Source: a virus. Taken from it: 64,000 bases of DNA. The notes beneath the pieces were generated by a model. The model was not told where the DNA came from. It made no database searches and worked only from the letters and a program-made list of their open reading frames with translations. The stretch covers positions 26,883 through 90,882 of the IMG/VR virus record IMGVR_UViG_3300005253_000031; one strand, given 5' to 3'. A program made the position numbers and the translations under genes. This document shows positions 1-64,000 of the stretch, in pieces (within the stretch, counting starts at the first letter, position 1; the number at the start of each line of letters is the position of its first letter).

Positions 1-2684
1 TATTTAGCACCAAACCCCGCACTTACCGCCGTCGACATCCATCCTACCTTGGCTTGTTTAAGTTCCCATTCAGCCTGGTCGCTGCGCTCTTCTGCGGCAA
101 TGAGAGTTAACTTCCAGTCTGTGATACCGAACGCCCTCAAAAGCTGCGGAAACAACTCCGTGTTGTATACGTCCTGGCTAGACATAGCCCCACGGGACAT
201 CCGTATAACCTGCTGACTTTCGTTGTTAAGCCCACCTACACCGGAGTCAAAGCCCATGAACAGGCCGGGAACCCCATACACTCCAGATACGGAGCGCTCT
301 AGGTACTCCTGTACTGGTAGGAACTGCAATTCATCTAGGCTGTAGGCAAATCGCACAAACTCCGTCTTGCCCTGACCCGTGTTACTGCTCACTGCCAACC
401 ATGGAATGTGGTGCGGGTTGTTCAGCGTCTCAGCCAGGATTTGCTCCTTGCGAATCTCCACATCTTCGGGGTTATCAGTAACCGTAGTGATAACACCCTG
501 AGGCATCTGTCGCTCAAAGAAGTAGTCATACAAATAACGATCCATGCCTATCAAAGACAACGCCTTCTCGTACACAGCTAAGACAGGAGAATAACCATAC
601 AATTCCGAGGGACTGAACTTACTATTCCCTGCAAAAACAGGATAACCCATACGTCTTACTAATAGTACACCGTTCGGAACCTCACAGCAATATACCTTAG
701 ATTCTGCCATATTTGGACTAAAGTCATCTCTATTATTAGAGTCTTCATGGCCCACGTTAATCGATAATTCAGTATGTAGATCAAAGTAGACACGTTGAGT
801 CGTTGAGTGAATTGTTTCGTGTTTATACTTACTTAAACGGGCCGAGTAACCCAGTTTAAGAGCAATTTCCTGAACATCATCAAGTAAACGATTCGATGAC
901 GAGACAAAATACCCCCGAACTCCGTTCTCGATATACTCTCTATTTCGTCCATGTATTTCTTTACCTTCAACGTCGCGTATCCAACATCCGTCAGCATTTA
1001 TCAACGCATCAAACAATATACGCAACTGTCGTTGAGATAAATTCTTGTATTCAAATGGAACAAATCGAGCTCGCGAATGTGAACTAACGCTTTTATCTTC
1101 CTTTTCAATTCCAAACGTCTCCAAAATATATGTTTTCAAGCGCTTATCGCGAATGTAAAACTTGGGGCCTGTTAGATTAACTGTAAAGGGCATTCGATCT
1201 AATAGGGCCTTAATTCGATGCCAAGTAGGTGTTCCCAACTTCTGGGAAATTATAATGGCATTCCCCGCTATGTGACTATTGGCCGAGCCTTCAGCAAGCC
1301 ACCACCCCAAGAACTCTAGCCAATCATCCATTGCAATTTCTATGTGGGGTAAATCATCATGTTTAGTACCTTGTGACTGGGGGATTCCAGGTAATATAAA
1401 CTTTTCAATTTCCTCACCATTCCAATCTGCCCCCAGTTTGAACGTTAACTTTTTGCGGTAAGCCTCCTTGGCTTGAATCAATTCATAGTCATCTGAGTCG
1501 TCTACCTTAACATAGAGGTTATGATTTGGTGTAACGTTCAAATCAAGCATATTACCTGCAACCTTAACACCTCCCTGTGCTGAGTACATGAACTCCGGCC
1601 CGTCGTACTCGAAATGACTTGTAGGCTTCTGCCACTCCATGACATCGGTCTTCTGATTCAAAGTCATGACCACATCGGTGTCGGAAACGTCTTTGAAATA
1701 CTGCCATCCGCGCTGTTTAGTCAATACCTGCGTTTGATCATCATAGCAGGCATGTATCACCTCACCCTGTACAATATAGAGGCTTTCCTTGTCCGTGCTA
1801 ATGCCTCCACTCTTAACCCCATATGCGCCGCTCATAGGCACGTACCTGAACATGACGGGGAACGTGGGATAACCATCAATCGGACAGCGTCCCTTCCAGT
1901 CATGCTCCCAGCCCTCATCAGCAGGTACTTCCAGCAGATTGTCTCGATGAGCCAGGCATACGTGATGCGCCATGCCGGGCCTGTTCTGAGAGTCGGCATC
2001 AAACTCCACGAACACTGGATCTAGTCTGTATAGTTGCTTTACCTGACGATATATGGTGGGTTTACCATCCTCGGATCCCAACGTGTACTCAGACGACAGA
2101 AACAGAAAGGCATCATCAACTATATTGAGATCATCCTCAAGAGTCTGCAATAGGCGAATAAAGGACTGTCCAAAGATATTTACCTTGGACATCAAGCGCT
2201 CGAACCTTACTCTCTGTGCGGGATCTGGAGTCTGCAATACTTCACTGCATCTCGGACACACTTCATTTTCATCCCGGTCATCCTTGAGGTCCTTCTGCGT
2301 GTAGTCAACCTCACACGAGGCACAGCGGTAAACGAAAGCCGGTAACCACTCCAATCCCCGCCTAAACACCTCTTGCTTTAGAGAAAGGATGGCAGTCTTG
2401 AGAGTGCTAAGGTTATGCGCCATTCCATACAGGTCGATGAGATTGAAGCGCTGAAATAACTGCTGACGTACACCCTTAAAGCCGATGTCCGGAACTCCAA
2501 CCATAGGGGCCGATGTCTTCAACGCCTTCTGAATTGTTTGCAATGCGTTAAAGTTATCGGTATCCCCGGCCGTCAAGCGTTGCTCTATTACCTTCAGAAA
2601 ACTCGCCGCTTTCGGATCCAGCGCTGCATAACTGCCCGCAGGTGCTCCTCTATTCTTACTAAACCACTTATTCCAAAAAGCCAT
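1..2684 (-). CDS. Portal protein (3'-truncated by window edge), containing an intein and Cys-rich inserts
   Basis: Not in the ORF track because it runs off the window. Translated by hand from ATG at 2684 (SD GAGGT): MAFWNKWFSK...LEDDLNIVDDAFL...LYRLDPVFV...EVIHA[intein]SKFSPSELYGYSPVLAVYEKAL. The EVIH...YGxSP motif is typical of HK97-type portals, and the gene lies downstream of TerL. Confidence 0.88.
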   Translation of the reverse strand, partial: MAFWNKWFSKNRGAPAGSYAALDPKAASFLKVIEQRLTAGDTDNFNALQTIQKALKTSAPMVGVPDIGFKGVRQQLFQRFNLIDLYGMAHNLSTLKTAILSLKQEVFRRGLEWLPAFVYRCASCEVDYTQKDLKDDRDENEVCPRCSEVLQTPDPAQRVRFERLMSKVNIFGQSFIRLLQTLEDDLNIVDDAFLFLSSEYTLGSEDGKPTIYRQVKQLYRLDPVFVEFDADSQNRPGMAHHVCLAHRDNLLEVPADEGWEHDWKGRCPIDGYPTFPVMFRYVPMSGAYGVKSGGISTDKESLYIVQGEVIHACYDDQTQVLTKQRGWQYFKDVSDTDVVMTLNQKTDVMEWQKPTSHFEYDGPEFMYSAQGGVKVAGNMLDLNVTPNHNLYVKVDDSDDYELIQAKEAYRKKLTFKLGADWNGEEIEKFILPGIPQSQGTKHDDLPHIEIAMDDWLEFLGWWLAEGSANSHIAGNAIIISQKLGTPTWHRIKALLDRMPFTVNLTGPKFYIRDKRLKTYILETFGIEKEDKSVSSHSRARFVPFEYKNLSQRQLRILFDALINADGCWIRDVEGKEIHGRNREYIENGVRGYFVSSSNRLLDDVQEIALKLGYSARLSKYKHETIHSTTQRVYFDLHTELSINVGHEDSNNRDDFSPNMAESKVYCCEVPNGVLLVRRMGYPVFAGNSKFSPSELYGYSPVLAVYEKALSLIGMDRYLYDYFFERQMPQGVITTVTDNPEDVEIRKEQILAETLNNPHHIPWLAVSSNTGQGKTEFVRFAYSLDELQFLPVQEYLERSVSGVYGVPGLFMGFDSGVGGLNNESQQVIRMSRGAMSSQDVYNTELFPQLLRAFGITDWKLTLIAAEERSDQAEWELKQAKVGWMSTAVSAGFGAK
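624..1748 (-). mobile_element. Intein (375 aa) with LAGLIDADG homing endonuclease in the portal gene
   Basis: Starts CYDDQTQVLTKQRGWQYFKDV (block A) and ends VRRMGYPVFAGN, followed by Ser +1. Internal LAGLIDADG-like helices FLGWWLAEGS and FDALINADG. Length 1125 nt, in frame. Confidence 0.9.
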
Positions 2685-2688
2685 TATA

Positions 2689-3162
2689 TTACCTCATGTC
2701 CCTATTAAAATTCTCAAACAATATGTCGGCCTCCGGATCAACGGTTTCTCCCCACCAACACCATTGACAGAAAATTTGGGCAAATGCCTCATGCCCATTC
2801 GTCGTCGCATATTCATCAATCGGTATGAAATCAAAATCAAATCCGACCATCTCATGAAGCGCGTGTCCCAATTCATGAACTATATCTAAGGGCGTTAAAT
2901 CAACCACAGGTTCCGGCAATACAATTGTTGTTCGTCGAAGAGATTTTGGTAATCTATTCTGGTTATGTGCATAGGAACAATGAGCAGTATTTCTATAACT
3001 GCGTCCGTCTTTTATGTTTTCGATCGTCCCCAACCCAGCAAAAAGAGGTTCACTTCCAGTAAAAAAGTCTATGTCTTTAAGTCGAAAACGAACGTTCATT
3101 GGAATCTTTACATATCCCGCTTCGATTAAAGAGCTATACGCATTGTTGGTTATTCGTTTCAC
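2689..3162 (-). CDS. Zincin-like metallopeptidase (HExxH)
   Basis: IVHELGHALH motif and downstream YATTNGHEAFAQ third-ligand motif. Confidence 0.65.
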   Translation of the reverse strand: MKRITNNAYSSLIEAGYVKIPMNVRFRLKDIDFFTGSEPLFAGLGTIENIKDGRSYRNTAHCSYAHNQNRLPKSLRRTTIVLPEPVVDLTPLDIVHELGHALHEMVGFDFDFIPIDEYATTNGHEAFAQIFCQWCWWGETVDPEADILFENFNRDMR

Positions 3163-3165
3163 TTT

Positions 3166-3531
3166 TCATACCCTTTTAGCTAGTATGTCTTCCGATCCCG
3201 GCATCAGCAGAGTCTCTCCGTTAAAGCGCCATCGGCTCCCTTGCCACTCCGAAAAAATCACTTCGTCCCCCACGCTTACCCCCAACTTCTCTCCGGTCTT
3301 GGGATGAATGGCTCTAATGAATCCATAGGTGGTATTGCTCGTAAGAGGTCTTGCAATGGCTAATCCCGACTCGGTGGTGCTCGGTAGTTCTATTTCCTCC
3401 AGCAATACCCAATCCGGCAAGGGATGAATCTGCGCTGCGTCTGCGTCCACAGGAATAGGGGCCCAGTTGGGTCGCTCCCCCGCCCTACGCCTCTTTTTCT
3501 TCAGTGAGTTATAAGGTCTCCGGTTCATCAT
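3166..3531 (-). CDS. groES: GroES-like co-chaperonin, divergent copy with basic N-terminal extension
   Basis: IHPLPDWVLLE...TTESGLAI...VSVGDEVIFSEWQG...SEDILA matches the Cpn10 pattern. Start chosen at ATG 3531 behind GGAGG. Confidence 0.75.
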   Translation of the reverse strand: MMNRRPYNSLKKKRRRAGERPNWAPIPVDADAAQIHPLPDWVLLEEIELPSTTESGLAIARPLTSNTTYGFIRAIHPKTGEKLGVSVGDEVIFSEWQGSRWRFNGETLLMPGSEDILAKRV

Positions 3532-3856
3532 CGTTTTGCTTCCTCCGTTTAATCGCTCGGGCCTCAGCATCTTCATACCCGGATACGTCATCACTTAGTT
3601 CTCTATTACGATGTCGTAGACGGGCCGCTTGTAGTCGAGCCTTGTTCTCATCAGCTTCCATCTTCAACTTCCTGAAAACGGGCACCTCCGCCTCGATCTT
3701 ATGTTCAGACACTCTCTCCGAGCGTAATGCCTCAGCGAACTCCTCCTCTGTCATTGAGAGGAAATCCTTTCGAAACGCAACGGGATTCAATGTTGCACGT
3801 CGCTGTTGCAACGCTTGGAATCCCTTACCCGGCGGCTCACGTCTCCAGTTGTTCAT
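3509..3856 (-). CDS. Hypothetical protein
   Basis: ORF tiles with neighbours on the coding strand. Confidence 0.5.
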   Translation of the reverse strand: MNNWRREPPGKGFQALQQRRATLNPVAFRKDFLSMTEEEFAEALRSERVSEHKIEAEVPVFRKLKMEADENKARLQAARLRHRNRELSDDVSGYEDAEARAIKRRKQNDDEPETL

Positions 3857-3858
3857 AA

Positions 3859-4101
3859 CTAGAACGTCTCCAGAAGATCTTCGTAAAACTCAAGCATGGC
3901 CTCACAACTCGCTACGGCGTCCTCAACCATATTGGGAGGAAAGCCCTTTGCTCCCATCTCCCGAATAACCTTCTTACGCATCTCCTCATACCATCCCACG
4001 CGTTCCTCTATAAAACGTCGAGTCTGCCTCGCCCCTCTAACTGCCTCTAAGGGTACGTTCAAATACAGTGAATTCATTGATTGCCTCCAAGTTGTCTCCA
4101 A
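3859..4101 (-). CDS. Hypothetical protein
   Basis: ORF tiles between TerL and the next gene; true start may be the second Met. Confidence 0.5.
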   Translation of the reverse strand: METTWRQSMNSLYLNVPLEAVRGARQTRRFIEERVGWYEEMRKKVIREMGAKGFPPNMVEDAVASCEAMLEFYEDLLETF

Positions 4102-5621
4102 ATAGTATCCCTGGGGCTCTCCTGTCGTTGATTCTTCATAAGACTAGAGCGTGGATCCGCGCTTCCAATGTCCACCAAGACGGGTCCATCGTCAGCGGCT
4201 TTCACCGCTAGTGCATTGGACCAGAAAGCGTCTCCATGTCCATCTGGGGTTTCGTCCGCCTTAAGGTCCTTACGAACCATGACAATACTTCTAATCTGTC
4301 GCTCATCCCCCAACAATAAGATCCCTTTCTCATGGCTCTCAGCAAATACCCGCTTTTCCAGCTTCACTGCTATGTCCGCCTTGAGCTTGTTAGTAAAGGT
4401 CCGCCCTCGCCAACGCTTACTAAGACCTCGATCGTCCAACTCATTACGTGTGTTATCGTAATATCCGCGGGTTAGCTGAAACTTAATGGCCAACGCATTC
4501 AGAATTTTCACTTGCTGTACATAGTTAGTGTTATCCAGGAACCTTTGGTACAACTGTATGAGAGTGCCAGACGGCATCTCCAAGAATATTGATACGTGGC
4601 TTGGGTGAACCATTTTTCCTATGTCCATCCCCGCATAGGTGCCTAACTTATCTAGATTTACGAAGTTCTTTCCAACGGGCCATGGACTCAGTTGAGGATC
4701 CACGGCCAACAGCACGTCCTCACGGGTTAGGAACTGGTCCGTTACCGTTATGGGTGTTAGCTGATACTCAACCTCAAAAGCTGTCTCTCCAATGTTTTTT
4801 CGAATTCTCGTAAGTCGTTCAAAATCAAACTTCTCCGGCCACTGAGTTTTCTGTTTTACCCAGTCGCTGATGGCGGGATATATCAACCACATCCAATCCT
4901 CGTTTGCAGCCAACTGGTACAGTATGTCGTCATAGGCTTGCGGAGTTCCCACCAACCACAATATATCATCGGGGTTAGAAGGCAACGACATGATGGTCTG
5001 ACGGAAGATCCTGTTAATCAGCCTCAACTCCGTGCTCGCCAACGGATTAGAAAAATCAGATAAAATATCATCACATATCACAAACTTCGGATGTCGTCCA
5101 CGTGTTGCGCTCTTAATTCCCGATCCCTTCAACGTAACCTCAGCAATCGGTCCATCGCCCCAGTCTACCAAAAAATCAATTATGTTCTCAGAAGTAGGTT
5201 TTAAGTCCCTCCAAAATCTACAATAGGGATTCGTCAAGATCAGACGCTTTAAGGCTGCTACCTTCTCATTTGCAAGCTCTGCCTTATAACTAAAGTAAAT
5301 CCCATCTACCAACTCGTTGTCTGCGGCCTTGAACATCAGCCAAAATGGGCCGCCTTGCCCAATCACCGTAGTTTTCAAATGCGCTCGTGGGGCTTGTAAG
5401 CACATGCGCGGATTAAACTGTGCCAATACGGCCCACTCTCTATGTATGTTTGAAAACTCAAAAGGCTCCCGCTGTCCCTCGTGCCCCGTAAAAGTTAAGC
5501 CTTCGAACGACTTGATAAAAATCGTCTCCAGAAACCACCAGAAAAACGACTTACCCAGCTGAATATTTAGCCGCTCCTCCTCGGTAAAGGGTTGCGGCGC
5601 TTCGTCCCTGTATTTGTTCAT
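4074..5621 (-). CDS. terL: Terminase large subunit
   Basis: Walker A-like APRAHLKTT, RGRHPKFVICDDIL Walker B, LVGTP coupling motif, nuclease AGMDIG and GHGDAFWSNALA. Confidence 0.92.
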   Translation of the reverse strand: MNKYRDEAPQPFTEEERLNIQLGKSFFWWFLETIFIKSFEGLTFTGHEGQREPFEFSNIHREWAVLAQFNPRMCLQAPRAHLKTTVIGQGGPFWLMFKAADNELVDGIYFSYKAELANEKVAALKRLILTNPYCRFWRDLKPTSENIIDFLVDWGDGPIAEVTLKGSGIKSATRGRHPKFVICDDILSDFSNPLASTELRLINRIFRQTIMSLPSNPDDILWLVGTPQAYDDILYQLAANEDWMWLIYPAISDWVKQKTQWPEKFDFERLTRIRKNIGETAFEVEYQLTPITVTDQFLTREDVLLAVDPQLSPWPVGKNFVNLDKLGTYAGMDIGKMVHPSHVSIFLEMPSGTLIQLYQRFLDNTNYVQQVKILNALAIKFQLTRGYYDNTRNELDDRGLSKRWRGRTFTNKLKADIAVKLEKRVFAESHEKGILLLGDERQIRSIVMVRKDLKADETPDGHGDAFWSNALAVKAADDGPVLVDIGSADPRSSLMKNQRQESPRDTIWRQLGGNQ

Positions 5622-6298
5622 ACATCTTCTTCGAGCAGGTCCTCCTCCATACTAGGCAAAACTCGGTGGTTGCCCCGGACCTCCTCTTTATGTCTCGTGT
5701 CTATGTCCACCACCAACTGTTTAGTGGTTGCGGCTACCTTATCTACGATGTTCTCCATCCAGTTGCCGGAGCCTTCAACGACAACCCCGGTATCGTTCTC
5801 CTTAGATCCGCCGGAGAAGATGTTAACCGCGAAAGTTTCTCCCTGTACGCTCTTAAGCATTTCCATCATGCGGAAGTTAAATCCCATCAACTCATTCCAA
5901 AGCATGTCCATCCGCGTGTAGTCTTGCTCGTTAAACTCTATGCTAGGATCTTCAGACTCAACCTGCTTGTCTATCTCTGACTGCTTCTGTCGCTCTACCA
6001 ACGACAACCACTCAACGAAGCGTATGTTATAGGCCATAATTGACAGCTTCATAACATCTTGCACCTCGGAAGTGTTGCTGTCAATTGACTCTCGCAGGAA
6101 CTTGTTAACTCTCTCGGGAAGAAGCTCCAGGGAATACTCCCTCATTAACGTAGTGCGAATAGTTTTCCAGTCAACCTCTTCCCCCGTTAACTCCAGGTAA
6201 CGCTCAGGCATATCTCGCCAGGGAACTTGCTCCGTAACGCGTATGTCCATCAACGCTTCGAGAAGGACTGGATCAGTTATCTTTCGAGGAGCAGCCAT
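5618..6298 (-). CDS. Hypothetical protein, possible terminase small subunit
   Basis: Directly upstream of and overlapping TerL; helical N-terminus; position-based guess. Confidence 0.35.
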   Translation of the reverse strand: MAAPRKITDPVLLEALMDIRVTEQVPWRDMPERYLELTGEEVDWKTIRTTLMREYSLELLPERVNKFLRESIDSNTSEVQDVMKLSIMAYNIRFVEWLSLVERQKQSEIDKQVESEDPSIEFNEQDYTRMDMLWNELMGFNFRMMEMLKSVQGETFAVNIFSGGSKENDTGVVVEGSGNWMENIVDKVAATTKQLVVDIDTRHKEEVRGNHRVLPSMEEDLLEEDV

Positions 6299-6900
6299 CA
6301 GTATATCTCCACCGTGCCCAGCTTGGCTCGCGTTAAAACTAGATCGAAAATGGTCTTTTCGTACGTTGGGCCACTTCTCTTAACCTTCTTCAACGTGCCC
6401 TTGGACAGTCCCATGAGCCACCAAACCCCGGTCGAATAGGACAGCAAGTCCCGCCAGGTCGAGAACTCCTCATTGCAGAGGGTAGCAAGCAATACGTCAA
6501 CATAACTCTCCAGAAACCTCTCATCGATCGCTGGATAAGCCTGCTTCTCAACCATTAACTCAACCTGCTTCTCAATCAAGGTACCTGCCCACTGAGCAAC
6601 ATTTGGAGAATACAAATTGGTCACACAAACCGCCCCCTTGGTGAAGGAATCTAAGCGCATTACCTCATCATTGCGTGAGAAAACACCTTCGTAAATCGGA
6701 ATTGCTCCGGGAGACAAATAGGAAAACATCTCATCAACAAAGGGAGCCTCAGGCCCTACTTCGAAAAGCTCCAATTGCTCATCATGGTCTCTAACAGAGG
6801 GCAGAAACGCGTAAAGCCAATTAGCTTCAAAGGGTTCTACCCGAGCATTAATAATAGTCTGCGCTTTCTCCAGTAACAGATCTCGGTTTAACGTCTTCAT
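6298..6900 (-). CDS. Hypothetical protein
   Basis: ATG at 6900 with purine-rich SD; tiles with neighbours. Confidence 0.5.
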   Translation of the reverse strand: MKTLNRDLLLEKAQTIINARVEPFEANWLYAFLPSVRDHDEQLELFEVGPEAPFVDEMFSYLSPGAIPIYEGVFSRNDEVMRLDSFTKGAVCVTNLYSPNVAQWAGTLIEKQVELMVEKQAYPAIDERFLESYVDVLLATLCNEEFSTWRDLLSYSTGVWWLMGLSKGTLKKVKRSGPTYEKTIFDLVLTRAKLGTVEIY

Positions 6901-6913
6901 AGCTTCTCTCCCC

Positions 6914-7456
6914 TTAGTTGAATCCCGTAGGCATTTTGACGTTTCTCTCCGCTCTTCGACCCGCTTCCTCAAAACCCCGAGTCACAGCACTTCCGTATCC
7001 AGACGCCAAAGCGTTGGCCAAGGCTTGCGGATCTTCCTTTATTCCTTCATGCGCCTGTGTTACCACCTGTGCAGAAGTTCGGCTATCTTTCTCTTCTGAA
7101 GTAACGTTAGTTACGGGAACTTCCTCGTCGTCCTCAGGTTCGGGCCTCAGATTCCCAGAAGACTCGGGGATCACGGGATTTACCACAGTCATTCCAGGTG
7201 TAGCCGCTGCCGTTTCTCCCGCGTGCAATAACGCATCTACTTCTATGTTGAGACCCCTATCGGCCAACTCACGCTGCATGGCCAACAGAGATATGCGCTT
7301 CTCCTCCCATGTTTTCCGGAGACTCTTAAACTCCTCGAGGTCCGACATAAACTCCCCAACGATCTCAGTAATAGGCTTCTCCACCACTACGCGAACACCC
7401 TCAAGGTCAGCCAGTACGTCTTCGGCTTCTGTTAGTTCATCCTTATTCTCGTTCAT
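6914..7456 (-). CDS. Hypothetical acidic coiled-coil protein
   Basis: ORF track; GGAGG SD upstream. Confidence 0.5.
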   Translation of the reverse strand: MNENKDELTEAEDVLADLEGVRVVVEKPITEIVGEFMSDLEEFKSLRKTWEEKRISLLAMQRELADRGLNIEVDALLHAGETAAATPGMTVVNPVIPESSGNLRPEPEDDEEVPVTNVTSEEKDSRTSAQVVTQAHEGIKEDPQALANALASGYGSAVTRGFEEAGRRAERNVKMPTGFN

Positions 7457-7598
7457 CTATTTCCTCCATTTCCAGCAACTCTGGGTTGACGTCTTCAGAC
7501 AATATCTCCTCCCCGTCTAATGCTCCACACATTAAACAACGGATCTCATTATCGTCATCAATTACCCACTGGTGCTCGTGTTCTTCATCATTCCACAT
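7443..7598 (-). CDS. Small acidic protein with HxHxW...CxxC putative Zn site (51 aa)
   Basis: Hand translation MWNDEEHEHQWVIDDDNEIRCLMCGALDGEE...; fills the gap between ORFs. Confidence 0.5.
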   Translation of the reverse strand: MWNDEEHEHQWVIDDDNEIRCLMCGALDGEEILSEDVNPELLEMEEIDERE

Positions 7599-7869
7599 TT
7601 CGCTCTGCTATCACCTTCATAAGTGGACACACGGATGCGTCATTTACATTGCTAGCATCGGGAGAACTCCTACAGGGGCATGACGCGCACACATCTGTTG
7701 GAAACCGATTACAGTTCCCCGCACAGCCTTTGAGGTATAGCGGACAGGTATCACACTGATTATTGCAGATTATCAACTTGAGAAGCTTCTGTGCCGGTTT
7801 AGTTAGCTTCTCAGGAGGAATATCTCTGATCCGCTCAGTAAGTAGCGCTCCCGCTAGTCCTCGACTCAT
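7588..7869 (-). CDS. Cysteine-rich small protein (metal- or Fe-S-binding candidate)
   Basis: CNNQCDTCPLYLKGCAGNCNRFPTDVCASCPC...VCP. Confidence 0.55.
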   Translation of the reverse strand: MSRGLAGALLTERIRDIPPEKLTKPAQKLLKLIICNNQCDTCPLYLKGCAGNCNRFPTDVCASCPCRSSPDASNVNDASVCPLMKVIAERNVE

Positions 7870-7904
7870 TTATATTGTACTCCCTTAAATGTTAAGTGTA
7901 CACC

Positions 7905-8180
7905 TTATCGATCGATAACAGCCAAAACGACCTCTTCATCGACGATACGATACTGTTCCTGGCCTATTTCAACACCGTCGCCGGCAAACAGACTCACCAA
8001 AATCAAATCCCCTAGTTTGACATTTTCAACGTCGGAACCAACAGCCACCACGTCGGCCTTGTGGGTATCTCCTGGAGCATTGCTGCCGGGCAATACAAGC
8101 CCGCTTTTAAGCTCCTGCTCCTCAATCTTCTGTACCTGAATCAGTATCCTACTTCCAAGGGGTTTAACACCTATGCTCAT
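7905..8180 (-). CDS. groES: GroES co-chaperonin (canonical copy)
   Basis: VKPLGSRILIQ...KSGLVLPG...VVAVG...VKLGDLILV...FAG...IVDEEVVLAVI. Confidence 0.92.
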   Translation of the reverse strand: MSIGVKPLGSRILIQVQKIEEQELKSGLVLPGSNAPGDTHKADVVAVGSDVENVKLGDLILVSLFAGDGVEIGQEQYRIVDEEVVLAVIDR

Positions 8181-8268
8181 CTTCGTCTCCTTTCACACCC
8201 ATGATGTCACAATATGCTGTAGTATGTTGCGGACTGCCACACATCCCGCATCGCTTACGCTCGGACAT
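8164..8268 (-). CDS. 34-aa CCHC zinc-knuckle microprotein
   Basis: Hand translation MSERKRCGMCGSPQHTTAYCDIMGVKGDEDEHRC; C-x2-C-x4-H-x4-C; SD GGAGGT 8 nt upstream. Confidence 0.6.
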   Translation of the reverse strand: MSERKRCGMCGSPQHTTAYCDIMGVKGDEDEHRC

Positions 8269-8293
8269 TAACAATAACCTCCCTACGTTTCCT

Positions 8294-8800
8294 TTACATA
8301 TGGCTTTCAAGTTTGCGAGCTGATGCCCGTCTAATTTGCTCATCCCTCAAGGACCACACCTGAATCTCAAGTCCCTTAGTAAGTCCCTCCAGAGTTTGAA
8401 TCTCCTGACCCAATTTAATACGCTGGGTAAACAATATTGCCATGTCTGAGTCCGTGGTCAAAATCTCTCCCCGTAACACATCCTTAGCAGGCGTCTTCCC
8501 GTCAAAGGTCTTACCCAGGGCGTATATGCGCTCCGCAACGTTTACTTCGAACACCTCGTCTAGCGCGGCGTATTCAGCTTTCTTAAACGCCACAGAGGTA
8601 GTAGCAAAGGCATACCACGCGTTAAATCTCGCACATAAGTTGGCCAACGGAATATCGTTCACTCCCGCTATGTCCGTGGGATATACCATCTCGGACAACG
8701 CTATATTGGGCTTCTTCGGAATCGGGAAGCCTTTATCCACTAAGACCTTCCGGGCCTCATCTACCGCGGCTCTCCAGTCAAAGCTATTAACCAAAGACAT
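8294..8800 (-). CDS. Helical hypothetical protein, possibly a recombination mediator (UvsY-like)
   Basis: Start MSLVNSFDW at 8800; coiled-coil character; position in the RecA/nuclease block. Confidence 0.35.
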   Translation of the reverse strand: MSLVNSFDWRAAVDEARKVLVDKGFPIPKKPNIALSEMVYPTDIAGVNDIPLANLCARFNAWYAFATTSVAFKKAEYAALDEVFEVNVAERIYALGKTFDGKTPAKDVLRGEILTTDSDMAILFTQRIKLGQEIQTLEGLTKGLEIQVWSLRDEQIRRASARKLESHM

Positions 8801-8813
8801 CAAACACCTCTTT

Positions 8814-9749
8814 CTATATGTCCAGATCTTCCAGCTTGGTCCATTCCTTGACTTCGTTAAGCGCCACCTCTTCGTCGTCGTGAAGTCCACATAGGACGCT
8901 GTTCTTCTTGGACCCGAACCCGTTCTCCTCCGGATCATGCGTACACGGTGGTACAACCTGCTTGACCCAGTATTCATTTAGGTGGTTCATTCTCTCAAAC
9001 TGGGAGACTATCATGTCCCGCCCCACCTCTAGCGAAATGTAGAAGTCTCGAAACTTACTGTCGTTCTTGTTGTCGAACAACAGAAATCCCTCCTCAACGT
9101 TCTGTGCGTACAAATAGGCGAGAAGCTGAAGGAGATACTTTTTCACCTGTCCCCCGAAGTAGCTGTCGCCGATGTTGCTGAGGTTCTCCAAGTTAGCCAC
9201 AGGATCCAAGGTGCGCTGAGGCAGAAGCTTGAAGCTCCGGTCATTACAGGACTTGATCTCTCCGATCATCCTTCGTCCCCGCTCAAACGGATGCTTGATC
9301 ATGACGTCATACTCATAGCTGAGTTTAGGCGGACCATCAAACTTGGCGCGAACGTTGCTTCCAATCAAGATACCAAACTCAGTAAATCGCTTCTGCCATA
9401 GCTTCTCAATCGCCTGCCCCATCTCAAAGATGCGCTTGACATGCGTGGGAAAGGGCTCTCCCCGGAAGCCCAACAGCCCCAGTATCAACAGGCGGTCACA
9501 GGAGTTTACCATACTCGAGGGAGTCCATCCCTTCTCCGGCTCTCGACCTGGAAGCCACAACGGTCGATTGTCCGTATACTTCTGTGCAATGGACAAGTCT
9601 AACCAGCTTTCCTTGGCCACCGTTCCAACTGTTTTGGCCTTGGAATTTCCCCTTCCCCGGCCTCCTCCCCCTACTCTCTTGTTAACTGCGGGAGTTCTCT
9701 TACTCGTTAAACCCGCCAAACCTCTTCGTGCTTGAGTCATTATTCCCAC
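8814..9749 (-). CDS. PD-(D/E)XK exonuclease, Cas4/RecB-like
   Basis: PSS..SCDR, YEYDVMI...GEIKS, QLLAY, and C-terminal Cys residues. Confidence 0.75.
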   Translation of the reverse strand: MGIMTQARRGLAGLTSKRTPAVNKRVGGGGRGRGNSKAKTVGTVAKESWLDLSIAQKYTDNRPLWLPGREPEKGWTPSSMVNSCDRLLILGLLGFRGEPFPTHVKRIFEMGQAIEKLWQKRFTEFGILIGSNVRAKFDGPPKLSYEYDVMIKHPFERGRRMIGEIKSCNDRSFKLLPQRTLDPVANLENLSNIGDSYFGGQVKKYLLQLLAYLYAQNVEEGFLLFDNKNDSKFRDFYISLEVGRDMIVSQFERMNHLNEYWVKQVVPPCTHDPEENGFGSKKNSVLCGLHDDEEVALNEVKEWTKLEDLDI

Positions 9750-10117
9750 CCCGATTCTCTAGCGTATTCTATGCGTGCCAATGCCGATTGTCTCTCCGGA
9801 TCTAAGACTTCCCATAACAATGCAATTAGTCCGGTTTCTGTATCGCTCCTAGCAGCTAACTCACTGTAGTCCAGGCGATACACGGGCAAGGCATATTTAG
9901 CCATCAAATATGTGTCCCGCCTCTTATCCCGAGTCTCCGAGTGCTGCGGACCATCTGCCTCGAAGGCTATATGTCGGGACCGTACATATATGTCTACTGT
10001 ATAGGGTGAAAATGAAACCTCTTCCTCGAGCTCAAACCCCACCGTCTTCAGCAGTTCCACCAACTTTAGGTGTATCCCCGTCCCCGTCGTCCTCTGACCC
10101 GTCTCCATTATTGGCAT
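9740..10117 (-). CDS. DUF559/Vsr-like endonuclease
   Basis: YTVDIY...IAFEADGPQH...RDKRRDTYL...VYR. Confidence 0.8.
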   Translation of the reverse strand: MPIMETGQRTTGTGIHLKLVELLKTVGFELEEEVSFSPYTVDIYVRSRHIAFEADGPQHSETRDKRRDTYLMAKYALPVYRLDYSELAARSDTETGLIALLWEVLDPERQSALARIEYARESGWE

Positions 10118-10391
10118 GTTTACTCCCTTTTGCTAAAGCAGTGATATCTCGGCCCAGAACATAGTCCTCCCTAATCCGCCTCATTTGCCCAAGTATGTCT
10201 GGCTTATACATCAGCACCTCTGTTCGGTATGCTCTGCCACACTTGCAAAGTGCTGCATAACATGCCCGAGGCGATGGCACGGACTCAGCGTATCCACTCA
10301 AACTAATCAGTTTAGTACATGTACAGCGTATTACCAGTCCATTCTCAGGGGAGAGTTCGACTATATCTTCAGAAGTAAATGGATTAAACAT
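10032..10391 (-). CDS. Hypothetical Zn-ribbon protein
   Basis: CTC...CKCG motifs; start abuts the recA stop. Confidence 0.45.
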   Translation of the reverse strand: MFNPFTSEDIVELSPENGLVIRCTCTKLISLSGYAESVPSPRACYAALCKCGRAYRTEVLMYKPDILGQMRRIREDYVLGRDITALAKGSKHANNGDGSEDDGDGDTPKVGGTAEDGGV

Positions 10392-11425
10392 TACAGCGGC
10401 TCCTCTGTGAATATTGTTTCATCGATCTGACTGTCGTTGGTCTCAACCAGCATCGTAAGCTCCTCTACATCAGCCGGATTCTCCTCGAAGTGCTCCCGCA
10501 ACTTAGCAGCCCCGTGAATGGTCTTTCCCTTCCAATGGGCATATCCACCCTTTCCAACGGGTATGATGTTCAAGTCCTTGGCCAGCTCCAACAGTCCAAC
10601 GAGAGTATCAATAGTCCCTGTAAACATAAACGGAAACTGGCACTCCTGCTCGGGCGGGGCCAGCTTATTCTTAATAGTACGTATATTCAAGTTATAGCCT
10701 ACCTTGCGGCCGTTATCCTCTACCCAGCCCGCTCGTCGAACCTTCAAGATGTACGAGGCGTAGAACTTCTGAGCCCGACCTCCAGGTATCTCGTCCGGGC
10801 TTCCATACACTATACCCAACTTGCTGCGTAGCTGGTTAGTACAGAGGATAAAGCTATCCCAGTTCCGGTTAGTCAGTTGCGCCAATCCTTCGCCAACCTT
10901 GCGAGCGTGCAAACCCATGACGTCCTTTTCCTCCAAGTCATGCTCCAGTCGGTACACGGGCACCAAGGCAGCTAAACTATCTATACCTATAAAATCCATG
11001 CCGTTCGCCGCCCAGTCGCAAGCTAGATCAAACGCCTGCTCGGTACTGGTGGGCCTAACCACAAGTAGTTCCGAGGTGTTCACTCCAGTCTTCTCGAACC
11101 ACTCGGCATCAAATGTCTTCTCGGGATCAATAAATCCGCAAACATAACCCTTTTGCTGAAAGGCCCTAATGGTCCATTGCATTATCAGAGTCTTCCCCAT
11201 TGACGCCTCACCAATCACCATTCCCATACGGCCTCGACGCCAGCCCCCCGCCAGTATGTCGTCCAGTCCCGGGATGTCGGTCTCAATGGTCTCCATATGA
11301 AGCTTGGGATCATCCCCCATTAGGCCCCGCTTCGCTCCAACTCGCGCCTTTGTAATATCCATAAGCTTGGCTCGACGTTCTGAGGCAGTGTCTAAAAGCT
11401 CGGATTCATCTTTCTTTCTACTCAT
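10391..11425 (-). CDS. recA: RecA-family recombinase
   Basis: GEASMGKT Walker A, FIDPEKTFD, IDSLAALVP, NQLRSKLGIVYGSPDEIPGGRAQKFYAS, KNKLAPP. Confidence 0.95.
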   Translation of the reverse strand: MSRKKDESELLDTASERRAKLMDITKARVGAKRGLMGDDPKLHMETIETDIPGLDDILAGGWRRGRMGMVIGEASMGKTLIMQWTIRAFQQKGYVCGFIDPEKTFDAEWFEKTGVNTSELLVVRPTSTEQAFDLACDWAANGMDFIGIDSLAALVPVYRLEHDLEEKDVMGLHARKVGEGLAQLTNRNWDSFILCTNQLRSKLGIVYGSPDEIPGGRAQKFYASYILKVRRAGWVEDNGRKVGYNLNIRTIKNKLAPPEQECQFPFMFTGTIDTLVGLLELAKDLNIIPVGKGGYAHWKGKTIHGAAKLREHFEENPADVEELTMLVETNDSQIDETIFTEEPL

Positions 11426-13407
11426 GCAGCTATCACCTCGATTTTCCTAGGCTCAGCCCAGCTAGGCTCTCCGATAGATACCTCAACGGGCAGGAATGTA
11501 CCAATCTGGCGTTCCTCCATAATACGCTTTAACTCCGGAATCACGAACTCCTCCTCCTCGTAGGGCACCTCAAAGATTATCTCGTCGTGCACCTGGACCA
11601 ACATTCGTGTCTTCAACCCATTCTCTAACAACCAGTCTCGAGCGGCCACCATACGGTTCTTAACGATGTCAGCACTGGAACCCTGTACTAAGTAGTTCAC
11701 TCCAATGTAGGCTCTGTCGGGATCAATCCAATAACGACGACCAAAGCGGTTCTTTATCCATCCGCGCACTTCCACGGTTTTACACACTAAGTCAATGAAG
11801 GTGTACGCCTTCGGAAAACGGGAGAAGTATTCCGCTTTATAGGTCTTGGCTTCCTCCAGCGTCTTCTGGATCTGAGAAGCCAGCTTTTTCATCCCGATGC
11901 CGTAGATCAATCCGAAGTTAATTGCCTTGGCCAGAGTACGATAGAAGGCCCATAAGTCACTACTCTCATCTACACTCCATACCGTCTTAGCGACGTGGCT
12001 GTGAAAGTCAAACTTCGGATCTTCTAACAAAGCCGACAATCCCTCGTCCTTAATGTAGTCGGAGAAAACCCGCATTTCCATCTGGCTGTAGTCAATCAAG
12101 ACCATCCTGCATCCCTCTCGAGGAATATACAGTCTACGAACTGAGACCAAGGCATCGTTAGCGTTATCGAACTTACTGCCTATGGCTTTTGTGCCCCCAT
12201 AAGTGAGTCCACCTGCCATGCTTCCCCCAACCTTCGTCATGTCCACGCCTTCCTTAGCTCCCATCGCCGCGGACAACGCTGCAAGCACCTCATCCGAGGT
12301 ATCATTACCACTTAAGTTGGAAATGTTCTTAGCAACGTTTTGCAAGTTGGGGTCCGAACACGCTAAGCGTCCAGTAACAGTACCCCAATTCTTAAATGAC
12401 GGATGCACCGCCCCGGGCCACTCTAGGATAGGCTCAAAGTAGGAGTTTAACAGCTTCTTAGTTCCCCTATACTCCAGTATCAATCCGGCGACGGGATGGT
12501 CTATAGCCATCATAGCGCCAACACCCCAGGACGGGGCCCCTGTCTTTATGGACTTAACGGTGGACTTCAATCCAAGATTTGCCATAACGTCGCCGAGTTG
12601 CTTCGAGCTACCAATGTTGAACGTAGTGTCCGTTTCGCGGTAAATATCCTGTTCAAGTTCCTTAATGCGCTCTCCCAGGGGCCCCACTTTGGACTCGGCG
12701 TATTCTTTGTCATAAGCGATTCCCAAGGACTCCATTTCCCATAGAGTCCGCGTCAACTCCTGCTCCTGCTCCCATATGTAGACTTGATTCGTATCCTCAA
12801 TCCGCTGTTCATAAATGTCAAGTAGGTCCTCAGCATACCCGCAATCATCTTCACAGTATGGCGCTATCTTGTCTATGGGAGCATAGTCAAAATGCTTGCT
12901 CCACTTGTTCTTCCTAAGATACGCCTTAAACTCCGCGTCATACGCCGCCTTATCCTCCCCCAGAAGCATCGCAGTCTGCCCCTTCAATGACAGGTCCGAA
13001 TACTTATCCTTGTTGCACATCCGCGCAGCCACTATTACGTCAATCAACTGGTGGTCTTCACGGGGACGAAATCCATCCTGCCACATCATGGCTAGATCAA
13101 ACTTGAGGTTCCATCCTATCAGCTTAGGTACCTTGTCGAACGCCTCCCATAGAGCTGGAAGCGTAACCAGTTCGAGGTTTTCCGCTACCAACTCATGCTC
13201 CGAGTCCTTGGCCCCGTTGCGATGTCGGTACGGAATATAGTACGACTTGAGATCTTCGCCCTCATGCCAAGCCAGTCCAATGCCGCAGAGTCGATCCTGC
13301 TTCCAGGGCTCTAGACCCGTGGTTTCCGTATCAATGACTACTCGCGGTTGTTGCGCTACTTCAACTAGAAGTTCCTGTAGCTCGACGGCGGTTTTAATAA
13401 CTGCCAT
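11422..13407 (-). CDS. polA: Family A DNA polymerase with 3'-5' exonuclease
   Basis: DTETTGL (ExoI), NLKFD (ExoII), TVTGRLACSDPNLQN, DYSQMEMRV (motif A), KAINFGLIYG (motif B), VHDE (motif C). Confidence 0.95.
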   Translation of the reverse strand: MAVIKTAVELQELLVEVAQQPRVVIDTETTGLEPWKQDRLCGIGLAWHEGEDLKSYYIPYRHRNGAKDSEHELVAENLELVTLPALWEAFDKVPKLIGWNLKFDLAMMWQDGFRPREDHQLIDVIVAARMCNKDKYSDLSLKGQTAMLLGEDKAAYDAEFKAYLRKNKWSKHFDYAPIDKIAPYCEDDCGYAEDLLDIYEQRIEDTNQVYIWEQEQELTRTLWEMESLGIAYDKEYAESKVGPLGERIKELEQDIYRETDTTFNIGSSKQLGDVMANLGLKSTVKSIKTGAPSWGVGAMMAIDHPVAGLILEYRGTKKLLNSYFEPILEWPGAVHPSFKNWGTVTGRLACSDPNLQNVAKNISNLSGNDTSDEVLAALSAAMGAKEGVDMTKVGGSMAGGLTYGGTKAIGSKFDNANDALVSVRRLYIPREGCRMVLIDYSQMEMRVFSDYIKDEGLSALLEDPKFDFHSHVAKTVWSVDESSDLWAFYRTLAKAINFGLIYGIGMKKLASQIQKTLEEAKTYKAEYFSRFPKAYTFIDLVCKTVEVRGWIKNRFGRRYWIDPDRAYIGVNYLVQGSSADIVKNRMVAARDWLLENGLKTRMLVQVHDEIIFEVPYEEEEFVIPELKRIMEERQIGTFLPVEVSIGEPSWAEPRKIEVIAA

Positions 13408-13813
13408 ATACTTTATCCCTTATCTCCGCGATACTGTCGTTTATATGCTGTTCAGTATTAACTATGTGAATCTGTTGTATGGCGGTATAACGGGTAAAAT
13501 ACTGGCCAAATAGATAATCTGCCCGGGACAAATCCTCCACATTATCATCATCCTTAAGTCTACAACGCTCCAACGCTGTCTCCGAACTACATCTCAACCA
13601 GACAACGTGGACGTCGTGCTCAACCATAATGGCCCTATTCATTACCTCATAGTCCACGTTCGTTCTGCTGTACAGTTGATTGTAGACCCAACAGGACGGG
13701 GTAAATCTCGCCACAGATAAGTCCGCATAGTTGGATAGCTTTCCCACTGGATGCAGCAAAGCGGTTTTCCCTGCTCCCGAGATGCCCTCCAAGATAATGA
13801 ACTTAGGCTTCAT
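13394..13813 (-). CDS. P-loop nucleoside monophosphate kinase (dNMP kinase-like)
   Basis: IILEGISGAGKT; ARFTPSCWVY in place of DRxxxS; lid-like ALERCRLK. Confidence 0.75.
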   Translation of the reverse strand: MKPKFIILEGISGAGKTALLHPVGKLSNYADLSVARFTPSCWVYNQLYSRTNVDYEVMNRAIMVEHDVHVVWLRCSSETALERCRLKDDDNVEDLSRADYLFGQYFTRYTAIQQIHIVNTEQHINDSIAEIRDKVYGSY

Positions 13814-14721
13814 AGGTTAACTCCTACGTTCCCACGGAATTTGTAATACTCCGTCAACGTAATGCGATCCCGTGCTTCCCACTCCGGATAAAAGCGCAGT
13901 AACTTCCTGTAGTCATGCCGCTGGTTTTGCTTGTAGTCTACGTCGAGGAGAAACCTCAGGCGACCATCAACAGCGATTATCTCATCTCGAGAAACGTCTA
14001 TGAAGCGTTGATTGTGCATGGCCCCAACGGTAATCCGGGAGCCCCAGGCAGGCTTCTCAATGATACGCTGCATCAGCCACACAAAGTCCGAGATATGCGT
14101 GTAGTCCTTAATCCACTGGGGATCAATCCGCGCCTCACAACTGGGAAAATCCCTGTCATTCAGCAACTTAACCAGCAAGTCGGGAATTGACTCCGAGCGG
14201 TTAGCTGCAAACGTTCCAATGTTTCCGTAGAGGAACACGGGCTCAATGGTCATGTACTTTCCAACACACTGCGCCTCCAGTAAATGCAGTTGTAGCATTT
14301 TAGTTATCCCGTAGGTTGTCTTAGGAGCCATCAGCGAATACTCGTCAATAGGCTTTGTACTTACATCCGAGTGATAGTACGCCGTTGTCCCAAAGTGAAT
14401 GAGGGGCGTCTGCGACTCGTTAGCCACCTTAATCACATTTCTCATCCCGGTGACGTTACTGCGGATGGCGCTCTCTACGTCCTGGTCCACGTAGTCGGAG
14501 CCCTTGCGTGCCGCCAAGTGAATGATCAAGTCGGGAGAGGTCTCAAACACAGTTTCAGATAGTTCCTCATAGTCAGCCACATCTACCGTAGCTCCGTTGT
14601 CGTACTCGCTCTGCCACCCCCCCGTATTAAACTCAGGGACTATGTCATATCCGACCCCTCTGAGATACCTACTCAGGTTCGTGCCAATAAAGCCGTGAAT
14701 CCCTGTAATGAAGATCTTCAT
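13810..14721 (-). CDS. NAD-dependent nucleotide-sugar epimerase/dehydratase (extended SDR)
   Basis: MKIFITGIHGFIG Rossmann motif, IIHLAA, YGITK (YxxxK), DYTHISD; start at 14721 behind GGAGG. Confidence 0.9.
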   Translation of the reverse strand: MKIFITGIHGFIGTNLSRYLRGVGYDIVPEFNTGGWQSEYDNGATVDVADYEELSETVFETSPDLIIHLAARKGSDYVDQDVESAIRSNVTGMRNVIKVANESQTPLIHFGTTAYYHSDVSTKPIDEYSLMAPKTTYGITKMLQLHLLEAQCVGKYMTIEPVFLYGNIGTFAANRSESIPDLLVKLLNDRDFPSCEARIDPQWIKDYTHISDFVWLMQRIIEKPAWGSRITVGAMHNQRFIDVSRDEIIAVDGRLRFLLDVDYKQNQRHDYRKLLRFYPEWEARDRITLTEYYKFRGNVGVNL

Positions 14722-14741
14722 GTTCCCTCCGTATGTATACA

Positions 14742-15161
14742 TTATATCGTCAAATACAGATGCCACGACCCAATTGTGGCCTCCAAGCAGTCCGCGCCAT
14801 ATCTCGCTGCTATCCTCCCCAGGAACCCAATGTCGCTGGGAAACCGCTTGAGATCTGATGAGCGGATATAGGCCAGCATTGTGGTTTGCGACGGGCGAAC
14901 CAGTAGCTGCATCATCGTGATGCAATCATGCGGGGAACTCCATGCCATATAGGCTTTGCGCGTTCCAGTTCCCCCATAAGACGTCTCTCGAAATACAGCG
15001 TCTCGGAACTGCTTTTCCTTCCGGTCGTAATACTCCGTCTCATCGTCTAAAACCGTATTTAGAGCAACACGTTCTATCTCTGACTTGTTCAGTGTTATGA
15101 CGTTGTTTCCAACGTGCTCTAGTACCAGTTTATCGGCGGAATCCCACTCTACTGACCACAT
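14742..15161 (-). CDS. Minimal thymidylate-synthase-fold enzyme, predicted dCMP-specific
   Basis: RKAY...HDCITMMQ (catalytic Cys), YIRSSD, FPSD (Asp at the position of TS Asn177), IGSWHLY. Confidence 0.75.
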   Translation of the reverse strand: MWSVEWDSADKLVLEHVGNNVITLNKSEIERVALNTVLDDETEYYDRKEKQFRDAVFRETSYGGTGTRKAYMAWSSPHDCITMMQLLVRPSQTTMLAYIRSSDLKRFPSDIGFLGRIAARYGADCLEATIGSWHLYLTI

Positions 15162-16130
15162 CTAGTCCTCCAGGAAGTAGGCTCGATCGCTCGAGTCCAA
15201 CTGGGCCAACGTTATCTCGGGGTCCGGCATCTCTTCGTTGCCCCGGGGAATGTGCATACCCAACTGGCCCATGATGGTCTCGCGATCCGTACAGGCTGTG
15301 TTAAACGTGTACTTGTCTCCAGTCTGCTCGCAGGGCCAACGTCCGGAACACTGGAACAAGTTGTGAAACGACTCCCCTATTTGATCCCCATGCTCCAAAC
15401 AGCGTCGAGCATGGTCGCTTGCCGGGCGCAGGTATGACGCCAACAGTGGGAAGCGAATCCTAATCTCACGCCTCATTAGCCATGCCGTGGCCACCGTATC
15501 TGCTTGCTCCGAAAACATGAGACGCTTGGACATGAAGTTCTGTAACGCCATGTAGTTGATGCCCATACTCCAGCGATGGCATGCGCTTATGGGCAGTACA
15601 GCCCGTGCATCCTGCCAGTTGGACTGGCCCGTCGCCAGCTCATCGACGTAGGCATCCTTAGCTACCTTACACGCCTGCATGAAACGTATGAGTCGATCCC
15701 CGTCCTGGTAAATGCTCTCCGGAACGCGGAACCCTATATTGCTGTGGTTGTTGTCCCGCCAGCCCATGGATCCAAACACCGCCCCAATCCTAGCGCGTGC
15801 AATCTGATCAAAGGCGCTGCGCGACGGCCCCGCTATCTCAAATGTAAAGCTGGGAGCTTCCATAGCGTTAGGCAGAGACTTACGATTTAACACCGCCTTA
15901 ACCACAAACAGCCTTGCCTCCGGCTCTGCTTCAGCCCACTTGTAGGTTTGGTACACTCCACCCCATGTAGACGTTGCAATGGTAAACATAGCCTTGTAAG
16001 GATTAGCCGGCCAGTCAATCAACCGGACGTCTATGTCCTCGACCCCCCGATGAAACTCGGTATCCGTATCGGGGGCCTCTTGGGGCATGGTCTTAATCCA
16101 CTCTCGTAACGCCCTGTCTTCCTCATTCAT
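15162..16130 (-). CDS. ThyX-like flavoprotein with non-canonical active site
   Basis: E.PSFTFEIAGPSRSAFDQIARAR, QDARAVLP, INYMALQNFMSKR; RHR motif is RAR; start MNEEDR at 16130. Confidence 0.8.
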   Translation of the reverse strand: MNEEDRALREWIKTMPQEAPDTDTEFHRGVEDIDVRLIDWPANPYKAMFTIATSTWGGVYQTYKWAEAEPEARLFVVKAVLNRKSLPNAMEAPSFTFEIAGPSRSAFDQIARARIGAVFGSMGWRDNNHSNIGFRVPESIYQDGDRLIRFMQACKVAKDAYVDELATGQSNWQDARAVLPISACHRWSMGINYMALQNFMSKRLMFSEQADTVATAWLMRREIRIRFPLLASYLRPASDHARRCLEHGDQIGESFHNLFQCSGRWPCEQTGDKYTFNTACTDRETIMGQLGMHIPRGNEEMPDPEITLAQLDSSDRAYFLED

Positions 16131-16260
16131 AGAACGTTTCTCCCTTCTCGGCCCTCTTAAACTGCTTACAGTCGCACTCTTTGCACTCTCCGGAGTATTC
16201 AACGTGAGTTCGACGTCTCTCCCCGCAGGTGCATATGTGATATCGTCCTCGTCTACTCAT
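16123..16260 (-). CDS. Small Zn-finger protein
   Basis: MSRRGRYHICTCGERRRTH...CKECDCKQF. Confidence 0.5.
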   Translation of the reverse strand: MSRRGRYHICTCGERRRTHVEYSGECKECDCKQFKRAEKGETFYE

Positions 16261-16273
16261 TGAGACTTCTCTC

Positions 16274-16615
16274 CTATATACTGAAGGATGTTCCGCATCC
16301 ACACATAGTTTTCGCATTGGGATTGTTGAAAATGAAACCCCTACCGTTTAAGCCCTCAGAATACTCTAGCGTAGTACCCGCCAAAAAGACATAGGACTTC
16401 TTATCAATGTATAAATTAACACTATGTCCCCGTATAACCTTGTCATCTGGGAGCGGAATCTCAGCGAGTTCAAGAACATACGTGAGACCAGCACATCCAC
16501 CACCCTTGACTCCAACTCGTAGATGGGCGTTGGGTTTTCCCTCCACCTCTCTAAACTGTTGAACACGGGCACTTGCCTCTTCGCTAATTGTAATCGTTAA
16601 AGGCTCAGGCATCAT
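16274..16615 (-). CDS. iscA: A-type Fe-S cluster carrier (IscA/HesB family)
   Basis: LRVGVKGGGCAGLTY and FNNPNAKTMCGCGTSF; ATG overlaps the upstream stop (ATGA). Confidence 0.93.
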   Translation of the reverse strand: MMPEPLTITISEEASARVQQFREVEGKPNAHLRVGVKGGGCAGLTYVLELAEIPLPDDKVIRGHSVNLYIDKKSYVFLAGTTLEYSEGLNGRGFIFNNPNAKTMCGCGTSFSI

Positions 16616-17601
16616 ACTGCTCCTATAGGTGAATCGTTGGGTCCCGTCGCATATCGCGTGTCGTCCCACTTCTTCAGTTTCTCATGACGTTCCCTAATAT
16701 ACGCAGTCACCTCACGGAGGTCTGTCTCCTGGGTAACGTAGAAGGCTGCTATACCCTGACTGCGAAAATCCGAGACGATTCCCTCATTGTCGTCAATCAC
16801 CACGTCAACCTTGGGCAGTATGTCCTTTAGATACACGAGCTTATCCGCCACGTCGACACAGTGTAGGTAATCGTACTCCAGGTTGTTAATCTCGAGCCAG
16901 ACCATGGTATCGTAAAACAGAGATGGATAGGTTTTCACCGGGCGGTTGGTAGCTATCACCACGAAGTAGTCTAGCTTCTGCAAAGTAAACAGTAGGTCCT
17001 TGGCATACGCCCGTACCCCCAAACGTCTCTTAGCCCCAGAGCGTCTGTATTCGTCTTTCCACTCTCCCCAAACCAGGGGCCTCTCTTGTTTAGCCGCAAG
17101 TATCTTGCGTATGTCCTCGTCCGGATATTCCTTCAACACCCACTCTCGGAAACAGTTGGGATACGTGTTCAGTACCCCGTCAATATCTACAACCGCAACT
17201 TTGGTAGCAGCTAGCAGTTGGTCGTGTACCTCCCCCTTCTCCTGTTTCCATCGAAAGTCAACTACCTTGGACTTCTCGACAAAAGCATTGTGTAGCTCTC
17301 CCTTTGAGATGCTCCACTGCTGCATCCAACCCCAGAGAAACTTCTGTAGGTCTACGAACTCCTCCATCATGGCGGCTCGATTGAACCCCGTCTTGGCCAC
17401 ACGGTGACGCTTCCAGTTGAACGTATTGAGAACCTCCGGAATCTCGCCCACTATTTGAAGCGCATACTCCTTGGACTCCTCTACACGTTCAGAGTCTTCC
17501 AACAAAGCAAGAGACTTCCCGTTAAAGTGCATACACACCATCTCGGCGAACTTTTGCTGTAGGTCCCACAGATCATTTAGATTTTCACTCACAGCAACCA
17601 C
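16612..17601 (-). CDS. Fusion of all-alpha (dimeric dUTPase/dCTPase-like) NTP pyrophosphatase and HAD 5'-nucleotidase-like domain
   Basis: N-terminal GEIPEVLNTFNWKRH...EEFVDLQKF; C-terminal VVDIDGVL, ATNRP, K, VIDD HAD motifs. Confidence 0.82.
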   Translation of the reverse strand: MVAVSENLNDLWDLQQKFAEMVCMHFNGKSLALLEDSERVEESKEYALQIVGEIPEVLNTFNWKRHRVAKTGFNRAAMMEEFVDLQKFLWGWMQQWSISKGELHNAFVEKSKVVDFRWKQEKGEVHDQLLAATKVAVVDIDGVLNTYPNCFREWVLKEYPDEDIRKILAAKQERPLVWGEWKDEYRRSGAKRRLGVRAYAKDLLFTLQKLDYFVVIATNRPVKTYPSLFYDTMVWLEINNLEYDYLHCVDVADKLVYLKDILPKVDVVIDDNEGIVSDFRSQGIAAFYVTQETDLREVTAYIRERHEKLKKWDDTRYATGPNDSPIGAV

Positions 17602-18368
17602 TCCAATACTCGATCATATACCATATGCGTCAAAATAGTTTTATCCCAAGCCCCGTATCGACCGGTAAACAGGAGACGCTCACTGTGTGCTGGTATGTTC
17701 CGACGACCCACCACTTTGGTAACCTCGAAGTAGTTATACTCAGGTCGCCGAACGGGAATATAGCCTGCCCTATACTCCATAGTAAATGTGCCCCAGATTG
17801 CCGAGCACCTGTACCAGTCACAATGCTCGTTTATGTTATACAAAATCCAGGCCTCGCCGTCAGGGGCTTTACCGCCCCTAATCCAAAGCGTAGCGGACTC
17901 GTAGTCCAATCCGGAGTAGAGGTGATGTAATGGAATGGTTGATATCACCCTATCGTACTCCCGCAGTAACTCCCCTATGTCGTGTAAATCCTCTATAGCT
18001 TTAGTCTGTACTTGCTTCCCGTACAAATCCCAAAGCATGTTGATGGCTGTTCCTGCATTGTATCCCTGTATCTCCGGAACCTGCCTGGGCCCCAGCACAC
18101 TGTTCTTTACCGACGGGATGCCATACACCTTTTGGCCATAAGCCAACGCCACATTCCTACTCAACATGCCCTCAGCACCCAACAGCCGTTGCTGAATTGA
18201 CGTAGGCGTTAATGGAAGGTTGCACGAGGCGTGTAGAAAAAACACTCCCGCGTTACGCTTACTCTTGTTAGGGTCGGCATCAAAGATATCTACGTAATTC
18301 CCACACTCCGACGCTGCGTGTGCTGCCATCATCCCAGACGGGCCTGCACCCAGTATGGCTATCCGCAT
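17589..18368 (-). CDS. FAD-dependent oxidoreductase, UDP-galactopyranose-mutase-like
   Basis: IAILGAGPSG dinucleotide fold, YDRVISTIPL, C-terminal FTGRYGAW (compare GRLAEY/GRFG of the UGM family). Confidence 0.7.
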   Translation of the reverse strand: MRIAILGAGPSGMMAAHAASECGNYVDIFDADPNKSKRNAGVFFLHASCNLPLTPTSIQQRLLGAEGMLSRNVALAYGQKVYGIPSVKNSVLGPRQVPEIQGYNAGTAINMLWDLYGKQVQTKAIEDLHDIGELLREYDRVISTIPLHHLYSGLDYESATLWIRGGKAPDGEAWILYNINEHCDWYRCSAIWGTFTMEYRAGYIPVRRPEYNYFEVTKVVGRRNIPAHSERLLFTGRYGAWDKTILTHMVYDRVLEWLL

Positions 18369-19258
18369 ATCTCAACCGCCTTCCTCAGATTTTCCGCGTA
18401 ACCCAATACGTCATTCGCGTGAAACCGTCGCATGTATTGAGGGTGCCATACCCCCGCGCTCCTAACGTCATAAGCTGCGAGAGCCGCCATAGCCTTTCCT
18501 CCTAAAGCCACTACTTTCGGATATCCTAATGCCGCCCACTTATCGTATAGCGGGTAAGGAACACCATCGTCGTCATAGGCGTTGCTCACGTGCACTCTAT
18601 CCCAATTGAACCCCGCCACCTTAAACGCCTTAAATAGGTGCTTGCCGCAACCCCCAGAAAGCGTGGTGTTCGGCAGGAAATTCTTGTCCTTGAGGTTGTG
18701 CTGCTCTCCCACAAACCACACCTCCGGCATTACGGTTCCCATGCCATCATCAGTAATAGTCACCGGCTCATACGTAATAAAGTTACGAATTCTGTCTACC
18801 ATCACGTTAAGATCTGCGCTCCTCACTAGGGTCTTAGTCAAATGAGAAAACTCAAAACCATAACGCAGAAACTGGCTAACGCCCCTCCAATCCACCACAC
18901 CTCGATACCTCTCCTGAAAACGGTCGAGCGTATGTTGATTATGGCCATCTAACAGGAACAGGTAGGCGTCATGAGCTCGTAGCCAACCCTCTAACACCCA
19001 AATCTCGAACTGAGTAAGTCCTTCCTCACCGCGAACCAACGGGCCATAGGCCAACTCGCTCAAGTGTAAGCGGTCTACAACTACGTTCATATCTGGAAAA
19101 TCTACGAGAGCCTGTTGCATCTGAGACAGCCACTCAAATAGACGGTTTTTAGCGATGTGCGGAAAGTGCAGAGACCTCCCGCCGTCCAGTTCTACCAACC
19201 GCTGGGCGATGGTGGACTTACCAATCCCGTCGATACCTTCAAGGATGATTATCGCCAT
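18359..19258 (-). CDS. Fusion of thymidylate-kinase-like dNMP kinase and uracil-DNA-glycosylase-superfamily domain
   Basis: ILEGIDGIGKST, VVDRLHLSELAYG; then VWFVGEQHN, VHVSNA, KVVALGGKA, VWHPQY. Confidence 0.78.
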   Translation of the reverse strand: MAIIILEGIDGIGKSTIAQRLVELDGGRSLHFPHIAKNRLFEWLSQMQQALVDFPDMNVVVDRLHLSELAYGPLVRGEEGLTQFEIWVLEGWLRAHDAYLFLLDGHNQHTLDRFQERYRGVVDWRGVSQFLRYGFEFSHLTKTLVRSADLNVMVDRIRNFITYEPVTITDDGMGTVMPEVWFVGEQHNLKDKNFLPNTTLSGGCGKHLFKAFKVAGFNWDRVHVSNAYDDDGVPYPLYDKWAALGYPKVVALGGKAMAALAAYDVRSAGVWHPQYMRRFHANDVLGYAENLRKAVEICG

Positions 19259-19608
19259 TACTTGCCCTCCGTTTTAGGCTTCTCGTCTACGTGGAACTTA
19301 CTTAACTCCGAAACCTTCGTAACGATTTTAGGCACTATAGACTCCATGGTTCCAAGCCGCTTCTTCACATCCTCGAAGTGGTTTTTGATGGTCTCGGGGT
19401 TACTGTCCGGGTCAATTAGCATAGCTTCAACCTGCTCCAACATGCCATCGTTTAACTTACGGGTCACCTTAATCCAGGTCTCCAGCGCCTCAGACGTCTG
19501 GGCTTCAATGTCCTGCTCAGTGTCCAGCTCTAGAACGTCTAGTCCCACCTTCAACCATGCACCCGTCTCCGTAGGAATGGACGAGTGCAACGTAACGTTT
19601 ATCTTCAT
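19258..19608 (-). CDS. Hypothetical protein
   Basis: ORF tiles with neighbours. Confidence 0.5.
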   Translation of the reverse strand: MKINVTLHSSIPTETGAWLKVGLDVLELDTEQDIEAQTSEALETWIKVTRKLNDGMLEQVEAMLIDPDSNPETIKNHFEDVKKRLGTMESIVPKIVTKVSELSKFHVDEKPKTEGK

Positions 19609-19621
19609 TATTGCGCCTCAC

Positions 19622-20449
19622 TTACCAGGGAAGATCGTTTGGGTTTAGCTCATCCTTGGTTTCTACCCCAAGATCCTCAGAGGGCAGGTCTACCACGGAA
19701 CCTGGTGACTCAACCACCGTTCCACCCAGGGTTTCAATCCGCCCCGATCCGATATCCTCAAGGTCGGGTAGCTCAGCAACTTGAGCTAGAAACTCCTGCT
19801 CAATATCGCTTACCGTAGCTGCATCTAATTCTCTAGTGATTTTCTGGGTTCCCTTGGCCCCGTAGCGAGTGATGACGTAATCTCGATCCATAAGGGTTCC
19901 GTACTCCTCAATTTTTCCCAGCATCTTTCGGGCCATGTAGAATCCGTCCTGCCAAACAACGAACTCGTTAACCTCTTCCTTGTATCTCTTGGCGGCTGCG
20001 CCTAACGTCACTCCTTGCCACTTACCCTCAGCATCCGGCCTTGTGTGATATATGGCATAAAGATATACCCACGCCATAAACTGGGTACTGCGAGGTATCT
20101 CTGTCGTACATGCCTCACACTCTCCTGAAAGCTCGAAGGTGTCAGAATCTTCCACCAGCGTACACAAGCGAGAAACGAAAAACTGCTTGCCTCCCTGAGA
20201 GTGTTTTTCAATTCGATGAAACTCCCCGTTCAAAATCTCAACAGTTGATCCGTGCTCCGCTGCATACTTGTCAATATGCTCGGGCTCGGGGCCCCATTGA
20301 CCCATAGAGGTAACTACTCGAATTTTAGCCTTGTCTCCATCATCTCGAAGAATCAAGCGAGGAATGAAACGCCCGCCCTCACCCATGAACTCTGTATTCG
20401 AGTCAAACTTCTTTTGTGCAGATCCAAATCCCCTTCGTACAGCGGTCAT
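19622..20449 (-). CDS. Single-stranded DNA-binding protein (gp32-like)
   Basis: H...C...CxxC Zn ligands, DRDYVITRYG, acidic tail ending DLPW; replication context. Confidence 0.65.
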   Translation of the reverse strand: MTAVRRGFGSAQKKFDSNTEFMGEGGRFIPRLILRDDGDKAKIRVVTSMGQWGPEPEHIDKYAAEHGSTVEILNGEFHRIEKHSQGGKQFFVSRLCTLVEDSDTFELSGECEACTTEIPRSTQFMAWVYLYAIYHTRPDAEGKWQGVTLGAAAKRYKEEVNEFVVWQDGFYMARKMLGKIEEYGTLMDRDYVITRYGAKGTQKITRELDAATVSDIEQEFLAQVAELPDLEDIGSGRIETLGGTVVESPGSVVDLPSEDLGVETKDELNPNDLPW

Positions 20450-21027
20450 ACCTTCTCTCCTATTACTTCCAGTCTCAGTCCACAACTATAATCTGTGGTG
20501 TTTCTCAAGACAGCTATTCTCTTTTTCGCGCGATAACGTACTCTTTTCAACGCTTTCTCATCTACCTCGTAGGCCTTCGCTGTAGATGCCAGTGACATGA
20601 AATCCATTCTCCCCAACATATAGGGAATCTCCAAATCCTGAAATCCCAAGATCTCCAATTGAAGCTCAAGGGAGTCATCCACGGTCTTACATAGCTTGCC
20701 CATATCTCGAGATAATGGGCCGTCCTCCTCATCACCGTCAAACATAACATCCATGGACAGCCCTTTCTTCTCTGGGCCGTAATGCCTGTTTGCATATTCG
20801 GTGAGAGTGGTGATTTTGTTCCAACAGGCCCTATGGAAGAACGTATGAAACGTTACCCCCCGCTCGGGATCATACTTTTGCAGGCATTTAAGCAATATCA
20901 ACTTTAGCTCTTGTTCCAGGTCTTCCCGCTCCATATAGGGAACGTGCACTTTATAGGACATGCTTATTAGCTTAGGTGTCCACTGCTTAACAGCTTCTTC
21001 AAATTGTGCGTCCGAAACGGTGCTCAT
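20446..21027 (-). CDS. RNA polymerase sigma factor (sigma70 family, region 2 plus region 4-like HTH)
   Basis: EREDLEQELKLILLKCLQKYDPERGVTFHTFFHRACWNKI; C-terminal HTH and RVRYRAKKRI. Confidence 0.82.
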   Translation of the reverse strand: MSTVSDAQFEEAVKQWTPKLISMSYKVHVPYMEREDLEQELKLILLKCLQKYDPERGVTFHTFFHRACWNKITTLTEYANRHYGPEKKGLSMDVMFDGDEEDGPLSRDMGKLCKTVDDSLELQLEILGFQDLEIPYMLGRMDFMSLASTAKAYEVDEKALKRVRYRAKKRIAVLRNTTDYSCGLRLEVIGEKV

Positions 21028-21069
21028 ATATACATTATACCTCAGTTGACTACTTTGAACACTCAATTC

Positions 21070-22008
21070 TCACCAAAGATTACCGCCTTTAGTAAATATC
21101 CTCATCAGCTCTTCACGAGGCATTTCCTGTACGTCTTTACGCCCTTTTGGCAACTCGATTTTAACCACATTCAACTTATGGCCCAACTTATCTCCTATCT
21201 GAGCGTCTAAATTTCTCCCTGCATCATCGTTATCCACAGCAACAAAGACGGTCTGTCCCAGCTTCAAAAGGCTTTTCTCCTGGTCCTTGGATAAAGAGGA
21301 ACCCATAATTCCCACCGTCGATGTAAAGCCTAACTGATGCATCCATATAACGTCCAGAGGTCCTTCTACCACTATTACCACTCCCGTATTGCGCGGATGC
21401 TTCCAGGCCCCATACAGAAACCTAGTCTTCTTGCATCCCGGAGACACCAGGTACTTATTACCCAATGGATACCCAGGAATTTCCCTTCGAATTATGCCCA
21501 CCAAATGCTCACCCGTGTCATCAAACAGCGGAAGCACAATAGAGGGAGTACGCTCATCATATCGGATTCCCCACTCTTTAAGCGTCGCAGGTGTGAATCC
21601 CCTGTCCAGTATGTAGCTATGAGTACGCTCTGTCGACTGACGTGCATAGTCCTGCCTAAACATAGCTTCAAATTCGTACCCGATAACTTCCTCAGCAGAG
21701 TTCAGTAGGCAGTCGTCTATTCCGTACTCTACCTCTCCTCCCCGAACTAGAAGCCATCGACGCGCCTCAACAGGAGTATACTCTAAGACCATCGACGCTA
21801 GCTGCTCAAAGGAGCCTCCCCCACAACCCTTGAAACACTGCCATTGCCCGGTCTCAAGAACAACTCCCAGTCCCGGACGCATGTCATCATTAGCGTGATC
21901 CCCAAATGGGCAGGCCACCTTTACGTAGTCTGAACCCCATACCTTAGGCTCGAGACCCAGGTCCCCCAAGGCGCGTTCAACATCTATGGTATAGGTACCT
22001 AATTTCAT
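21070..22008 (-). CDS. dnaG: DNA primase (CHC2 Zn finger plus TOPRIM)
   Basis: CPFGDH...CFKGC; VVEGPLDV; AVDNDDAG; KDVQE. Confidence 0.9.
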   Translation of the reverse strand: MKLGTYTIDVERALGDLGLEPKVWGSDYVKVACPFGDHANDDMRPGLGVVLETGQWQCFKGCGGGSFEQLASMVLEYTPVEARRWLLVRGGEVEYGIDDCLLNSAEEVIGYEFEAMFRQDYARQSTERTHSYILDRGFTPATLKEWGIRYDERTPSIVLPLFDDTGEHLVGIIRREIPGYPLGNKYLVSPGCKKTRFLYGAWKHPRNTGVVIVVEGPLDVIWMHQLGFTSTVGIMGSSLSKDQEKSLLKLGQTVFVAVDNDDAGRNLDAQIGDKLGHKLNVVKIELPKGRKDVQEMPREELMRIFTKGGNLW

Positions 22009-22098
22009 TTACGAACCACATCCCTGAGGCGCAAATACCAACAACGCCATAATCGCCACCGAACCAACAACAAATATCGCATATATTCCCGTTCTCAT
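22009..22098 (-). CDS. 29-aa hydrophobic peptide
   Basis: MRTGIYAIFVVGSVAIMALLVFAPQGCGS; exactly fills the gap between helicase and primase. Confidence 0.4.
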   Translation of the reverse strand: MRTGIYAIFVVGSVAIMALLVFAPQGCGS

Positions 22099-23393
22099 TA
22101 CAACGACTCCTTCTCAAATTCCTGTGGTGCCATAAAGTCCATCTGTGCAATCAACCCGCTGTCTACGTCCCACTCGAGATACTGCTTTGAGTCCCAGGTT
22201 TTTCCTGCTCTGTTGTATGGCACCTTGAAAATCCGTCTGAACTTACTCTCCGGATCCTCAGCAATAGTTATCAGCCGATTAGCTGCTTCTACTGCGGACT
22301 TGCCGTATCCCACCTGTATGATGTCATGGATCGGCTCATTTTTGTTGGTCAACCCCTGTGTGTTTGGCTGGCCAGCCCAGATCACGACGTTGTTGTAATA
22401 CTGCGCTGCATTCTTCAGGCCATCCGCACACTCCTTAATAGTTTCCCAGCCGGTTTGGCCCTCACGACCCTGTAGCAAGTGTATGCCGTCTATCAACATG
22501 AGGTCAGGACGGTGCTCCTCCATGAGCCCTAACAGGTCCTCGAACGTAAACCCAGATGCTGATTGGCTGTCAACGCAGATGAAATCCGCCCGCTCCTGAA
22601 GTTTGTACAGCCAGCTTCGATACGCCTCCATATCCACGTCTTTCCCGGAACTCAACGTATCATGAGAAAACTGATTTCGGAACTGTCGAGCTAGCACTAC
22701 ATCAAATCTCAAGCCGCACTCTGTCATCGACATCTCAGGAGATACCAACAGCACTTTATAGCCTGCTCGATACGCAACACATCCAAAGTACATCAGTAAC
22801 CAGGACTTACCCGAACCTTTTGGGCCCACGACCATGATTCCTTCGCCCTCATGCCAGCCCTGATAGTAGCCATCAAAACAAGCCAATCCCGTGGGAATCC
22901 CCCCAACTTCTCCCTTCTCTATGCCCGCGATCTTCTCCTCAAGCGCCACCATCCTAGACAGCGCATCTCGATCAAGGAACGCCACGTGCTTCGCAGTCTG
23001 AGGTTTCAATGCACGCAGATCCAACTCTAACCCGGCCAGAACTTCGTAGGGGTCGTCCCGGAGATTTACTCCCCCTGCTCCAAACCTATCCCGTACAGCT
23101 TGACTCATCATTCTAGCAGTGTATTGAGACAGCAACTCGTCTATGTAATAGGAGATGTCCCCCGCCTCCAAGAACTCAAACTCCAGATCTGTGTTCGAAA
23201 AACGCTTGATGATATCGCCCTGGTTGGGGAAATTGCCTTCGTAAACCTGCACGTAGTTGACAATGAAATCAAGCACCTCCCCATACAACAGAAAATGCTC
23301 GGAGCGAACACCCTCCTGGGACAGCTTCCGCAAATCCTCTACGTTCTTGATGGAACTCAATAAACCTTGTTCAACGTCTTCTGGTGTAAGCAC
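22098..23393 (-). CDS. dnaB: DnaB-like replicative helicase
   Basis: GIPTGL, GPKGSGKS Walker A, SPEMS, LIDGIHLL, Q and R finger region. Confidence 0.9.
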   Translation of the reverse strand: MLTPEDVEQGLLSSIKNVEDLRKLSQEGVRSEHFLLYGEVLDFIVNYVQVYEGNFPNQGDIIKRFSNTDLEFEFLEAGDISYYIDELLSQYTARMMSQAVRDRFGAGGVNLRDDPYEVLAGLELDLRALKPQTAKHVAFLDRDALSRMVALEEKIAGIEKGEVGGIPTGLACFDGYYQGWHEGEGIMVVGPKGSGKSWLLMYFGCVAYRAGYKVLLVSPEMSMTECGLRFDVVLARQFRNQFSHDTLSSGKDVDMEAYRSWLYKLQERADFICVDSQSASGFTFEDLLGLMEEHRPDLMLIDGIHLLQGREGQTGWETIKECADGLKNAAQYYNNVVIWAGQPNTQGLTNKNEPIHDIIQVGYGKSAVEAANRLITIAEDPESKFRRIFKVPYNRAGKTWDSKQYLEWDVDSGLIAQMDFMAPQEFEKESL

Positions 23394-23970
23394 TCAATCC
23401 CCCTTGTGGTCGTACGGCATATCGTACCCAGCAACTATCACAATGTGTTTCATCACCTTCGGGATGGTTCTCGCCCCCTTCAATCTCAGGCCACTCCTCC
23501 AATGCTCCTCTCTCCTTCAAACGGGCATCAACAGAATCACACGCTGAGTTTAGCTTCTCGATCGGATCCTCATCTGCATTATACCCGTTTCGAACATCCT
23601 CAAGGAGTCCCATCCAGTAGGCAAAGTAGAAACGCTCATACGCAGTTTCTGAGAAACGCTCGTAGTACATGTACTTCCAAGGCTGGTTATAGCCTCCTAG
23701 GTCGATCACAGCGCGATTAAACACGTTTGTCGTCAACAATCTACCCGTAACGCCTACCACATGGATGAACTCTCCAGCAATCAAACGGTCTGTTGCACAT
23801 ACCAATAGGTAACGATTGTTATCGAAGTTCTTCAGAAGGGCTGCATAACCTCTAACCAAAGGGGCTTTCATGGTAAAGCTGTCTCCGAGTCCCTTGGCCT
23901 CAGCTCGACTAACGAAGTAGTCGGCCAGAGCTGTTGGAGTATAGCTTCCCGCCAACGTTATGATTTTCAT
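23371..23970 (-). CDS. Hypothetical protein
   Basis: ORF tiles in the replication block. Confidence 0.45.
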   Translation of the reverse strand: MKIITLAGSYTPTALADYFVSRAEAKGLGDSFTMKAPLVRGYAALLKNFDNNRYLLVCATDRLIAGEFIHVVGVTGRLLTTNVFNRAVIDLGGYNQPWKYMYYERFSETAYERFYFAYWMGLLEDVRNGYNADEDPIEKLNSACDSVDARLKERGALEEWPEIEGGENHPEGDETHCDSCWVRYAVRPQGGLSAYTRRR

Positions 23971-24443
23971 GCAGCTTCCCTTACCTCAGATACTAAGTCC
24001 AATATCCACTTACTGCACAACGTGCGATTCAACACTGCCTTCAAAGCTAAGTCGTCAGCACGCTCATTACCCGCAATACCCACGTGTGCTTTGACATGTT
24101 TTAGCGTGATATATCGACCTACTTTTTGGTGGGCGGTGCGAAGTTTAATCGCTTCCTCATATAGTCCCCGTAAGTGTGGCTGCTTTACCCGCCACAAGCC
24201 GCTGACTTGCTTCACCACCAACATACTGTCACTACGTATAACGACGTTCATGTCCTGAAACTCATGTAGAGACTTTAGAGCAACGATTAGAGCAACGTAT
24301 TCCGCTATATTGTTGGTTAAGTCATCCCCAAGGAACCCACTTTGCTCCATGAAGGATTTACCGTCCTGATACCACGCTATCCCATAACCGCTGGGTCCCG
24401 GATTAGTCGGACGAGTGGAACCATCTGTAAAAATCTCAATCAT
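23967..24443 (-). CDS. rnhA: Ribonuclease HI
   Basis: FTDGS..NPGPSG, TNNIAEY, SDSMLVV, HVKAHVGIAGNERADDLA. Confidence 0.95.
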   Translation of the reverse strand: MIEIFTDGSTRPTNPGPSGYGIAWYQDGKSFMEQSGFLGDDLTNNIAEYVALIVALKSLHEFQDMNVVIRSDSMLVVKQVSGLWRVKQPHLRGLYEEAIKLRTAHQKVGRYITLKHVKAHVGIAGNERADDLALKAVLNRTLCSKWILDLVSEVREAA

Positions 24444-24672
24444 CTATCTCGTCCAATATCTCTTGTACTTCTTCCTTGGGCATCCAGGGCCCTAATTGAT
24501 TAAGCGCATCCCCTAGCGGCCCCACCAGGACCCGCATCTTATTGCTGACCTTCACAATCACGCTTTCGGTTTCCCGAAGACAGGGTTGGCACAACCGAGT
24601 TTCCACCGGTTTATCCACCCGCCGTAACGTGTTTTTTGTAGACCCGCAACGAAAGCAGTTCAGTATTAACAT
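24436..24672 (-). CDS. Small Zn-finger protein
   Basis: CFRC...CQPC. Confidence 0.5.
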   Translation of the reverse strand: MLILNCFRCGSTKNTLRRVDKPVETRLCQPCLRETESVIVKVSNKMRVLVGPLGDALNQLGPWMPKEEVQEILDEIDD

Positions 24673-24966
24673 CTATTCTTCCTTATCTGTGGACTTTGGG
24701 GTGGTGGCGAGGGCCTTAACGACTTGCTTTAAGTTGTCGTGGATCTCATCCACAATAGCCTTCATATGATCTTCGGCTGTTTCCGAGGGATGTTCCCTAA
24801 TGCAATATCTTAAAAAGTTCCTAGCTTCAGTAAACATTGGGTCGTAGTCGTCCTCGATGACATAATCCCTACCTGTTAATTCCTTTAGTCGATCTAAGTG
24901 TCGTTCGCGTTCATCTGCTGCATGACTTTCTTGCCAAATAACCTTATCCAGTTCGTTTTCGCTCAT
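24673..24966 (-). CDS. Hypothetical protein
   Basis: ORF track; tiles with neighbours. Confidence 0.5.
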   Translation of the reverse strand: MSENELDKVIWQESHAADERERHLDRLKELTGRDYVIEDDYDPMFTEARNFLRYCIREHPSETAEDHMKAIVDEIHDNLKQVVKALATTPKSTDKEE

Positions 24967-25028
24967 AGCTGCACGATCTCCTCTGTAGGCTCTGAGATAG
25001 TGACGAAATCAAATTCTCTCTTATCCAT

Positions 25029-25478
25029 CTACTCTTCTTCCTCCTCAGTAAGGACCGGGAAGTATACCGCTGGGGTATAGTCAACTTCTGACGTAGCTTC
25101 CTTCAGTTCCTCCTCAGTAATCCGCCCCTGAATTCGAGCCTCCTCAAACTTGGCGGTGTTGAGGACATAGGTAGTAATCTTATCGCAAATGTTTTGAAAG
25201 CGCTTAATCCCGATAACGTCTCGCAGTTTCCCCTCGATAACCTCTCCGCCCTTCTTCGTAATCCGACGATCAAACATCTTCTTCAGTGTGGGTAGAGGAA
25301 GTATCACTCGTTGGTTTTTCCCGCCCAGCTTGTCGCTAATGTCGTTGATCTGCTTCTTGATTTCCTTCTTCCGTTTGTCCCCCATTTTCCCGGATTGATC
25401 AATGAGATCATACTCCTCCCCCAACTGCTCCAAGAGAGCTACATACTCAGACAGTGCATCCATGTTAATCCTTACCAT
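25029..25478 (-). CDS. Hypothetical protein
   Basis: ORF track; SD upstream. Confidence 0.5.
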   Translation of the reverse strand: MVRINMDALSEYVALLEQLGEEYDLIDQSGKMGDKRKKEIKKQINDISDKLGGKNQRVILPLPTLKKMFDRRITKKGGEVIEGKLRDVIGIKRFQNICDKITTYVLNTAKFEEARIQGRITEEELKEATSEVDYTPAVYFPVLTEEEEE

Positions 25479-26410
25479 GGTAGATCCTCCGCTTCCGGGT
25501 CGATTGCCCCAAGGTTACTTAAGTTATTATGCTTCGCCAAGATCTCTTCGATCCAGTCATTAGGTGGGTCGTTGAACTGGGTGATATCCGTTGGTGCGTC
25601 AGTGCTGTGATACTCACCATCCATTGAACCCGCGATGTATTCGTTAATCTCCTCCTCAGTCAGGAACTCCAACTTGGTCTCTGGGCCCAATGAGGTCGTC
25701 ATGGTCTTCTTCGCGGGCCACAACTGACTTGGAATCTCCTCTCCCGCATACGTGTATATCAAGCGCTGTTGGGCAAAGGTTTCAATAGCCTCGTCACAAT
25801 GCCTCAAGCGGGTTTCGGTGATCGCTTTTGCGGCCGACAGTCCCTCCATCTTGATTAAGATGCCTGCTACTACAGTTCCGGTTCTACCGTGCGCTCCCAT
25901 GCAGCCAATATCAACATGCTTGCCCTCTTTGAGATACTGCACTGCTAAGTCAATTATGCCTGCATAACGCGCATCATCTATAGTTCCAAAGTCCTTCCAC
26001 ACCACGATGTAAAACTGTGCGGGACTCTCCGAATGAGATGCAACCCCAGTAAGTCCGGGAGTCACCATATCCTCTTGAAGGAACTCCCCCCACTTGGCAT
26101 CTAGATAAATACCCAGATCCGGATCGGAGTATGGCTTTTTGTCAGCGCGTAACAAGCCACTAACTGTGAGATTATACTCTCCTACAGCCACCTCGTCCTG
26201 CCAGTGGTGGCATACGGGCTTGGGTACGTAGTTAGTCTTTTTCCCAGCTTTGCCTGTATAGACATAACCCCCCACAGTTATAGCCTTGGTCGTATTCTTC
26301 TCATAGTCTTCGGAAATCGACGTTCCCCATATCTCTTCGTATGTCTTGTAAGATGCAGCCTGCACGACCTGCTTTTCCCTTCGCGCCCTGCGTCTACTAG
26401 CTCTGCTCAT
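25472..26410 (-). CDS. Cys-dependent (CX5R) dual-specificity/tyrosine phosphatase-like protein
   Basis: WKDFG acid loop, HVDIGCMGAHGRTG P-loop, AIETFAQ Q-loop; start MSRASRR at 26410. Confidence 0.85.
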   Translation of the reverse strand: MSRASRRRARREKQVVQAASYKTYEEIWGTSISEDYEKNTTKAITVGGYVYTGKAGKKTNYVPKPVCHHWQDEVAVGEYNLTVSGLLRADKKPYSDPDLGIYLDAKWGEFLQEDMVTPGLTGVASHSESPAQFYIVVWKDFGTIDDARYAGIIDLAVQYLKEGKHVDIGCMGAHGRTGTVVAGILIKMEGLSAAKAITETRLRHCDEAIETFAQQRLIYTYAGEEIPSQLWPAKKTMTTSLGPETKLEFLTEEEINEYIAGSMDGEYHSTDAPTDITQFNDPPNDWIEEILAKHNNLSNLGAIDPEAEDLPW

Positions 26411-28994
26411 CAAATCCACCTTCCCCAAAATACTGACGCTGAAGTGTGCTAGTTTCCGGCTCCAAGACTTCAATGTTTTTAAGCCTAAATCCATGCTTCT
26501 CTCCATTCACCATCACCTCTACAAATAGTCCGTCCCGCTTGAAGGTTTTTAGATTTATGACTTTACCCACCAAGCCCCGTATCTTTATGTTACGGGCTTT
26601 ATCCGAGATGCGTACGGTTTTCCACAGGATGCTTTCAGAAGCTTTTACCCATACATCCCTAACCACCTCAAGGCCCATAATCTCTACATTGGTTTCGTCG
26701 AGATCTTCACACAGTGAAAACATGTCCGCCACATTCTTAGAAGAATGCTTCAACAGGGAACCAAACTTTCCGTGTAGCTTCCAGTCCAGTATGAGGTCCA
26801 ACTTCGTCAGATTCCATCCGTAGTGGATACCTCCGTGATACTGAATCTTGTTAAACATGCAGCCAGAATTGTGCTGGAGGTCAAACGCAAGGTCAACGAA
26901 TGTAACTGCATTGATTTCCCCCACTAGGAAATGATGAAGCAACTCCGCCCCATTGGCCCACTTCTCGCCCCCAAAGGAGCCTGTAAACTGGTCGGGATCA
27001 TTAAAGGCATCCCGTAAGTCTAACAGCAATCCTACTCCTAGGGTTTGTCTAAGGATTCTCCACTCCTTGCGGGCTAGATTACGGCTACCCCTTAGGAGCC
27101 CCCTGTAACCCGTTCTACTATGTCGGGCTTCTCCCCCGCAGGCAGCATCTAAATAGATAGCCAGGTCCTTGGCGACCACCTCGGCGAACTGTTCTAACAC
27201 GGGTTTAAGTTCAGGATTTATCCTAGCAGATTCAGACAGCAGGTAGAAATCTGCGGCAATCTTGGTGGTATCCAGGTTTATCTCTAACTCGGGCCACCAG
27301 TATTTGGTTTCGGACTGTGGCACGGGCTTTGTAGTCTCCTGGATGTTGGAGCGTAAACTGAGCCCAATGTTAAACTTGATATTCAGCTTTATCCCGCTAA
27401 GACCCAACTCCTCATGCCATTCCTTGATGGTAGCAGTGAAGAAGTTATCGCCGGCTGGCTCTACCTCCAACTCTCCGCTATAGACGAGCCCAGCATCTCC
27501 ATCTACAGTGACTAACGTACCATCCTGTAGTGTCTGCCCCGACTGCGTTCGGATAATCTTTTTACCGGGCTCAAATTCTTCAAAAATCCATTCAGAGATA
27601 CCAACCACACAAGGCTTGTTTTCTCCCCTTGCAACCACCGCTGCGTGACAAGTAGTTCCACCGGTTCCCGTAGCAAACCCTTCAGCCCCCAACATGTAGC
27701 GAACATCATTGGGTGTGGTCATCTCACGGGCTAATATGTAAGGTTTACTCGCTGCTATACACTCCTCTATATACCAATTTGCTATTGCCAAAACTCCTGA
27801 AACCACTCCCGTCGACGCGGCTAGTCCAGTCCCAGCGATCTTCTCGTTCCCAGTTATCTTAACAGTGGGAACATCAACTTTCCTGAGATCTAAACGAGTT
27901 ACTCGACTAGCTGCGACTTCCTTGGTTATGAGGCCCTCGGAGTGCATTTCAACAGCCATACGAATTGCAGCCTTGGAAGTACGCTTCGCCGAACGGTGTT
28001 GCAACAACCAAAGCGTTCCGCTGTCTACCGTGTACTCAATATCCTGTGCATCTCCTTGGTCCGTTTCTAGTGTTTTGGTTAGGATCATCAACTGGTCGTA
28101 TACGGGAGTGTTCCACTCTCTCAGGAAGTCCAGCGTCTTCGGTGTAGTGGTTCCCCCAACAATAGCCTCACCTTGAGCTTGCACATCAAATTCTCCGTAG
28201 GGCTTGTTTTCTCCTGTAGACGGGTCACGAGAGAACAACACACCGGAGCCGCTTTGTTCATCTCTGTTACCAAACACCATGGCCACTACAATTACCGCTG
28301 TTCCCATTTGATCATTAATTGTATTATGCGTCCGGTACTCCATCGCGTTGGGGCCCATCCAGCTATCTATAACAGTGCGAATAGCTTTGTTGAGCTGAAT
28401 GTACGGATTGTCTATTACATCCAGAGACTGCCCCCCACGTACAACTCGGTCCCGTGTCACCACCAGCAGTTCCCGCAGTTGCTCATCTGTCAACTTAGCA
28501 GCGGGCTCCAACTGTTTCTTGGCTTTGTAAAACGCCACCGGAGACTTCAACCTCTGGGAGGTCTGTCCCAAAACGGTGTTTCCGTAACGACCCAGGAACT
28601 CCACATATGTAGGAATGGAGAAACGGGGATTGCCCATACGCTTTAGGTTGCTGGGAGTGATGCCTACGTTAAGAATAGTTTCCATCATGCCGGGCATGGA
28701 AACAGGGGCCCCGCTCCGAACAGAGACCAGCAAGGGAAAACCCTCGTCCTTGCCCCCGAACGTCTGTCCTGTCTGCTTTTCCAGAGCTAGCATGGCCTCG
28801 AACAACTGCTCGTTGAAGTCCTCTATGTTTAGATCCCCCGCCATTACTACTTTGCACACGTCGGTGGTTATGATGAACCCCGGAGGTACCGGATAGCCCT
28901 TCTGCGTCATCCTAGCCAGCCCCGCACCCTTTCCACCAAGCAGCTCCACATCATCGGGGTTCGCTTCTGCAAATGTGTAGATGTATTTCGTCAT
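26397..28994 (-). CDS. PPDK-like dikinase: ATP-grasp and phospho-His swivel domain with an unrecognised C-terminal domain
   Basis: LLGGKGAGLARM, PVPPGFIITT, LLVSVRSGAPVSMPGMMETILNVG, MVFGN, AQGE, QDIEYT, GGTTCHAAVVARG; no PEP/pyruvate TIM-barrel motifs after about aa 510. Confidence 0.85.
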   Translation of the reverse strand: MTKYIYTFAEANPDDVELLGGKGAGLARMTQKGYPVPPGFIITTDVCKVVMAGDLNIEDFNEQLFEAMLALEKQTGQTFGGKDEGFPLLVSVRSGAPVSMPGMMETILNVGITPSNLKRMGNPRFSIPTYVEFLGRYGNTVLGQTSQRLKSPVAFYKAKKQLEPAAKLTDEQLRELLVVTRDRVVRGGQSLDVIDNPYIQLNKAIRTVIDSWMGPNAMEYRTHNTINDQMGTAVIVVAMVFGNRDEQSGSGVLFSRDPSTGENKPYGEFDVQAQGEAIVGGTTTPKTLDFLREWNTPVYDQLMILTKTLETDQGDAQDIEYTVDSGTLWLLQHRSAKRTSKAAIRMAVEMHSEGLITKEVAASRVTRLDLRKVDVPTVKITGNEKIAGTGLAASTGVVSGVLAIANWYIEECIAASKPYILAREMTTPNDVRYMLGAEGFATGTGGTTCHAAVVARGENKPCVVGISEWIFEEFEPGKKIIRTQSGQTLQDGTLVTVDGDAGLVYSGELEVEPAGDNFFTATIKEWHEELGLSGIKLNIKFNIGLSLRSNIQETTKPVPQSETKYWWPELEINLDTTKIAADFYLLSESARINPELKPVLEQFAEVVAKDLAIYLDAACGGEARHSRTGYRGLLRGSRNLARKEWRILRQTLGVGLLLDLRDAFNDPDQFTGSFGGEKWANGAELLHHFLVGEINAVTFVDLAFDLQHNSGCMFNKIQYHGGIHYGWNLTKLDLILDWKLHGKFGSLLKHSSKNVADMFSLCEDLDETNVEIMGLEVVRDVWVKASESILWKTVRISDKARNIKIRGLVGKVINLKTFKRDGLFVEVMVNGEKHGFRLKNIEVLEPETSTLQRQYFGEGGFDEQS

Positions 28995-29027
28995 CTCAAC
29001 TCCGTTGTTATTTGTTTCCCTATACTG

Positions 29028-29055
29028 ATCTTAACACACAATCGGACTTTGTAAA
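29028..29055 (-). promoter_or_regulatory. Sigma70-like promoter upstream of the dikinase gene
   Basis: Minus strand TTTACA-16 nt-TAAGAT with TG extension, in an intergenic gap. Confidence 0.5.
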
Positions 29056-29077
29056 CCCAGTAATCGTTAACTAAAAG

Positions 29078-29356
29078 TTATCGGCTATGTAAGTTGGGGG
29101 CTATGTTTTCCGTCCAGTATTTAACTGCCGCCACCTGTATTTTAGGTGGAAACTTAGTTAATGGGAAGATGGTAACGTTACGCGGGTCCTTACCCGACGA
29201 GGCTATTACGTGTACAGCCTCCTTGAGCTGAACCCTGAACATAGCATCTGAATGTCGGTTTCGCTCATGCATGGCCACGACTGCCTCAGCGGAATTGGTA
29301 AACTGAATTCCCTTTGAACAAAACACACAGCCGTAAACGGTAATCTTTTCCGGCAT
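29078..29356 (-). CDS. Hypothetical protein with C2H2-like motif
   Basis: CVFC...HERNRH. Confidence 0.5.
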   Translation of the reverse strand: MPEKITVYGCVFCSKGIQFTNSAEAVVAMHERNRHSDAMFRVQLKEAVHVIASSGKDPRNVTIFPLTKFPPKIQVAAVKYWTENIAPNLHSR

Positions 29357-29784
29357 TACTTTCGCCCCCGCCTTCGCTTTGGGTTTGCTGCTCTCTCACT
29401 GTTCCTCATCCGAGACTCTAGAGAACGTCGAGTACTACGTCGAGATAAATTCTCTTGTTCTGCCACAGCTTGGGTATTGCCTCTAATGCAAGTGTAACAA
29501 GGAGAGCCCTTCTCAACAACTACCACCCGTTGTGTAATCTCACGGGTAGTTACCTCTCGCTCGATTAACTTTTTCCGTTCGGACATCGACACACTTGCTG
29601 GCCACTTAAAGTCATCTGTCACCTTGGGGAACTTGCCATCATTGCTGATCTCCATATTTAATCCAAAGAACGACAACACATCTGGGCAGTCGTCGTCGAA
29701 CTTCACCAGAATGAGGTCTCCCTCGTTTGTAACCCTGGATTTTATAGGGCAACGCTCCCAGGTATCCGTTGGCATGTAGTCCAT
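29356..29784 (-). CDS. Hypothetical protein
   Basis: SD GAGGTG; tiles with neighbours. Confidence 0.5.
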   Translation of the reverse strand: MDYMPTDTWERCPIKSRVTNEGDLILVKFDDDCPDVLSFFGLNMEISNDGKFPKVTDDFKWPASVSMSERKKLIEREVTTREITQRVVVVEKGSPCYTCIRGNTQAVAEQENLSRRSTRRSLESRMRNSERAANPKRRRGRK

Positions 29785-29793
29785 TTATCACCT

Positions 29794-29991
29794 CTAATGC
29801 GGGAAACGTTTCCCCAAAATTTTTGTCAAAACAGTCATCACCAAGGTTAACGCGAGGATTGCAAAAACGCTACCCTGTAGGTTCCAATCAGTAAATCTAC
29901 CAATAAACAACCAAATGGCGTCGTGAGTAGCATGCAACACGAACCAAACGGCGAATACAGCTACATGCCATATGAGGCTCTTAGATAACAT
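29794..29991 (-). CDS. Small membrane protein
   Basis: Two hydrophobic segments. Confidence 0.5.
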   Translation of the reverse strand: MLSKSLIWHVAVFAVWFVLHATHDAIWLFIGRFTDWNLQGSVFAILALTLVMTVLTKILGKRFPH

Positions 29992-30176
29992 TATACCACC
30001 ACTCGCTTACTCACCATAGTGTCTCTTTCCCCCTGCGTCAGATACCAAACGGTACGTTCGTTGGCATAAACGCCGTTCGCGAACACGTCGCCACAGTGAA
30101 CGCACTTCTTGACGTTCTCCCCTTCAATAGAGGATACTATGTGATTCTGGATACTGTGGCCGCATTGCTTACTCAT
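29991..30176 (-). CDS. Small Cys/His protein
   Basis: MSKQCGH...CVHCG; SD AAGGA. Confidence 0.45.
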   Translation of the reverse strand: MSKQCGHSIQNHIVSSIEGENVKKCVHCGDVFANGVYANERTVWYLTQGERDTMVSKRVVV

Positions 30177-30323
30177 GTTGTTTCCTTTCCGTGTCGTAGC
30201 ACTGCTAAGGGTGAGATTCCGCTGCATGACCCCCACAGGCCATACGGTACCTATGTCCGCCTGTCCTTCCACACTTGGAACATACACGGGGCTGTACTTT
30301 GCGGGTCTCACAATTGGGGGAGG

Positions 30324-31141
30324 TCACGATGTCCCTGCTGTCAACGGGGCCTTGGTAATTTCCCACACGCCAGCGCCCAGGTTCTTGGCGACTAGCTGGC
30401 GTTGACGCCCTTCGACTGTAATGCGGTCGCGTTCGTAGAGTAGGATGTATGACCACACCTTACGTTCGCACCGTTGCCTGTAGTCTTCGCGGTAGTAGTG
30501 GCCTGGTTGCACTAGACCTTCTCGTGCCTTGACGCTTAGTGCCTTCATGGTTTTCCCTCCCCCCAGGGTAGCTGGTCAAAATACTTGAGTGCGGCGTCGC
30601 GTTGTTTTACGCCGTTGCAGATGTAGCAGTCGGTCCTACCCATTGGGCAGATGTAGTCGTTGTCCTCACAGCTAGAACTTTTCAAGGCCGTGCGTATGAC
30701 GTCCACGTCTGCTGGTGTAAGCAGTAAATACTTCATGATGTTCTCGCTTTCAGTCCCGTGTAAACGGACTAATTACTGTTGACCCACGGAACGACAGTTC
30801 GTTGTAGCTGGCCTGCACGCGGCGGTTATAATCCTGTTTGCCTCGTATGCAGGGAAGACATACACGTACAGAGTTGTTCGAATCATGCCTGTCCAAGGTT
30901 AACCCACAGTGGGCATAGACCTGGACATTACTAAGTGTTGCGCGTATTAAGTGCTTCATCTACTTACAATCTCCCCCATCTCATTTACCCCGTAGTCTGA
31001 AAGCTCTTGGATATACTCAACGGTGGTCTCCAGCGCCTCGGCGACCTCGTTTGCAGTCCGGGAAACGTTAAAGCCCGACTCATCGTTATATACTTCGGGC
31101 TTCTCGCCCACTAGCTTAACCATGAAAACTTTTACTTGCAT
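30324..31141 (-). CDS. Run of four small early-type genes (30324-30548, 30545-30736, 30750-30959, 30956-31141)
   Basis: 60-75 aa ORFs, mostly joined by 4-nt ATGA overlaps, downstream of a promoter-like AT-rich gap. Confidence 0.5.
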
Positions 31142-31177
31142 CTGCTGTGTACCTTTCTCTTTTGCTTACTGTACACT

Positions 31178-31208
31178 TACCTTATCACATGTAATCCTTA
31201 GTGTATAC
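31178..31208 (-). promoter_or_regulatory. Putative promoter for the small-gene/early operon
   Basis: Minus strand TATACA-17 nt-TAAGGT with TG extension, in AT-rich intergenic DNA. Confidence 0.35.
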
Positions 31209-31603
31209 ATGTAGCTAGATTATATAGATGTTAAGTTTAGGTTATATTTAGCATAGACGTTCCCTGCGGGCGCTTTACAACGTCCGAATACAAACATCTT
31301 GTTCCCCAACTTTCCCGATAATCTAGACGACCTTTCGGCCCGTCCTACCACGTTCATTAGCACTCTTCTAAATAGGAGTTACTTACCTGCCCAGGTATCT
31401 CTTTACCAGGTGCCCGCTCATAACGGATCTTCATCCCGACGTCCATTGGTTGATCACGGTCGTTCGCTTCACGCTTTTTTGCGTTCCCCCTTCCCAAAGA
31501 GCATGGGCGGGGTACCTCATCGGAGAAATCAATCTCCCCTACTTATTTTCTTCTGGGACCAATTACCGGATTAATAGGGTGCTTGTAACACAACTCCTTT
31601 CAA

Positions 31604-31644
31604 TACAAAAATGGCCTCACGTCCCGACGAGACGTAAAGCCATT
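31604..31644 (-). terminator. Intrinsic terminator
   Basis: AATGGCTTTACGTCTC-GTC-GGGACGTGAGGCCATT followed by a T-run; G-U pairs favour the minus strand; lies just after the 31650 stop. Confidence 0.7.
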
Positions 31645-31649
31645 AGGCA

Positions 31650-31907
31650 TTATCCAAGTGTTAGTTGATAGTTACCTGTGCTTGTTGCCTTGCAGTCTGT
31701 GAAGAGGTGGGAAACATAGTTTTCTAATTCGAAAAATCCAGACGTGCCTTTTTGAAGCGCATCCTTCATCCAACCGCACTGAAAACATTGTAAGTACCAT
31801 CCATAGGTATCATTTTCCCTATAGACGTCACCCTTGCAACGGCGACAGGCTTTCAACCATAAATTGACTGTATTCTGTTTTGCTGTTCGCGTAATCTCTC
31901 TAACCAT
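31650..31907 (-). CDS. Zn-ribbon protein
   Basis: CRRCKGDVYRENDTYGWYLQCFQCGW; SD AAGGAG. Confidence 0.7.
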   Translation of the reverse strand: MVREITRTAKQNTVNLWLKACRRCKGDVYRENDTYGWYLQCFQCGWMKDALQKGTSGFFELENYVSHLFTDCKATSTGNYQLTLG

Positions 31908-32084
31908 TCCACTCCTTAGTTACATTATACCTATGAAGTGCAAGTTCAAGAGAGTGTTATGGACTACGTGTCACCAACATGGCAACCTCTTTTCGAGGAC
32001 CGTAATTAAACCGCATAGCCTTCCCCTTTCCTTTGCTGCTCAGGTCGATCAGATTCGACAGAGAGCAATGTTTTAGTTGTTCCG

Positions 32085-35000
32085 CTAGTATCCACCGCGT
32101 TGTACTCCTCTACGTGCATCATCTTGCACTTTTTGAAATATTTCTTCTCCAGTGGTAAAGTCCCCAATAGCTGAGGACGTGAAGTTCTTGGTAACTCTTA
32201 GCGTACACGAAAACGACGGTTCTCGATAGTCTATCCCAGTTATCAGATATATGTCATCAATGTGGTTGGGTTCATCCACCTGTACTCTTATCAAATCCCC
32301 AACTCGAACATAACTGCGTTTCTCAATTCGATATTCGTCAGCATTATCCCATTGCGTATCCGTGCCGCCGGCTAATGCAGCAACTCCAATTACAGTGTCT
32401 CCCTCATTAGTAGTAGTTGTTATGCTACTAACTACCTGTGTTCCGTTACCGGCCGTAACGTTAGTCACCAAATCTCCCGGCTCTACATCCCACTTTTTGA
32501 AGTTTACATCGATATCTATTAAATTAGCTAAGTCGTTGCCTCCATTGTGCTCGTATATACCTGAGGGTTCAATCGAGCCATCCAGCAAATGTCCAACATC
32601 TACACCGAGGATTGCCCACCCCTTCCGCTCTGTAAGACGAGTATAAAACGGCAATCTAAACGTTTGAAGCATTCCGCGTTGAGACTGATTACTGAGACGG
32701 GCCAACTCCGTATCCGCCCTAACACCGGCCTCACCAGTTGAACGTATGCTGTAGTCTACTATGGTGGTCATGTTGGTTCTACTCTGGGTTCGTTGTGCCC
32801 TAGTGTTGTCAGCCACCACGTCAATTACGATCCCCCCCGATGTTCTTCCTATTACGCGAACCCGATTAACTGAAGATCTTGTGGATTTGGAGAACTCCCC
32901 GGATTTCACAGGCCATATCTGTTTGGCGCTGTCACCTTTCTGTCGTATGGTTTGACCAAACTCCTGAGGTCCTCTCCACGGCTTAGATCCCATTCTAAAG
33001 TAACAGGTCTTAAAACGTGTTCTTCGAATTCTGATTAAATCCCCAATATCGAAATCGTTGTCTGATCCACCCGACAAGCCGTCCGCAACTAACAACTTGT
33101 CGTACAGGTTGGTATCAGTGTCTATGCCGGTAACTATGCCGGTAGAACCATCGGTACGGTTATCAATTATGTCCCCCACCAGCACACCGTGAGTACCGAT
33201 AAAATCTTCGCTGTTGTCTATAAAATTCGCGTTGTTCGTGGTTCCGTCATGTGTTAGACTTTCGACTATAACGTCATCGTGAGTCTCGTCTAAGCCACAC
33301 AGCAGATACCCGCTTCCCGGTCCGGGCGTTACTAAATCTATCTCGGCCTTAGTTGCGGGGGAGACACTGCTCTGAATAGACAGCCAATATCCCCGCATAT
33401 CTCCGACGTCTGCAAAGCCCGGGGCACTGGCTTCTGGATTGCCTGCTACTAATACCGACGGCACCCAGTCGTTGGGTATCTCCCACTCCAGTGTTACAGT
33501 GTTAAACTCTGTGAACGCAACGTTGGTCTCTTTCAGAATCACTGTGCGCCACCGACTGAGAACCTGATAAGACTCTGCCGAAGCGCTCCAGCTCATACCC
33601 CCAGAAACAGCCGTGATGGTTGTGTCAGTATAGGCCGTAATCACTCCCACTGCTCCGTCTGTAACGTTTACGATTAAATCGCCTTCCCGTATCCCAGAGT
33701 CATCAAAGTTAGCTCCCGCGTCCGTCAATACTGTAGCGCTTGTGCCTCCGCTATGTGTTCCAGATGCTCTAAGCTCTAGATTTAGAACGGAATAGTTGTC
33801 TCCTTTGTCGTAATCCGTATCCGTTCCACCCTGAAGTGTACCCACTAGCGTGGTTTCCGTAATAGCGGTTATAATGGCGTATGAGTCGTCTCGTTTGTTA
33901 TGTATGATGTCGCCTACGGCCACACCGCTCAATCGAAATTCCTTGTCTGTATCCGTTAACGTTGAGGCTCCATCAGCTCCGTCATGCAAGCCTACTATTT
34001 TAGCTCGATCTGTTCCCAAATATCTCACAGTGATAGTCCCGTACTCAGCGCTTGCTGCCGTATTTTCTACTAGAAATCTTAATTGCTGTAGCGGCGCTCC
34101 GGTTCGTATATATGCTCGATCTTCTGTTGCCCCCACGCCTGCAATGGTGGCTAGAAACCTTGCTCTACTTACGTCCTCCGTGGCGACTTCCGTAGTTTGA
34201 TCTTCCCAAGCATCTCCGGATACGTTGTAAAAATACACAGCGTCGGCGTGTTCAAATACCTGGAAGCGGAAATCCTTGGCGCTGTTATTGGACCACGCGT
34301 TGGTCGAATACTGTGCCATTTCCCCGTCTGCGTATCCCGCCGCCCCGTCATCAAACCACTTGACGAAGTCTACTGTAGCGGTATATCCCGAGACGTTTTC
34401 CTCCTGATACGATAGTACGGCCCAATAGGTTTTCCCGCCCCGTAGCGCCACGGGCTCCGGAAACGGGAACTGAAGGATGGCCCCGCCCGCCGTAACGTCT
34501 GAGATATTTACCAGTACCGACTCTGACCACGACGTAACTAACTCCCCGCTCGGGATGTCTCCGCCCAGTGCGCCCGATGGGTCATTGGCCTCCAGTCTTA
34601 CGTATATGTTGCCTGTCGGGGCTGTTCCAGTTGTGCCCAGGTATAGCCCCACCTTAGACACCCTCGTAATGCCGGTTCCCGCTGTTTTGAAGCCCTGGGC
34701 CAAGTTGCCCTGTGCGCTCGGAAAAACCAGTTCTTGAACCTCGCTGCTGGTTGTAAAGTCAATGACCGGATTCGCGGGCTCGCTTATCCCGACGGGGGCC
34801 CAATACTCGGTCTTTGAATAGTCTAAAAATGAAGCTAACGCGCTGCGCGTAGTTCGGGAGAAGTCGGGGTCGGCAAGCTTATCGCTTTGCGAATGTTCTA
34901 TTCCCTCACTTCCATCGAAATTCGAGTTAAAAGGAAACAGCATAGGTCCCGCTTCGGATCCGCCTACTGTGGGGGTCTGCCTCTGATTTAAGGCATCCTG

Positions 35001-35603
35001 TATAATGGCGGAGCGAGGCAATGAGCCTGGATCTGTCTGGGGTGAGCTATCTCTAAGTTCTGCCTCATGGCTGATTACCACCACTTTGACTAGCCGCCCT
35101 TGTCCTCCTATCGGTAAAGTTTCTTGAACGATCCCGTCCAGCAAAACCTTGTTTATATCTCGCCCAGTTATACGTACCCGCGTAACAAAGGGTATGTAAA
35201 TGTCTTCTATATTTCGACGTTGAATTACGTAGGCGTCATCCAAGTCAAAATCGTCATCTCCACCTCCACTCGTTATCAACTGTACAGATACCTCAGTAGA
35301 ACTAGTTCGAGCCACAACCTCATGTAGTGCATTGCCATCTGTGGTATTAGTCACTAGGTCTCCAGGTTGTACCAACGACGAAATAAAATTGGCTTGACTA
35401 TCTATAAGTGACGCGCTATTGTTCGCTCCCGTATGAGTGCCCGACACTAACGTTGGCAGTCTCTGACTTGGGTTTGCTAAAGTCAACGTTACCGTTCTAA
35501 TGAAGCCGACTAAAGAAGCGTCGTATTGTAATTCGACAATCGACTGTTCCTCGAGAAATCCTCGAGCCTCGTTGTTAAATTCGATTTTAGAAAATTGACT
35601 CAT
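32085..35603 (-). CDS. Large tail tip/hub protein with five copies of a roughly 75-aa repeat module
   Basis: Hub-like VNRVRVIGR...A..ELARLS...RVGDLIRV...YLITGIDY; repeats GTHxG..LxD...F...GV..GD...NxTDG; last gene of the tail module. Confidence 0.7.
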   Translation of the reverse strand: MSQFSKIEFNNEARGFLEEQSIVELQYDASLVGFIRTVTLTLANPSQRLPTLVSGTHTGANNSASLIDSQANFISSLVQPGDLVTNTTDGNALHEVVARTSSTEVSVQLITSGGGDDDFDLDDAYVIQRRNIEDIYIPFVTRVRITGRDINKVLLDGIVQETLPIGGQGRLVKVVVISHEAELRDSSPQTDPGSLPRSAIIQDALNQRQTPTVGGSEAGPMLFPFNSNFDGSEGIEHSQSDKLADPDFSRTTRSALASFLDYSKTEYWAPVGISEPANPVIDFTTSSEVQELVFPSAQGNLAQGFKTAGTGITRVSKVGLYLGTTGTAPTGNIYVRLEANDPSGALGGDIPSGELVTSWSESVLVNISDVTAGGAILQFPFPEPVALRGGKTYWAVLSYQEENVSGYTATVDFVKWFDDGAAGYADGEMAQYSTNAWSNNSAKDFRFQVFEHADAVYFYNVSGDAWEDQTTEVATEDVSRARFLATIAGVGATEDRAYIRTGAPLQQLRFLVENTAASAEYGTITVRYLGTDRAKIVGLHDGADGASTLTDTDKEFRLSGVAVGDIIHNKRDDSYAIITAITETTLVGTLQGGTDTDYDKGDNYSVLNLELRASGTHSGGTSATVLTDAGANFDDSGIREGDLIVNVTDGAVGVITAYTDTTITAVSGGMSWSASAESYQVLSRWRTVILKETNVAFTEFNTVTLEWEIPNDWVPSVLVAGNPEASAPGFADVGDMRGYWLSIQSSVSPATKAEIDLVTPGPGSGYLLCGLDETHDDVIVESLTHDGTTNNANFIDNSEDFIGTHGVLVGDIIDNRTDGSTGIVTGIDTDTNLYDKLLVADGLSGGSDNDFDIGDLIRIRRTRFKTCYFRMGSKPWRGPQEFGQTIRQKGDSAKQIWPVKSGEFSKSTRSSVNRVRVIGRTSGGIVIDVVADNTRAQRTQSRTNMTTIVDYSIRSTGEAGVRADTELARLSNQSQRGMLQTFRLPFYTRLTERKGWAILGVDVGHLLDGSIEPSGIYEHNGGNDLANLIDIDVNFKKWDVEPGDLVTNVTAGNGTQVVSSITTTTNEGDTVIGVAALAGGTDTQWDNADEYRIEKRSYVRVGDLIRVQVDEPNHIDDIYLITGIDYREPSFSCTLRVTKNFTSSAIGDFTTGEEIFQKVQDDARRGVQRGGY

Positions 35604-35648
35604 TTGCAGTTCCTTATACTATTCACGATAATAGCAACTGGGGCGACA

Positions 35649-38441
35649 CTAGTTCCACTCTCGTAGGACGGGCAGTGCCGGGGTCCATGTGGTTTCGAAT
35701 TTCATCTGAAACTCTATACGACTGGTTCCCCCTTCTTCTACGATTGTCATAGCGGTTATGACACCTTGATATGTGCGGCTTAGGGTGGTGAGTTTTAATG
35801 TGATGCGTGGTTTAACCGTTGGAATGTCCTTGTTCCACATTATAGCCATTTCCTCTAGGTCGATAAAGTCGGGTTCATGCCCTAGAGAGATGGGATGTGG
35901 AGAATGCTGAATGACCGTTCTTCCTTTTATCTCATGTGTGTAATATACAAAGTTCAAAGATACGGCATCATTGTTATGGCCGGGATTGTTTAGCGCCAAA
36001 GCTTTTGTAACCATCTTACCTTTCCACTCAACTATCTGGAAATCAAAGTCGAGATCTACTCCCGCCCCCCCGAAAAAGGGTTGATATCCCGGTATTACTG
36101 CTCTCCCTCCGGTTTGTTGTGTGGTACGTGCTACACCGAGATTCACCGCATTAGAGGTGTTGGTGAATATGTCATCCAGCGTCGTGTCAAACCAGCACAC
36201 CAGCCACCTGCCCCTACCGGTAACACCTGGAGATACGCTTATGCGTTGCATAACGTACGTGGTGCCGTCGCCCTCGGTGGTCTCGCTCTCCCACGTTGCC
36301 CCGTTGTCATGCGACACCTTGGATCTAGCCACCAGGTTGCTTACGTCCGCGCCCCTGCCGTAAGCCACGTATACATCGTCCGTACCCTGGTCTACAAAAA
36401 TATTGGACCGCAGGTAGTCGTTACTGCTAATTACATTGGTCTTTTCCTCAATTTGGTCAATGCCCCCTATCTCCCAAACCCTCAGCGGAACCGGCGTAGC
36501 GAACGGGTTTCCGCTTATGCCGGACAGCCAAAGGTGTCGCGTAGTGTGGCTTATGGCGGTGCCTATGTTGCCACCAACCGACGTTGACCAGGTCGCCTCT
36601 ATGGTCTGCGACTTCCAAGAATCTGACCCGCGACTGTATACCCAGAATTGCAAGGCATTGACGCTGTTGTTCTGCACTATCGCCCATACGTCATTCGGGT
36701 CGTCCTCATCCGACGGGAACAGGTATACCTCATGGTTATCGGACGAGGACGCGTTCCACGGGTCCAATTTATTGTCCCACGTGGCGCCGTCATCATCCGA
36801 TATGAAGAAGTCGCTCTTAATAACGGCGCTGCTGCTGTTCCAGATAACCGCCAGTTCTCCTCCCCTGCTCTTTGTGATGCTGATATTCGCAGGGGGATCC
36901 GACAAGACGGCCGCGGTTATGTTCACAGCTGCGCTCAACGAGTCATCCGCCGTGTCCAAACTACGGTACACCATCTTGGCGCTGTTGTCCTGATGGAAAG
37001 CGAGATGTATTTTAGTGCCCGTATCGCCGGGCGTCCACCTGTCGTACCATGATGAAAACGCCAGGTTCGCTATAAGACCCGCCGTGCTTACCAAGACCGG
37101 AGCGCCCCACGTATCGCCCCCATTCAGCGTCTTTACGTACCTAATCTCTATCGGCACATTATCGTTCGGGTAAAAGAAGTATCCTATCTCCTGGTCGTCC
37201 GCCCATATTACACCGTGCTGGCCCCTAGCGCTAGTTCCGAACAAGCTGTTCGACTCGTCGGTGACCGTCACGTCCGCAGAGCCCGCCGCGCCCCCGCCGA
37301 TAGCTACGGACGTGGCCAAATTGGTGAAGGCGTCGGCTGAAGTCGTATCCCATATAACGGGCTGGAATACCGTATTGTTAACCGAGCCCAGGTCGTCACA
37401 TATGGCGAAGTAACGACGATCTGTCACGTTGGTTGTAACTTCCGCGCCCCATGACGTCCCGCCGTCCATGGACTTGACATACACGCCGTGCTGCACCGTG
37501 AACGGCGTGGTCGACACCACGTAGCCCACGTATATGGCGTCGTTGCCGGTGTCTATAGTGACGCAGGCGGCGAACTTGTCCGTGACGGCCGTGAAGATAT
37601 TGGTCTTGGCGGTTATGGACGCGGCGCCGTTTATGTCGTATACCTTAAAGTCGTGAGCTGCATTTGCGTCGTCGCTGTGCGCCACCAGTATGAGATGGTT
37701 GTCGGAGTGGCGTATGGCCCCGGACATCGACTGGAAGACGGCGAACTGGTCCGGGTCCATGGACGTGTCTATCGTCGCTTCCGAGAACGAGTTACCGCTG
37801 TCGTCGTACGTCTTGAGGCTAATCTCCTGGGCGTCGTCATCCCACCAGACCAGCCACATATCGTCTTGGTCCGACTCGTTGCCGGGAAACAGCAGCATCC
37901 GCTCGCCGTCTCCCGTTCCCTCACCGGACCACGGGTCCGCCTTCGCCGTCCAGTTGAGGCCGTTGTCCGTAGACCTGGCAAAGCCCCTGGCCGTCGAGCC
38001 AGCGTCATAGGCGCAATACAGGTTACCGCCCCTCGACTTGGCCATGGTGGCCCGGTCCTTTGTACCGGACACTACCCCCGTGTCTATAGAACCTTCGGAA
38101 GAGAGAGCATCGGCGGTGGTGAGCAGGGACCTGTGATACATCCCATCGACGCCGTCCCTGGCGTACGCCACGTGTATGAGGTTCCCGGTCTGCCCCGGGG
38201 TCCACTTGTCGTACCACACCGTAGGCACGCCGATGAAGTTGGTAGCGGACGCAATAGTCACCGGGGAGCCCCAAGTAGCCCCACCGTCCGACGACTTAAC
38301 GTACTTGACGTCCTTGCCGGCCACCGCCTTGTAGAAGTAGTAATGGACCGAGGCGCTGACCTTGACGGTCTGACGGCCGTCATATGCCACGTTTACGCTA
38401 GACGAATCATTTATTACCGTTACGTCCGCCATTAACTCCAC
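35649..38441 (-). CDS. Tail protein with two BNR/sialidase-like beta-propellers and a C-terminal domain paralogous to the upstream gene
   Basis: Asp-boxes SSDGGATW, STDNGLNW, SMDGGTSW, TLNGGDTW, SDDDGATW, SHDNGATW; internal duplication WYDKWTPGQTG / WYDRWTPGDTG. Confidence 0.75.
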   Translation of the reverse strand: MELMADVTVINDSSSVNVAYDGRQTVKVSASVHYYFYKAVAGKDVKYVKSSDGGATWGSPVTIASATNFIGVPTVWYDKWTPGQTGNLIHVAYARDGVDGMYHRSLLTTADALSSEGSIDTGVVSGTKDRATMAKSRGGNLYCAYDAGSTARGFARSTDNGLNWTAKADPWSGEGTGDGERMLLFPGNESDQDDMWLVWWDDDAQEISLKTYDDSGNSFSEATIDTSMDPDQFAVFQSMSGAIRHSDNHLILVAHSDDANAAHDFKVYDINGAASITAKTNIFTAVTDKFAACVTIDTGNDAIYVGYVVSTTPFTVQHGVYVKSMDGGTSWGAEVTTNVTDRRYFAICDDLGSVNNTVFQPVIWDTTSADAFTNLATSVAIGGGAAGSADVTVTDESNSLFGTSARGQHGVIWADDQEIGYFFYPNDNVPIEIRYVKTLNGGDTWGAPVLVSTAGLIANLAFSSWYDRWTPGDTGTKIHLAFHQDNSAKMVYRSLDTADDSLSAAVNITAAVLSDPPANISITKSRGGELAVIWNSSSAVIKSDFFISDDDGATWDNKLDPWNASSSDNHEVYLFPSDEDDPNDVWAIVQNNSVNALQFWVYSRGSDSWKSQTIEATWSTSVGGNIGTAISHTTRHLWLSGISGNPFATPVPLRVWEIGGIDQIEEKTNVISSNDYLRSNIFVDQGTDDVYVAYGRGADVSNLVARSKVSHDNGATWESETTEGDGTTYVMQRISVSPGVTGRGRWLVCWFDTTLDDIFTNTSNAVNLGVARTTQQTGGRAVIPGYQPFFGGAGVDLDFDFQIVEWKGKMVTKALALNNPGHNNDAVSLNFVYYTHEIKGRTVIQHSPHPISLGHEPDFIDLEEMAIMWNKDIPTVKPRITLKLTTLSRTYQGVITAMTIVEEGGTSRIEFQMKFETTWTPALPVLREWN

Positions 38442-38941
38442 TCCCTCAGTCCGGGACTATCTTTGGCGTCCCATATGACTGCGAACTGTATTCGATAGCT
38501 TATCTCACTCACGCTTGCTCGTTTGGTGAACTCGAAGCCCATGAATAGACCTTTATAGGTTCGAAATCCATCTCCATCATGTTCAATATCCAGAAGGGGT
38601 AAGTTATCGGGAGCCCCGTTATTCCATGTAATACAGGCCTCCTCTATATCTACTATATCTGGATCATGTTCTACGCCGTCTGTAAGTGGATGTGCTGTGT
38701 GGTTTTTATCGTCTTGAACCACGCCGTCAAGAGTAATAATAAATCTAATGATTGAAAAATCCAAAGGTAACGCAGAAAACCCGGCAACGTTTACCACGCT
38801 TGCTCCATCGGTTATGTCCTTTTGTATTCGAGACACTTTCAACCGAAGTATAAGCTCCTTCGTGGCATCACCGCCAGGCCCGTCTGTTATGGGTGCGTAT
38901 GGATTTACTCTAATACGTGCGTTTCTAAGTGGGGACGCCAT
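38432..38941 (-). CDS. Putative distal-tail-like protein
   Basis: Position immediately after the tape-measure-like gene; beta-rich. Confidence 0.45.
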   Translation of the reverse strand: MASPLRNARIRVNPYAPITDGPGGDATKELILRLKVSRIQKDITDGASVVNVAGFSALPLDFSIIRFIITLDGVVQDDKNHTAHPLTDGVEHDPDIVDIEEACITWNNGAPDNLPLLDIEHDGDGFRTYKGLFMGFEFTKRASVSEISYRIQFAVIWDAKDSPGLREWS

Positions 38942-38943
38942 GT

Positions 38944-39828
38944 TTAGCTCCCCGCAAATCCGGGAATAGCTTTATCACGCATCACTGTTTCAATTTGCCT
39001 GCGTACTTCACTCATTATATCTTCAATATTGTCCCCGTTGATTGTAAGATCTATGTTGGGGCGTTCTGCGCGACGCTCTAGAAAGGTCTTCAACTGCTCA
39101 TTATTAAACTCCAGAATACGTTCAAGGGACCGTAGTGGAATCTGACCCCCACCTAAAGAACCTATCTGTGGTGCTACTTCTCCCGTGTATTCCCCCCGCC
39201 CCCGTAATGGAGCTAAACCTATACGGGCTCTCATTTCCGCTTCTTTACGAGGATCTCCGTAAATACTGGGATCTTTTATAACTTCCCAGATCTGTTGAAT
39301 TACACTTTTCCCAAGTTTTTTCCACAGTTCCCCCCGCTCTCTTGTTTCTCCCGGAGGTTGGTCTCCCCCCAACATGAATTTTGTTGCGGGGGTGGGTCCT
39401 TTTTCGAAAGTAGTTTTAGCATCCCTAACGATATCGGCAACTGTTTCTCCTGCGGTTTGAGCTATAGGAATCCACTTAGCCAATTTCTCCAAAACAGGTA
39501 GAAGCTGTACCATCAAAGGGGCTAAAAACACGTCTACCATAGCGCCCATCACCGTAGAAAAGGCTCCCAGGGTAGTAGTCATGACCTTACTACCTTTAAC
39601 CAACGCCGTTATGCCGAGAGCGATTCCTCCCAATTTGGCAATCCCCGCCAATGATTTTCCCATCTTGACTCCAGGTTCTACAGGTATACCCCCTTTACTT
39701 GGTCCAGCACCTGCGCTAGGAGGTCCAGACGCCACCAGAGCTTGCCCGAGTTGCTGCTCCATTTCGGCTTTGTCCACCACTAACTTCAGTTCAATTGTAT
39801 CTACTGCTCCGGTGACCATGACTCCCAC
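38944..39828 (-). CDS. Short tape-measure-like protein
   Basis: Follows the frameshift chaperone; Gly/Ala-rich hydrophobic helices (LAGIAKLGGIALGITALV; LAPLMVQLLPVLEKLAKWI). Confidence 0.55.
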   Translation of the reverse strand: MGVMVTGAVDTIELKLVVDKAEMEQQLGQALVASGPPSAGAGPSKGGIPVEPGVKMGKSLAGIAKLGGIALGITALVKGSKVMTTTLGAFSTVMGAMVDVFLAPLMVQLLPVLEKLAKWIPIAQTAGETVADIVRDAKTTFEKGPTPATKFMLGGDQPPGETRERGELWKKLGKSVIQQIWEVIKDPSIYGDPRKEAEMRARIGLAPLRGRGEYTGEVAPQIGSLGGGQIPLRSLERILEFNNEQLKTFLERRAERPNIDLTINGDNIEDIMSEVRRQIETVMRDKAIPGFAGS

Positions 39829-40004
39829 TCCGTTTTTTGTTTTTCCGCTTGTTCTAGAACTAACAAGGCATACTCATACACTTCGTGTGCGGGTATACGC
39901 TCTAGTTCAGTTAACGTAAACCCGACGCTCTTTAATTGCAATACTATGTTGCGTTGAGAACGTCGTTGGATTCCACTGGGGCGGTCGTCTCGGAGACTTT
40001 TTTT
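39801..40004 (-). CDS. -1 frameshift extension of the tail chaperone (gpGT-like)
   Basis: GCA AAA AAA GTC heptamer at 39998-40004; the -1 frame is open to 39801 (...GFTLTELERIPAHEVYEYALL...). Confidence 0.7.
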   Translation of the reverse strand, partial: KKSLRDDRPSGIQRRSQRNIVLQLKSVGFTLTELERIPAHEVYEYALLVLEQAEKQKTEWESWSPEQ

Positions 40005-40360
40005 GCCTCCTCCAAAGCAGCACCTAATACCGGTCCGGGAACCATGTCTAGCATTTTCCAGAGAACCGAGGAGTCTAACTGTTCCAGATATGTTTTCGTC
40101 AGACTTACATTCCCAGGACATTTAACCACAGCATCCAGTAAGACCTTTACGTAGTAGGCATGTATATCGAATACCGCCTCTTTAGTGCCATCATCGTTGG
40201 TCTTGGTTATCCAACACTCCTCAACAGCTCCCATATGTTGGCCCCATGTTAGAGCTCGATAGATGAATTTCCACGTCTTTCCTGCGTGCTCAAACTCGTG
40301 CTCCCTTTCTCCCGGAGTCCGAAACAGTTCGGTTATATCCTGTCCAATTTCCATTGTCAT
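39944..40360 (-). CDS. Tail assembly chaperone (gpG-like)
   Basis: Between the tail tube and tape-measure genes; slippery A7 near its 3' end. Confidence 0.7.
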   Translation of the reverse strand: MTMEIGQDITELFRTPGEREHEFEHAGKTWKFIYRALTWGQHMGAVEECWITKTNDDGTKEAVFDIHAYYVKVLLDAVVKCPGNVSLTKTYLEQLDSSVLWKMLDMVPGPVLGAALEEAKKVSETTAPVESNDVLNAT

Positions 40361-40375
40361 AAGTTGCTCCTTTCC

Positions 40376-41182
40376 TTACATAAATGCCCTTATTCTTGAT
40401 ACTACGTTCTCTAGATTATCGTTAATTTCATGCTCCCATACTACTAGGCATGGCCAGTTGTATTTAACAAAATGATTTATTCTCTCTTGAGAATCGTCGT
40501 TTCTATGCCAATAGTCTCCGAAGACCTCTAAAACTTTATGCCCCTTGTCCCATATAAAATCTGGATTTTTGCCGACGATCCAAATCTGCCCGTCTCCAAC
40601 GAATCTCCAGCCTAGTTCATCAATGGATTTAGCCACCTTTTGTTCTAGTCTATTGGGGCTTAAAAACATCCCAGCGTATTTTTCTGGATTTGTTTCCCAA
40701 GCTGCCTTCATATACTCGCTATGTGTACGATCCGCCTTCCTACGCGCAGATGAATTTAATCTACTTTCTCTTTTATCTGGGTCCTGCCACATATGTTTCA
40801 ATCCTTCGCTTACGCGTTGTTGAATTTTCGGATCTATCATATTTTGACGTGCAATTTCACTTAGTTTTGCACGATGTTCCGGCGTTCGTTCATAAGAGGG
40901 CAACCCTTTATGAGCCGCGCTGAGATTAGATATCCATTTATCGTAATTACGCGCCCTTGAAACAACTATTTTATGAGAGTGTTCCTCTGTCCTGGGCGGC
41001 ATAACCCTGCCTATTAAGCCCCCACTAATAGCTTTACTTTGTGAAACTCGATATGTCGGATCTTGCCATAACGCTTTCTGTGCCTTTCTTGTTTTTGCGC
41101 GTGTTTCAGCTGATCTAGGGGCGTGTAAACCACACGTACAACTTTGTTTACAGCATTTCGTATTGCATCTACTCCAACACAT
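40376..41182 (-). mobile_element. Free-standing homing endonuclease (NUMOD3-like repeats plus Vsr/DUF559-like nuclease)
   Basis: RTEEHSHKI, RTPEHRAKLSE repeats; KNPDFI...LEVFGDYWH...LVVWEHE. Confidence 0.75.
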
Positions 41183-41183
41183 T

Positions 41184-42620
41184 TTAAGAATCTTGCCACC
41201 AGAGCATTACGCTAGGTAGGTCAAATCTGAGTCTAACAACAATTAGATTTTCTCCTTCCGTTCCTATTACATGAGGTGCAGCTATAAGCACGGCTCCGAT
41301 ATTGGTGGTCGCGGATTGAGCCGTCGTACTGAAGATATCTCCCGACGCCCCGGTTATGTCTGTTTGTACGGGATTAGTCATAGGAGGTGCCTGAATGTAA
41401 AAACTTTCTGCCGCCGCTGCATCGGGCCGGAATTGTAGACGTATATCGAAACCTGTTTTGGACGAGAGTCCATCATTGAGGCCCTGGCGCATTAAGTGTT
41501 CCCAATACTCCCGGGTTTCCATTACCGCCTCACACTCCAGCGTTACTAGTATGGGACCTTCAATAAACTCGAAGGGAATCTGAGAGATTTTTGTGCCTCC
41601 GTCAACGGCTACTGTCGCAATATATCTGCTGTCTTCCAGCTGATTATCTATGACCAGCGAAAAATTGCGAATTCGAGCAAATGTATTAGTTAGTTCAAAC
41701 AGTGCAATAGTTCCCTCGCTGTACTCCAGAGGCGCTTCTGTTGGGAAGATGGCTGATGGCGTAACGGTGCTTGCACTGTATTTAGGCACGCTCGAGTTGG
41801 GTAGAGCTGAGTCGTGACGAAGATCTCGGAATAACACCTCATCGAGGGCTAGACTTACCTTTTCCCCTTGTACCGCTGAGAGCGTGGCTCGATTTACCTT
41901 GCCGCCTAGATAGTTGACTGTCAGATTAGAGCCAACGCTACCCGCGCCATGATTAAAGGCGTTTCTGTGCTGAACGGCCCATGTCATGCTTTTAAGTCTC
42001 TGCGTTGGTACCGTAAGTTTGTTCCCAGTTGAAGTCCCTACGCTTACGGTCTTACGAATTTCATAGTCGTCCCCGACGGTAGGCTGAGGTCCATTCCATC
42101 CTTTGGTACCCGAACGTGCGGGCGTAGGATACACAGTTACCTCGGCTATTCCACTTCCGACGGTCGAGTCAATGTATCCAATGGAGATTCCGCTAAATAC
42201 CGCGTGATTACTACTCTTAACATCTAGGTCTCCAGCGCTGAAGTCCTCTCCAGAGTCCGTCATGGTGGTTGTCGTTACCCCTGTGATAACTCCCGGGTTC
42301 GTGCCAGCCAACGTTACTATGGTATCGGAATGCTCGCCGAGACACATCGACAATATTTCCCTACTATCGTTGAACAACAGATAAATCTGAGAGATTGATC
42401 CTCTAAACGTCTGAGCGCCTTCGTGTATGTCCTTTCGAGCGCGACCTTCACGACCCACACCAAAGAAGGCATCCCAGGCGTACTCTACATCTGGAAGTTC
42501 GATGCCGCTTTTGATGATGCCCATAGAGGTATTGATGGTGCTTTCTGCCTGTCCCTCTACGGACTCTTCTTCAAAGGCAAACTTAACTTGGTCTGTACGA
42601 AATAACCCTGTTCCTGCCAT
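41184..42620 (-). CDS. Major tail tube protein
   Basis: Beta-rich (YLGGKVNRATLS; FSLVIDNQLE); position between neck genes and chaperone. Confidence 0.65.
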   Translation of the reverse strand: MAGTGLFRTDQVKFAFEEESVEGQAESTINTSMGIIKSGIELPDVEYAWDAFFGVGREGRARKDIHEGAQTFRGSISQIYLLFNDSREILSMCLGEHSDTIVTLAGTNPGVITGVTTTTMTDSGEDFSAGDLDVKSSNHAVFSGISIGYIDSTVGSGIAEVTVYPTPARSGTKGWNGPQPTVGDDYEIRKTVSVGTSTGNKLTVPTQRLKSMTWAVQHRNAFNHGAGSVGSNLTVNYLGGKVNRATLSAVQGEKVSLALDEVLFRDLRHDSALPNSSVPKYSASTVTPSAIFPTEAPLEYSEGTIALFELTNTFARIRNFSLVIDNQLEDSRYIATVAVDGGTKISQIPFEFIEGPILVTLECEAVMETREYWEHLMRQGLNDGLSSKTGFDIRLQFRPDAAAAESFYIQAPPMTNPVQTDITGASGDIFSTTAQSATTNIGAVLIAAPHVIGTEGENLIVVRLRFDLPSVMLWWQDS

Positions 42621-42635
42621 TGTCTTAAACCCCCG

Positions 42636-43679
42636 CTATGTTCCTGAGCCGCCTGCTTCGGCTATCTCGAAATTGTTGAATCTCACTGTCGTATCATTAT
42701 TAGAGTACAGGCCATGACCCGTACTGCTCACCAGGAAAGAGTCGGGCCTTGTGAACACCAGACATCCGTTTATAGCACATACGATTCCCGAATTATATAG
42801 ATCCACCGATAACTGTACCGTATTGCCGTCCGTCCATTCTAACTCTGCTGTGGAAGTCATACGCTGTTCGGCCACTTGGGTATCTGTGCCTCCACTTCTC
42901 TGAATAAGTCGAACGTAATGTACACTGGCGCTTTCCACTAATACCAGTCTCCAGAATGTATCGTTGGCAGATCGTCGAAACATTAAACCCGCATCCATGC
43001 TGGCCGCTGTCACTAAGTCTACCACCAGACGATTGTTGGCCTTGGTAGTTACTCCGGTATATCGAGCTATAGCGTTGGCTGTAGCCGATTGCAAATTGGC
43101 CAGATTGCTAGATATACCCCAGGTTCCGACATCGGCGGTCCAGTTAGCCCCCAGCGTCGCCGCATTGGACCTATCAAAGTCATCAAATGCAACTCTTTCG
43201 GAGGGCAGCGCAATCCCATCATTTTCTAACATGAATCGTAAGGTTCCCTTAAACCTAAGAGAACCACTCTCCTCGTACTCCTCACGGAAACTCGCATATC
43301 TCATCAACTGCCAGTTCGAAAGCGAGTGCTTGTTTGCGAACAGAATTCTCCGAAGCTCTCCCTTGACGTCGTGTAGATACTGCCTGTTTATGCCCCCTGC
43401 TACTGCTATAGGCCGTCGTGTCCAAATAGTGAGAACTATAGGGATCCGCTGTTTCACGTATTCGTACGCGTAGCCAGCTTGGTCCTCAGCGAAGTCTTCC
43501 ATGTGTATGTTAACGTAAGCCTGTCCGTCGGTAAGATCGATTGCTGGTTCCAGTCGTGCTACGTCAGATGTTGCGAATATAGGGACTGGAATCTCACTGT
43601 TAGTCTTAGCATCCCAGCTATTCTCGAACAACGTTTGCAGATCATCTATGTCTATAGGCTCTGCTACATATGCCGCCAT
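42636..43679 (-). CDS. Tail-completion/terminator-like protein with a C-terminal lectin-like beta-sandwich
   Basis: Position; C-terminal FDDFDRSN...GANW...GLY...RFNNF pattern. Confidence 0.5.
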   Translation of the reverse strand: MAAYVAEPIDIDDLQTLFENSWDAKTNSEIPVPIFATSDVARLEPAIDLTDGQAYVNIHMEDFAEDQAGYAYEYVKQRIPIVLTIWTRRPIAVAGGINRQYLHDVKGELRRILFANKHSLSNWQLMRYASFREEYEESGSLRFKGTLRFMLENDGIALPSERVAFDDFDRSNAATLGANWTADVGTWGISSNLANLQSATANAIARYTGVTTKANNRLVVDLVTAASMDAGLMFRRSANDTFWRLVLVESASVHYVRLIQRSGGTDTQVAEQRMTSTAELEWTDGNTVQLSVDLYNSGIVCAINGCLVFTRPDSFLVSSTGHGLYSNNDTTVRFNNFEIAEAGGSGT

Positions 43680-44795
43680 TTATGCCACTCTCAATTTCCT
43701 GTACGTGTCCTTGAATTCGGTTACGTCTCGGGACCAGTTGTCTACCTTAGTTTGCAAGTCCACCGTATCCAGTCCCAGGGGAATTAACGGTGCGAAATCC
43801 AAATCTGTCACAATATCAATACAAGCCTGTTTTGCCACAATACGTCTCACATGCTGCCCTAATGGATGCTTTCGTTGATCATAGCCCCACGAATAGTTCA
43901 CTCGTACCGCCCGCTTGAAACTGCCTTGCTCTCTGCGTAGCGTATAGCTCCGTCTAAAGTTGGGAGGCATGGCGTCTAGAAACACTGTAGCCACATAGAG
44001 CATACCCATCTCATTGTCGATCAGGAAGTCTTTATCTCGTCCGTCAGTTTTCACGTCGAAGGAGCCTCCATTCCATACGGCCAGTTCATACATATCTATT
44101 ATAGGTTCATATCTGGTTTTCATGCCGTACATCTTAAACTGTATAGCTTCGTTTTCAATAAACTCGACTCTCCATGACTTACCCATCAGATACACTAGAT
44201 TGTCCTCAGCGCCGCGTAGGTAATCTTCTACGGTAAACAATGAGGGTGTTGTACTGGAGCTAAATGCCGTGGTCAACTGTAGCTGGTTTTGTACGTCCGC
44301 GGCTGAAGCATAGCTGGCATAGGGCCGACACAGAACGCTCTCAACCGTAGCAGCAGTAGCTACACTTGCCGCGCCTACACGGACCCAGTATCTTGCTGTA
44401 CTGTCGGGTACAGATGAAGCCGTATGTGGGGAGGATGTAGTTAACGCAAAAGATGCCCAAGCTGTATCTATGGTCGACCCATTTACATCCCACAACATAT
44501 AGCCCGACGTATTGTCAAATAGTCTATACGTACGGGTTGGAACAAACTGTATCCAACTATCGGCAGTAGCCCCATAGTCCCATGTAAGAGCTCCGTATGA
44601 TCCCGACGAGTTCAATACGAACATCAACGCGTCGATGCGACGAGAAAACCCAAAATAACGCTTATCAGCAGTTTCCCCCAATAACTCGAAGGTCGTGCCA
44701 CCGTCACTTTGTGCTTCTATTGTATTATCTGTAAAATCCGAGGCGCTATCGTCATAAAGCCAAACCGCTGTTAAAGGTACTCCGATGGGCATCAT
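43680..44795 (-). CDS. Head-tail adaptor-like protein with an extra N-terminal domain
   Basis: YASAADVQ..., VRVNYSWGY adaptor motifs; neck position. Confidence 0.6.
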   Translation of the reverse strand: MMPIGVPLTAVWLYDDSASDFTDNTIEAQSDGGTTFELLGETADKRYFGFSRRIDALMFVLNSSGSYGALTWDYGATADSWIQFVPTRTYRLFDNTSGYMLWDVNGSTIDTAWASFALTTSSPHTASSVPDSTARYWVRVGAASVATAATVESVLCRPYASYASAADVQNQLQLTTAFSSSTTPSLFTVEDYLRGAEDNLVYLMGKSWRVEFIENEAIQFKMYGMKTRYEPIIDMYELAVWNGGSFDVKTDGRDKDFLIDNEMGMLYVATVFLDAMPPNFRRSYTLRREQGSFKRAVRVNYSWGYDQRKHPLGQHVRRIVAKQACIDIVTDLDFAPLIPLGLDTVDLQTKVDNWSRDVTEFKDTYRKLRVA

Positions 44796-45382
44796 ATCAC
44801 CATAGGTAGGGGTAATTGAAATTCACGAGATCGTCGTGTTGCCTTTATCCCATAATTATCTGTTTGTCTATGACACTTTCGACATACTGTTCGTCCGTTG
44901 TTAGTCGTATAGATTAAACTTGGATTTTGCCATTTAGATATTATATGGTCGGCTTGTAACTGGCCCCCGTATTGACCACATATTTGACATGTGAAGTTAT
45001 CTCGTTTAAATACAATGTTACGCCAGATCTTAATAGCCCAGTTTTCAAGGGGCGAGGCACCTTTATAATTTCCATTTTCGGCCCCTCTTGGTACATACTT
45101 TTTCTTCCCCTCACTCAATGCTATATCTCTCAGCCGTTCTTGTTCGTGCTTTCGTTCAATCACTATAGAACTGTGCAAACCTTTATTCCACGCCGTACTC
45201 CCCCTTTTCCTTCCTCCTCGGCCATCATGTTTACTGCATATACAGCCTTCAGAGCATTTATGTCCCCCGGTATGACCCGCAGCATTACGATTTCCTATTT
45301 TGGCCGTAGCTAGATTTTGACGATGTTCAATGGACAGAGTTTTTCCTTTATTCCAAGGTATTTGTCCTTGAATAAAAACCAT
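44792..45382 (-). mobile_element. Free-standing HNH homing endonuclease
   Basis: PWNKG/AWNKG repeats; FKRDNFTCQICG...ADHI...NGRTVCRKCH. Confidence 0.85.
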
Positions 45383-45610
45383 CTAGCTATCCCCCACGAA
45401 TATCTTGACTACGAACGCTGCAAGCCCGAGAAAAACGGTAAAGATCCCCGCGGCCATCCTCCGCAGCATGGACACGTCGCGCCTTTGTTCCGCCGCTCCG
45501 ATCTCCAGGGCGGTGACGCGCCCGGGCAGCCCCTTGGTCCGCTCGTCTATGCGGGCCACCGTGCTGTGCACCTCTACCAGCAGGTCGTGGTCGGTCTTGT
45601 GTTCATTCAT
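45383..45610 (-). CDS. Small coiled-coil plus single-TM protein (holin-like candidate)
   Basis: VARIDERT coiled coil and C-terminal hydrophobic helix. Confidence 0.4.
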   Translation of the reverse strand: MNEHKTDHDLLVEVHSTVARIDERTKGLPGRVTALEIGAAEQRRDVSMLRRMAAGIFTVFLGLAAFVVKIFVGDS

Positions 45611-45624
45611 GTTTCACCAACTTG

Positions 45625-45846
45625 TTAATTCCAGCCCTCGTTTTCCAGATCCTGGTTAATCTGAGCATCTGCTATGGCGTTCGCCTTTGACGACTCGTAT
45701 TGCTTGACCCGCGCCACTATCTGACGCCTCACCCAAACCTGTATCTGGGCAGCCGTGGCGTCGGAACCGTCCTTGTTCAAAAACGCGAATGCTGGCGCTA
45801 TCCGCTGCGACTGAGTCGGAGTTAGCGTCACTGTAAGATTCGGCAT
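45625..45846 (-). CDS. Hypothetical protein
   Basis: ORF track; SD GGAGGG. Confidence 0.5.
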   Translation of the reverse strand: MPNLTVTLTPTQSQRIAPAFAFLNKDGSDATAAQIQVWVRRQIVARVKQYESSKANAIADAQINQDLENEGWN

Positions 45847-45847
45847 T

Positions 45848-46777
45848 TTAGTCTCCCTCCGTAAGCATTTTCATTCGGCTTTCAAGGAGCCGTACCCTTT
45901 CCTCAGATGCCAGCGCTCGTTTCTCCGACTCTCGAAATCTACCGTATAGCTGATTGAGCGCCCCATTATGCAACTGTTGAAGCCCGGTAACGTTTATCAG
46001 TCCCCCTTCCGCAAGAGGCGCTCCCAATATACCCGCGTCCACGAGGTCTTCCTCGTTGTACTTTAGGTAGTCGTCGAACTCCGACCTTATAAGTCCCTTG
46101 ACACCCGCATTGGACCGCGCGATGTCCACCGCCCTCACCATCTGCAAGTCGTCCGCCTCGTCGTATACCGTCACCGCGGCCGTGGTCGTACCCGCGTTCG
46201 CGTACAGGTTGCCGGCCCCGTCTACTATGAACTCGGCGACGCCCAGGTTAGCCACAACAAAAGCATTACCGCCGGCGGCGACCGCCGCAATACCCGTGCT
46301 GCCATCCGTAATCGCGCTCTGGATATGGACCACCCCTATACCCGCGGTTGTTTGATTTGTGTCTGCTGCTTCCCCCAGTCTGCCAATAAAATTTAGCGCA
46401 AACCCGGCGACCCCGTCCGCGTCCTTGAACCCGGCAATCGTCAAGCCTCCTGAAGTACCCTCCGCCTTCAGGATGTACCCGAAGGTGTCGTCCTCTGCTA
46501 CGGCGGTCATCGGGTGGCTCACGTCGCTGCTTTTGAAAGTCAGTATATGGTCGTCGTTTGCGCTCTGGTTTATGGTAATCCCAATGGACATCATCGTGTT
46601 TGTGTCTTCGTTCAGGAACAATATCCCGTCGCTTATCTTTGTGTTTCCGCTCCCCACGGCCTGCGGATTTATCACTAGATTCGTGCCGTCGTAGGTGAAA
46701 GTCGCGTCCCCCGCGTCGCCGAAAAACGAGCTTTGGTCGTCCCCCAGCCTGAATGTCTCTACTGCTAGCCTGCCCAT
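45848..46777 (-). CDS. Fibre/spike-like virion protein with C-terminal coiled coil
   Basis: Gly/Ala/Thr beta-rich body; LQQLHNGALNQL...RVRLLE tail. Confidence 0.5.
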   Translation of the reverse strand: MGRLAVETFRLGDDQSSFFGDAGDATFTYDGTNLVINPQAVGSGNTKISDGILFLNEDTNTMMSIGITINQSANDDHILTFKSSDVSHPMTAVAEDDTFGYILKAEGTSGGLTIAGFKDADGVAGFALNFIGRLGEAADTNQTTAGIGVVHIQSAITDGSTGIAAVAAGGNAFVVANLGVAEFIVDGAGNLYANAGTTTAAVTVYDEADDLQMVRAVDIARSNAGVKGLIRSEFDDYLKYNEEDLVDAGILGAPLAEGGLINVTGLQQLHNGALNQLYGRFRESEKRALASEERVRLLESRMKMLTEGD

Positions 46778-48924
46778 TACTCTAACACCTCCGTGATAAC
46801 GTTAAAGGGGATCGCCCGCGCAGCGCCCTCGTCCGCACTCTCCTGATACGTAAGCTTCCAGCTCTGATTGGTCGTAAACTGGTAGTCGAACGCCTGCTCG
46901 GCGCCAGCCACCACGAACACGGTTTCGTCATAGATTACATAGGTAGATCCGTCCACCTTCATGTGCAGGCGAACGGTGCCGTTCAGCGTCATCGTCGTCA
47001 GATCGAAGTTTACGGTGATCCTGCGCCTCGTGACCGCCGTGTCCTCCACCACCGTCTGCTCACCGCCCGCGTCGAGGTAGGAGAACGGCCCGGCGGTCTC
47101 CGCCGAGTCCACCAGGTTATGGACCAGCGCCAGGTCCGCGGCTATGTTGTCGGTACCCAGTCCCCCGCCGGCGTCCACGTAAGCCGCCCCCAGGACGTCA
47201 TACAGGGACTTGCCGATGGCCAGCCTGGTACCGCTGCTGTTGCGGCCCGTCAGGTACTCCACCATCGGGTTGCCGTTGTTGAACTCGCTGGACTGGTTGC
47301 CGAAGATCTCGGTCTTCACGTCCCCGATGTCGCCCGCCAAGGTTATGGACAGACCCGTCGTCGTGGACTGAACGGCCAACTCCAGCAACAAGGAGAAAAC
47401 CCCCTGCCCCAGCACGTTGAGTGCGTTGAAGGAGAAAGCACAGCCGTAAAAATACCGGTTACCGGAAATCTCCACGCCGTCCACGCCCACGCCCGCGCCA
47501 CCGTCGGGCTGGCGTTTGTAGAGCAGCCCAATTAGCACGTCGGTGTTGGCGTCCGACGTCTCGAAGACGTGGAAGGTCTCGGTGACGTCCGCGTCGCTCA
47601 TGTCCAAAGTATTGAACGTGGTCCCGGCGTCTGCCACCGTATTAGCTCCTACGGCCAAACCGGTGAACCCGTGGGCCCCGATCCCCAGTACCGTCGCCTT
47701 TACCTCGGGTATGCCGTTCGCCACGGTCTTGGCCGCGGCGTCACCACCGTCGGTGCCCATCTGCAAGAACGTAGCCGCCGTAGCGTCTACGCACAATACG
47801 TCGCCCTGGAACAACAATACATGCGCGAGGTTGGACGTGGTCCAAACCGTGCCGTTGTCCGTTCCGCACACGACCACGTTGTACTCCGGGAAATTGGGAA
47901 AATCCGGCGCGTCCGCCTGGGTGATCGTATGCACCGAGCCCAATTTCTGCATGGCCGCTAGCAGCGCGGCGTTGTGCGCGTTTATAGACCCAACCGCCTC
48001 GGGTATGATGAACAGGAAATGAACGGTCTGGTGCGTCCCGTCGAGGTCCCCCAGCACGGATGCCCCGTCGTCAAAGCCGAAGGTATGCGCGGCCGATCCG
48101 TCGGCGCCCAGCGCGTCCACCAGGGACTTGCCCGCGCCCAGGGAGGCGCCCGCGGCCGCGTTCAAGGTGCCGTCGACCACCCTCTGGGCCACGGCGTTTA
48201 TGTCGTTTACAAGGGCCTTCATATAGGCCATAAGCGACGACACCGTATCCACCGTCACGACCTCGCCATCCGCCTTGTTGCCCACCACGTCGCTCATCAC
48301 AACATTGTCGTTGACGTCCGCCACGGGGACGTCGTGGAAGGCGTCGATCGTATCGATCTTGGACTCTATGCCCACTTCCTGGGACACCCGAAAGCTCTTG
48401 CGTATCACGGGCAGTTCGGACGTGCTTGCGCCCACGGTGGCTGTGATGCCAGTGAACTCTATGTACCCCAGATCGCCGTCCACCCAGTTGCCGCCGGCCG
48501 AGAAATCCACCACGGCCGATATGACGCCCGTGGCCTCGGTCGAGGCGGTGGACGATATGATTTCGGTGTCCGAACCGGCCCGTACCCTGTGCACGGTAAA
48601 CGTGCCCGGCACGGTCTCCCCGTCCGTGAGTATATTCCCGCCGAAGTTCACCAGGTACACGGCGTAGCGCACGGCGGAGTCGTCCGGCTGCACGAGCACG
48701 TTGCCCACCGGTCCCAAGGGGAACACCACCTCGTTGACGGCGCCGCCGACCAACGAATTCAATATGCCCTTCACGTACGCCATGAGCGACGTCGAGGTAT
48801 CCACGGCTGCAACCGCAGCATCAGATTTATTGCCGACTACCTCTTTAGATAGAACGTTGTTACTTGAATCCGCTGCGGGAACCTTCTCATCGCCGGGGTG
48901 TATGCCACCGCTTCCAATTGCCAT
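46777..48924 (-). CDS. Acidic virion structural protein with internal repeats
   Basis: VVGNKSD...SLMAYVK and VVGNKAD...SLMAYMK; GKSLVDALGA and GKSLYDVLGA. Confidence 0.55.
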   Translation of the reverse strand: MAIGSGGIHPGDEKVPAADSSNNVLSKEVVGNKSDAAVAAVDTSTSLMAYVKGILNSLVGGAVNEVVFPLGPVGNVLVQPDDSAVRYAVYLVNFGGNILTDGETVPGTFTVHRVRAGSDTEIISSTASTEATGVISAVVDFSAGGNWVDGDLGYIEFTGITATVGASTSELPVIRKSFRVSQEVGIESKIDTIDAFHDVPVADVNDNVVMSDVVGNKADGEVVTVDTVSSLMAYMKALVNDINAVAQRVVDGTLNAAAGASLGAGKSLVDALGADGSAAHTFGFDDGASVLGDLDGTHQTVHFLFIIPEAVGSINAHNAALLAAMQKLGSVHTITQADAPDFPNFPEYNVVVCGTDNGTVWTTSNLAHVLLFQGDVLCVDATAATFLQMGTDGGDAAAKTVANGIPEVKATVLGIGAHGFTGLAVGANTVADAGTTFNTLDMSDADVTETFHVFETSDANTDVLIGLLYKRQPDGGAGVGVDGVEISGNRYFYGCAFSFNALNVLGQGVFSLLLELAVQSTTTGLSITLAGDIGDVKTEIFGNQSSEFNNGNPMVEYLTGRNSSGTRLAIGKSLYDVLGAAYVDAGGGLGTDNIAADLALVHNLVDSAETAGPFSYLDAGGEQTVVEDTAVTRRRITVNFDLTTMTLNGTVRLHMKVDGSTYVIYDETVFVVAGAEQAFDYQFTTNQSWKLTYQESADEGAARAIPFNVITEVLE

Positions 48925-48936
48925 TGTTTTTACCTC

Positions 48937-49566
48937 TTAGAGTCCGAAAACCCACCAACGAAGTTTTGGAGTCTCTGGGTTAGTAACGTTTATAAAACTT
49001 ATTCGAGCTACGGCACGTATGTTGTCTTCGACCATAGATTCCCCTGCGTCTAGCCGTACCGTATGACTTCCCGACGAGGCATCTCCATCGATTCGAATAT
49101 ATACGTCCAAATCTGTAATTATTCTAATCTTACGGATTTCCTCAGCCCGAGAGCTTTGATGGCCTACACCTTTATCCACCGTATAGGCTTCACCCGTCTG
49201 CCAGTCATCGCTAGTTCCCCCAGACAAGACGCCCGTTATCGTAGTGGAGGTAACAGCGGTAATCGTTGCACTAGAGCCATCCGGAGTATTGTTAACCGTA
49301 TCTCCGACCTCTACCCCCTTATCCAGGAAGTCCCCTGCCGAGTCCGTCAAAACCGCTGCACCGGCTCCACCGGTATGCGTCCCCGTTGCAAATGCCGACA
49401 AGTTCTCGAACCGCCGTAGGGCACTTACCTTTACTAGCGTTTCATCTACATCAGTAGTAGCTAGGGTGGTTTCATCCCCAATGAAAAAGGGTAGCGTGGT
49501 AACGGAGTCCTTTACGTGTCTCGGATAATCTATCTGATCGGGATTTCTAATTCCTGGTAATGACAT
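48937..49566 (-). CDS. Virion protein with one copy of the GTHxG repeat module
   Basis: ATGTHTGGAGAAVLTDSAGDFLDKGVEVGDTVNNTPDG...GGTSDDW. Confidence 0.55.
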   Translation of the reverse strand: MSLPGIRNPDQIDYPRHVKDSVTTLPFFIGDETTLATTDVDETLVKVSALRRFENLSAFATGTHTGGAGAAVLTDSAGDFLDKGVEVGDTVNNTPDGSSATITAVTSTTITGVLSGGTSDDWQTGEAYTVDKGVGHQSSRAEEIRKIRIITDLDVYIRIDGDASSGSHTVRLDAGESMVEDNIRAVARISFINVTNPETPKLRWWVFGL

Positions 49567-49599
49567 CTACTTCACCTCAACGAGGGAATCGTCCTCATC

Positions 49600-50163
49600 T
49601 CATTTGTCTAGCTTGTTTAGTATAGCCGATACTCCTTTGAGAATACTCGGTCCCTTGGACATGCGATTTATCGGACCATTCATTATTGACGCCACCACTC
49701 CGTGCAGCTTCTCCCAACGCCCCGGATGATGGGGATCTCTCGCCATTTCACTCCAGGCAACTTTAAGTGCTTGTTTGCCCGCAGGATCCTCTACGGTTGG
49801 ATATAACTGATATACCGCGTCTTTAACAGCGGATATATCTCCCCCTTCTTTCAGGTCTCCTATGGCGCTTAGGGTGTTGCGCTCGTGCTCAAATCGCTGT
49901 GGTTTAACTGTGGGCGCTTGTCCTGCTGAACCGCTGGGTTTCGTCCATCGATGACTTTGTGTATCCCACTGCAATCCGGGCCTAGGCGGAGGGCCTGGAG
50001 GTCCCTGCTTTACCAGTAGTTTACTCACGCCGTTTAATATTGCTTGTCCATTCATTTTCTTCTCCACCTTGGCCTTAATCGAACCACAGTAACTCTCCGG
50101 ACTATCTTTATCCTGATTCTTACTTACGCAATCTGCGAAATTGCGATATGATCCCACGGGCAT
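49600..50163 (-). CDS. Putative internal head protein with GPPGPPPRPG motif
   Basis: Shares KQGPPGPPPRPGLxW...RW with the 1241-aa head protein. Confidence 0.55.
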   Translation of the reverse strand: MPVGSYRNFADCVSKNQDKDSPESYCGSIKAKVEKKMNGQAILNGVSKLLVKQGPPGPPPRPGLQWDTQSHRWTKPSGSAGQAPTVKPQRFEHERNTLSAIGDLKEGGDISAVKDAVYQLYPTVEDPAGKQALKVAWSEMARDPHHPGRWEKLHGVVASIMNGPINRMSKGPSILKGVSAILNKLDK

Positions 50164-50179
50164 TTTCGCTTACCTCATA

Positions 50180-50217
50180 TAACAAAACCCCACTACCAGA
50201 TTAGCGGCAATGGGGTC
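50180..50217 (-). terminator. Intrinsic terminator
   Basis: GACCCCATTGCC-loop-GGTAGTGGGGTT followed by TTGTT. Confidence 0.6.
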
Positions 50218-50275
50218 TAAAAAGATCTCCCTGTTACACGTCTAACCTGGGGTTCCAACGTATCCGATGTGTTAT

Positions 50276-50635
50276 CTATCTAATGGGGATTGATTCGTCG
50301 CCCTCGTAATCCTCTTGGACGTCCTCAATAAACCTCTCGTATAGTGCCAAATGGATAAGCTCCAAACTTTCGGAGACATCTAGAACTTCAAACGCCTTGA
50401 GGATAATATCCCGCACGACTGGTCCCAATTCAATTTTCTTAGGTCCTGCCTCTGCTTCGGCCTTGTCATCCCAACGATAAGAGTTTTCCTCTACTCCTAA
50501 ACTCAGGTTTTCATGTTCCGCCTCGTTAAATCCCAATTCCTCACGAGCCTGTCTAATCAATCTAAGAGTTATCAAATTTCCCTGACTAGGCATGATGCTC
50601 AACAGCATCAATCGTTCTTTTACGCTAAACTTCAT
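50276..50635 (-). CDS. Hypothetical protein (paralog A)
   Basis: Aligns end to end with 50650-51045. Confidence 0.6.
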   Translation of the reverse strand: MKFSVKERLMLLSIMPSQGNLITLRLIRQAREELGFNEAEHENLSLGVEENSYRWDDKAEAEAGPKKIELGPVVRDIILKAFEVLDVSESLELIHLALYERFIEDVQEDYEGDESIPIR

Positions 50636-50649
50636 GAAACACTTCCTTC

Positions 50650-51045
50650 CTATCTTATGGGTGTCGGCTCGTTCCTATTTTCACCGTCATCCTGCGTGTT
50701 TTCTATGAAGCGCTCATAGAGGTCTAGCGCTTCCAGTCCTAGCTGCTTGTTCGAGTCCAGCTCGTGAAACCGCTCCTCCACCAGCGCGTGAATCCGGCTC
50801 CCCACCCTGATCGTCTTGAGCCCGGCTGTGGCCTCCGCGTCGTCGTCCCAGGACACGCCCTGCCCCTCGGGCCCGGGGCGCAAGTTAAGGCTCCTCTGCT
50901 CCTCTTCAGAAAAGCCGAGGTCCTCCCTAAACTCGCGGATCAGCTTCAACGAATACACGTCCCCCTGCTGCGGAAGCAGGTTCAGCATAACCACGCGGTC
51001 CAGGGTGCTGAACTCCATCTCTCGATTAAGTGTGTCTTTACCCAT
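50650..51045 (-). CDS. Hypothetical protein (paralog B)
   Basis: SD AAGGAG; LLPQQG...LGFSEEE...WDD...LYERFIE. Confidence 0.6.
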   Translation of the reverse strand: MGKDTLNREMEFSTLDRVVMLNLLPQQGDVYSLKLIREFREDLGFSEEEQRSLNLRPGPEGQGVSWDDDAEATAGLKTIRVGSRIHALVEERFHELDSNKQLGLEALDLYERFIENTQDDGENRNEPTPIR

Positions 51046-51056
51046 GTCGTTTCTCC

Positions 51057-51254
51057 TTAAACGTCCGTCTCCACGATATTCACCCAGACCCGAATAGTCC
51101 ACTTTTTACCTACCGGCACCTGAGCATTCAGCATCTCAACGCCAGCTGGCGTAGTCTCTATTTTGAGAAACTGGCCGGCAGCGAGCAGTTCTGAGGCTGC
51201 ACCTCTAAAATCCGTTCGGTTGGTCTTTTCTTCATTTAGCAGAACAGTACCCAT
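51057..51254 (-). CDS. Small beta-rich protein
   Basis: ORF track; SD GAGG. Confidence 0.5.
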   Translation of the reverse strand: MGTVLLNEEKTNRTDFRGAASELLAAGQFLKIETTPAGVEMLNAQVPVGKKWTIRVWVNIVETDV

Positions 51255-51266
51255 ATAAACCCTCTC

Positions 51267-52052
51267 CTAGCTCACTATTACTGGATAAGCATACAAGTAC
51301 AGGACGTTCCCGCCGACAATAACCCTAATCGACGCGTCTGGCTCGGCGGCCGACTGACCGCTAAAGCTGGCGTTATAGGCGCAGAATCCCTCGATGTTGA
51401 GCTTGAGGAAGTTGGTTATCGTGCCCGGCTGGTTTACGTATATGGCGTTGGTGATCGTCTGTGCGCTATTGCACTCGATGTAGATTGACTGCGTCAGCGT
51501 CCCGCCGCGGTGGCTCAGGAAGAGCGCTGCGTCCTTTCCGGCTCCCGAACCCGTGGTTACAACGACAATGCCCCAGAGGTTTCCGGTGACCGTGCTCGAC
51601 CCAGAGTTCATGGTCAGGCCCATCACCGCTGCCTCGCCACCTACCGTAACGGCCCCGGTAAAGTCGACCTGGCCCTGGTAGACGTACGCGTCCTGAAGGT
51701 TTACGCCGACAGACACGTTCCAGTCCGAGCACTTCAGCCGGATGTTCGCCATCGCCTGTGTGTCGTGGGTGATCAGCTTGTAGCTGCCGTTTATCGTGCT
51801 CGAGTTGCCCGGGTTCACTCCGATGATGTTCAGGTTCAACTGAAGCGGATCAAGGTTCTGGTCGCTCCCAGCACCAATCGTAACGTCCTTCTCGGTGACC
51901 CTCGTTCCAACGCTGAAGGCGCGGTCGGTACGGGTTGAGTCGGGAACCAGCAAAGTCTGGGTAACAACCTCACCCGCTGTAAGATCAATGCCGCCCGCCA
52001 CGATTACAAATGCATTTCCTGCAATGCCGTCTAAGCCTGTATATGTTGCCAA
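51267..52052 (-). CDS. Beta-rich virion protein (head fibre/decoration candidate)
   Basis: Gly/Thr/Val-rich; structural module; TTG start behind GGAGG. Confidence 0.5.
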   Translation of the reverse strand: MATYTGLDGIAGNAFVIVAGGIDLTAGEVVTQTLLVPDSTRTDRAFSVGTRVTEKDVTIGAGSDQNLDPLQLNLNIIGVNPGNSSTINGSYKLITHDTQAMANIRLKCSDWNVSVGVNLQDAYVYQGQVDFTGAVTVGGEAAVMGLTMNSGSSTVTGNLWGIVVVTTGSGAGKDAALFLSHRGGTLTQSIYIECNSAQTITNAIYVNQPGTITNFLKLNIEGFCAYNASFSGQSAAEPDASIRVIVGGNVLYLYAYPVIVS

Positions 52053-52084
52053 AATTGTCCTCCCCTAGGCAAACACCCTAGGTC

Positions 52085-52774
52085 TCATTTTTGAAAGGCT
52101 GAGAGTACCTTACTTAATGTAGCCTCTACATCTTCTACTTCATGTTCCCATATAATCACACTTTCATAGCCGTATAAGCTGAATTCCTCTTGTCGTTCCT
52201 GAACGTTTTCTGGATTTTTACCCTTGTTGAGGAAACATGTAGGACAACTGTGCCAATAACAACCATAAAGATCTACAACTCGAGTATTGCCATTCCAGAA
52301 ATCCGGTCTCTTTCCATTTATGATAAGACTGTGTTTTCCCGACCCGCTATATCTAAATCCGAGAGGTTCAATAATTTTCAATAACTTGCCCTCGGGGATA
52401 TTAATCTGGGTCGTACGGGTCATTCGTTTAACAAGTTCGGGATCACACCAAATAGCTTTTGAATGCTCGCGTGTTTTACGACGTTGCTCTTCAGTTCCGC
52501 GTCCCGCCCGTATCTTAGCGCTAATCTCAGCATTTCGTTCAGGATCCGCCCAACGTGCCAACTTTTCAGATCTACCGCCCGGATTGGGAGATGCCTTTAA
52601 AGCCTTCTTTTGTTGTTCCGCAAACACGGGATCTCGCCAGTTAGCTTTCATAGACTCGGAGATACTGTTCCGCTTGGCATGTATACCCTCAATACGTTTC
52701 CGCCGTATCTCTGGGTCTTGCCACTGCTTGCGAGAAGCCTCACTAATCTTCCGTCTACGTTCCGCTTCGCTCAC
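52085..52774 (-). mobile_element. Free-standing homing endonuclease (NUMOD3-like plus Vsr/DUF559-like)
   Basis: W(Q/R/A)DPE repeats; KRPDF...DLYGCYWHSC...IIWEHE. Confidence 0.75.
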
Positions 52775-52835
52775 TTAGCTATGTTCCCTTCTCCCCGCTA
52801 AACACGCGGGCCCCAATATAGCGCGGGGATCGCTA

Positions 52836-53273
52836 CTATTCTGATTCGTTGGGATTGCGATCCGTCCAGACAACCTTTGAGCCGTCCTTCAGAATAACCG
52901 CCTCTGCCCGTTTCAACTGCTCTGGGAATTCCAGCATTCTGGATAACGCTACTAGACAGGTGTGATACGCGATTTCATCGTTTCCAAACAACTCTACGCG
53001 CTTTATGTCGTTGGTCCACTGTCGTGTTCCCGGTACTCTAAACTTCTTGTTGGAGTGGATGGGTGGATCGAACTCAAACACAAAGCGATATTTGATAGAA
53101 TTTTCCCCGGTTAGAACTCCGTAAGCATTTCGTTCAACTTGGCGACCTTCGCCATCCGAGTATCCCTCGACCATCTCGGGTTCGCTTTCCTTAACGGTCT
53201 CGGTTTCTGCTATCAGCTTGGCCAAATCTTCTACAATCTCGCCTCTGTCTTCTATTCGTTCGCTATTAGACAT
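52836..53273 (-). CDS. Hypothetical protein
   Basis: ORF track; SD AAGGAG. Confidence 0.5.
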   Translation of the reverse strand: MSNSERIEDRGEIVEDLAKLIAETETVKESEPEMVEGYSDGEGRQVERNAYGVLTGENSIKYRFVFEFDPPIHSNKKFRVPGTRQWTNDIKRVELFGNDEIAYHTCLVALSRMLEFPEQLKRAEAVILKDGSKVVWTDRNPNESE

Positions 53274-53291
53274 TGCTAGGTCTCCTTTCGC

Positions 53292-53765
53292 TTAATAGGT
53301 CCTGAAGTCACTATCTCCGCTAAATACATCGGGCATCCACCCTAAATATACGCCCCAGTCAGCGCTCTCCGTAGACGCCGTCGCACGCAGCATCACGGCG
53401 TATACGCTGTCGTCCTTACGAAGTCCGTTTATAGCCAGTGTCAACGTTATGTTCTCGAAGATCTCAGTGGTCTGCGTGTCAACGGCCACCGCTGCGGCTA
53501 GCGCCGTCAGGGTACCCGCTCTATTGCGGCTAATGGTAAGGTCTGCATCTGCGTCTGGGAGGTCCACTGACATTACCCGCAGGAAGCGAATTATAACGTC
53601 TACCTCGCAGTCTAGGACGTGGTGATTGCTTGAAACAGCTCCCGCGGCGCTAGACGGCTCCCAATGGGAGGCTACCGCTTGCCTAAGAACCTCGGCACCT
53701 TTACCGTGATCATCAGAGACGGTTTGGGCAGTTGTATACCTTTCTTTTACTGTGTGGTCTGCCAT
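53292..53765 (-). CDS. Putative capsid decoration/cement protein
   Basis: Beta-rich; first structural-looking gene after the MCP insertion block. Confidence 0.35.
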   Translation of the reverse strand: MADHTVKERYTTAQTVSDDHGKGAEVLRQAVASHWEPSSAAGAVSSNHHVLDCEVDVIIRFLRVMSVDLPDADADLTISRNRAGTLTALAAAVAVDTQTTEIFENITLTLAINGLRKDDSVYAVMLRATASTESADWGVYLGWMPDVFSGDSDFRTY

Positions 53766-53839
53766 GACTTACGCTCCGAGCTTTCGCTCTACCCTCTGCG
53801 TTCCCGCGAGTTGCTGGGTAGCTTATTTAACTCTCAGGT

Positions 53840-54139
53840 CTAAATTGTTGGGGTATGGTTTAGGGTGTCAAAACGACCCGCGATTCCATACCATTTCTGC
53901 ATCCAATCTGTTAGCTCTTCGGGATTCTCTCTATTTGCTTGTTCATTTTCCACCACCGTGGGTAAGTCTCCAAGAAGAATTCTGGCGGCGTTGAGTTCCG
54001 CAAACGAGAGAGTCGTGTTCACCAGTTTTGGTTCCTTTTTATTGATCCAACCCTTCTGTCCGAACTCGCCGTAGTCTACCTCGTAGGGCTTGTTGAACCT
54101 ATACCATTGACGTAGGAACCATCCTTTAACTGTCTTCAT
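53840..54139 (-). CDS. Hypothetical protein
   Basis: ORF track; SD AAGGAG. Confidence 0.45.
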   Translation of the reverse strand: MKTVKGWFLRQWYRFNKPYEVDYGEFGQKGWINKKEPKLVNTTLSFAELNAARILLGDLPTVVENEQANRENPEELTDWMQKWYGIAGRFDTLNHTPTI

Positions 54140-54142
54140 GAA

Positions 54143-54412
54143 TTACTCCTTTACATCGTTAGGATAACACTCATTACATGCGCCGTCAGGCCCAGTACAA
54201 TTACAGGTTTGTCGTAGCTTGAAAACTATGCTGCCATCACCAGATCCCCCTGAAACTAGATCATAGCCTTCTTCATCCATGTTGGTTAATACAGCTTCTA
54301 GGTCTGTAGCATTGGATACATACGCAGGCGCTTCGCTATCTCTAGTCCAGTCAATGTCAAATCGTTTACGTAGTGCGTACACAGTACCTGCAATGAACTT
54401 CTGTTTGCTCAT
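54143..54412 (-). CDS. Hypothetical protein
   Basis: ATGA overlap with the HNH gene. Confidence 0.45.
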   Translation of the reverse strand: MSKQKFIAGTVYALRKRFDIDWTRDSEAPAYVSNATDLEAVLTNMDEEGYDLVSGGSGDGSIVFKLRQTCNCTGPDGACNECYPNDVKE

Positions 54413-55086
54413 CGTTGCTCCTTTCTAGCTAACTCTATTGGCCACAGCTCTCTGCGATGTCCACCCTGGTGGCACTTACTGCAAAGGGTTACAACGTGGC
54501 TCTCATCTCTACAGGTGGCGTCATAACAGAGGTGGTGTACCTCTAGACGCTTTCCCGGCTTGTCGCATGCTAGTACACACTTGTTACCGTCGCGCTCTAG
54601 GATGCTGTTTCTTAACGGTATCCAATCGTTACCGTAGGGGTCGCCTGTGTGCGGCCAGTCCACACGTAACTTGAACTTATTGGTTGTCTTAGCCTGACAG
54701 CTTGTACTACAGTATCTAACTCTCGCCAGTGACGGCGGGGTGTCAACTACGTTAATGCAGCCATCGGCTAAACACTCGCGAATTATATGCTCCTTGCGAT
54801 TCCAGGCCGGTTTGCCTGTCGGGAAATGTAACCCAACCTTTCTCCCCCGCTTCTTCTGCCCGGGCTTTCCCCCAAGAGCTTCTCTTTGTTTCTCGGCCCA
54901 TTCGGGATCTTCCCATTTATCCGCCATATAGTCGGTGGATTTACCCTTGTTCCACGGCATGTGGCCTCTATCATATCTATGGGGTGGCGTATGCCTTCCA
55001 TTAGTACAGCCGTTTTCAACGCCTACGCAATCGTGCTTTATACTCTTGCGATTTTCAACCTTCCAGGTTTTACCTTTCGTTCCCAT
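54409..55086 (-). mobile_element. Free-standing HNH homing endonuclease
   Basis: PWNKG, YCSTSC, ILERDGNKC...LEVHH...VTLCSKCH. Confidence 0.8.
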
Positions 55087-55257
55087 TGTACTCCCTTCCA
55101 CTCAAGTTATTACTTACATTATACCCCAAAGAGAAGGATCAACGAACGTTAGGAAAATTGCCTTAATGCCTGCGAGCAAATCAATGGTTAATTTAGGACG
55201 TATTAGCGGGGGCTAAATGTGTCGCACCACCCAGCCCCTTTAGCTATTTAGGATAGT

Positions 55258-56703
55258 TTAGGTTAAGTTAACACCATCGCTGAGATCTGTTACTTTTCCT
55301 TGAGCTCTAAAGTTATAACAACGTAAGTTAGCGCTCGTTAAGAAAATTGCTTTAATCCCAAGCATATTATTATGTATATAGTCTCTCGACTCTAGATACT
55401 GCGTGGTAAACAGGACTGGTACCTCCAGATACCTTGTGTCCAGCACTAGGAAGTCCGTGCCCCGTATGCCATCGTCTCCGGCCGCCAACGTCCACACAGG
55501 TGGGGTATCTACGTCCGTGAACAGAGGAATCTTCTTGTAGGTGCTTACCTCGAAGCCGGTTTCGTATCCAGGAAGGGTAGCCTCGCCGCCCATCTTCACC
55601 TGGAACTTGCCCTCGCTCATAAAGTGCTGGTTGGCTTGCAGGATCGTACCTAGACGAACCTCCTGCTCAACGCCAGTTACAAACAGGTCGGGCTCAAAGC
55701 CGTTCTGTCGAATGTTTTGCACCACTCGGTCGATCTGGGACGTGGCCAGATGCCTCAGGGTTCCACTGTTGCCGTTGATGTTGCCCGCGGCATTCCATCC
55801 ACCAGCAGTCCTGGCCCCGAAGGTCAAGCTACCGTACAGCGGACCATTGGAAATAGCTACGCCGTTAACGGTCCTACCGTCCTGGTTGATTACATCGTCA
55901 ATGCTCCACATACCCCCGCGACTGCGGGTATAGATTACGGCATCTGCATCTGGATCTCCGCCGGAGGTAGCGGTTGCCGTAATGGTATCACCTGAAATGG
56001 AGGTTACCGTGGTGAAAATACCCGTGGCCTCGTTAGCCCCCGAGTTGGCCGTGGAGTGAAAAACGTCTCCGATTCCGATATACGCTCCACCACCAGTGCC
56101 CACATCGAAGGAAGCAGCACCGTTGTCCGTGATTACCCGTTGGGCGGCTGGATAAAGGAGTTGCTGGTTGAGGTTCTTCAGATGGTCGACTTCGGAAGAC
56201 TCCTGCTCAACTGCCAACGCGTCCCCAAGACCGCCCTCAAGGGTAGCGAGGAACTGGGCTAGAGCGGAGACGCCCATGGAGGTTACTATAAACGAAGGCT
56301 GTACCTGAACCGTTTGCAGGTCCGGGGAGTCAATCGTAGGAAGTGCTGAGGTTTCACCCACGCCCTGGGTAGAGGCGTTTCGTCCGGAACGGATCCTCCA
56401 ACCTGTAGTAGGGCCCCAGGCCACCTTCCTCAACAGATTGAAAAATCGGGTTTGGCTGTTCAGGGAATCCCACACCTTAGCACCGAAGGTGTTGGTGAAG
56501 AAGTCCGACTGAACTAGCGTGTCGCCCGCGCCAGTGATATCCTTACGCAAGAGAGCGCCAGGACCAAAGTATCCGTACTGGGCGGTGCGTTGACTGCCCG
56601 GTGTAGTCGCCAGCCAATCTGCCAGAGTTGCTGGCTGAAAGCCTATGCTCTTACTCGTGTTGGCGGCATAGGAACCTGTGTTGTACAAACTGTCCTGAGT
56701 CAT
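55258..56703 (-). CDS. Major capsid protein (HK97 fold)
   Basis: 481 aa directly after the scaffold; FGAKVWDSLN, GVGETSALP, YKKIPLFTD, LVLDTRYL, QGKVTDL are typical MCP elements. Confidence 0.8.
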   Translation of the reverse strand: MTQDSLYNTGSYAANTSKSIGFQPATLADWLATTPGSQRTAQYGYFGPGALLRKDITGAGDTLVQSDFFTNTFGAKVWDSLNSQTRFFNLLRKVAWGPTTGWRIRSGRNASTQGVGETSALPTIDSPDLQTVQVQPSFIVTSMGVSALAQFLATLEGGLGDALAVEQESSEVDHLKNLNQQLLYPAAQRVITDNGAASFDVGTGGGAYIGIGDVFHSTANSGANEATGIFTTVTSISGDTITATATSGGDPDADAVIYTRSRGGMWSIDDVINQDGRTVNGVAISNGPLYGSLTFGARTAGGWNAAGNINGNSGTLRHLATSQIDRVVQNIRQNGFEPDLFVTGVEQEVRLGTILQANQHFMSEGKFQVKMGGEATLPGYETGFEVSTYKKIPLFTDVDTPPVWTLAAGDDGIRGTDFLVLDTRYLEVPVLFTTQYLESRDYIHNNMLGIKAIFLTSANLRCYNFRAQGKVTDLSDGVNLT

Positions 56704-56736
56704 AATCTCATATACCTCTCTTGTGTTCTCGTTTAT

Positions 56737-57396
56737 TTAGAAAATTCGGTCGGAGAGATCCCCAACCTGCGTCCTAAATCGATTAAGTTCCTTAAATGAC
56801 TTGCCCTTTGCAGCTTCCTGCATCTCACGGGTCAACTGAGGCTGGGCCCCGTTAGGGATCCGAGTCTCACCGCCGCTAGCAGGAACAACACCCTTGGCAA
56901 TAACCTGAGAGCCAGACAAACCCTCAACTACCTTGGACAGCTTGGCAATCTGCTTCAGCATTGCGCTGTAGGACATTCCGCCAGGTCCAAAAGTCTCTTC
57001 GTCCTTGTCTCCGGCTTGGTCGCCAGCGGGAGAGGGTTCATTGCCCTCGATTGCAGTGTCCTTCTCGTCCCACTTAGAGTCTTCCTCCGAAGAGGCCTGC
57101 TCGGCAGCATCGGCGTAACCCTTCTTAGTTCTAAAGCTCTTACGCATCCGGGCGAGATACATGTCCTCGTCCTCGTTGTCATAGGGCATCATGTCGTCAT
57201 TACCATTGATGGCGTCCATATCGCTATTGGGACCGTTCTTCTCGATGTCGGGCAAATCCTCTTCCTCTCGGGGCATATCCTCCGGGTAATCCGCTTCCTT
57301 GTAGACATCCTTTGCCATGTTCAGGACGTGGCCTGTAAGCTGTCGCAACGAATCGTGGACAGTTTCCAGCGTAATGGTTTTCTCGTTCTCAGGCAT
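56737..57396 (-). CDS. Scaffolding protein
   Basis: Very acidic, low complexity; between the protease and MCP genes. Confidence 0.6.
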   Translation of the reverse strand: MPENEKTITLETVHDSLRQLTGHVLNMAKDVYKEADYPEDMPREEEDLPDIEKNGPNSDMDAINGNDDMMPYDNEDEDMYLARMRKSFRTKKGYADAAEQASSEEDSKWDEKDTAIEGNEPSPAGDQAGDKDEETFGPGGMSYSAMLKQIAKLSKVVEGLSGSQVIAKGVVPASGGETRIPNGAQPQLTREMQEAAKGKSFKELNRFRTQVGDLSDRIF

Positions 57397-57492
57397 TGGT
57401 TTCCTCCATACCCCGTCCAGAGGGGCTATTTATAATCTGTAGTTATATATTACTATCTATTTGGTTATACGTAAATACGTAAAACACGGTTT

Positions 57493-57645
57493 TTACCGCG
57501 TTGGTTGCTGTTCCTCCCCGCTTTCGTCAACACGCACGATAGCCAAGCCCCATTTACTGCTTCCAAACGTCAGCAGCCAAATGCTGATTACGTTACGAAC
57601 CTTCACCTTGCTCATCCACTGGTCTGTGAATCCCCACTTGATCAC
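57493..57645 (-). CDS. 50-aa hypothetical protein
   Basis: GTG start with GGAGGT SD and TATAAT upstream; hand translation MIKWGFTDQWMSKVKVRNVISIWLL... Confidence 0.45.
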   Translation of the reverse strand: MIKWGFTDQWMSKVKVRNVISIWLLTFGSSKWGLAIVRVDESGEEQQPTR

Positions 57646-57684
57646 TGTTAACCTCCGGTTATTATATCGATAACCTAAACTGTA

Positions 57685-57713
57685 TTGCTATTGGTTGCTA
57701 GATGTAGTAATAT
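57685..57713 (+). promoter_or_regulatory. Sigma70-like promoter for the plus-strand cassette
   Basis: TTGCTA-17 nt-TAATAT, followed by SD AAGGGAG before ATG 57748. Confidence 0.55.
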
Positions 57714-57747
57714 GAGTATGTAAGGAAAATACAAGGGAGTTACACAG

Positions 57748-58062
57748 ATGAAAATCAATTACTACAAACGAGTGCGGGCCAGTAGGGCGGGTTGCTTGAT
57801 GTCAACGGTATGTTCGTACTGTTATGTAAGTGGCAAGCGTATCGCCTTCTTCGGAGAATCCCCTAATGGGGGAGTAGTCAACGGGCCTCGTGAAATCGAC
57901 CGCGAGTTTGGAAAGCGAATCTGGAAGGCTGCGCAGAAGCACCTACGCACCGAACATAACAAAGAAATGGTTAAAAACCGTCTTGGTAGCTGGATAGTTA
58001 CCAAGACCAAACCCCAATCAGATATGGGAGTAGAACATGAAGTCGACGAGTTTGGAGCGTAA
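57748..58062 (+). CDS. Hypothetical protein (C2H2-like)
   Basis: SD AAGGGAG; CSYC...HLRTEH. Confidence 0.55.
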   Translation: MKINYYKRVRASRAGCLMSTVCSYCYVSGKRIAFFGESPNGGVVNGPREIDREFGKRIWKAAQKHLRTEHNKEMVKNRLGSWIVTKTKPQSDMGVEHEVDEFGA

Positions 58063-58134
58063 TATGGATAACAAACTGAAAAACACCTTCTTCGCCTTCC
58101 TAGGCTCAATGGGCATGTTCGCCCTACTGATTCA

Positions 58135-58365
58135 ATGCGGAACGTAGTGCTACGGAGCATCGAGGTCCTTACTCACCTAATGGTCCTCGAACTCCTAATC
58201 ATTTTGGGGTTTGACATGATACAACGACTGGTTCTAATGTCCGCCTATCCCCTGTTCACGTTTTTCCAGGCGGCACCCGAAGGGGTATACGTGGTACTAC
58301 TCCTGGGCTCTGCGGTATTCCTGGGTCTCATGCGAATCGCTCTAAGGGGAGTATCATTCCGATGA
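58135..58365 (+). CDS. Small membrane protein
   Basis: Two hydrophobic segments; tiles in the plus-strand cassette. Confidence 0.45.
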   Translation: MRNVVLRSIEVLTHLMVLELLIILGFDMIQRLVLMSAYPLFTFFQAAPEGVYVVLLLGSAVFLGLMRIALRGVSFR

Positions 58366-58487
58366 AACGTGTATGCGCCTGGTGCAACAAGGACATGGGC
58401 GTAAAGGAGCCCCTAGACAACAAGGGAGAAACCCACGGCATATGTCCGCCGTGCAAGGAAAAGTTCACCAAAGGAGTTAGAAAATGA
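58362..58487 (+). CDS. 41-aa Zn-finger protein
   Basis: MKRVCAWCNKDMGVKEPLDNKGETHGICPPCKEK; ATGA overlaps at both ends. Confidence 0.6.
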   Translation: MKRVCAWCNKDMGVKEPLDNKGETHGICPPCKEKFTKGVRK

Positions 58488-58771
58488 GCAATGACACGTT
58501 TAATAGAAACAGAAAATTCCTGTGCTCTCTGTGCGGAGTTAGTTACACACAAGACGAGGGCCACGACTATCGTCAATGTGTCACTCGACTCGAGGACCGG
58601 ATCGCCAACTCCAAGGAAATCATCGAGCGCTCGGAGTACAGTCTCATAAAGGCGCTTGAACATCTGGAGAAGCAGAAGAATGGCATCAAGGGCTTTGCAT
58701 TCCCGCCAGATATCAGTACCCGCGGATGGCGAAAAGCGCAAGCGCGGGGCAACGACAGTTATCCACTTTAG
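58484..58771 (+). CDS. Hypothetical protein with CxxC...H...C motif and coiled coil
   Basis: SD AAGGAG; ATGA overlap. Confidence 0.55.
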   Translation: MSNDTFNRNRKFLCSLCGVSYTQDEGHDYRQCVTRLEDRIANSKEIIERSEYSLIKALEHLEKQKNGIKGFAFPPDISTRGWRKAQARGNDSYPL

Positions 58772-58813
58772 ATCATCGACAGCCCTTATCATATTACGGG
58801 GCTTGCATTTCTG

Positions 58814-58849
58814 GGCCCCTATGTATCTAAGCATAGGGGCCTTTTCTTT
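58814..58849 (+). terminator. Intrinsic terminator of the plus-strand cassette
   Basis: GGCCCCTATG-tatctaag-CATAGGGGCC-TTTTCTTT, a perfect 10-bp stem. Confidence 0.85.
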
Positions 58850-58859
58850 GCCCTCCGTG

Positions 58860-61800
58860 TCACCTAGTCGTTCTGACTCGACTCTGCTTACGTTGGATAA
58901 GGGGCAATCCAAAGTATGTTCCGGCCTTCAGAGCCTTGGCAATGATATCGAACTTGGCATCTTGATTTACCCCCTCTTCGCATAGAGTTATCTCAAGTAG
59001 CTGAAGTTGGCCTATATCAAAAAAACATTTATCTCCCTCACATATCCACTGTGGATTAGAGGCATTGCCACTAATACTGAAACTCTTCAATTTACCCGAT
59101 TCTATATCGTCTATGACCTGCTTACAAACTTCCGGCGCAGCTTCGTCTGTGCGGACCTCGGCAATTACAAATAACCCCACGTCATCTACCTTGGTCTTAT
59201 ATATTTTACCGTCGGGGGCCGTAAACTCGGGTAAAATTTTACCTACCGTTACATTGGTATTGTGATACACTATTCCGTTGCCCACATAGGAATGATCCTC
59301 ATCGATATTGAGACAATAGGTCCACCCCTTATATAGAACACGTTGGACATCAAGAATCTTTACTCCGTTGGCCAAAACCATCTCACGAATCAACTTATCG
59401 TCGGATCGAGTTTTCTTAGAATGGCACGATGGACAAAGAGCCTGTAAATTCTCCAGTCTATCGTCGCTTTTAACATTGTTTATGTGGTCGACATGTAGTC
59501 CAGAATGATAGTTGTTATTTTGTAGTACCTCTCCATTTGTAATTCCACAACGTACACATGCATGGCCATCACGCTTCAATATCTCTCGACGAGTTTTATA
59601 AAAACTCCAATTATACTCTCCACCGCTACGGCCACCACGCCAATTGGGGTGTTTCTCTCCCCGCCATTGTTTATGTTTCTCACTCTTAGCGGCCGCTTTT
59701 TCCTCCCCATATACCTCGGCCCACGTCTTTCCACGACGTTGCTCAGCGGTAATTCGTGCTGCTTCTCCCGACGTAACTTTATTTGGCCCCGGCTTCCACC
59801 AATGTTTTCGACCCACATGGGCTTTCCTAATCTTTTCTTTCGTTTCTGTACTTTGCGGCCCACGCGGTCGAGCATGCATCAAGACGTGTTGCACTGTAAG
59901 CTGACCCGCTTCGATCCAACCCGCTGTGGTCAATACCTTATGATCTTTGGTAATCTGTATTGTTACACCATTTGATAGCCTCAACTTAATAAGCTCTTCA
60001 TTCTTCCAAAACTTGGCCACTTTGTTTACCGTTTGTTTTCGTCCTTTATGTGTATAAACGCTGTCACCTTCCTCAATTTCATCAATTCTCTTAAAAGTTT
60101 TGTATTCTCCGGGTCCTCCTCTCTTAATCAATACCCCGGTTTCGGGGACCAAACAATGCATTATATTTACATTTGCATAACGTCCATCCTCGGCCAAAAA
60201 ACGGGGTAAGTCATCCGCTAAGGTCTTATGCCCGATGCGATGCCCCTCAAGATCAATCATCACGGGCGAGGCGTAACCCGCCACCACAAAACGATTTTCT
60301 CGGGCCTTACCCGTGTACTGCTTGGATAACACCTGCATGTCGTATTGCGCCGGAGCTTCGACTGCTTTTACTATACGTAGTTCTCTGGGACTCGTTTTTT
60401 CGTTTTTTCGTTGAATCCTCCGCGCGCTTCCACCTACTGGCGTGTGCACATCCGAGCCTACCATGCTGTCCCCAGGCCCCGCTATTCCCCTACCGCCGTC
60501 TCCTTCCTTCTCCATTGGAGGATTTCCGTCGTCATGACCAAAAGGTCTCTCTCTCCCGCCCTCTGCCTGATGTGAGATACCTTCAGATACCCTGTTAATA
60601 ACCCTCATACGCTCATAGGCGTGGCCCGAATTTACGTTAGAAGCAGTGGTGTGCTTGTCTATCTCTTCCTGATCATCTAGTTCATCAATCATTTCGTCCT
60701 CTTGATAGTAATCCTTGTCCACCTTGGTATTCGCGGAAACATGTTCCAATACTGTTACACCACTTATCTGCTTCACCTTAAACTTGGCGTTACGTGGTAG
60801 AATTAGCTCATATTCATTAGGATGACCCAATCCAAACTTGGTCCCCTTTGGCAACAATATCTGTATTGACGTGCCGAACTCTCGAGCCGTCTGCGCCAGT
60901 AACGAGGTGCTGGTAAATCCAGGATCGCTTATTACCTCACCATTCACCATGTCCTCTAGATCCATTCCGCCCCGGAAAACCAACATAGGTTCGGGAAGCT
61001 CTCGTTTTGACACGGCGGCATCAAGTATAGCTACATCCTCTGGTTTTCCTCCGCTCCTCAACTCATCGTTTATCTCCTCGAACAAAGATCCTGAGTACGT
61101 GTTTAACGCAGCTTGCTCATCGTGTGTTATTGTATCCCCAGTTTCTTTCAGTAGTTCATTGTATGTATGGTTCGCCGTAGTCGGACTTCGGTGAATTACC
61201 ATTTCTCCACCAAATGAGGGATGCTCTATTTGCCGTCTGCGCCACCTGCTAGTTTCAGCATGCCATTCTAATCCAGGCCTTGGAGGAGGTCCCGGCGGAC
61301 CTTGCTTGTGTATTGTCTTAATCCAGTCGTTGGCTCCCTTGCCTGCCATATCGTGCGCGGCCATCTCGGGGTCTGGGTCCTCGCCGAATATGACTTCCCC
61401 TTTACCCGCGTTTGGCCCTACGGCTTCCTGTTGAACTGCCTTGCTCACCTGCAATATAGGCAATCGCTCGCACCTACATCCCAGATGTGTATCTGTTATC
61501 GGACGTGGCCCTTCTCCCATCTTGAAGCGCCTACCGCTAAGTCGCTTACATATGTCGTCTACCTTGGCGTCCTTCTCGGTGCTCCAAAACTCCTCGTCAA
61601 TTCCCGCTACTTGATACACTAATAGGTTACCGATGTCGTTGAGCTTGCTGGCCTCGTTGGCTGCTATGCGTTCGGCTCGATCTCGATTGAACAACGTAAA
61701 AGCCCGCTGAGATAGCTCCGGCTCCTTAACGTCCTTTAAGTCGTACATTTTGCCCGCCGTTGCGTTGCGGATATGACTGTACCATTGTCTCGTAAACTTC

Positions 61801-62585
61801 TTGGCGGCCTTATCCGCTATGTCTGCTATATCCGTCGGTTTAACCCCGAGTTGCTTATGCCTGCTGGCTGCTCGTACAATAGCTCGTCTTGCGTAGAACT
61901 CCATGGGTTCCTTCATCAATTTCTCGAAGCCGGTCCAGAACGTCGGTTTGTTCACCAGGTCCTCTAGTCCCTGGGCGCGTGCAAGATCCCACCCATCCCT
62001 TAAGGCCCTCTGCATCACCGAGGTCATGGCGCCCTCTAGTGGCATGGCTTTGAGTAGATTCACGAACATGCGGGTTAACGATGGCCGATCGTTGGGGGAC
62101 AGATGGGTGTCCCAGCGTGTGTTAGCCTTGTCTTCGGTCTCCTCTTCGTATATCTCGTCGTCAGACAGGTACTCTCCGCCATGCTCTGAGGGAAGCGGGG
62201 TCCCGTACGCAGCAGGTATGTTGTCTTTCAGCACCCCGATCTCCTCCTGGTATGCTGGGTTGGGCTCCTCTACATCGGAGGCATCTCCTATAACATCATC
62301 ACTGCCGACGAATCGTGTGCGCCGTTGCTGTACATCTCGAGGGCCCCAGTCTGCGCCCCCCTTATTACGTACTCGTCTAGTAGTCCCAGAGTCAACAGTC
62401 GAAAGAGGTGCCGCAAAAGCCCCTTTCCCATCTCCATGGGCGGAGGCCCTGGACACCTGCTCGTTTATGGCAGCGAGGTTTCGACCTATCTGTAGTGCAC
62501 CCTCAATGGTGTCTGGGTCGAATCCCCTCTCTATAGCTTGTTCCGTTGCTATTTCCTGGTCGCTTTGCTTATGAATTACCTTCAT
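58860..62585 (-). CDS. Head polyprotein: MuF/gp7-like domain, ADP-ribosyltransferase, and HK97-type prohead protease with intein
   Basis: MuF: ERIAANE...W...D.KVDDIC...HLGCRC. ART: YSG...INDELR...VFRG...FTSTS...EYELILPR. Protease: VVAGYAS...IDLEG...MH[intein]...IESGKLKSFSISG...LLEITL...VNQDAKF. Confidence 0.88.
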   Translation of the reverse strand: MKVIHKQSDQEIATEQAIERGFDPDTIEGALQIGRNLAAINEQVSRASAHGDGKGAFAAPLSTVDSGTTRRVRNKGGADWGPRDVQQRRTRFVGSDDVIGDASDVEEPNPAYQEEIGVLKDNIPAAYGTPLPSEHGGEYLSDDEIYEEETEDKANTRWDTHLSPNDRPSLTRMFVNLLKAMPLEGAMTSVMQRALRDGWDLARAQGLEDLVNKPTFWTGFEKLMKEPMEFYARRAIVRAASRHKQLGVKPTDIADIADKAAKKFTRQWYSHIRNATAGKMYDLKDVKEPELSQRAFTLFNRDRAERIAANEASKLNDIGNLLVYQVAGIDEEFWSTEKDAKVDDICKRLSGRRFKMGEGPRPITDTHLGCRCERLPILQVSKAVQQEAVGPNAGKGEVIFGEDPDPEMAAHDMAGKGANDWIKTIHKQGPPGPPPRPGLEWHAETSRWRRRQIEHPSFGGEMVIHRSPTTANHTYNELLKETGDTITHDEQAALNTYSGSLFEEINDELRSGGKPEDVAILDAAVSKRELPEPMLVFRGGMDLEDMVNGEVISDPGFTSTSLLAQTAREFGTSIQILLPKGTKFGLGHPNEYELILPRNAKFKVKQISGVTVLEHVSANTKVDKDYYQEDEMIDELDDQEEIDKHTTASNVNSGHAYERMRVINRVSEGISHQAEGGRERPFGHDDGNPPMEKEGDGGRGIAGPGDSMVGSDVHTPVGGSARRIQRKNEKTSPRELRIVKAVEAPAQYDMQVLSKQYTGKARENRFVVAGYASPVMIDLEGHRIGHKTLADDLPRFLAEDGRYANVNIMHCLVPETGVLIKRGGPGEYKTFKRIDEIEEGDSVYTHKGRKQTVNKVAKFWKNEELIKLRLSNGVTIQITKDHKVLTTAGWIEAGQLTVQHVLMHARPRGPQSTETKEKIRKAHVGRKHWWKPGPNKVTSGEAARITAEQRRGKTWAEVYGEEKAAAKSEKHKQWRGEKHPNWRGGRSGGEYNWSFYKTRREILKRDGHACVRCGITNGEVLQNNNYHSGLHVDHINNVKSDDRLENLQALCPSCHSKKTRSDDKLIREMVLANGVKILDVQRVLYKGWTYCLNIDEDHSYVGNGIVYHNTNVTVGKILPEFTAPDGKIYKTKVDDVGLFVIAEVRTDEAAPEVCKQVIDDIESGKLKSFSISGNASNPQWICEGDKCFFDIGQLQLLEITLCEEGVNQDAKFDIIAKALKAGTYFGLPLIQRKQSRVRTTR
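59259..60155 (-). mobile_element. Intein (299 aa) with HNH endonuclease, in the prohead protease
   Basis: Starts CLVPETGVL, has TKDHKVL block B, ends HSYVGNGIVYHN, then Thr +1; internal CVRCG...HVDHINNVKSDDRLENLQALCPSCH. Confidence 0.92.
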
Positions 62586-62942
62586 TTCTCATTGCTTACC
62601 TCCAGGTAAGTCTATCAAATATGGTGTTATAGGTAAACCGGACTACTTGTACGGCCGATACTTATAGTGAACATGTGGGTTAGCCCGACAAATCCAAATA
62701 CACTCTGTATGTACTAGATCTAAATGACAGGCCTGCCATTTGTGTCTATGAAAAGGCCATATTCTCATCCTCGGTATCTCCTTTTATCCATTAGTTGCTC
62801 CACATACCACACAGAAGTGGTTTGGCGTAAATACATGTTCATGTTTCGAACCTACATAAACACGAAAACTGCCCCCATTCCTATTCTGGTCTCTAATTTC
62901 CTCTAGTTTATGTATGAGTTCATTTACGAACATTTTCGTCTC

Positions 62943-63260
62943 CTATACAAACAGGTTATCTAGATCGTAATGCTCTTCCTCTACCGGCTGTTTCGTATTC
63001 TTTTCTATCAAGTACGTAATGGCGTCGCGTAGCTCAGTCATCTGTGTTATTGATCCGTGCATCCAGATCTCTTCTTTGTCGTTTTGGTCCCGAATACCCA
63101 GCCATATCATAGGTTCGATTTGCGCCCTACTCTCGTTACCCACCTGGATCCTATAGGTCGGTATTTTCGCAGCTTCCGGAGTCACGTGCTGTACGCTGCT
63201 GATTCGATCCACGTGTGGATAGTTAACTGCTATTAGAAGTGCTGTGTCTATTGGTGTCAT
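62943..63260 (-). CDS. Hypothetical protein
   Basis: ATG at 63260 with AAGGAG SD. Confidence 0.5.
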   Translation of the reverse strand: MTPIDTALLIAVNYPHVDRISSVQHVTPEAAKIPTYRIQVGNESRAQIEPMIWLGIRDQNDKEEIWMHGSITQMTELRDAITYLIEKNTKQPVEEEHYDLDNLFV

Positions 63261-63363
63261 TTCATGCTCCTTCGTTATACAGGGTGGGAGCACGTCATCT
63301 AGGCATACCCCCACAAGACTAGTATCTCCCAAATACTATCCTATATACATTATACCGCGGATG

Positions 63364-64000
63364 TTAATCTCCAGCGAACTCGGCTACAATATCCCATAGG
63401 TCAACACCTGTAGGGGCCGTTAACCTAATTAAAAACTGCCCCCTGTCGTTTGTGGTAGCCGATAAGCCGTTAACAACTATGAAACGATTGGCCAACGGTG
63501 TCCCGTCCACGGCATCAAGCAAATTACCAGATACGTCAAAAACACTACCCGCCTCGACACGCTCGGGAATAAACACACGTAGTTCACTAGCCCGACGCGA
63601 TTTTGGATCAATTACGATCGTCTTAACTACTCTAACACCTTCATACAACATCTCTTCTTCTCCGTCTCCTACTGCTTCCCCAAAGAACGGGGTATCTAAA
63701 CTTAGGGGTGAACTGAACGCAGCTACGACATTAGCCATCTTGTTGGCCAACGCTACCGTGCTGCTTCCTGCAAAGATCAGCCCGACATTTCTAACCATTC
63801 CGTCGCTGCCCGAGCGATACACCAGAGACCCCGAGTCCCCACCTGCAATTCCCGCACCGTTGCCATCGGCGGCTTGAAACATCAACTGATCGACGAACTC
63901 CCGCACGTCGTCGGGCCCAAAACCTACTTGAATTACTGCTGCATCATCCAACAGTTTCAAGCTGGTCCGGCCCGTAGTGCGGCCATGCTTTTCACAAATG
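63364..64000 (-). CDS. Trypsin-like serine protease with C-terminal Ig-like domain (5'-truncated by window edge)
   Basis: KHGRTTGRT (open to the window end), GGDSGS catalytic Ser motif, VGLIFAGS; C-terminal ATTNDRGQF Ig-like motif. Confidence 0.8.
   Translation of the reverse strand, partial: ICEKHGRTTGRTSLKLLDDAAVIQVGFGPDDVREFVDQLMFQAADGNGAGIAGGDSGSLVYRSGSDGMVRNVGLIFAGSSTVALANKMANVVAAFSSPLSLDTPFFGEAVGDGEEEMLYEGVRVVKTIVIDPKSRRASELRVFIPERVEAGSVFDVSGNLLDAVDGTPLANRFIVVNGLSATTNDRGQFLIRLTAPTGVDLWDIVAEFAGD

Follow-up and report, generated by a model that had tools for sequence, protein, structure and literature searches.

The window, which is the whole 64,000-nucleotide stretch of DNA analysed, belongs to a complete phage genome of 90,882 bp (90.9 kb). 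The original prediction of nine contiguous genes just upstream of the polymerase gene PolA is borne out by the list of open reading frames and by a reading of the sequence, which place all nine genes (g1 to g9) at the predicted coordinates, on the minus strand and directly upstream of PolA:

18359-19258, minus strand: g9, TMPK/YorR-like nucleotide kinase with a UDG-superfamily-like domain (PHROG, PDB match, Atlas structure)
17589-18368, minus strand: g8, truncated GR2-type FAD flavoprotein, fold nearest UDP-galactopyranose mutase (UGM); core member
16612-17601, minus strand: g7, dUTPase/MazG-type dNTP pyrophosphatase joined to an NT5C-type HAD 5'-deoxynucleotidase; core member
16274-16615, minus strand: g6, IscA/ErpA-type Fe-S carrier (PF01521, TIGR00049)
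16123-16260, minus strand: g5, 45-aa Cys-rich ORF, CxC...CxxCxC (sequence only)
15162-16130, minus strand: g4, ThyX-fold flavoprotein with a remodelled signature and a Cys-rich C-terminal extension (PF02511); core member
14742-15161, minus strand: g3, minimal thymidylate-synthase-fold protein (mini-TS), 139 aa (catalytic Cys80, Asp110)
13810-14721, minus strand: g2, extended SDR, nearest RmlD (PF01370, PF04321, profile against PDB)
13394-13813, minus strand: g1, short TMPK-like P-loop nucleotide kinase (PHROG 761, TIGR00041)
11422-13407, minus strand: PolA, family A DNA polymerase with a 3'-5' exonuclease domain (PF00476 2.4e-78, PF01612, PHROG 17)

Stop and start codons overlap or abut throughout the cluster, most of the co-oriented genes overlapping (the g6/g7 junction is an ATGA overlap), and the start of PolA, immediately downstream, overlaps the end of g1. 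PolA is the presumed consumer of a modified dNTP.

The genes were originally proposed to form one pathway, and gene-neighbourhood analysis finds them together in related phages. The ThyX-like gene, the flavoprotein and the pyrophosphatase-HAD fusion (g4, g8 and g7) co-occur in all 35 distinct full-context viral loci of IMG/VR, always on the same strand, while the mini-TS is found in 28 and the SDR in 23 of these loci. Matches to the kinase profile, which is contaminated by fusion proteins, are present in 34 of the 35, and 30 of the 50 loci having any such match contain one bearing a P-loop; in seven loci, kinase and mini-TS form one fusion protein. The repeated joint occurrence of these gene families across dozens of independent viral contigs places the arrangement far beyond chance. 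The module is independent of replisome type, since it adjoins, and travels with, three types of polymerase (PolA, PolIII-alpha and PolB). Tailoring genes within it vary by lineage and include SAM methyltransferases, radical SAM enzymes with an aldo/keto reductase, and GT4/GT2 genes with DprA/SLOG; hypermodification clusters likewise contain variable tailoring genes. Neighbouring genes in related phages encode RNR, dCMP deaminase (16 loci) and dUTPase. The family has no match in 50,697 phage records and is absent from cultured phages and isolate genomes; among 185,579 species genomes, matches were confined to 5 MAG contigs. By distribution, the module is virus-only and belongs to dozens of uncultured phages.

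The TS fold of g3 was confirmed. The protein retains the catalytic Cys80 and the phosphate-binding Arg/Ser, conserved across all loci, and every member of the mini-TS family has Asp at the Asn177 position (Asp110 in g3), a marker of dCMP specificity; the characterised TS homologues bearing this Asp all act on (d)CMP and yield a modified base (PMC13326640). These residues agree with the original assignment of the protein to the dCMP-acting kind, while nothing was found in favour of the sugar transfer also suggested for it. Asn at ThyA position 169 is taken as the mark of 5-hydroxy-dCMP synthases (Lee et al.) and is carried by the mini-TS of some relatives. That of this phage has Asp, not Asn, at this position, so that it is not predicted to hydroxylate. 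The mini-TS is absent from 7 of the 35 loci, and the step directed at C may therefore be an addition to the core.

The g4 protein scores above the cut-off for PF02511 (66.4 bits) and below the equivalog cut-off of 87.9 for TIGR02170 (47.9 bits), and its family profile matches the M. tuberculosis (Mtb) and T. maritima ThyX at 8e-8; all 129 homologues are metagenomic. It shares the fold and PF02511 membership of canonical ThyX (3gwc M. tuberculosis, 1kq4 T. maritima), and the family keeps, with little or no variation, the Arg residues that align with Mtb R87, R95, R97, R107, R172 and R199. However, the canonical RHRx7S signature is lost (RAR...G), with RHR changed to RAR and Mtb S105 to Gly, a near-invariant Asp replaces Mtb Tyr108, and a Cys-rich C-terminal domain of about 85 aa, absent from canonical ThyX, is added. 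The alignment, in which these changes are conserved across the family, upholds the prediction of an altered ThyX. PolIII-type phages have the gene split, as two complementary paralogues arranged in tandem. Canonical ThyA is missing from this genome and occurs in one of 29 large related records, and in most genomes the ThyX-like gene is the sole candidate thymidylate synthase.

The g7 protein combines an all-alpha dUTPase/MazG-type domain with an NT5C-type HAD domain having an intact DxD motif (matches to PHROG 415/420). One relative, in locus L017, exceeds the Pfam cut-offs for dUTPase_2 and NT5C, and the family profile matches dimeric dUTPases (6e-6) and 5'(3')-deoxyribonucleotidase (2e-4) in the PDB; D139/D141 of the DxD, K182, R220, P221 and D271 are invariant. 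NT5C enzymes prefer dUMP and dTMP. Since a separate trimeric dUTPase lies beside g7 in the L038 group, the housekeeping dUTPase role does not fall to g7.

Structurally, g8 matches UGMs best, although PPOX and DAAO come to within 1-2 Z units of UGM. With 259 aa against about 370-500 aa for UGM, g8 is 100-200 residues shorter, and the GLF Pfam domain has no match in it. One GR2 flavoprotein, NGTO (PaMx11 gp47, PDB 8Z2O), is already known as a tailoring enzyme, in the hypermodification of thymidine (PMC11472151); it acts on DNA, whereas the substrate of g8 would be a nucleotide, and it is not among the top matches listed for g8. The third redox partner, g2, contains the NAD(P)-binding TGxxGxxG motif and a T/Y/K catalytic triad in the family alignment and matches PF01370 (3e-25) and PF04321 (4e-18), while falling far below the cut-off for all NCBIfam equivalogs. 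It had been read as an NDP-sugar epimerase, but in profile comparison with the PDB the best match is dTDP-4-dehydrorhamnose reductase (RmlD, 4.6e-29), which is nearer than the GalE-type epimerases. By sequence and structure, the redox set thus comprises two flavoproteins (g4 and g8) and an NAD(P)H reductase.

We judge it somewhat likelier than even that the cluster represents, in this phage, a conserved virus-only module for remodelling the pool of pyrimidine deoxynucleotides ahead of replication by T4-type logic, and not a sugar pathway; its product would most likely be a modified pyrimidine, a DNA building block of altered chemistry. The T4-type logic of the original prediction stands, with a TS-superfamily enzyme, dNMP kinases, a dNTP pyrophosphatase and a polymerase-adjacent position. 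Modification is favoured by the tight one-strand operon ending at PolA, the presence of g4, g7 and g8 in 35/35 loci, the invariant mini-TS Asp, the kinase-mini-TS fusions, the variable tailoring genes, the viral distribution, and the gene-neighbourhood parallel with published 5hoC clusters. Against it, the strictly universal core is g4, g7 and g8, not the mini-TS; the domain families of g7, the dCMP deaminase and the uracil/phosphate-binding Arg of g4 also fit dTMP supply or thymine replacement; and g6, g5 and the g9 fusion are restricted to this phage among the related loci compared. In the proposed scheme, g7 would cleave a canonical pyrimidine dNTP to the dNMP and remove the unwanted nucleotide, and Cys80 of g3 would add to C6 of dCMP, allowing C5 to be functionalised either by flavin/O2 hydroxylation, as in RB69 gp48 and HY126 AfhB, or by one-carbon transfer. 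The g8 and g2 proteins could tailor the product or supply redox equivalents, while g4 would use dUMP as its substrate, serving as the sole dTMP synthase of the phage or producing a substitute for thymine. The kinases would convert the modified dNMP to the dNDP and host NDK would form the dNTP for incorporation by the adjacent PolA.

The pathway was originally thought undescribed. The combination of a remodelled ThyX, a truncated UGM-like flavoprotein and a dUTPase-HAD fusion was indeed found in no paper or cultured phage searched, but a related TS-homologue pathway, 5-hydroxycytosine biosynthesis, was published in 2026 (NAR 2026, PMC13326640) and is the closest described system. In its phages (RB69, DLP3, HY126 and RL38JI), TMPK-like kinases, dCTPase and HAD phosphatases neighbour the TS-homologue dCMP hydroxylase AfhB/gp48 (PDB 9iqu/9iqc; PMC13326640). 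Common to both systems are a TS-fold enzyme with the N177D dCMP marker, acting on mononucleotides (here predicted), an adjoining YorR/TMPK-like kinase gene, an all-alpha dCTPase-type pyrophosphatase and an NT5C-like HAD phosphatase in the cluster, a location next to the DNA polymerase gene and flavin chemistry (again predicted here). However, the 5-hydroxy-dCMP TS homologues are 217-238 aa long against 139 aa, and g3 aligns only to ThyA residues 14-212, without the C-terminal segment; they carry the diagnostic Asn at ThyA-169; and similarity of g3 to RB69 gp48 is marginal (hhalign E 0.014). The arabinose/UDP-sugar genes and glycosyltransferases of those phages are missing here, while the conserved ThyX-like protein, UGM-like flavoprotein and RmlD-like SDR are missing there. 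T4 performs dNTP-pool substitution with gp56 dCTPase/dUTPase, gp42 dCMP hydroxymethylase, td, cd and gp1 kinase. In the present cluster, ThyX stands in place of ThyA/td, and the pyrophosphatase forms a fusion with a nucleotidase. The TS-fold enzyme is only half the size, probably through loss of the folate-binding C-terminus among other parts, the kinases resemble TMPK and not gp1, and two further redox enzymes are conserved.

In the original model, an NDP-furanose is produced by the SDR together with the UGM-like enzyme, and cytosine receives a sugar while still a nucleotide, perhaps through the action of the TS-fold protein. The structural matches of g8, the membership of g2 in the NDP-sugar enzyme superfamily, and the GT4 and GT2 genes lying at most about 8 kb from the module in the L038 and L036 groups speak for a sugar; glycosylated 5-hydroxycytosine phages are also known and one, RL38JI, encodes a UGM. 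However, the prediction was right that no DNA glycosyltransferase is recognisable, as four Pfam glycosyltransferase families are unmatched in the complete genome, and only one of seven complete related genomes has such a gene. Neither a sugar kinase nor a nucleotidyltransferase was found, g8 is short, lacks a GLF match and scores nearly as well against PPOX/DAAO, g2 resembles a reductase, and glycosyl transfer by a TS fold has neither precedent nor structural hint. Sugar attachment is accordingly very improbable.

Replacement of thymine, with the universal trio as the real pathway, is unlikely. Here g4 would convert dUMP to a non-thymine 5-substituted dUMP, for example via an exocyclic methylene trapped with water or an amine, the UGM/DAAO-like g8 would tailor it, g7 would destroy dTTP and dTMP as in classical hydroxymethyluracil phages, and the mini-TS would perform an accessory second modification. 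This accords with the trio being more widespread (35/35) than the mini-TS (28/35), with the conserved ThyX changes (His to Ala, Ser to Gly, Tyr to Asp) alongside retention of all phosphate-/uracil-binding Arg, with the dUTP- and dUMP/dTMP-specific families matched by g7, with dUMP being fed by dCMP deaminase and, in the L038 group, trimeric dUTPase, with the rarity of canonical ThyA, and with the precedent of NGTO. The UDG-like domain of g9 is also consistent, UDGs accompanying T-modified phage genomes according to one report (PMC13697223). However, were the ThyX-like protein no more than a divergent dTMP synthase accompanied by the customary feeder enzymes, this pattern would be expected just as much. 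Genes for 5-HMUDK, aGPT-Pplase and other known steps of thymidine hypermodification were not seen, and the invariant mini-TS Asp is left unexplained. Ordinary nucleotide supply, in which synthesis and salvage genes (ThyX, dUTPase, nucleotidase, TMP kinases, redox helpers) lie near the replisome without DNA modification, as in many lytic phages, seems to us quite doubtful. The ThyX, dUTPase-family and TMPK-family assignments, the RNR, dCMP deaminase and dUTPase neighbours and the ThyX-like gene as sole thymidylate synthase candidate suit it, but canonical dNTP synthesis has no place for a dCMP-type TS-fold enzyme, and no function in it is known for the conserved UGM-like flavoprotein (35/35) and RmlD-like reductase (23/35). 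The embedded methyltransferases, radical SAM enzymes and glycosyltransferases are also tailoring rather than supply functions, and the ThyX signature residues are altered in a conserved manner.

The kinase of g9 occupies about residues 1-125 and matches PHROG 761 thymidylate kinase (9e-13), with YorR (2axp) as best PDB match and weak similarity to RB69 gp45 kinase (E 0.003); g1 matches PHROG 761 (2e-11) and, below cut-off, TIGR00041 (7e-10). The UDG-like domain predicted on one kinase is partly upheld: about residues 140-299 of g9 resemble UDG clusters in the Atlas structure (TM 0.66-0.70, feature score 0.86), which is lead-level evidence, but Pfam UDG has no match in the protein; the fusion has no homologue in 69 loci. 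The 45-aa g5, with no family match in domain and profile searches and no homologue in related loci, is possibly a zinc ribbon, judging from its cysteines. The g6 protein, absent from all related loci, is an IscA/ErpA homologue (PF01521, 1.7e-17; TIGR00049, 1.9e-33) and may load a metal or Fe-S site within the Cys-rich tail of g4.

The genome, a virus record of IMG/VR, is complete at 90,882 bp and carries direct terminal repeats; the window covers its final 64 kb. Its minus-strand replication module encodes, in order, RNase H, DnaB, primase, a sigma factor, nine genes designated g9 to g1 (13394-19258), PolA and RecA. The stops and starts of the nine genes overlap or abut, including ATGA and GTGA overlaps, and this tight packing suggests that they are probably transcribed as a single unit that ends at PolA. 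The genes are:

g9, 18359-19258, minus strand: TMPK/YorR-like kinase N-terminal domain and UDG-superfamily-like C-terminal domain
g8, 17589-18368, minus strand: UGM-like flavoprotein
g7, 16612-17601, minus strand: all-alpha dUTPase/MazG-type domain fused to an NT5C-type HAD domain
g6, minus strand: IscA/ErpA
g5, minus strand: 45-aa Cys-rich ORF, assigned from sequence alone
g4, 15162-16130, minus strand: ThyX-fold protein
g3, 14742-15161, minus strand: 139-aa thymidylate synthase (TS)-fold protein, or mini-TS
g2, 13810-14721, minus strand: extended SDR
g1, 13394-13813, minus strand: short TMPK-like kinase

Gene-by-gene family, profile and structure searches bore out the inventory of the original prediction. 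PDB searches with the single g3, g8 and g9 sequences returned noise, or the YorR lead, and nothing else; fold assignment of these three proteins needed family profiles and models. The g7 protein itself has no Pfam match; its homologue in the related viral locus L017 scores above the Pfam cut-offs for both dUTPase_2 and NT5C, and the family profile matches dimeric dUTPases (6e-6) and 3bwv (2e-4) in the PDB. Its metal-binding and DxD motifs are intact, D139/D141 being invariant. The homologue, the family profile and the DxD motif thus identify g7 as an all-alpha NTP pyrophosphatase joined to an NT5C HAD domain. The N-terminal domain of g9 is weakly similar to RB69 gp45. For the C-terminal domain, an Atlas feature score of 0.86 to viral clusters with UDG in 18-36% of members and an Atlas-model TM of 0.66-0.70 to UDG/UdgX clusters are both leads; the domain has no Pfam UDG (PF03167) match, and its motif A reads GEQHN in place of GEAPG.

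The gene module is real and strongly conserved. A locus scan with the single g4 protein found no related loci, and an IMG/VR profile scan with the ThyX-like alignment retrieved 69, which were analysed by iterative HMM searches of six-frame ORFs and by gene maps. For the co-occurrence counts, loci had to extend 8 kb or more to either side, which left 35 distinct ones. The pyrophosphatase-HAD protein and the flavoprotein are each encoded in 35/35, figures which are biased because every locus was ascertained through its ThyX-like gene. Mini-TS is present in 28/35 and the SDR in 23/35. Kinase-profile hits occur in 34/35, with a profile contaminated by kinase-mini-TS fusions (seven loci); of the 50 loci in which this profile had a hit, 30 have a hit bearing a P-loop. 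All five families are always on the strand of the ThyX-like gene, and g8 is directly followed by g7 in 29 of the 35 loci. Depending on the lineage, the module adjoins PolA, PolIII-alpha or PolB, and its further neighbours are a dCMP deaminase (16 loci), a separate trimeric dUTPase, RNR, GroEL and GroES. IscA, g5 and the kinase-UDG fusion have no equivalent in the related loci and are peculiar to this phage.

The ThyX-like and flavoprotein families were not found in any cultured phage among 50,697 records, and the 7.9-kb region has no near or distant match in cultured phages; g4 matched canonical ThyX alone there, with partial coverage. Among 185,579 prokaryotic species, each represented by one genome, the two families appear in only five MAG contigs, which are probably viral DNA binned by mistake, since they are short and come from unrelated phyla. 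The module is widespread in environmental phages, with 129 ThyX-like homologues, every one metagenomic, and with 69 viral loci that span three replisome types, and it has neither a cultured representative nor a characterised member.

The g4 protein reaches 66.4 bits against PF02511 (gathering cut-off 24.8 bits; 68.1 bits in the genome search), and its 47.9 bits against TIGR02170 fall below the equivalog cut-off of 87.9 bits. Its signature reads RARIGAVFGSMGWRD, departing from RHRx7-8S. Relative to M. tuberculosis ThyX, His96 is replaced by Ala, Ser105 by an invariant Gly and Tyr108 by a near-invariant Asp, and Arg is retained at positions 87, 95, 97, 107, 172 and 199. The description of g4 as an altered ThyX is therefore upheld. 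An additional C-terminal tail of about 85 residues contains at least four Cys. In phages of the PolIII-alpha/GroEL type, the ThyX-like gene takes the form of two tandem paralogues, one of about 275 aa and the next of about 246 aa, as at L038:9953-11483 and in some 30 loci like it (L031-L070 group). The first keeps the features of the N-terminal half and has neither the DQ..RAR motif nor the Cys tail, while the second keeps that motif and tail and lacks the N-terminal part. These complementary losses suggest that the two paralogues may form a hetero-oligomeric ThyX-like enzyme. Among the ThyX-like homologues, some contain intein/Hint domains (PF07591, PF14890) or are exceptionally long, for example P0088 and ORFs of 452-496 aa in L010, L028 and L030.

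The g3 protein has the TS alpha/beta fold: its model (pLDDT 96) matches TS-superfamily structures exclusively. Neither the protein nor the genome as a whole gave a PF00303 match at E<=1. Exhaustive profile-free searching yielded 47 clusters of relatives, mostly of 127-171 aa, with two long multi-repeat proteins left out of the family set. Y45, R68, C80, R100, S101, D110, S132 and H134 are invariant in the family and likewise in the viral-locus homologues; C80 (E. coli ThyA C146) and R100/S101 (R166/S167, the phosphate-binding RS motif) are constant in 43 representatives and all locus homologues. The best PDB sequence match of the family profile is T4 dCMP hydroxymethylase, aligned in three collinear pieces spanning the Cys, the RS(x)D motif and the GSxH(x)Y motif, and HMMER places g3 C80 and R100/S101 on C148 and R168/S169 of the T4 enzyme.

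In the structural alignment all 139 residues of g3 map to ThyA 14-212 (of 264), where g3 ends. The full-length TS architecture with a folate-binding C-terminal segment is thus absent, and the model indicates that g3 is a TS core without this segment, which in TS helps close the folate site. D110 of g3, within P-S-D-I-G, corresponds to N177 in P-F-N-I-A of ThyA, and Asp at this position is invariant. Such an Asp is an established dCMP marker (PMC13326640), and it places g3 in the dCMP-specific TS branch. In three loci (L016:9294-9956, L048:9231-9992 and L015:9036-9791), the gene immediately upstream of that for the ThyX-like protein encodes a second TS-like paralogue of 221-254 aa. This intermediate form reaches the Pfam Thymidylat_synt cut-off in L016 and L048 and carries Asp at the Asn177 position in all three, so these phages have two dCMP-type TS-fold genes each.

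The original prediction, which is supported in part, joined base substitution in the nucleotide pool, as in T4, to the attachment of a sugar to cytosine. The T4-type pool logic does resemble that of the present module, and it stands; an even closer parallel is the 5hoC pathway described in 2026, in which TS homologues with N177D and D169N act as flavin- and O2-dependent 5-hydroxy-dCMP synthases (PMC13326640). Around these TS homologues, the 5hoC clusters encode a YorR/TMPK-like kinase, a dCTPase, an NT5C-like HAD phosphatase, NDP-sugar enzymes, which in RL38JI include a true UGM, and DNA glycosyltransferases (PMC13326640). However, the 5hoC TS homologue is about twice the size of g3, whose similarity to RB69 gp48 is marginal, and those clusters encode nothing equivalent to the ThyX-like protein, the truncated UGM-like protein or the RmlD-like SDR. 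At the Asp169 position, where the 5-hydroxy-dCMP synthases of the AfhB/RB69 gp48 type have Asn, g3 retains Asp (D103, in RSSD); among its relatives, Asn occurs in the L038, L036, L021, L022, L059 and L069 groups, and H, E or S in others.

The sugar part fared differently. The predicted NDP-sugar epimerase is an extended SDR (PF01370 3e-25, with an invariant T/Y/K triad) that scores 38 bits against the GalE model TIGR01179, which has a cut-off of 262 bits; in the PDB the family profile finds RmlD reductases best (4.6e-29) and GalE at about 1e-19 or weaker. The flavoprotein g8 is shorter than UGM by about a third and lacks a GLF domain match, unlike UDP-galactopyranose mutases with their GLF domain, three-domain architecture and about 370 aa or more. 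Four glycosyltransferase Pfam families have no match in the complete 90,882-bp genome. Among 29 large related records GT1 was matched in eight and GT2 in nine, and of the seven complete related records only one matched either. With an RmlD-like SDR, no GLF match in g8 and glycosyltransferase families absent from the genome, a sugar-modified cytosine made at the nucleotide level is not supported, ranks last and is very improbable.

In two related loci of PolIII-type phages (L038:14806-20729 and L036:17109-20681), a DprA/SLOG-like protein followed by two GT4-type and one GT2-type glycosyltransferases is encoded downstream of GroES/GroEL and a PD-(D/E)XK nuclease. These genes are a possible DNA glycosylation add-on, and sugar decoration may occur in these lineages, but it is not the function of the conserved module.

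The invariant Asp of the mini-TS and its fusions with kinases favour a product derived from dCMP, and pre-replicative modification with a cytosine-directed step is ranked first, being judged somewhat better than an even bet. Other observations speak for dUMP/dTMP chemistry, namely the universal g4-g7-g8 trio, the dUTPase/NT5C affinities of g7, the dCMP deaminase and dUTPase feeders, the uracil-binding Arg kept in g4, and the near absence of canonical ThyA, which occurs in one of 29 large related records and not in this genome. They would be compatible with replacement of thymine by a product of the trio, an unlikely reading that ranks second; however, they fit equally well an ordinary nucleotide supply, in which a divergent ThyX with its kept Arg residues would carry out normal dTMP synthesis, and this explanation, placed third, appears more unlikely still.

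Beyond the cytosine-directed reading, the trio (a ThyX with a Cys-rich, possibly Fe-S tail, a truncated UGM-like protein and a dUTPase-nucleotidase) and the half-sized TS-fold protein might, as a tentative proposal, form a flavin-based pathway not known before that yields a new modified pyrimidine dNTP, perhaps replacing thymine or both pyrimidines in many uncultured phages, by a chemistry never described for these enzyme families. Modified bases allow phages to escape restriction and CRISPR and are a source of enzymes for sequencing and synthetic biology. The module holds three uncharacterised enzyme families: a 139-aa minimal TS fold, a ThyX with a rewritten active-site signature and a truncated UGM-like flavoprotein. 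Should the module yield a new base, the paradigm that the TS superfamily sets with 5hmC, 5hmU and 5hoC would be extended, and the system could show how a folate enzyme came to be reduced to its core, maybe using a different cofactor.

In the related loci, the module also contains tailoring genes that differ by lineage:

L025:10960-11832, also L019, L037, L059 and L061, and L028:4997-5749: class I SAM methyltransferases between kinase and mini-TS
L018:7506-9602, also L020: aldo/keto reductase and radical SAM/SPASM enzyme

Their presence hints that end products may differ chemically between lineages.

Other genes were noted in or near the module. GIY-YIG/NUMOD3 homing endonuclease genes lie within it in L019 (10970-11707) and in L059, in the latter between the two ThyX-like halves. 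In the L036 group a PLP-dependent enzyme of the PALP family is encoded between RNR and the flavoprotein gene (L036:2187-3134). In the window, 25472-28994 (minus strand) encodes an 865-aa PPDK-like dikinase with PPDK_N and PEP-utilizer mobile domains and no recognised acceptor domain, overlapping a 344-aa protein that weakly matches DSP/PTP phosphatases; this pair was considered as an extra module member and rejected, being found in no related locus. A 287-aa protein of no recognised family (19622-20485, minus strand) is encoded between the primase and the module, as in 7-8 related loci, and its role is probably in replication, not in the pathway.

What the first reader, a model, noticed from the sequence alone, without database searches (positions are those of the whole stretch)
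14742..15161. 139-aa thymidylate-synthase homologue with the dCMP-specificity Asp
Seen: YIRSSDLKRFPSDIGFL aligns to ThyA YQRSCDVFLGLPFNIASY with Asp in place of Asn177; the catalytic Cys (HDC) and the HLY motif are retained. Established: Asn at this position selects dUMP, while Asp selects dCMP (T4 dCMP hydroxymethylase). The protein is about half the size of ThyA and seems to lack N-terminal folate-binding elements. Inference: it acts on dCMP or a derivative with a non-folate co-substrate.
Basis: partly seen in the sequence, partly recalled or inferred. Interest (0 to 1): 0.75.

Follow-up and report, generated by a model that had tools for sequence, protein, structure and literature searches.

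The report
Half-size cytosine-type thymidylate-synthase-fold enzyme
An uncultured marine-sediment phage encodes a 139-residue enzyme that is a stripped-down thymidylate synthase built to grip and attack dCMP, so the phage probably makes an altered cytosine nucleotide for its DNA, by chemistry that sequence alone cannot yet name.

Summary
ORF 14742-15161 (minus strand) is a real gene with its own GGAGGA ribosome site, abutting the stop codon of a ThyX-like gene. The single sequence matches no Pfam, PHROG, NCBIfam or PDB entry. An exhaustive search found about 50 stand-alone relatives of 127-176 residues with nine invariant residues. Their profile hits T4 dCMP hydroxymethylase first, and hhalign to ThyA/gp42/RB69 gp48 gives 93% probability. 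The model (pLDDT 96) superposes on E. coli ThyA residues 14-212 (Z 10.2, 136 residues).

Residue matches are C80=C146, R68=R126, R100/S101=R166/S167, H134=H207 and D110=N177. D110 is Asp in all 50 relatives. ThyA's first 13 residues, last 52 residues and about 60 internal residues have no counterpart.

Best reading: it fills the gp42-like step of a pre-replicative pathway (dNTP pyrophosphatase-phosphatase, this enzyme, dNMP kinase, PolA), with Cys80 activating C5 of dCMP. The co-substrate is open. Asp103 fails the D169N signature of flavin-dependent 5-hydroxy-dCMP synthases, and the NDP-sugar idea has no support.

This scan has noted kinase-fused mini-TS domains on other DNA; no paper describing either form was found. 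I class it as a new variant of a known kind, interest about 0.6.

The parts
14742..15161 (-). CDS of the 139-aa minimal TS-fold protein (ORF139)
   Evidence: ORF list. About 50 stand-alone relatives. AF2 pLDDT 96.1. TS fold at Z 9.3-12.3. hhalign to ThyA at 93% probability.
15166..15171 (-). Shine-Dalgarno GGAGGA, 4 nt before the ATG. It lies inside the end of the ThyX-like gene, whose TAG (15164-15162) abuts the ATG.
   Evidence: Read directly from the sequence.
14922..14924 (-). Codon of Cys80, the predicted nucleophile (= ThyA C146, T4 gp42 C148)
   Evidence: Invariant in 50/50. Aligned by hhalign, HMMER and BLASTP.
14832..14834 (-). Codon of Asp110 (= ThyA N177, T4 gp42 D179), the base-specificity residue
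   Evidence: Invariant Asp in 50/50. Alignments.
14859..14864 (-). Codons of Arg100-Ser101 (= ThyA R166-S167), which bind the 5'-phosphate
   Evidence: Invariant in 50/50. Alignments.
14958..14960 (-). Codon of Arg68 (= ThyA R126, which in ThyA is donated to the partner subunit's phosphate site)
   Evidence: Invariant in 50/50. hhalign.
14760..14762 (-). Codon of His134 (= ThyA H207, a sugar 3'-OH contact)
   Evidence: Invariant in 50/50. hhalign.
15027..15119 (-). Stretch holding the family-specific invariant residues Glu15 (15119-15117) and Tyr45 (15029-15027), plus the mostly conserved Glu41. Their ThyA counterparts are unresolved.
   Evidence: Invariance. Only a weak local alignment suggests E41/Y45 match T4 E60/Y64. 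The global hhalign has low confidence in this region.
15162..16130 (-). Upstream neighbour: ThyX-like flavoprotein with a deviant motif (RAR...SMGWR where canonical ThyX has RHR...SxR). The ORF list extends it to a TTG at 16202; the ATG at 16130 is the likelier start.
   Evidence: Pfam Thy1 at 3.9e-18. Alignments A6 and A8. 51% identical to the homologue in the syntenic relative.
13810..14721 (-). Downstream neighbour: SDR NAD-dependent epimerase/dehydratase or reductase
   Evidence: Pfam Epimerase at 3.2e-25. PDB hits to UDP-glucose 4-epimerase and dTDP-4-dehydrorhamnose reductase.
13394..13813 (-). Small P-loop dNMP kinase (139 aa), directly before PolA
   Evidence: phrog_761 thymidylate kinase at 2.3e-11. 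Pfam Thymidylate_kin at 1.3e-4, below the cut-off.
16612..17601 (-). dNTP pyrophosphatase-like N-half fused to a HAD 5'-nucleotidase-like C-half
   Evidence: phrog_415 and phrog_420. The 33%-identical homologue in L026 hits dUTPase_2 and NT5C.
17589..18368 (-). 259-aa FAD/NAD Rossmann protein, conserved alongside the mini-TS in the relative
   Evidence: Pfam Rossmann hits and phrog_8720. 28% identical homologue in L026. Atlas neighbours have a DAO/amine-oxidase-like fold.
11422..13407 (-). Family A DNA polymerase, which closes the module
   Evidence: The 38%-identical homologue in L026 hits DNA_pol_A at 1.6e-68.

Best explanation
ORF139 is an active, minimal thymidylate-synthase-fold enzyme acting on a cytosine 5'-mononucleotide, most likely dCMP. 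It fills the place that gp42 fills in T4.

Proposed pathway: a phage pyrophosphatase/phosphatase reshapes the dNTP pool. ORF139 binds dCMP through Arg68, Arg100, Ser101 (phosphate), His134 (3'-OH) and Asp110 (N3/N4 of cytosine). Cys80 adds to C6, and the resulting C5 carbanion captures an electrophile. Elimination of Cys80 releases a 5-substituted dCMP. The adjacent small dNMP kinase then phosphorylates that product for incorporation by the phage PolA.

What is shown: the fold, the residue equivalences, their invariance and the gene neighbourhood.

What is inferred: catalysis, deoxyribose rather than ribose, and the pathway order.

The electrophile is not determined. My ranking is:
- a one-carbon unit from methylene-tetrahydrofolate held in a much reduced, open site, giving 5-hydroxymethyl- or 5-methyl-dCMP: about 35%
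- flavin hydroperoxide giving 5-hydroxy-dCMP: about 25%
- a group handed over by a partner flavoprotein: about 10%
- something else: about 30%
For: Fold:
- AF2 pLDDT 96.1.
- VIA gives Z 12.3 to MilA-hmCMP, 10.9 and 10.6 to phage HY126 dCMP hydroxylase (9iqu, 9iqc), 10.2 to E. coli ThyA (136 of 139 residues aligned at 3.0 A, ThyA 14-212), and 10.1-10.2 to T4 gp42.
- 396 chains score Z >= 8, the count of Foldseek hits at E <= 0.001, and every one of the 50 listed is a TS-family chain. In the Foldseek-independent search the seven top chains (Z 9.3-10.6) are all TS-fold and the next fold scores Z 6.5.

Sequence:
- The family profile hits T4 dCMP hydroxymethylase first (E 0.0028), followed by several weaker, non-significant (E 0.1-1.2) ThyA hits among unrelated chains.
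- hhalign to ThyA/gp42/RB69 gp48 gives 93% probability, E 3e-7.
- 2 of 50 members reach PF00303 (best 2.7e-9).
- BLASTP to gp42 gives E 9e-4.

Active site:
- R68, C80, R100, S101, D110, S132 and H134 are invariant in 50 diverged sequences.
- Asp at the N177 position is the known dCMP determinant (PMC13326640 section 24).

Context:
- The gene has its own SD and abuts the ThyX-like stop codon.
- The module holds a pyrophosphatase-HAD fusion, ThyX-like gene, mini-TS, SDR, dNMP kinase and PolA.
- In a relative whose PolA is only 38% identical, the mini-TS again lies within 5.7 kb of homologues of the FAD protein, the pyrophosphatase-nucleotidase, the ThyX-like gene and PolA.
- The phage genome has no other TS-family gene.

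Asp103 at the D169 position and an acidic Asp79 next to the Cys lean towards gp42-like one-carbon chemistry.
Against: - No biochemical data exist for any family member.
- The protein has no counterpart to ThyA's C-terminal 52 residues. It very probably also lacks the W80/W83/Y94 segment, so a normal folate site cannot exist.
- The D169-equivalent varies in the family (D 25, S 16, N 7), which is odd for a conserved folate contact.
- Y209 is not conserved (Y in 15/50), and an R21 equivalent is not evident.
- Context is known for only one other family member, and that phage is syntenic kin, so the shared neighbours may reflect ancestry rather than function.
- No dNMP kinase was found in that relative's 17-kb fragments.
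- The source is marine sediment. If the sediment is anoxic, that would disfavour the O2-dependent option.
Confidence: 0.65

Rival explanations
1. It is specifically a flavin- and O2-dependent dCMP 5-hydroxylase, a miniature of HY126 AfhB / RB69 gp48. It would make 5-hydroxy-dCMP as an anchor for later glycosylation.
For: - The AfhB structures 9iqu and 9iqc are among the top structural matches (Z 10.9 and 10.6, 134 residues aligned).
- These enzymes show that the TS fold can swap folate for a loosely bound flavin (PMC13326640 sections 24, 29).
- An FAD-Rossmann gene is conserved in the module in both phages.
- An SDR sugar-nucleotide enzyme sits next door.
- 7 of 50 family members carry Asn at the D169 position.
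Against: - ORF139 has Asp103, not Asn, at the D169 position, so the diagnostic signature is not met (PMC13326640 section 28).
- The structural scores are tied with ordinary ThyA, so they do not discriminate.
- No GT1 or GT2 glycosyltransferase is detectable in the complete genome.
- The SDR gene is absent from the relative's fragments.
- The habitat is sediment, which may be anoxic.
Confidence: 0.2
2. The mini-TS has no cofactor pocket of its own and works as the nucleotide-activating half of a two-protein enzyme. The deviant ThyX-like flavoprotein encoded immediately upstream would deliver the group added to C5.
For: - The stop and start codons abut, TAG then ATG.
- The ThyX-like protein carries a deviant nucleotide-binding signature (RAR...SMGWR). 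The relative shares it (RSR...SMGWR) at 51% identity, higher than PolA at 38%.
- Both genes recur in the relative.
- The mini-TS lacks ThyA's folate-closing parts.
Against: - In the relative the two genes are not adjacent; DUF1599, PolA and UDG genes lie between them.
- The ThyX-like protein keeps most ThyX fold motifs and Arg residues and may simply be a working thymidylate synthase.
- Earlier notes of this scan describe kinase-fused mini-TS domains without mention of ThyX (unverified).
- Co-occurrence in two syntenic kin counts as a single observation.
Confidence: 0.08
3. It is not a C5-transferase. It could be a nucleotide-binding or regulatory remnant of a TS. Or it could use the Cys-C6 adduct for other chemistry, such as hydrolytic deamination of dCMP or C5 proton exchange.
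For: - Half of the TS fold, including the usual cofactor walls, is missing.
- 5,6-dihydrocytosine adducts are known to deaminate readily (general chemistry of cytosine-C5 methyltransferases).
- The phage has no zinc dCMP deaminase.
Against: - The nucleophile, the phosphate clamp and the specificity Asp are all invariant over 50 sequences at 20-39% identity, which argues for catalysis rather than mere binding.
- No precedent exists for a TS-fold deaminase.
- A dedicated dNMP kinase nearby suggests that a novel dNMP is produced.
Confidence: 0.07

Closest known systems
T4 gp42 deoxycytidylate 5-hydroxymethyltransferase (PDB 1b49, 1b5d, 6a9a, 6l18)
   Same: - Best sequence-profile match in the PDB (E 0.0028).
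- Same fold (Z 9.6-10.2, 128-131 residues aligned).
- Cys148, Arg168-Ser169, Asp179 and His216 all have invariant counterparts (C80, R100-S101, D110, H134).
- The Asp at the ThyA D169 position is kept.
- The genomic logic is the same: dNTPase, TS-like enzyme and dNMP kinase beside the polymerase.
   Different: - 139 versus 246 residues; the model covers gp42 residues 14/17-221 with about 75 residues deleted.
- No Pfam PF00303 hit.
- The tetrahydrofolate-binding walls are probably absent.
- The acidic residue sits at -1 from the Cys (Asp79) rather than at -3.
- The product is unknown.
Flavin/O2-dependent 5-hydroxy-dCMP synthases: phage HY126 AfhB (PDB 9iqu, 9iqc), RB69 gp48, DLP3 gp80 (PMC13326640)
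   Same: - TS fold with Asp at the N177 position.
- Top-tier structural match (Z 10.6-10.9, 134 residues aligned).
- These enzymes are a precedent for a TS-fold enzyme that abandoned folate.
   Different: - The D169N diagnostic is not met (Asp103).
- Those enzymes are full size (chains of 217-234 residues in 9iqu/9iqc; 238 aa for RB69 gp48 from L020:7498-8214).
- The L143E equivalent cannot be placed because the loop is shortened.
- Flavin binding is untested.
E. coli thymidylate synthase ThyA (PDB 2tsc, 1tys)
   Same: - 136 of 139 residues superpose at 2.9-3.0 A on ThyA 14-212 (Z 10.1-10.2).
- hhalign gives 93% probability.
- C146, R126, R166, S167, D169, Q151, H207 and Y209 all have counterparts in ORF139.
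   Different: - Asp replaces Asn177.
- There is no counterpart for residues 1-13 or 213-264, nor for about 60 internal residues.
- D205 becomes an invariant Ser.
- R127 is Lys here, and R/Q/K across the family.
MilA CMP hydroxymethylase of mildiomycin biosynthesis (PDB 5b6e, 5jnh)
   Same: - Highest structural score (Z 12.3, 133 residues aligned, rmsd 2.8).
- It is a cytosine-nucleotide-specific TS homologue with Asp at the N177 position (PMC13326640 section 24).
   Different: - MilA acts on the ribonucleotide CMP in antibiotic biosynthesis and has 318 residues.
- ORF139 sits in a phage DNA-replication module.
Kinase-fused mini-TS domains noted earlier in this scan, and the 304-aa viral clusters in the ESM Atlas
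   Same: - The Atlas's nearest structural neighbours of ORF139 are viral 304-aa proteins (TM 0.77 by query, 126 residues aligned, clusters of 228 and 83 members).
- Earlier notes describe about 300-aa dNMP-kinase fusions to a half-size, Asp-bearing TS fold in marine phages.
   Different: - ORF139 and its roughly 50 relatives stand alone (127-176 aa), with the kinase as a separate gene two positions away.
- The 2-sequence profile search did not retrieve the fused forms.
- I could not obtain their sequences, so kinship is a lead rather than a test.

Membership tests
Thymidylate synthase / dCMP hydroxymethylase superfamily (TS fold; Pfam PF00303) | TS alpha/beta fold | tested here: met
   AF2 pLDDT 96.1. 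In the Foldseek-independent search the seven top chains (Z 9.3-10.6) are all TS-fold and the next fold scores Z 6.5. 396 of Foldseek's top chains score Z >= 8, and all 50 listed are TS-family. 126-136 of 139 residues align.
Thymidylate synthase / dCMP hydroxymethylase superfamily (TS fold; Pfam PF00303) | Score above the PF00303 gathering threshold | tested here: not met
   ORF139 has no Pfam hit. PF00303 finds nothing in the phage genome at E <= 10. Only 2 of 50 family members match. Homology rests on profile-profile comparison and structure.
Thymidylate synthase / dCMP hydroxymethylase superfamily (TS fold; Pfam PF00303) | Catalytic Cys (ThyA C146) plus the phosphate-binding R166/S167 and R126 | tested here: met
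   C80, R100, S101 and R68 are aligned by hhalign and HMMER and are invariant in 50/50.
Thymidylate synthase / dCMP hydroxymethylase superfamily (TS fold; Pfam PF00303) | Folate-enclosing elements: the C-terminal segment (ThyA 213-264) and the I79/W80/W83 helix | tested here: not met
   The model and the global hhalign end at ThyA 212/213. ORF139 residues 1-62 must cover ThyA 14-120, so about 45 residues are missing there. Loss of W80/W83/Y94 specifically is inferred, because no residue-level superposition was available.
Thymidylate synthase / dCMP hydroxymethylase superfamily (TS fold; Pfam PF00303) | Obligate homodimer with Arg126' reaching into the partner's active site | not testable with these tools
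   The invariant Arg68 aligned with R126 is consistent with a shared-site dimer but does not show one. This needs SEC-MALS or a solved structure.
dCMP/CMP-specific branch (T4 gp42, MilA, dCMP methylases) | Asp in place of ThyA Asn177 | tested here: met
   D110 aligns with N177 and with gp42 D179. It is Asp in 50/50 members.
T4 gp42-type dCMP hydroxymethylase | Acidic residue at the ThyA L143 position (water activation) and a tetrahydrofolate site | tested here: inconclusive
   The loop before the Cys is shortened, so L143 falls in a gap. Asp79 lies at -1, where the family shows E 14, H 10, W 6, N 4, D 3. Folate binding cannot be judged from sequence.
Flavin-dependent 5-hydroxy-dCMP synthase (AfhB / RB69 gp48) | Asn at the ThyA D169 position (D169N diagnostic, PMC13326640) | tested here: not met
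   ORF139 has Asp103. Family counts are D 25, S 16, N 7, L 1, E 1.
Flavin-dependent 5-hydroxy-dCMP synthase (AfhB / RB69 gp48) | Bound flavin and O2-dependent hydroxylation | not testable with these tools
   This requires purified protein. The structural similarity to 9iqu/9iqc (Z 10.6-10.9) is tied with folate-dependent ThyA.

The most novel reading that the evidence does not exclude
The 139-residue enzyme is a bare nucleotide-activating core with no cofactor pocket of its own. The group added to C5 of dCMP would come from a partner flavoprotein. Candidates are the deviant ThyX-like protein encoded immediately upstream (51% conserved in the relative, with RAR/RSR...SMGWR where ThyX has RHR...SxR) and the conserved 250-aa FAD protein. 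The result would be a cytosine modification made by a two-protein route not described so far.
Probability: 0.1. Interest if true: 0.85.

Novelty: new variant of a known kind. Interest (0 to 1): 0.6.

Why it matters
Every characterised enzyme of the thymidylate-synthase superfamily has more than 200 residues and encloses its cofactor. This holds for ThyA, the dCMP and dUMP hydroxymethylases, MilA, and the 5-hydroxy-dCMP synthases described in 2025-2026. A 139-residue version that keeps only the nucleotide clamp, the nucleophile and the cytosine-specifying Asp would be the smallest TS-type catalyst known.

It would define what the fold minimally needs. It also raises the question of how the second substrate is held, which is the same question left open for the folate-to-flavin switch in PMC13326640.

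In practice the family marks uncultured phages that probably carry modified cytosine. Such DNA can resist restriction enzymes and CRISPR, so the family is a source of new DNA chemistry and of compact enzymes for making modified nucleotides. The family is unannotated: it is labelled hypothetical where it is named at all, and three members tested found nothing in 50,697 deposited phage genomes.

Tried and rejected
**Single-sequence searches, all empty**
- Pfam, PHROGs, NCBIfam and PDB phmmer gave no meaningful hit. The PDB near-hits (snake C-type lectins, CSN6) are noise at E > 0.1.

**Phage and contig collections**
- tblastn of ORF139, P0013 and P0020 against 50,697 phage records found nothing.
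- blastn of 8 kb around the gene found nothing.
- The search for related loci in IMG/VR with ORF139, P0003, P0014, the ThyX-like protein, PolA and alignment A7 found no relatives.
- A degenerate SDLGF-16-IGSxH DNA pattern gave 0 hits in viral contigs and 16 chance hits in metagenome contigs, none of them coding for a relative.
- Genome contigs with A7 found nothing.

- The word-index search for longer forms (309-2000 aa) found none. The 'near' search with A2 returned only 7 proteins. Fused forms of about 300 aa were therefore not properly tested by sequence.

**Predictions that gave no answer**
- Complex prediction with two copies of ORF139 returned no verdict (score 0.29, mark 0.42). This is not evidence either way.
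- AF2 of the 259-aa FAD protein from a 2-row alignment failed (pLDDT 39), so no fold search was run on it.

**Other checks**
- The look-up of sequencing runs listed no RNA holder.
- The global hhalign of the N-terminal 62 residues has low confidence, so the ThyA equivalents of Glu15, Glu41 and Tyr45 stay open.
- The reading of window 18359-19258 as a UDG fusion is not supported here. It shows no similarity to the relative's UDG and only a weak kinase hit in Pfam.
- The long repetitive proteins P0005 and P0042 in the HMM search were set aside as low-complexity matches.
- Literature searches for a truncated or minimal TS fold found no description.
Full report
**Gene and setting**

The window belongs to a complete 90,882-bp phage record with direct terminal repeats, assembled from marine-sediment metagenomes. 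In the part I annotated (window 1-29,000 and the 27 kb upstream of it), the genes assigned a function lie on the minus strand. ORF139 occupies 14742-15161.
- Its ATG directly follows the TAG of the upstream ThyX-like gene, and a GGAGGA lies 4 nt upstream.
- Its TAA is followed 20 nt later by the ATG (14721) of an SDR epimerase/reductase gene with its own GGAGGG.
- The 371-aa TTG-started ORF that overlaps ORF139 in the mechanical list is therefore an over-extension of the SDR gene.

**The single sequence is an orphan; the family is not**

- Pfam, PHROGs, NCBIfam and phmmer against the PDB gave nothing for ORF139.
- PF00303 found nothing anywhere in the phage genome.
- The word-index search found only the protein itself and one 88% identical copy.
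- An exhaustive HMMER scan of 1.84 billion representatives found 52 proteins at E <= 0.001. Fifty of these have 54-176 residues; one is a 54-aa fragment.
- ORF139 plus 49 of these proteins, aligned (A2), share 20-39% identity with ORF139 apart from the 88% copy, yet nine columns are invariant: E15, Y45, R68, C80, R100, S101, D110, S132 and H134.
- The members checked come from ENA, Logan and JGI metagenome contigs. Most clusters are singletons, and none carries a name other than 'hypothetical protein'.
- Three members gave no tblastn hit in 50,697 deposited phage genomes.

**Homology to thymidylate synthase**

*By sequence*
- The A2 profile searched against the PDB puts T4 dCMP hydroxymethylase first (E 0.0028), followed by several weaker, non-significant thymidylate synthase hits (E 0.1-1.2) among unrelated chains. 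The printed alignment places C80 on Cys148, R100-S101 on Arg168-Ser169, D110 on Asp179 and H134 on His216.
- Two of the 50 members reach Pfam PF00303 on their own (best E 2.7e-9).
- I fetched E. coli thyA, T4 gene 42 and RB69 ORF048c from annotated records and aligned them (A5). hhalign of A2 against A5 gives 93% probability and E 3e-7 over ORF139 63-138 against ThyA 121-213.
- That alignment gives these equivalences: R68=R126, K69=R127, C80=C146, Q85=Q151, R100=R166, S101=S167, D103=D169, D110=N177, S132=D205, H134=H207 and Y136=Y209.

*By structure*
- AlphaFold2 on A2 gave pLDDT 96.1 and pTM 0.89.
- Foldseek against the PDB returned at least 396 hits at E <= 0.001, and every one listed is a TS, a dCMP hydroxymethylase or MilA.
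- VIA-align without a Foldseek pre-filter gave seven TS-family chains at Z 9.3-10.6 and then an unrelated fold at Z 6.5.
- The second look gave Z 12.3 for MilA with hmCMP, and 10.9 and 10.6 for the HY126 dCMP hydroxylase AfhB. E. coli ThyA scored 10.1-10.2, with 136 of 139 residues aligned at 2.9-3.0 A on ThyA 14-212.
- BFVD returned only full-size viral TS homologues.

**What is missing**

- A global hhalign also spans ThyA 14-213.
- ThyA helix A (1-13) and the last 52 residues have no counterpart. In ThyA that C-terminal segment folds over the folate; this is textbook knowledge, not tested here.
- ORF139 63-138 (76 residues) covers ThyA 121-213 (93 residues). ORF139 1-62 must cover ThyA 14-120 (107 residues).
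- So about 45 residues are lost in the stretch that carries I79, W80, W83 and Y94.
- Which residues exactly are gone is inferred. The N-terminal alignment has low confidence, and model coordinates could not be exported for a residue-level superposition.
- The roles of the family-specific invariants Glu15 and Tyr45, and of Glu41 (E in 42/50), stay open for the same reason. A weak local alignment suggests that E41 and Y45 correspond to gp42 E60 and Y64, and thus to ThyA E58 and F62.

**Substrate**

- Asp at the Asn177 position is the established switch from dUMP to dCMP (PMC13326640 section 24; L. casei N229D-dCMP structures listed). It is Asp in 50/50 family members.
- The invariant Arg/Ser/Arg set is the 5'-phosphate clamp, and His134 is the 3'-OH contact.
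- A cytosine 5'-mononucleotide is therefore well supported.
- Deoxyribose is inferred from the setting, a DNA replication module.

**Co-substrate**

PMC13326640 (sections 24, 28, 29) shows that RB69 gp48, DLP3 gp80 and others are TS homologues that hydroxylate dCMP with a loosely bound flavin and O2. They are diagnosed by N177D, an acidic L143 and D169N.
- ORF139 has Asp103 at the D169 position, so that diagnostic fails.
- Across the family the position reads D 25, S 16, N 7, and I found no correlation with other active-site columns.
- The retained Asp103 and the acidic Asp79 next to the Cys lean towards gp42-like one-carbon chemistry.
- The loss of the folate walls and the variability of position 169 lean the other way.
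- The structural scores do not separate folate-dependent from flavin-dependent relatives.
- I therefore leave the electrophile open and give ranked odds in the best explanation.

**Neighbourhood**

Reading in the direction of transcription, the module contains:
- a 299-aa protein with a weak thymidylate-kinase N-terminus (18359-19258)
- a 259-aa FAD/NAD Rossmann protein (17589-18368)
- a pyrophosphatase-HAD fusion (16612-17601)
- an IscA-type protein (16274-16669)
- the ThyX-like gene
- ORF139
- the SDR gene
- a 139-aa dNMP kinase (13394-13813)
- PolA, then RecA

A nucleotide pyrophosphatase, a TS-like enzyme and a dedicated dNMP kinase beside the polymerase is the T4 arrangement of gp56, gp42 and gp1 (textbook knowledge). 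The complete genome has no dCMP deaminase, DHFR, or GT1/GT2 glycosyltransferase detectable with Pfam models.

**One independent context**

After many failed attempts, family member P0054 was located on two IMG/VR fragments, L025 and L026.
- The gene order there is DnaB, primase, a 239-aa protein, a 251-aa FAD-Rossmann protein, a dUTPase_2-NT5C fusion, a ThyX-like gene, DUF1599 ('nucleotide modification associated domain 1'), PolA, a UDG-superfamily gene, the mini-TS, RecA and DUF559. The UDG gene overlaps the mini-TS start by 13 nt.
- BLASTP shows it is a syntenic distant relative. Identities are PolA 38%, RecA 35%, mini-TS 30%, FAD protein 28%, pyrophosphatase fusion 33% and ThyX-like 51%.
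- The ThyX-like proteins of both phages share a deviant signature, RAR/RSR...SMGWR, where two annotated phage ThyX proteins have RHR...S/TxR.
- The SDR gene, IscA and any Thymidylate_kin hit are absent from those fragments. The fragments are only 17-21% of a genome.
- The mini-TS thus travels with the FAD protein, the pyrophosphatase-nucleotidase and the ThyX-like gene. Because the two phages are kin, this counts as one observation.
- It weakens the NDP-sugar idea. It keeps alive, at low odds, the idea that a flavoprotein partner supplies the group to be added.

**Relation to earlier notes of this scan**

- A word search of the scan's notes returned several follow-up reports on other genomes. 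They describe proteins of about 300 aa that fuse a dNMP kinase to a half-size, Asp-bearing TS fold.
- I could not obtain those sequences.
- The ESM Atlas lists viral 304-aa clusters (228 and 83 members) as the nearest structural neighbours of ORF139, at TM 0.77 over 126 residues, which fits those notes.
- If the two forms are kin, the fusion is independent support for the enzyme-then-kinase order proposed here. That is a lead, not a test.

**Verdict**

- ORF139 is a stand-alone member of an unannotated family of minimal TS-fold enzymes.
- I class it as a new variant of a known kind, with moderate to high interest.

Noticed in passing
window 15162-16130 (-); L026:5845-6795: The ThyX-like flavoprotein has a deviant signature: RAR...SMGWR here and RSR...SMGWR in the relative, where two annotated phage ThyX proteins have RHR...S/TxR. 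It also has a Cys-bearing C-terminal extension that is partly shared with Aeromonas phage Gekk3-15 ThyX. At 51% identity it is the best-conserved protein between the two phages, ahead of PolA at 38%.
   Followed up: partly
L026:8987-9550 and L026:6785-7075: In the syntenic relative, a UDG-superfamily gene (PF03167, 2.4e-15) overlaps the mini-TS start by 13 nt. A DUF1599 'nucleotide modification associated domain 1' gene sits between the ThyX-like gene and PolA.
   Followed up: no
window 18359-19258 (-): This 299-aa protein gives only a weak thymidylate-kinase P-loop hit in Pfam and shows no similarity to the relative's UDG protein.
   Followed up: partly
window 16612-17601 (-); L026:4991-5830: A pyrophosphatase-HAD fusion is conserved in both phages (33% identity). 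The relative's copy hits dUTPase_2 and NT5C (pyrimidine 5'-deoxynucleotidase). That suggests two-step removal of a canonical pyrimidine dNTP, but which one is unknown.
   Followed up: partly
window 17589-18368 (-): The 259-aa FAD/NAD Rossmann protein (phrog_8720) belongs to several viral clusters of about 250 aa, each with roughly 70-150 members. The fold resembles D-amino-acid oxidase or amine oxidase. My own AF2 model failed (pLDDT 39).
   Followed up: partly
L021 (genome 1-20000) and L022 (genome 18001-27500): Outside the window the phage carries an RNA-repair set (RtcB, RlaP, an RNA ligase), a 706-aa N6/N4 DNA methylase fused to a NUDIX domain, a second NT5C-type deoxynucleotidase, RusA and an RNase T-like exonuclease.
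   Followed up: no
window 3166-3594 (-): A phage-encoded GroES-like co-chaperonin (Cpn10, 9e-13) with an N-terminal extension of about 55 residues.
   Followed up: no
window 13810-14925 (-): The mechanical ORF list extends the SDR gene to a TTG at 14925, overlapping ORF139 by 184 nt. The real start is the ATG at 14721, behind a GGAGGG.
   Followed up: yes

Follow-up and report, generated by a model that had tools for sequence, protein, structure and literature searches.

A single stop-free frame of 1241 aa on the minus strand (58860-62585) of the 64,000-nt window, that is, the whole stretch of viral DNA analysed here, encodes what we read as a polyvalent head protein (P0001) of a probably virulent tailed phage. 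In this reading, to which the sequence leads us to give a probability of roughly 0.65, an intein would be spliced out, the cargo would be packaged into the head and released by the protease, and an ADP-ribosyltransferase (ART) would be injected. The domains of P0001 follow the order N-terminal module, MuF, tag, ART, linker and prohead protease, and all of them are intact at the sequence level. A packaged effector polyprotein is of a known kind, and published precedent exists for each element (PMC5512222, PMC9503650). Three features seem to be new: the prohead protease contains an intein, a polyvalent protein with a protease includes an R-S-E ART, and a 24-residue Pro/Trp tag precedes the ART.

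The original prediction had described one ORF with MuF, an R-STS-ExE ART and an HK97-type prohead protease, separated by low-complexity linkers. The open frame and Pfam matches above cut-off confirmed the domains, and acidic, Gly-rich linkers are indeed present between them. It had also held that an assembly artefact would undermine the ORF; this was not borne out, as a protein identical to P0001 is on record from 3 contigs and several sources. The ORF belongs to the late genes of an uncultured phage of 91 kb, whose genome record (90,882 bp with a 121-bp terminal repeat) is rated complete. Immediately downstream are genes for a major capsid protein and for an acidic, scaffold-like protein, and two genes upstream lies a trypsin-like protease gene, whose product could share in maturation. 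No portal gene adjoins the MuF gene, the sole portal-like match being weak and about 27 kb away, and the neighbouring genes of the polyprotein are without family match. A 12-bp G+C-rich hairpin (58813-58842, no strand assigned) sits just past the polyprotein stop, before a convergent plus-strand cassette of small ORFs (57748-58771). A 194-aa ORF overlapping the gene end (58328-58912) was judged spurious, as it matched no family and its composition is unlike that of a protein. Rfam gave no match in 54000-64000. GenBank phages gave no DNA match to the sequence, and their protein-level matches were short only.

The N-terminal module (residues 1-120, 62226-62585, minus strand) ends in a hydrophobic-x-Lys boundary and is shared with two other proteins. 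It is 50% identical in P0168. In P0134 the first 120 aa are the same throughout (100% identity), and after them come the tag and another ART, an apparent module swap. The module is followed by an acidic linker and the MuF head-morphogenesis domain (61311-62225, minus strand). Phage_Mu_F (PF04233) matched residues 298-373 (61467-61694) at 30.1 bits against a cut-off of 29.6, and the MuF region of P0168 is 61% identical to that of P0001. Between the ART and the protease, a second acidic, Gly-rich linker (60381-60725, minus strand) carries a conserved linear motif, the second in the protein (residues 690-724, 60414-60518), which comparison of the protease polyproteins found common to them.

The ART occupies 60726-61223 on the minus strand. 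ADPrib_exo_Tox (PF03496) matched residues 476-616 at 58.6 bits against a cut-off of 23.4, and at 61.7 bits in the genome scan. The predicted R-STS-ExE triad proved real: R538, S559-T560-S561 and E591-x-E593 align in register with the matching motifs of VIP2. Of 16 tag-ART relatives, 15 share this register, and P0114 was left unaligned. An AlphaFold model built from a 17-row alignment reached a pLDDT of 78.6, with a core above 90, and Foldseek matched it to C3bot, VIP2 and CDTa (E about 1e-11, TM 0.55-0.62). Profile, motifs and predicted fold together place the domain in the R-S-E C3/VIP2/Alt clade, and it is predicted to be NAD-dependent and to act on arginine. A word-based search found no close relatives of the ART, its single match being due to the tag alone.

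Directly in front of the ART, at residues 426-454 (61224-61310, minus strand), we found the 24-residue Pro/Trp tag, which the original prediction had missed. Supported by profile, consensus and model, it consists of a polyproline run and a two-Trp beta-hairpin, the latter seen in the AlphaFold model. The genome holds three copies, one in P0001 and one in each of two other phage proteins; P0017, the product of a separate 187-aa gene in the structural region (49600-50163, minus strand), carries the tag at residues 54-77. The tag profile, with a consensus drawn from 166 copies, was found in 293 protein clusters, mostly ahead of ARTs, with up to five copies per protein and usually preceded by a hydrophobic-hydrophobic-Lys site. 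Tag-bearing proteins are ART-rich and include fusions with portal and MuF domains. Among them are giants that carry between two and five tags, with up to six ART domains in one protein. A tblastn search of GenBank phages gave no match to the tag, which the low-complexity filter may hide, and none of 39 pattern matches in IMG/VR was confirmed by tblastn. A literature search found no paper on an inter-module tag of such a kind. We infer that the tag is a portable module marking cargo in this phage lineage. Tentatively, and at somewhat less than even odds, it may go further and act, in a lineage of uncultured phages, as a portable signal for capsid loading or for ejection, such that any domain behind it is head cargo. 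The multi-tag giants would then be strings of tag and cargo cut by the prohead protease, itself an intein hot spot at two active-site motifs.

The original prediction had placed a single HK97-type protease domain at 60300-58930. A protease is there, with an S78 match, but it is not one domain: alignment of homologues divides it into an N-extein (residues 736-810, 60156-60380), an intein (residues 811-1109, 59259-60155) and a C-extein (residues 1110-1241, 58863-59258), all on the minus strand. The N-extein ends in the invariant His810, and the C-extein, recognised by Pfam, PHROG and alignment, contains the Ser motif (S1170) and an E-I-T-L-C motif. Peptidase_S78 matched residues 1130-1220 only marginally (21.5 bits, cut-off 21) and scored higher, at 27.0 and 25.9 bits, in homologues free of the intein, and the PHROG head maturation protease profile matched P0001 at 4e-12. 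His810 and Ser1170 are invariant in 10 homologues. Among annotated proteins, tblastn placed halovirus prohead proteases nearest, with 33-35% identity. An hhalign comparison with HK97 gp4 placed its catalytic S114 on S1170 and its catalytic H65 one column off H810, at a non-significant probability of 0.2%. A sequence search of the PDB with an intein-free homologue returned NUDIX structures only and none for the protease. IMG/VR yielded a single relative of the protease (L002), which stands alone, has inteins of its own and is not part of a polyprotein.

The intein, also overlooked before, comprises 299 aa and lies directly after the putative catalytic His of the protease. Pfam detected Intein_splicing (45.6 bits against 35.8), NUMOD3 and an HNH endonuclease (residues 1010-1060, 59406-59558; 30.5 bits against 21.4). 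The class-1 splicing residues are all present, namely C811, block B T879-x-x-H882, H1108-N1109 and the +1 residue T1110. At this site, 15 of 20 scored homologues are intein-free, with contiguous exteins in which the His is followed by Ser/Thr-Asn (or Ser-Gly). Four homologues have an intein at the same site, two of these being mini-inteins (P0004 and P0173) without HNH endonuclease, and in relatives a further insertion site within this protease is occupied. P0001 equals intein-free homologues in the conservation of its exteins. The protease is thus, as judged from its residues, interrupted by a canonical class-1 intein with an HNH homing endonuclease, which we predict to splice; the intact splicing residues, the HNH domain and the mini-intein and intein-free alleles form the pattern expected of a mobile, splicing intein. 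Our literature search found no paper on an intein in a prohead protease.

The original prediction had proposed comparing homologues for swapped cargo at this position. Such homologues were found: ahead of the same protease, the cargo is in turn a NUDIX domain, a topoisomerase IB, an N6/N4 DNA methylase, an ATLF-like zincin or an ART.

From these features we infer packaging, cleavage, splicing, ejection and ART activity in the following order. The intein would splice out after translation and restore the protease. MuF, possibly helped by the tag and by the tail of the protease, would bring the polyprotein into the procapsid; head loading of the cargo is suggested because it is fused to MuF and a prohead protease. 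The protease would then cut the linkers, most likely behind hydrophobic-x-Lys sites, one of which precedes the tag, so that the tag-ART module is freed and stays in the head. Finally, the ART would be ejected with the DNA and, like T4 Alt, ADP-ribosylate arginines of host proteins early in infection.

We considered whether the ART might instead act late in the producing cell or procapsid, modifying phage or host proteins, or serve as assembly ballast, and not be injected at all. The gene is late, the infected cell is where its ART is made, the sequence itself gives no sign of ejection, and the published argument for injection is itself contextual (PMC9503650). However, the fusion to MuF and a head protease, together with tag-bearing ARTs fused to portal proteins, places such domains inside capsids, and T4 Alt is an established precedent of a packaged, injected R-S-E ART. 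We therefore regard this alternative as unlikely. It is somewhat less likely still that the intein-bearing protease is inactive, through lack of splicing or a Hint domain that only cleaves, and that another enzyme carries out maturation. The trypsin-like protease two genes upstream would be a candidate, and Hint domains are cleavage modules in some toxins (PT-HINT, a Pfam family). Against this stand the full set of splicing residues, exteins that have not drifted from those of intein-free homologues, the complete HNH endonuclease and the existence of mini-intein and intein-free alleles.

The presence of MuF joined to a toxin-type domain, with the convergent small-ORF cassette just downstream, might also recall a MuF polymorphic toxin of the temperate-phage kind, directed against competing bacteria and accompanied by an immunity gene not yet recognised. 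We consider this very improbable. The ART is internal, with 625 residues after it, and not C-terminal; homologues hold non-toxic cargo (NUDIX, methylase) at the same place; and the phage genome itself encodes PolA and DnaB. Moreover, the complete genome gave no match to a tyrosine integrase, Macro or ADP-ribosylhydrolase (ARH), and therefore looks like that of a virulent phage using its ART as T4 uses Alt. The lack of an obvious immunity gene, earlier called atypical, is accordingly not odd: none is expected in a complete genome that yielded no tyrosine integrase. The reading as a packaged and injected head cargo thus remains the one we prefer.

The opening minutes of an infection are decided by what the phage head carries, and outside T4 little is known of the means by which cargo reaches the capsid. 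At this locus, a candidate address tag that is short and sharply conserved stands before swappable enzymes, beside the protease that would release them, and the proposal is therefore directly testable by tag-reporter fusions. The locus also shows that polyvalent proteins with a protease can include R-S-E ARTs, and it adds the prohead protease to the intein-colonised essential phage proteins; capsid maturation would then need protein splicing.

Phage inteins are known in terminase, helicase, polymerase and ribonucleotide reductase genes. The present one resembles them in being of class 1, carrying a homing endonuclease, being inserted at a (here putative) catalytic motif of an essential gene and having intein-free and mini-intein alleles; it differs in that its host protein is a prohead protease. 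Compared with HK97 gp4 and the S78 proteases, P0001 has putative His, Ser and E-I-S/T motifs in the same order and its gene beside scaffold and capsid genes, whereas its protease lies behind about 735 residues of cargo and is split by an intein. T4 Alt is an R-S-E ART produced late and kept in the head, where the prohead protease processes it; once injected, it modifies host proteins on arginine. Its sequence similarity to P0001 is confined to the ART fold (phrog_802, E 5e-7), and Alt has a gene to itself and is not joined to MuF and a protease in a polyprotein. The MuF polymorphic toxins of temperate phages that Jamet et al. 2017 reportedly described are said to have a toxin domain at the C-terminus and an adjacent immunity gene; P0001 departs from them in the position of its toxin-type domain, in the immunity gene and in the temperate element.

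A toxin between MuF and protease had been called atypical, but polyvalent phage proteins, in which an assemblin-like peptidase is always C-terminal (Iyer et al. 2017, PMC5512222), and fusions of Alt/VIP2 ARTs to MuF and of Nudix to MuF, portal and a capsid-processing serine peptidase (Iyer et al. 2022, PMC9503650) have already been described. The latter fusions share with P0001 an Alt/VIP2-type ART joined to MuF. Among actinophages, Microbacterium phage Krampus gene 14 likewise has an ART stretch, and the matching Gilda gene is annotated as a MuF-ART fusion. Unlike P0001, Krampus gene 14, from a cultured phage, is shorter, at 472 aa, and ends just past the ART, with no room for a C-terminal protease, and Forza gene 80 ends in the ART. 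P0001 agrees with the polyvalent proteins in combining ART, protease and MuF in a virion-gene context. Like them, it carries several unrelated enzymatic domains on one polypeptide, probably virion-associated, with MuF as the putative head anchor. Their assemblin-like peptidase is C-terminal and is proposed to release the domains; in P0001, too, the protease exteins end the protein. What sets P0001 apart is its intein in the peptidase and its inter-module tag, neither of which is mentioned for the polyvalent proteins (PMC5512222).

The virus record is 90,882 bp long, has a 121-bp direct terminal repeat and is rated complete, with 104 of its 128 ORFs on the minus strand; the window covers its final 64 kb. 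On that strand lies the head polyprotein P0001, a single frame of 1241 codons (window 58860-62585). Three contigs and several archives yielded an identical sequence, so the protein is no assembly artefact and the ORF of the original prediction is real. Pfam placed Phage_Mu_F at residues 298-373, ADPrib_exo_Tox at 476-616 (well over threshold), Intein_splicing at 833-1109, NUMOD3 at 910-931, HNH at 1010-1060 and Peptidase_S78 at 1130-1220. PHROGs were concordant, adding a 'head maturation protease' family on the C-terminal part and an Alt-like ADP-ribosyltransferase (ART) family. The polyprotein architecture is real and intact.

We aligned the C-terminal 500 residues of P0001 with 14 homologues and found the protease interrupted directly behind the invariant His H810. 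The insert comprises 299 residues; it begins with Cys811, carries a block-B T-x-x-H at 879-882 and ends with His1108-Asn1109, followed by Thr1110. In 15 of 20 scorable homologues, the sequence reads through this position without an insert. The same HNH intein occupies the site in the homologues P0002 and P0003, and mini-inteins are found there in P0004 (150 residues) and the IMG/VR relative P0173 (139 residues). A second intein site is located inside the E-I-T-L-C motif of the protease, where P0003, P0010 and P0013 harbor other inteins; P0019 and P0173 depart from the family at this motif, which may be a sign of a further insert. The motif His and Ser of the P0001 protease are invariant across the family. 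HK97 gp4 has His65 (F-N-H), Ser114 (M-S-V-G) and Glu141 (E-I-S-V-C); a profile comparison, which did not reach statistical significance, paired Ser114 with S1170 of P0001 and E-I-S-V-C with E-I-T-L-C, and put His65 one column off H810. From the sequence, we conclude that a mobile class-1 intein, predicted to splice, has inserted next to the putative active-site His of the maturation protease. A genome scan identified it as the sole intein of this phage. The HK97-type protease proposed originally is matched by Peptidase_S78 and PHROGs, but the intein inside it had been overlooked. Among the journals covered by our literature search, no paper described an intein in the prohead protease of a tailed phage.

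P0173 is a stand-alone protease relative on a 172-kb IMG/VR contig (L002:7335-9428, plus strand), with its mini-intein at the same His site. A putative second insert, at the E-I-T-L motif, starts with Ala, not Cys, and the frame stops within an endonuclease-like region, so that either a broken gene or a shift to another frame is possible. Among GenBank phages, the nearest annotated relatives of the P0001 protease (C-extein, window 58863-59258, minus strand) are the prohead proteases of the haloarchaeal tailed viruses HVTV-1 and HCTV-5 (33-35% identity). The replication genes of this phage look bacterial.

The proposed VIP2/C3-like ART with its R-STS-ExE triad was borne out. R538, S559-T560-S561 and E591-x-E593 line up with the VIP2 Arg, STS and ExE motifs. 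A fold predicted from an alignment including 16 tag-ART relatives reached pLDDT 78.6 (core >90), and its best matches among solved structures were C3 exoenzymes, VIP2, CDTa and Certhrax (E ~1e-11). Among viral models, the best were ARTs of phages, and the annotation of many of these was minor capsid protein, MuF fusion or portal fusion.

A 24-residue tag stands between MuF and the ART. It consists of a Pro-Pro-Gly-Pro-Pro-Pro-Arg-Pro-Gly-Leu run, x-Trp, four residues and Arg-Trp. In the ART model the tag folds as a small beta-hairpin, and the linker that connects it to the ART has low confidence. The genome contains three copies, in P0001, the 187-aa P0017 (window 49600-50163) and P0026, and with an E cut-off of 1e-3 a profile built from them matched 293 protein clusters, 57 of them at 1e-10. 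Long proteins have 2-5 tags over the local domain threshold, with spacings mostly of 200-400 residues, and by the HMMER count as many as six stretches match; short proteins have the tag 10-20 residues from their N-terminus. Across 166 copies the core is almost invariant and preceded by two hydrophobic residues, Lys and Gln/Lys, consistent with HK97 gp5, which is cleaved after a Lys. ADPrib_exo_Tox was detected in 18 of 53 long tag proteins; among the others there were matches to topoisomerase IB, poly(A) polymerase, NUDIX, HD, ligase, three portal families, MuF and S78. A custom profile found ARTs in 41 proteins of the analysed set of ~170, nearly all with the tag and with up to six ARTs each. 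The tag has no Pfam family, and our literature search found its string in no paper.

As the original prediction had suggested, we compared homologues for swapped cargo. About 25 proteins share the P0001-type protease, most with NUDIX N-terminal to it; others carry eukaryotic-type topoisomerase IB, N6/N4 DNA methylase, an ATLF-like zincin or MuF, and the custom profile found an ART in P0006. P0134 is 100% identical to P0001 across the first 120 residues, followed by the tag and a different ART (32% identity); this switch points to a putative cassette exchange at a hydrophobic-x-Lys boundary. In P0168 the order is N-module, MuF, tag and a C-terminal stretch with R/S/ExE-like motifs read by eye, in which neither Pfam nor the custom profile detected an ART; P0002 runs linker, tag and intein-bearing protease. 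Each is recorded on an 11,134-bp contig, which may be the same one; if so, the P0001 order is kept across two ORFs. P0168 and the P0002 tail have a variant tag, G-P-P-x-x-G-L-V-P-Q-S-G-D-P-x-H-P-V-R-W-V-R-P, at the main tag's usual place. In this phage, the methylase-NUDIX protein P0026 (706 aa, with the tag and an uncharacterised tail; genome 10149-12269, outside the window, L003:1150-3270, minus strand) has its own gene, at a great distance from the head module, while relatives have its domains fused to the protease polyprotein. A second conserved linear motif stands ~50 residues ahead of the protease domain in most members of the polyprotein family (P0001 residues 690-724, window 60414-60518). 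It is Gly-rich, then has D-V-H-T-P and basic residues, and may serve for cleavage or docking.

Downstream of the polyprotein, also on the minus strand, are an acidic scaffold-like gene (56737-57396), the major capsid gene (55258-56703) and, directly after the latter, a free-standing HNH endonuclease gene (54409-55101) unrelated to the intein HNH. A strong hairpin (58813-58842) is located between the polyprotein and these capsid and scaffold-like genes. Between the polyprotein and the scaffold-like gene, a convergent cassette (57748-58771) of small ORFs occupies the minority plus strand, three of them linked by overlapping start/stop codons, and its products include a 76-aa hydrophobic and a 41-aa zinc-ribbon protein; no credible minus-strand ORF was found in this region. 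Two genes upstream, a 453-aa trypsin-like serine protease (63364-63999, continuing across the record ends to genome 846, minus strand) has His and G-D-S-G motifs and a C-terminal carboxypeptidase-regulatory-like domain, and is a second protease in the head region.

The genome encodes PolA, DnaB and RtcB, and the complete genome gave no match to tyrosine integrase, Macro or ADP-ribosylhydrolase. Therefore, the lack of an immunity gene, previously regarded as atypical, is expected for a lytic phage turning its ART on the host. A packaged ART that would be released by the protease and ejected is a reasonable mechanism, for which we infer splicing, head loading, cleavage, ejection and arginine modification.

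The architecture itself, also thought atypical, belongs to a class already described. Polyvalent proteins were defined by Iyer et al. 2017 (PMC5512222), and Iyer et al. 2022 (PMC9503650) reported fusions of Alt/VIP2 ARTs to MuF, and of NudE-like Nudix to MuF, portal and capsid-processing peptidase. Three elements seem new: an intein within the prohead protease, an R-S-E ART in a protease-bearing polyprotein and the recurrent tag. We compared P0001 with two genes of cultured phages, Krampus gene 14 (472 aa) and Forza gene 80; unlike P0001, both end at or just past the ART, leaving no space for a protease behind it.
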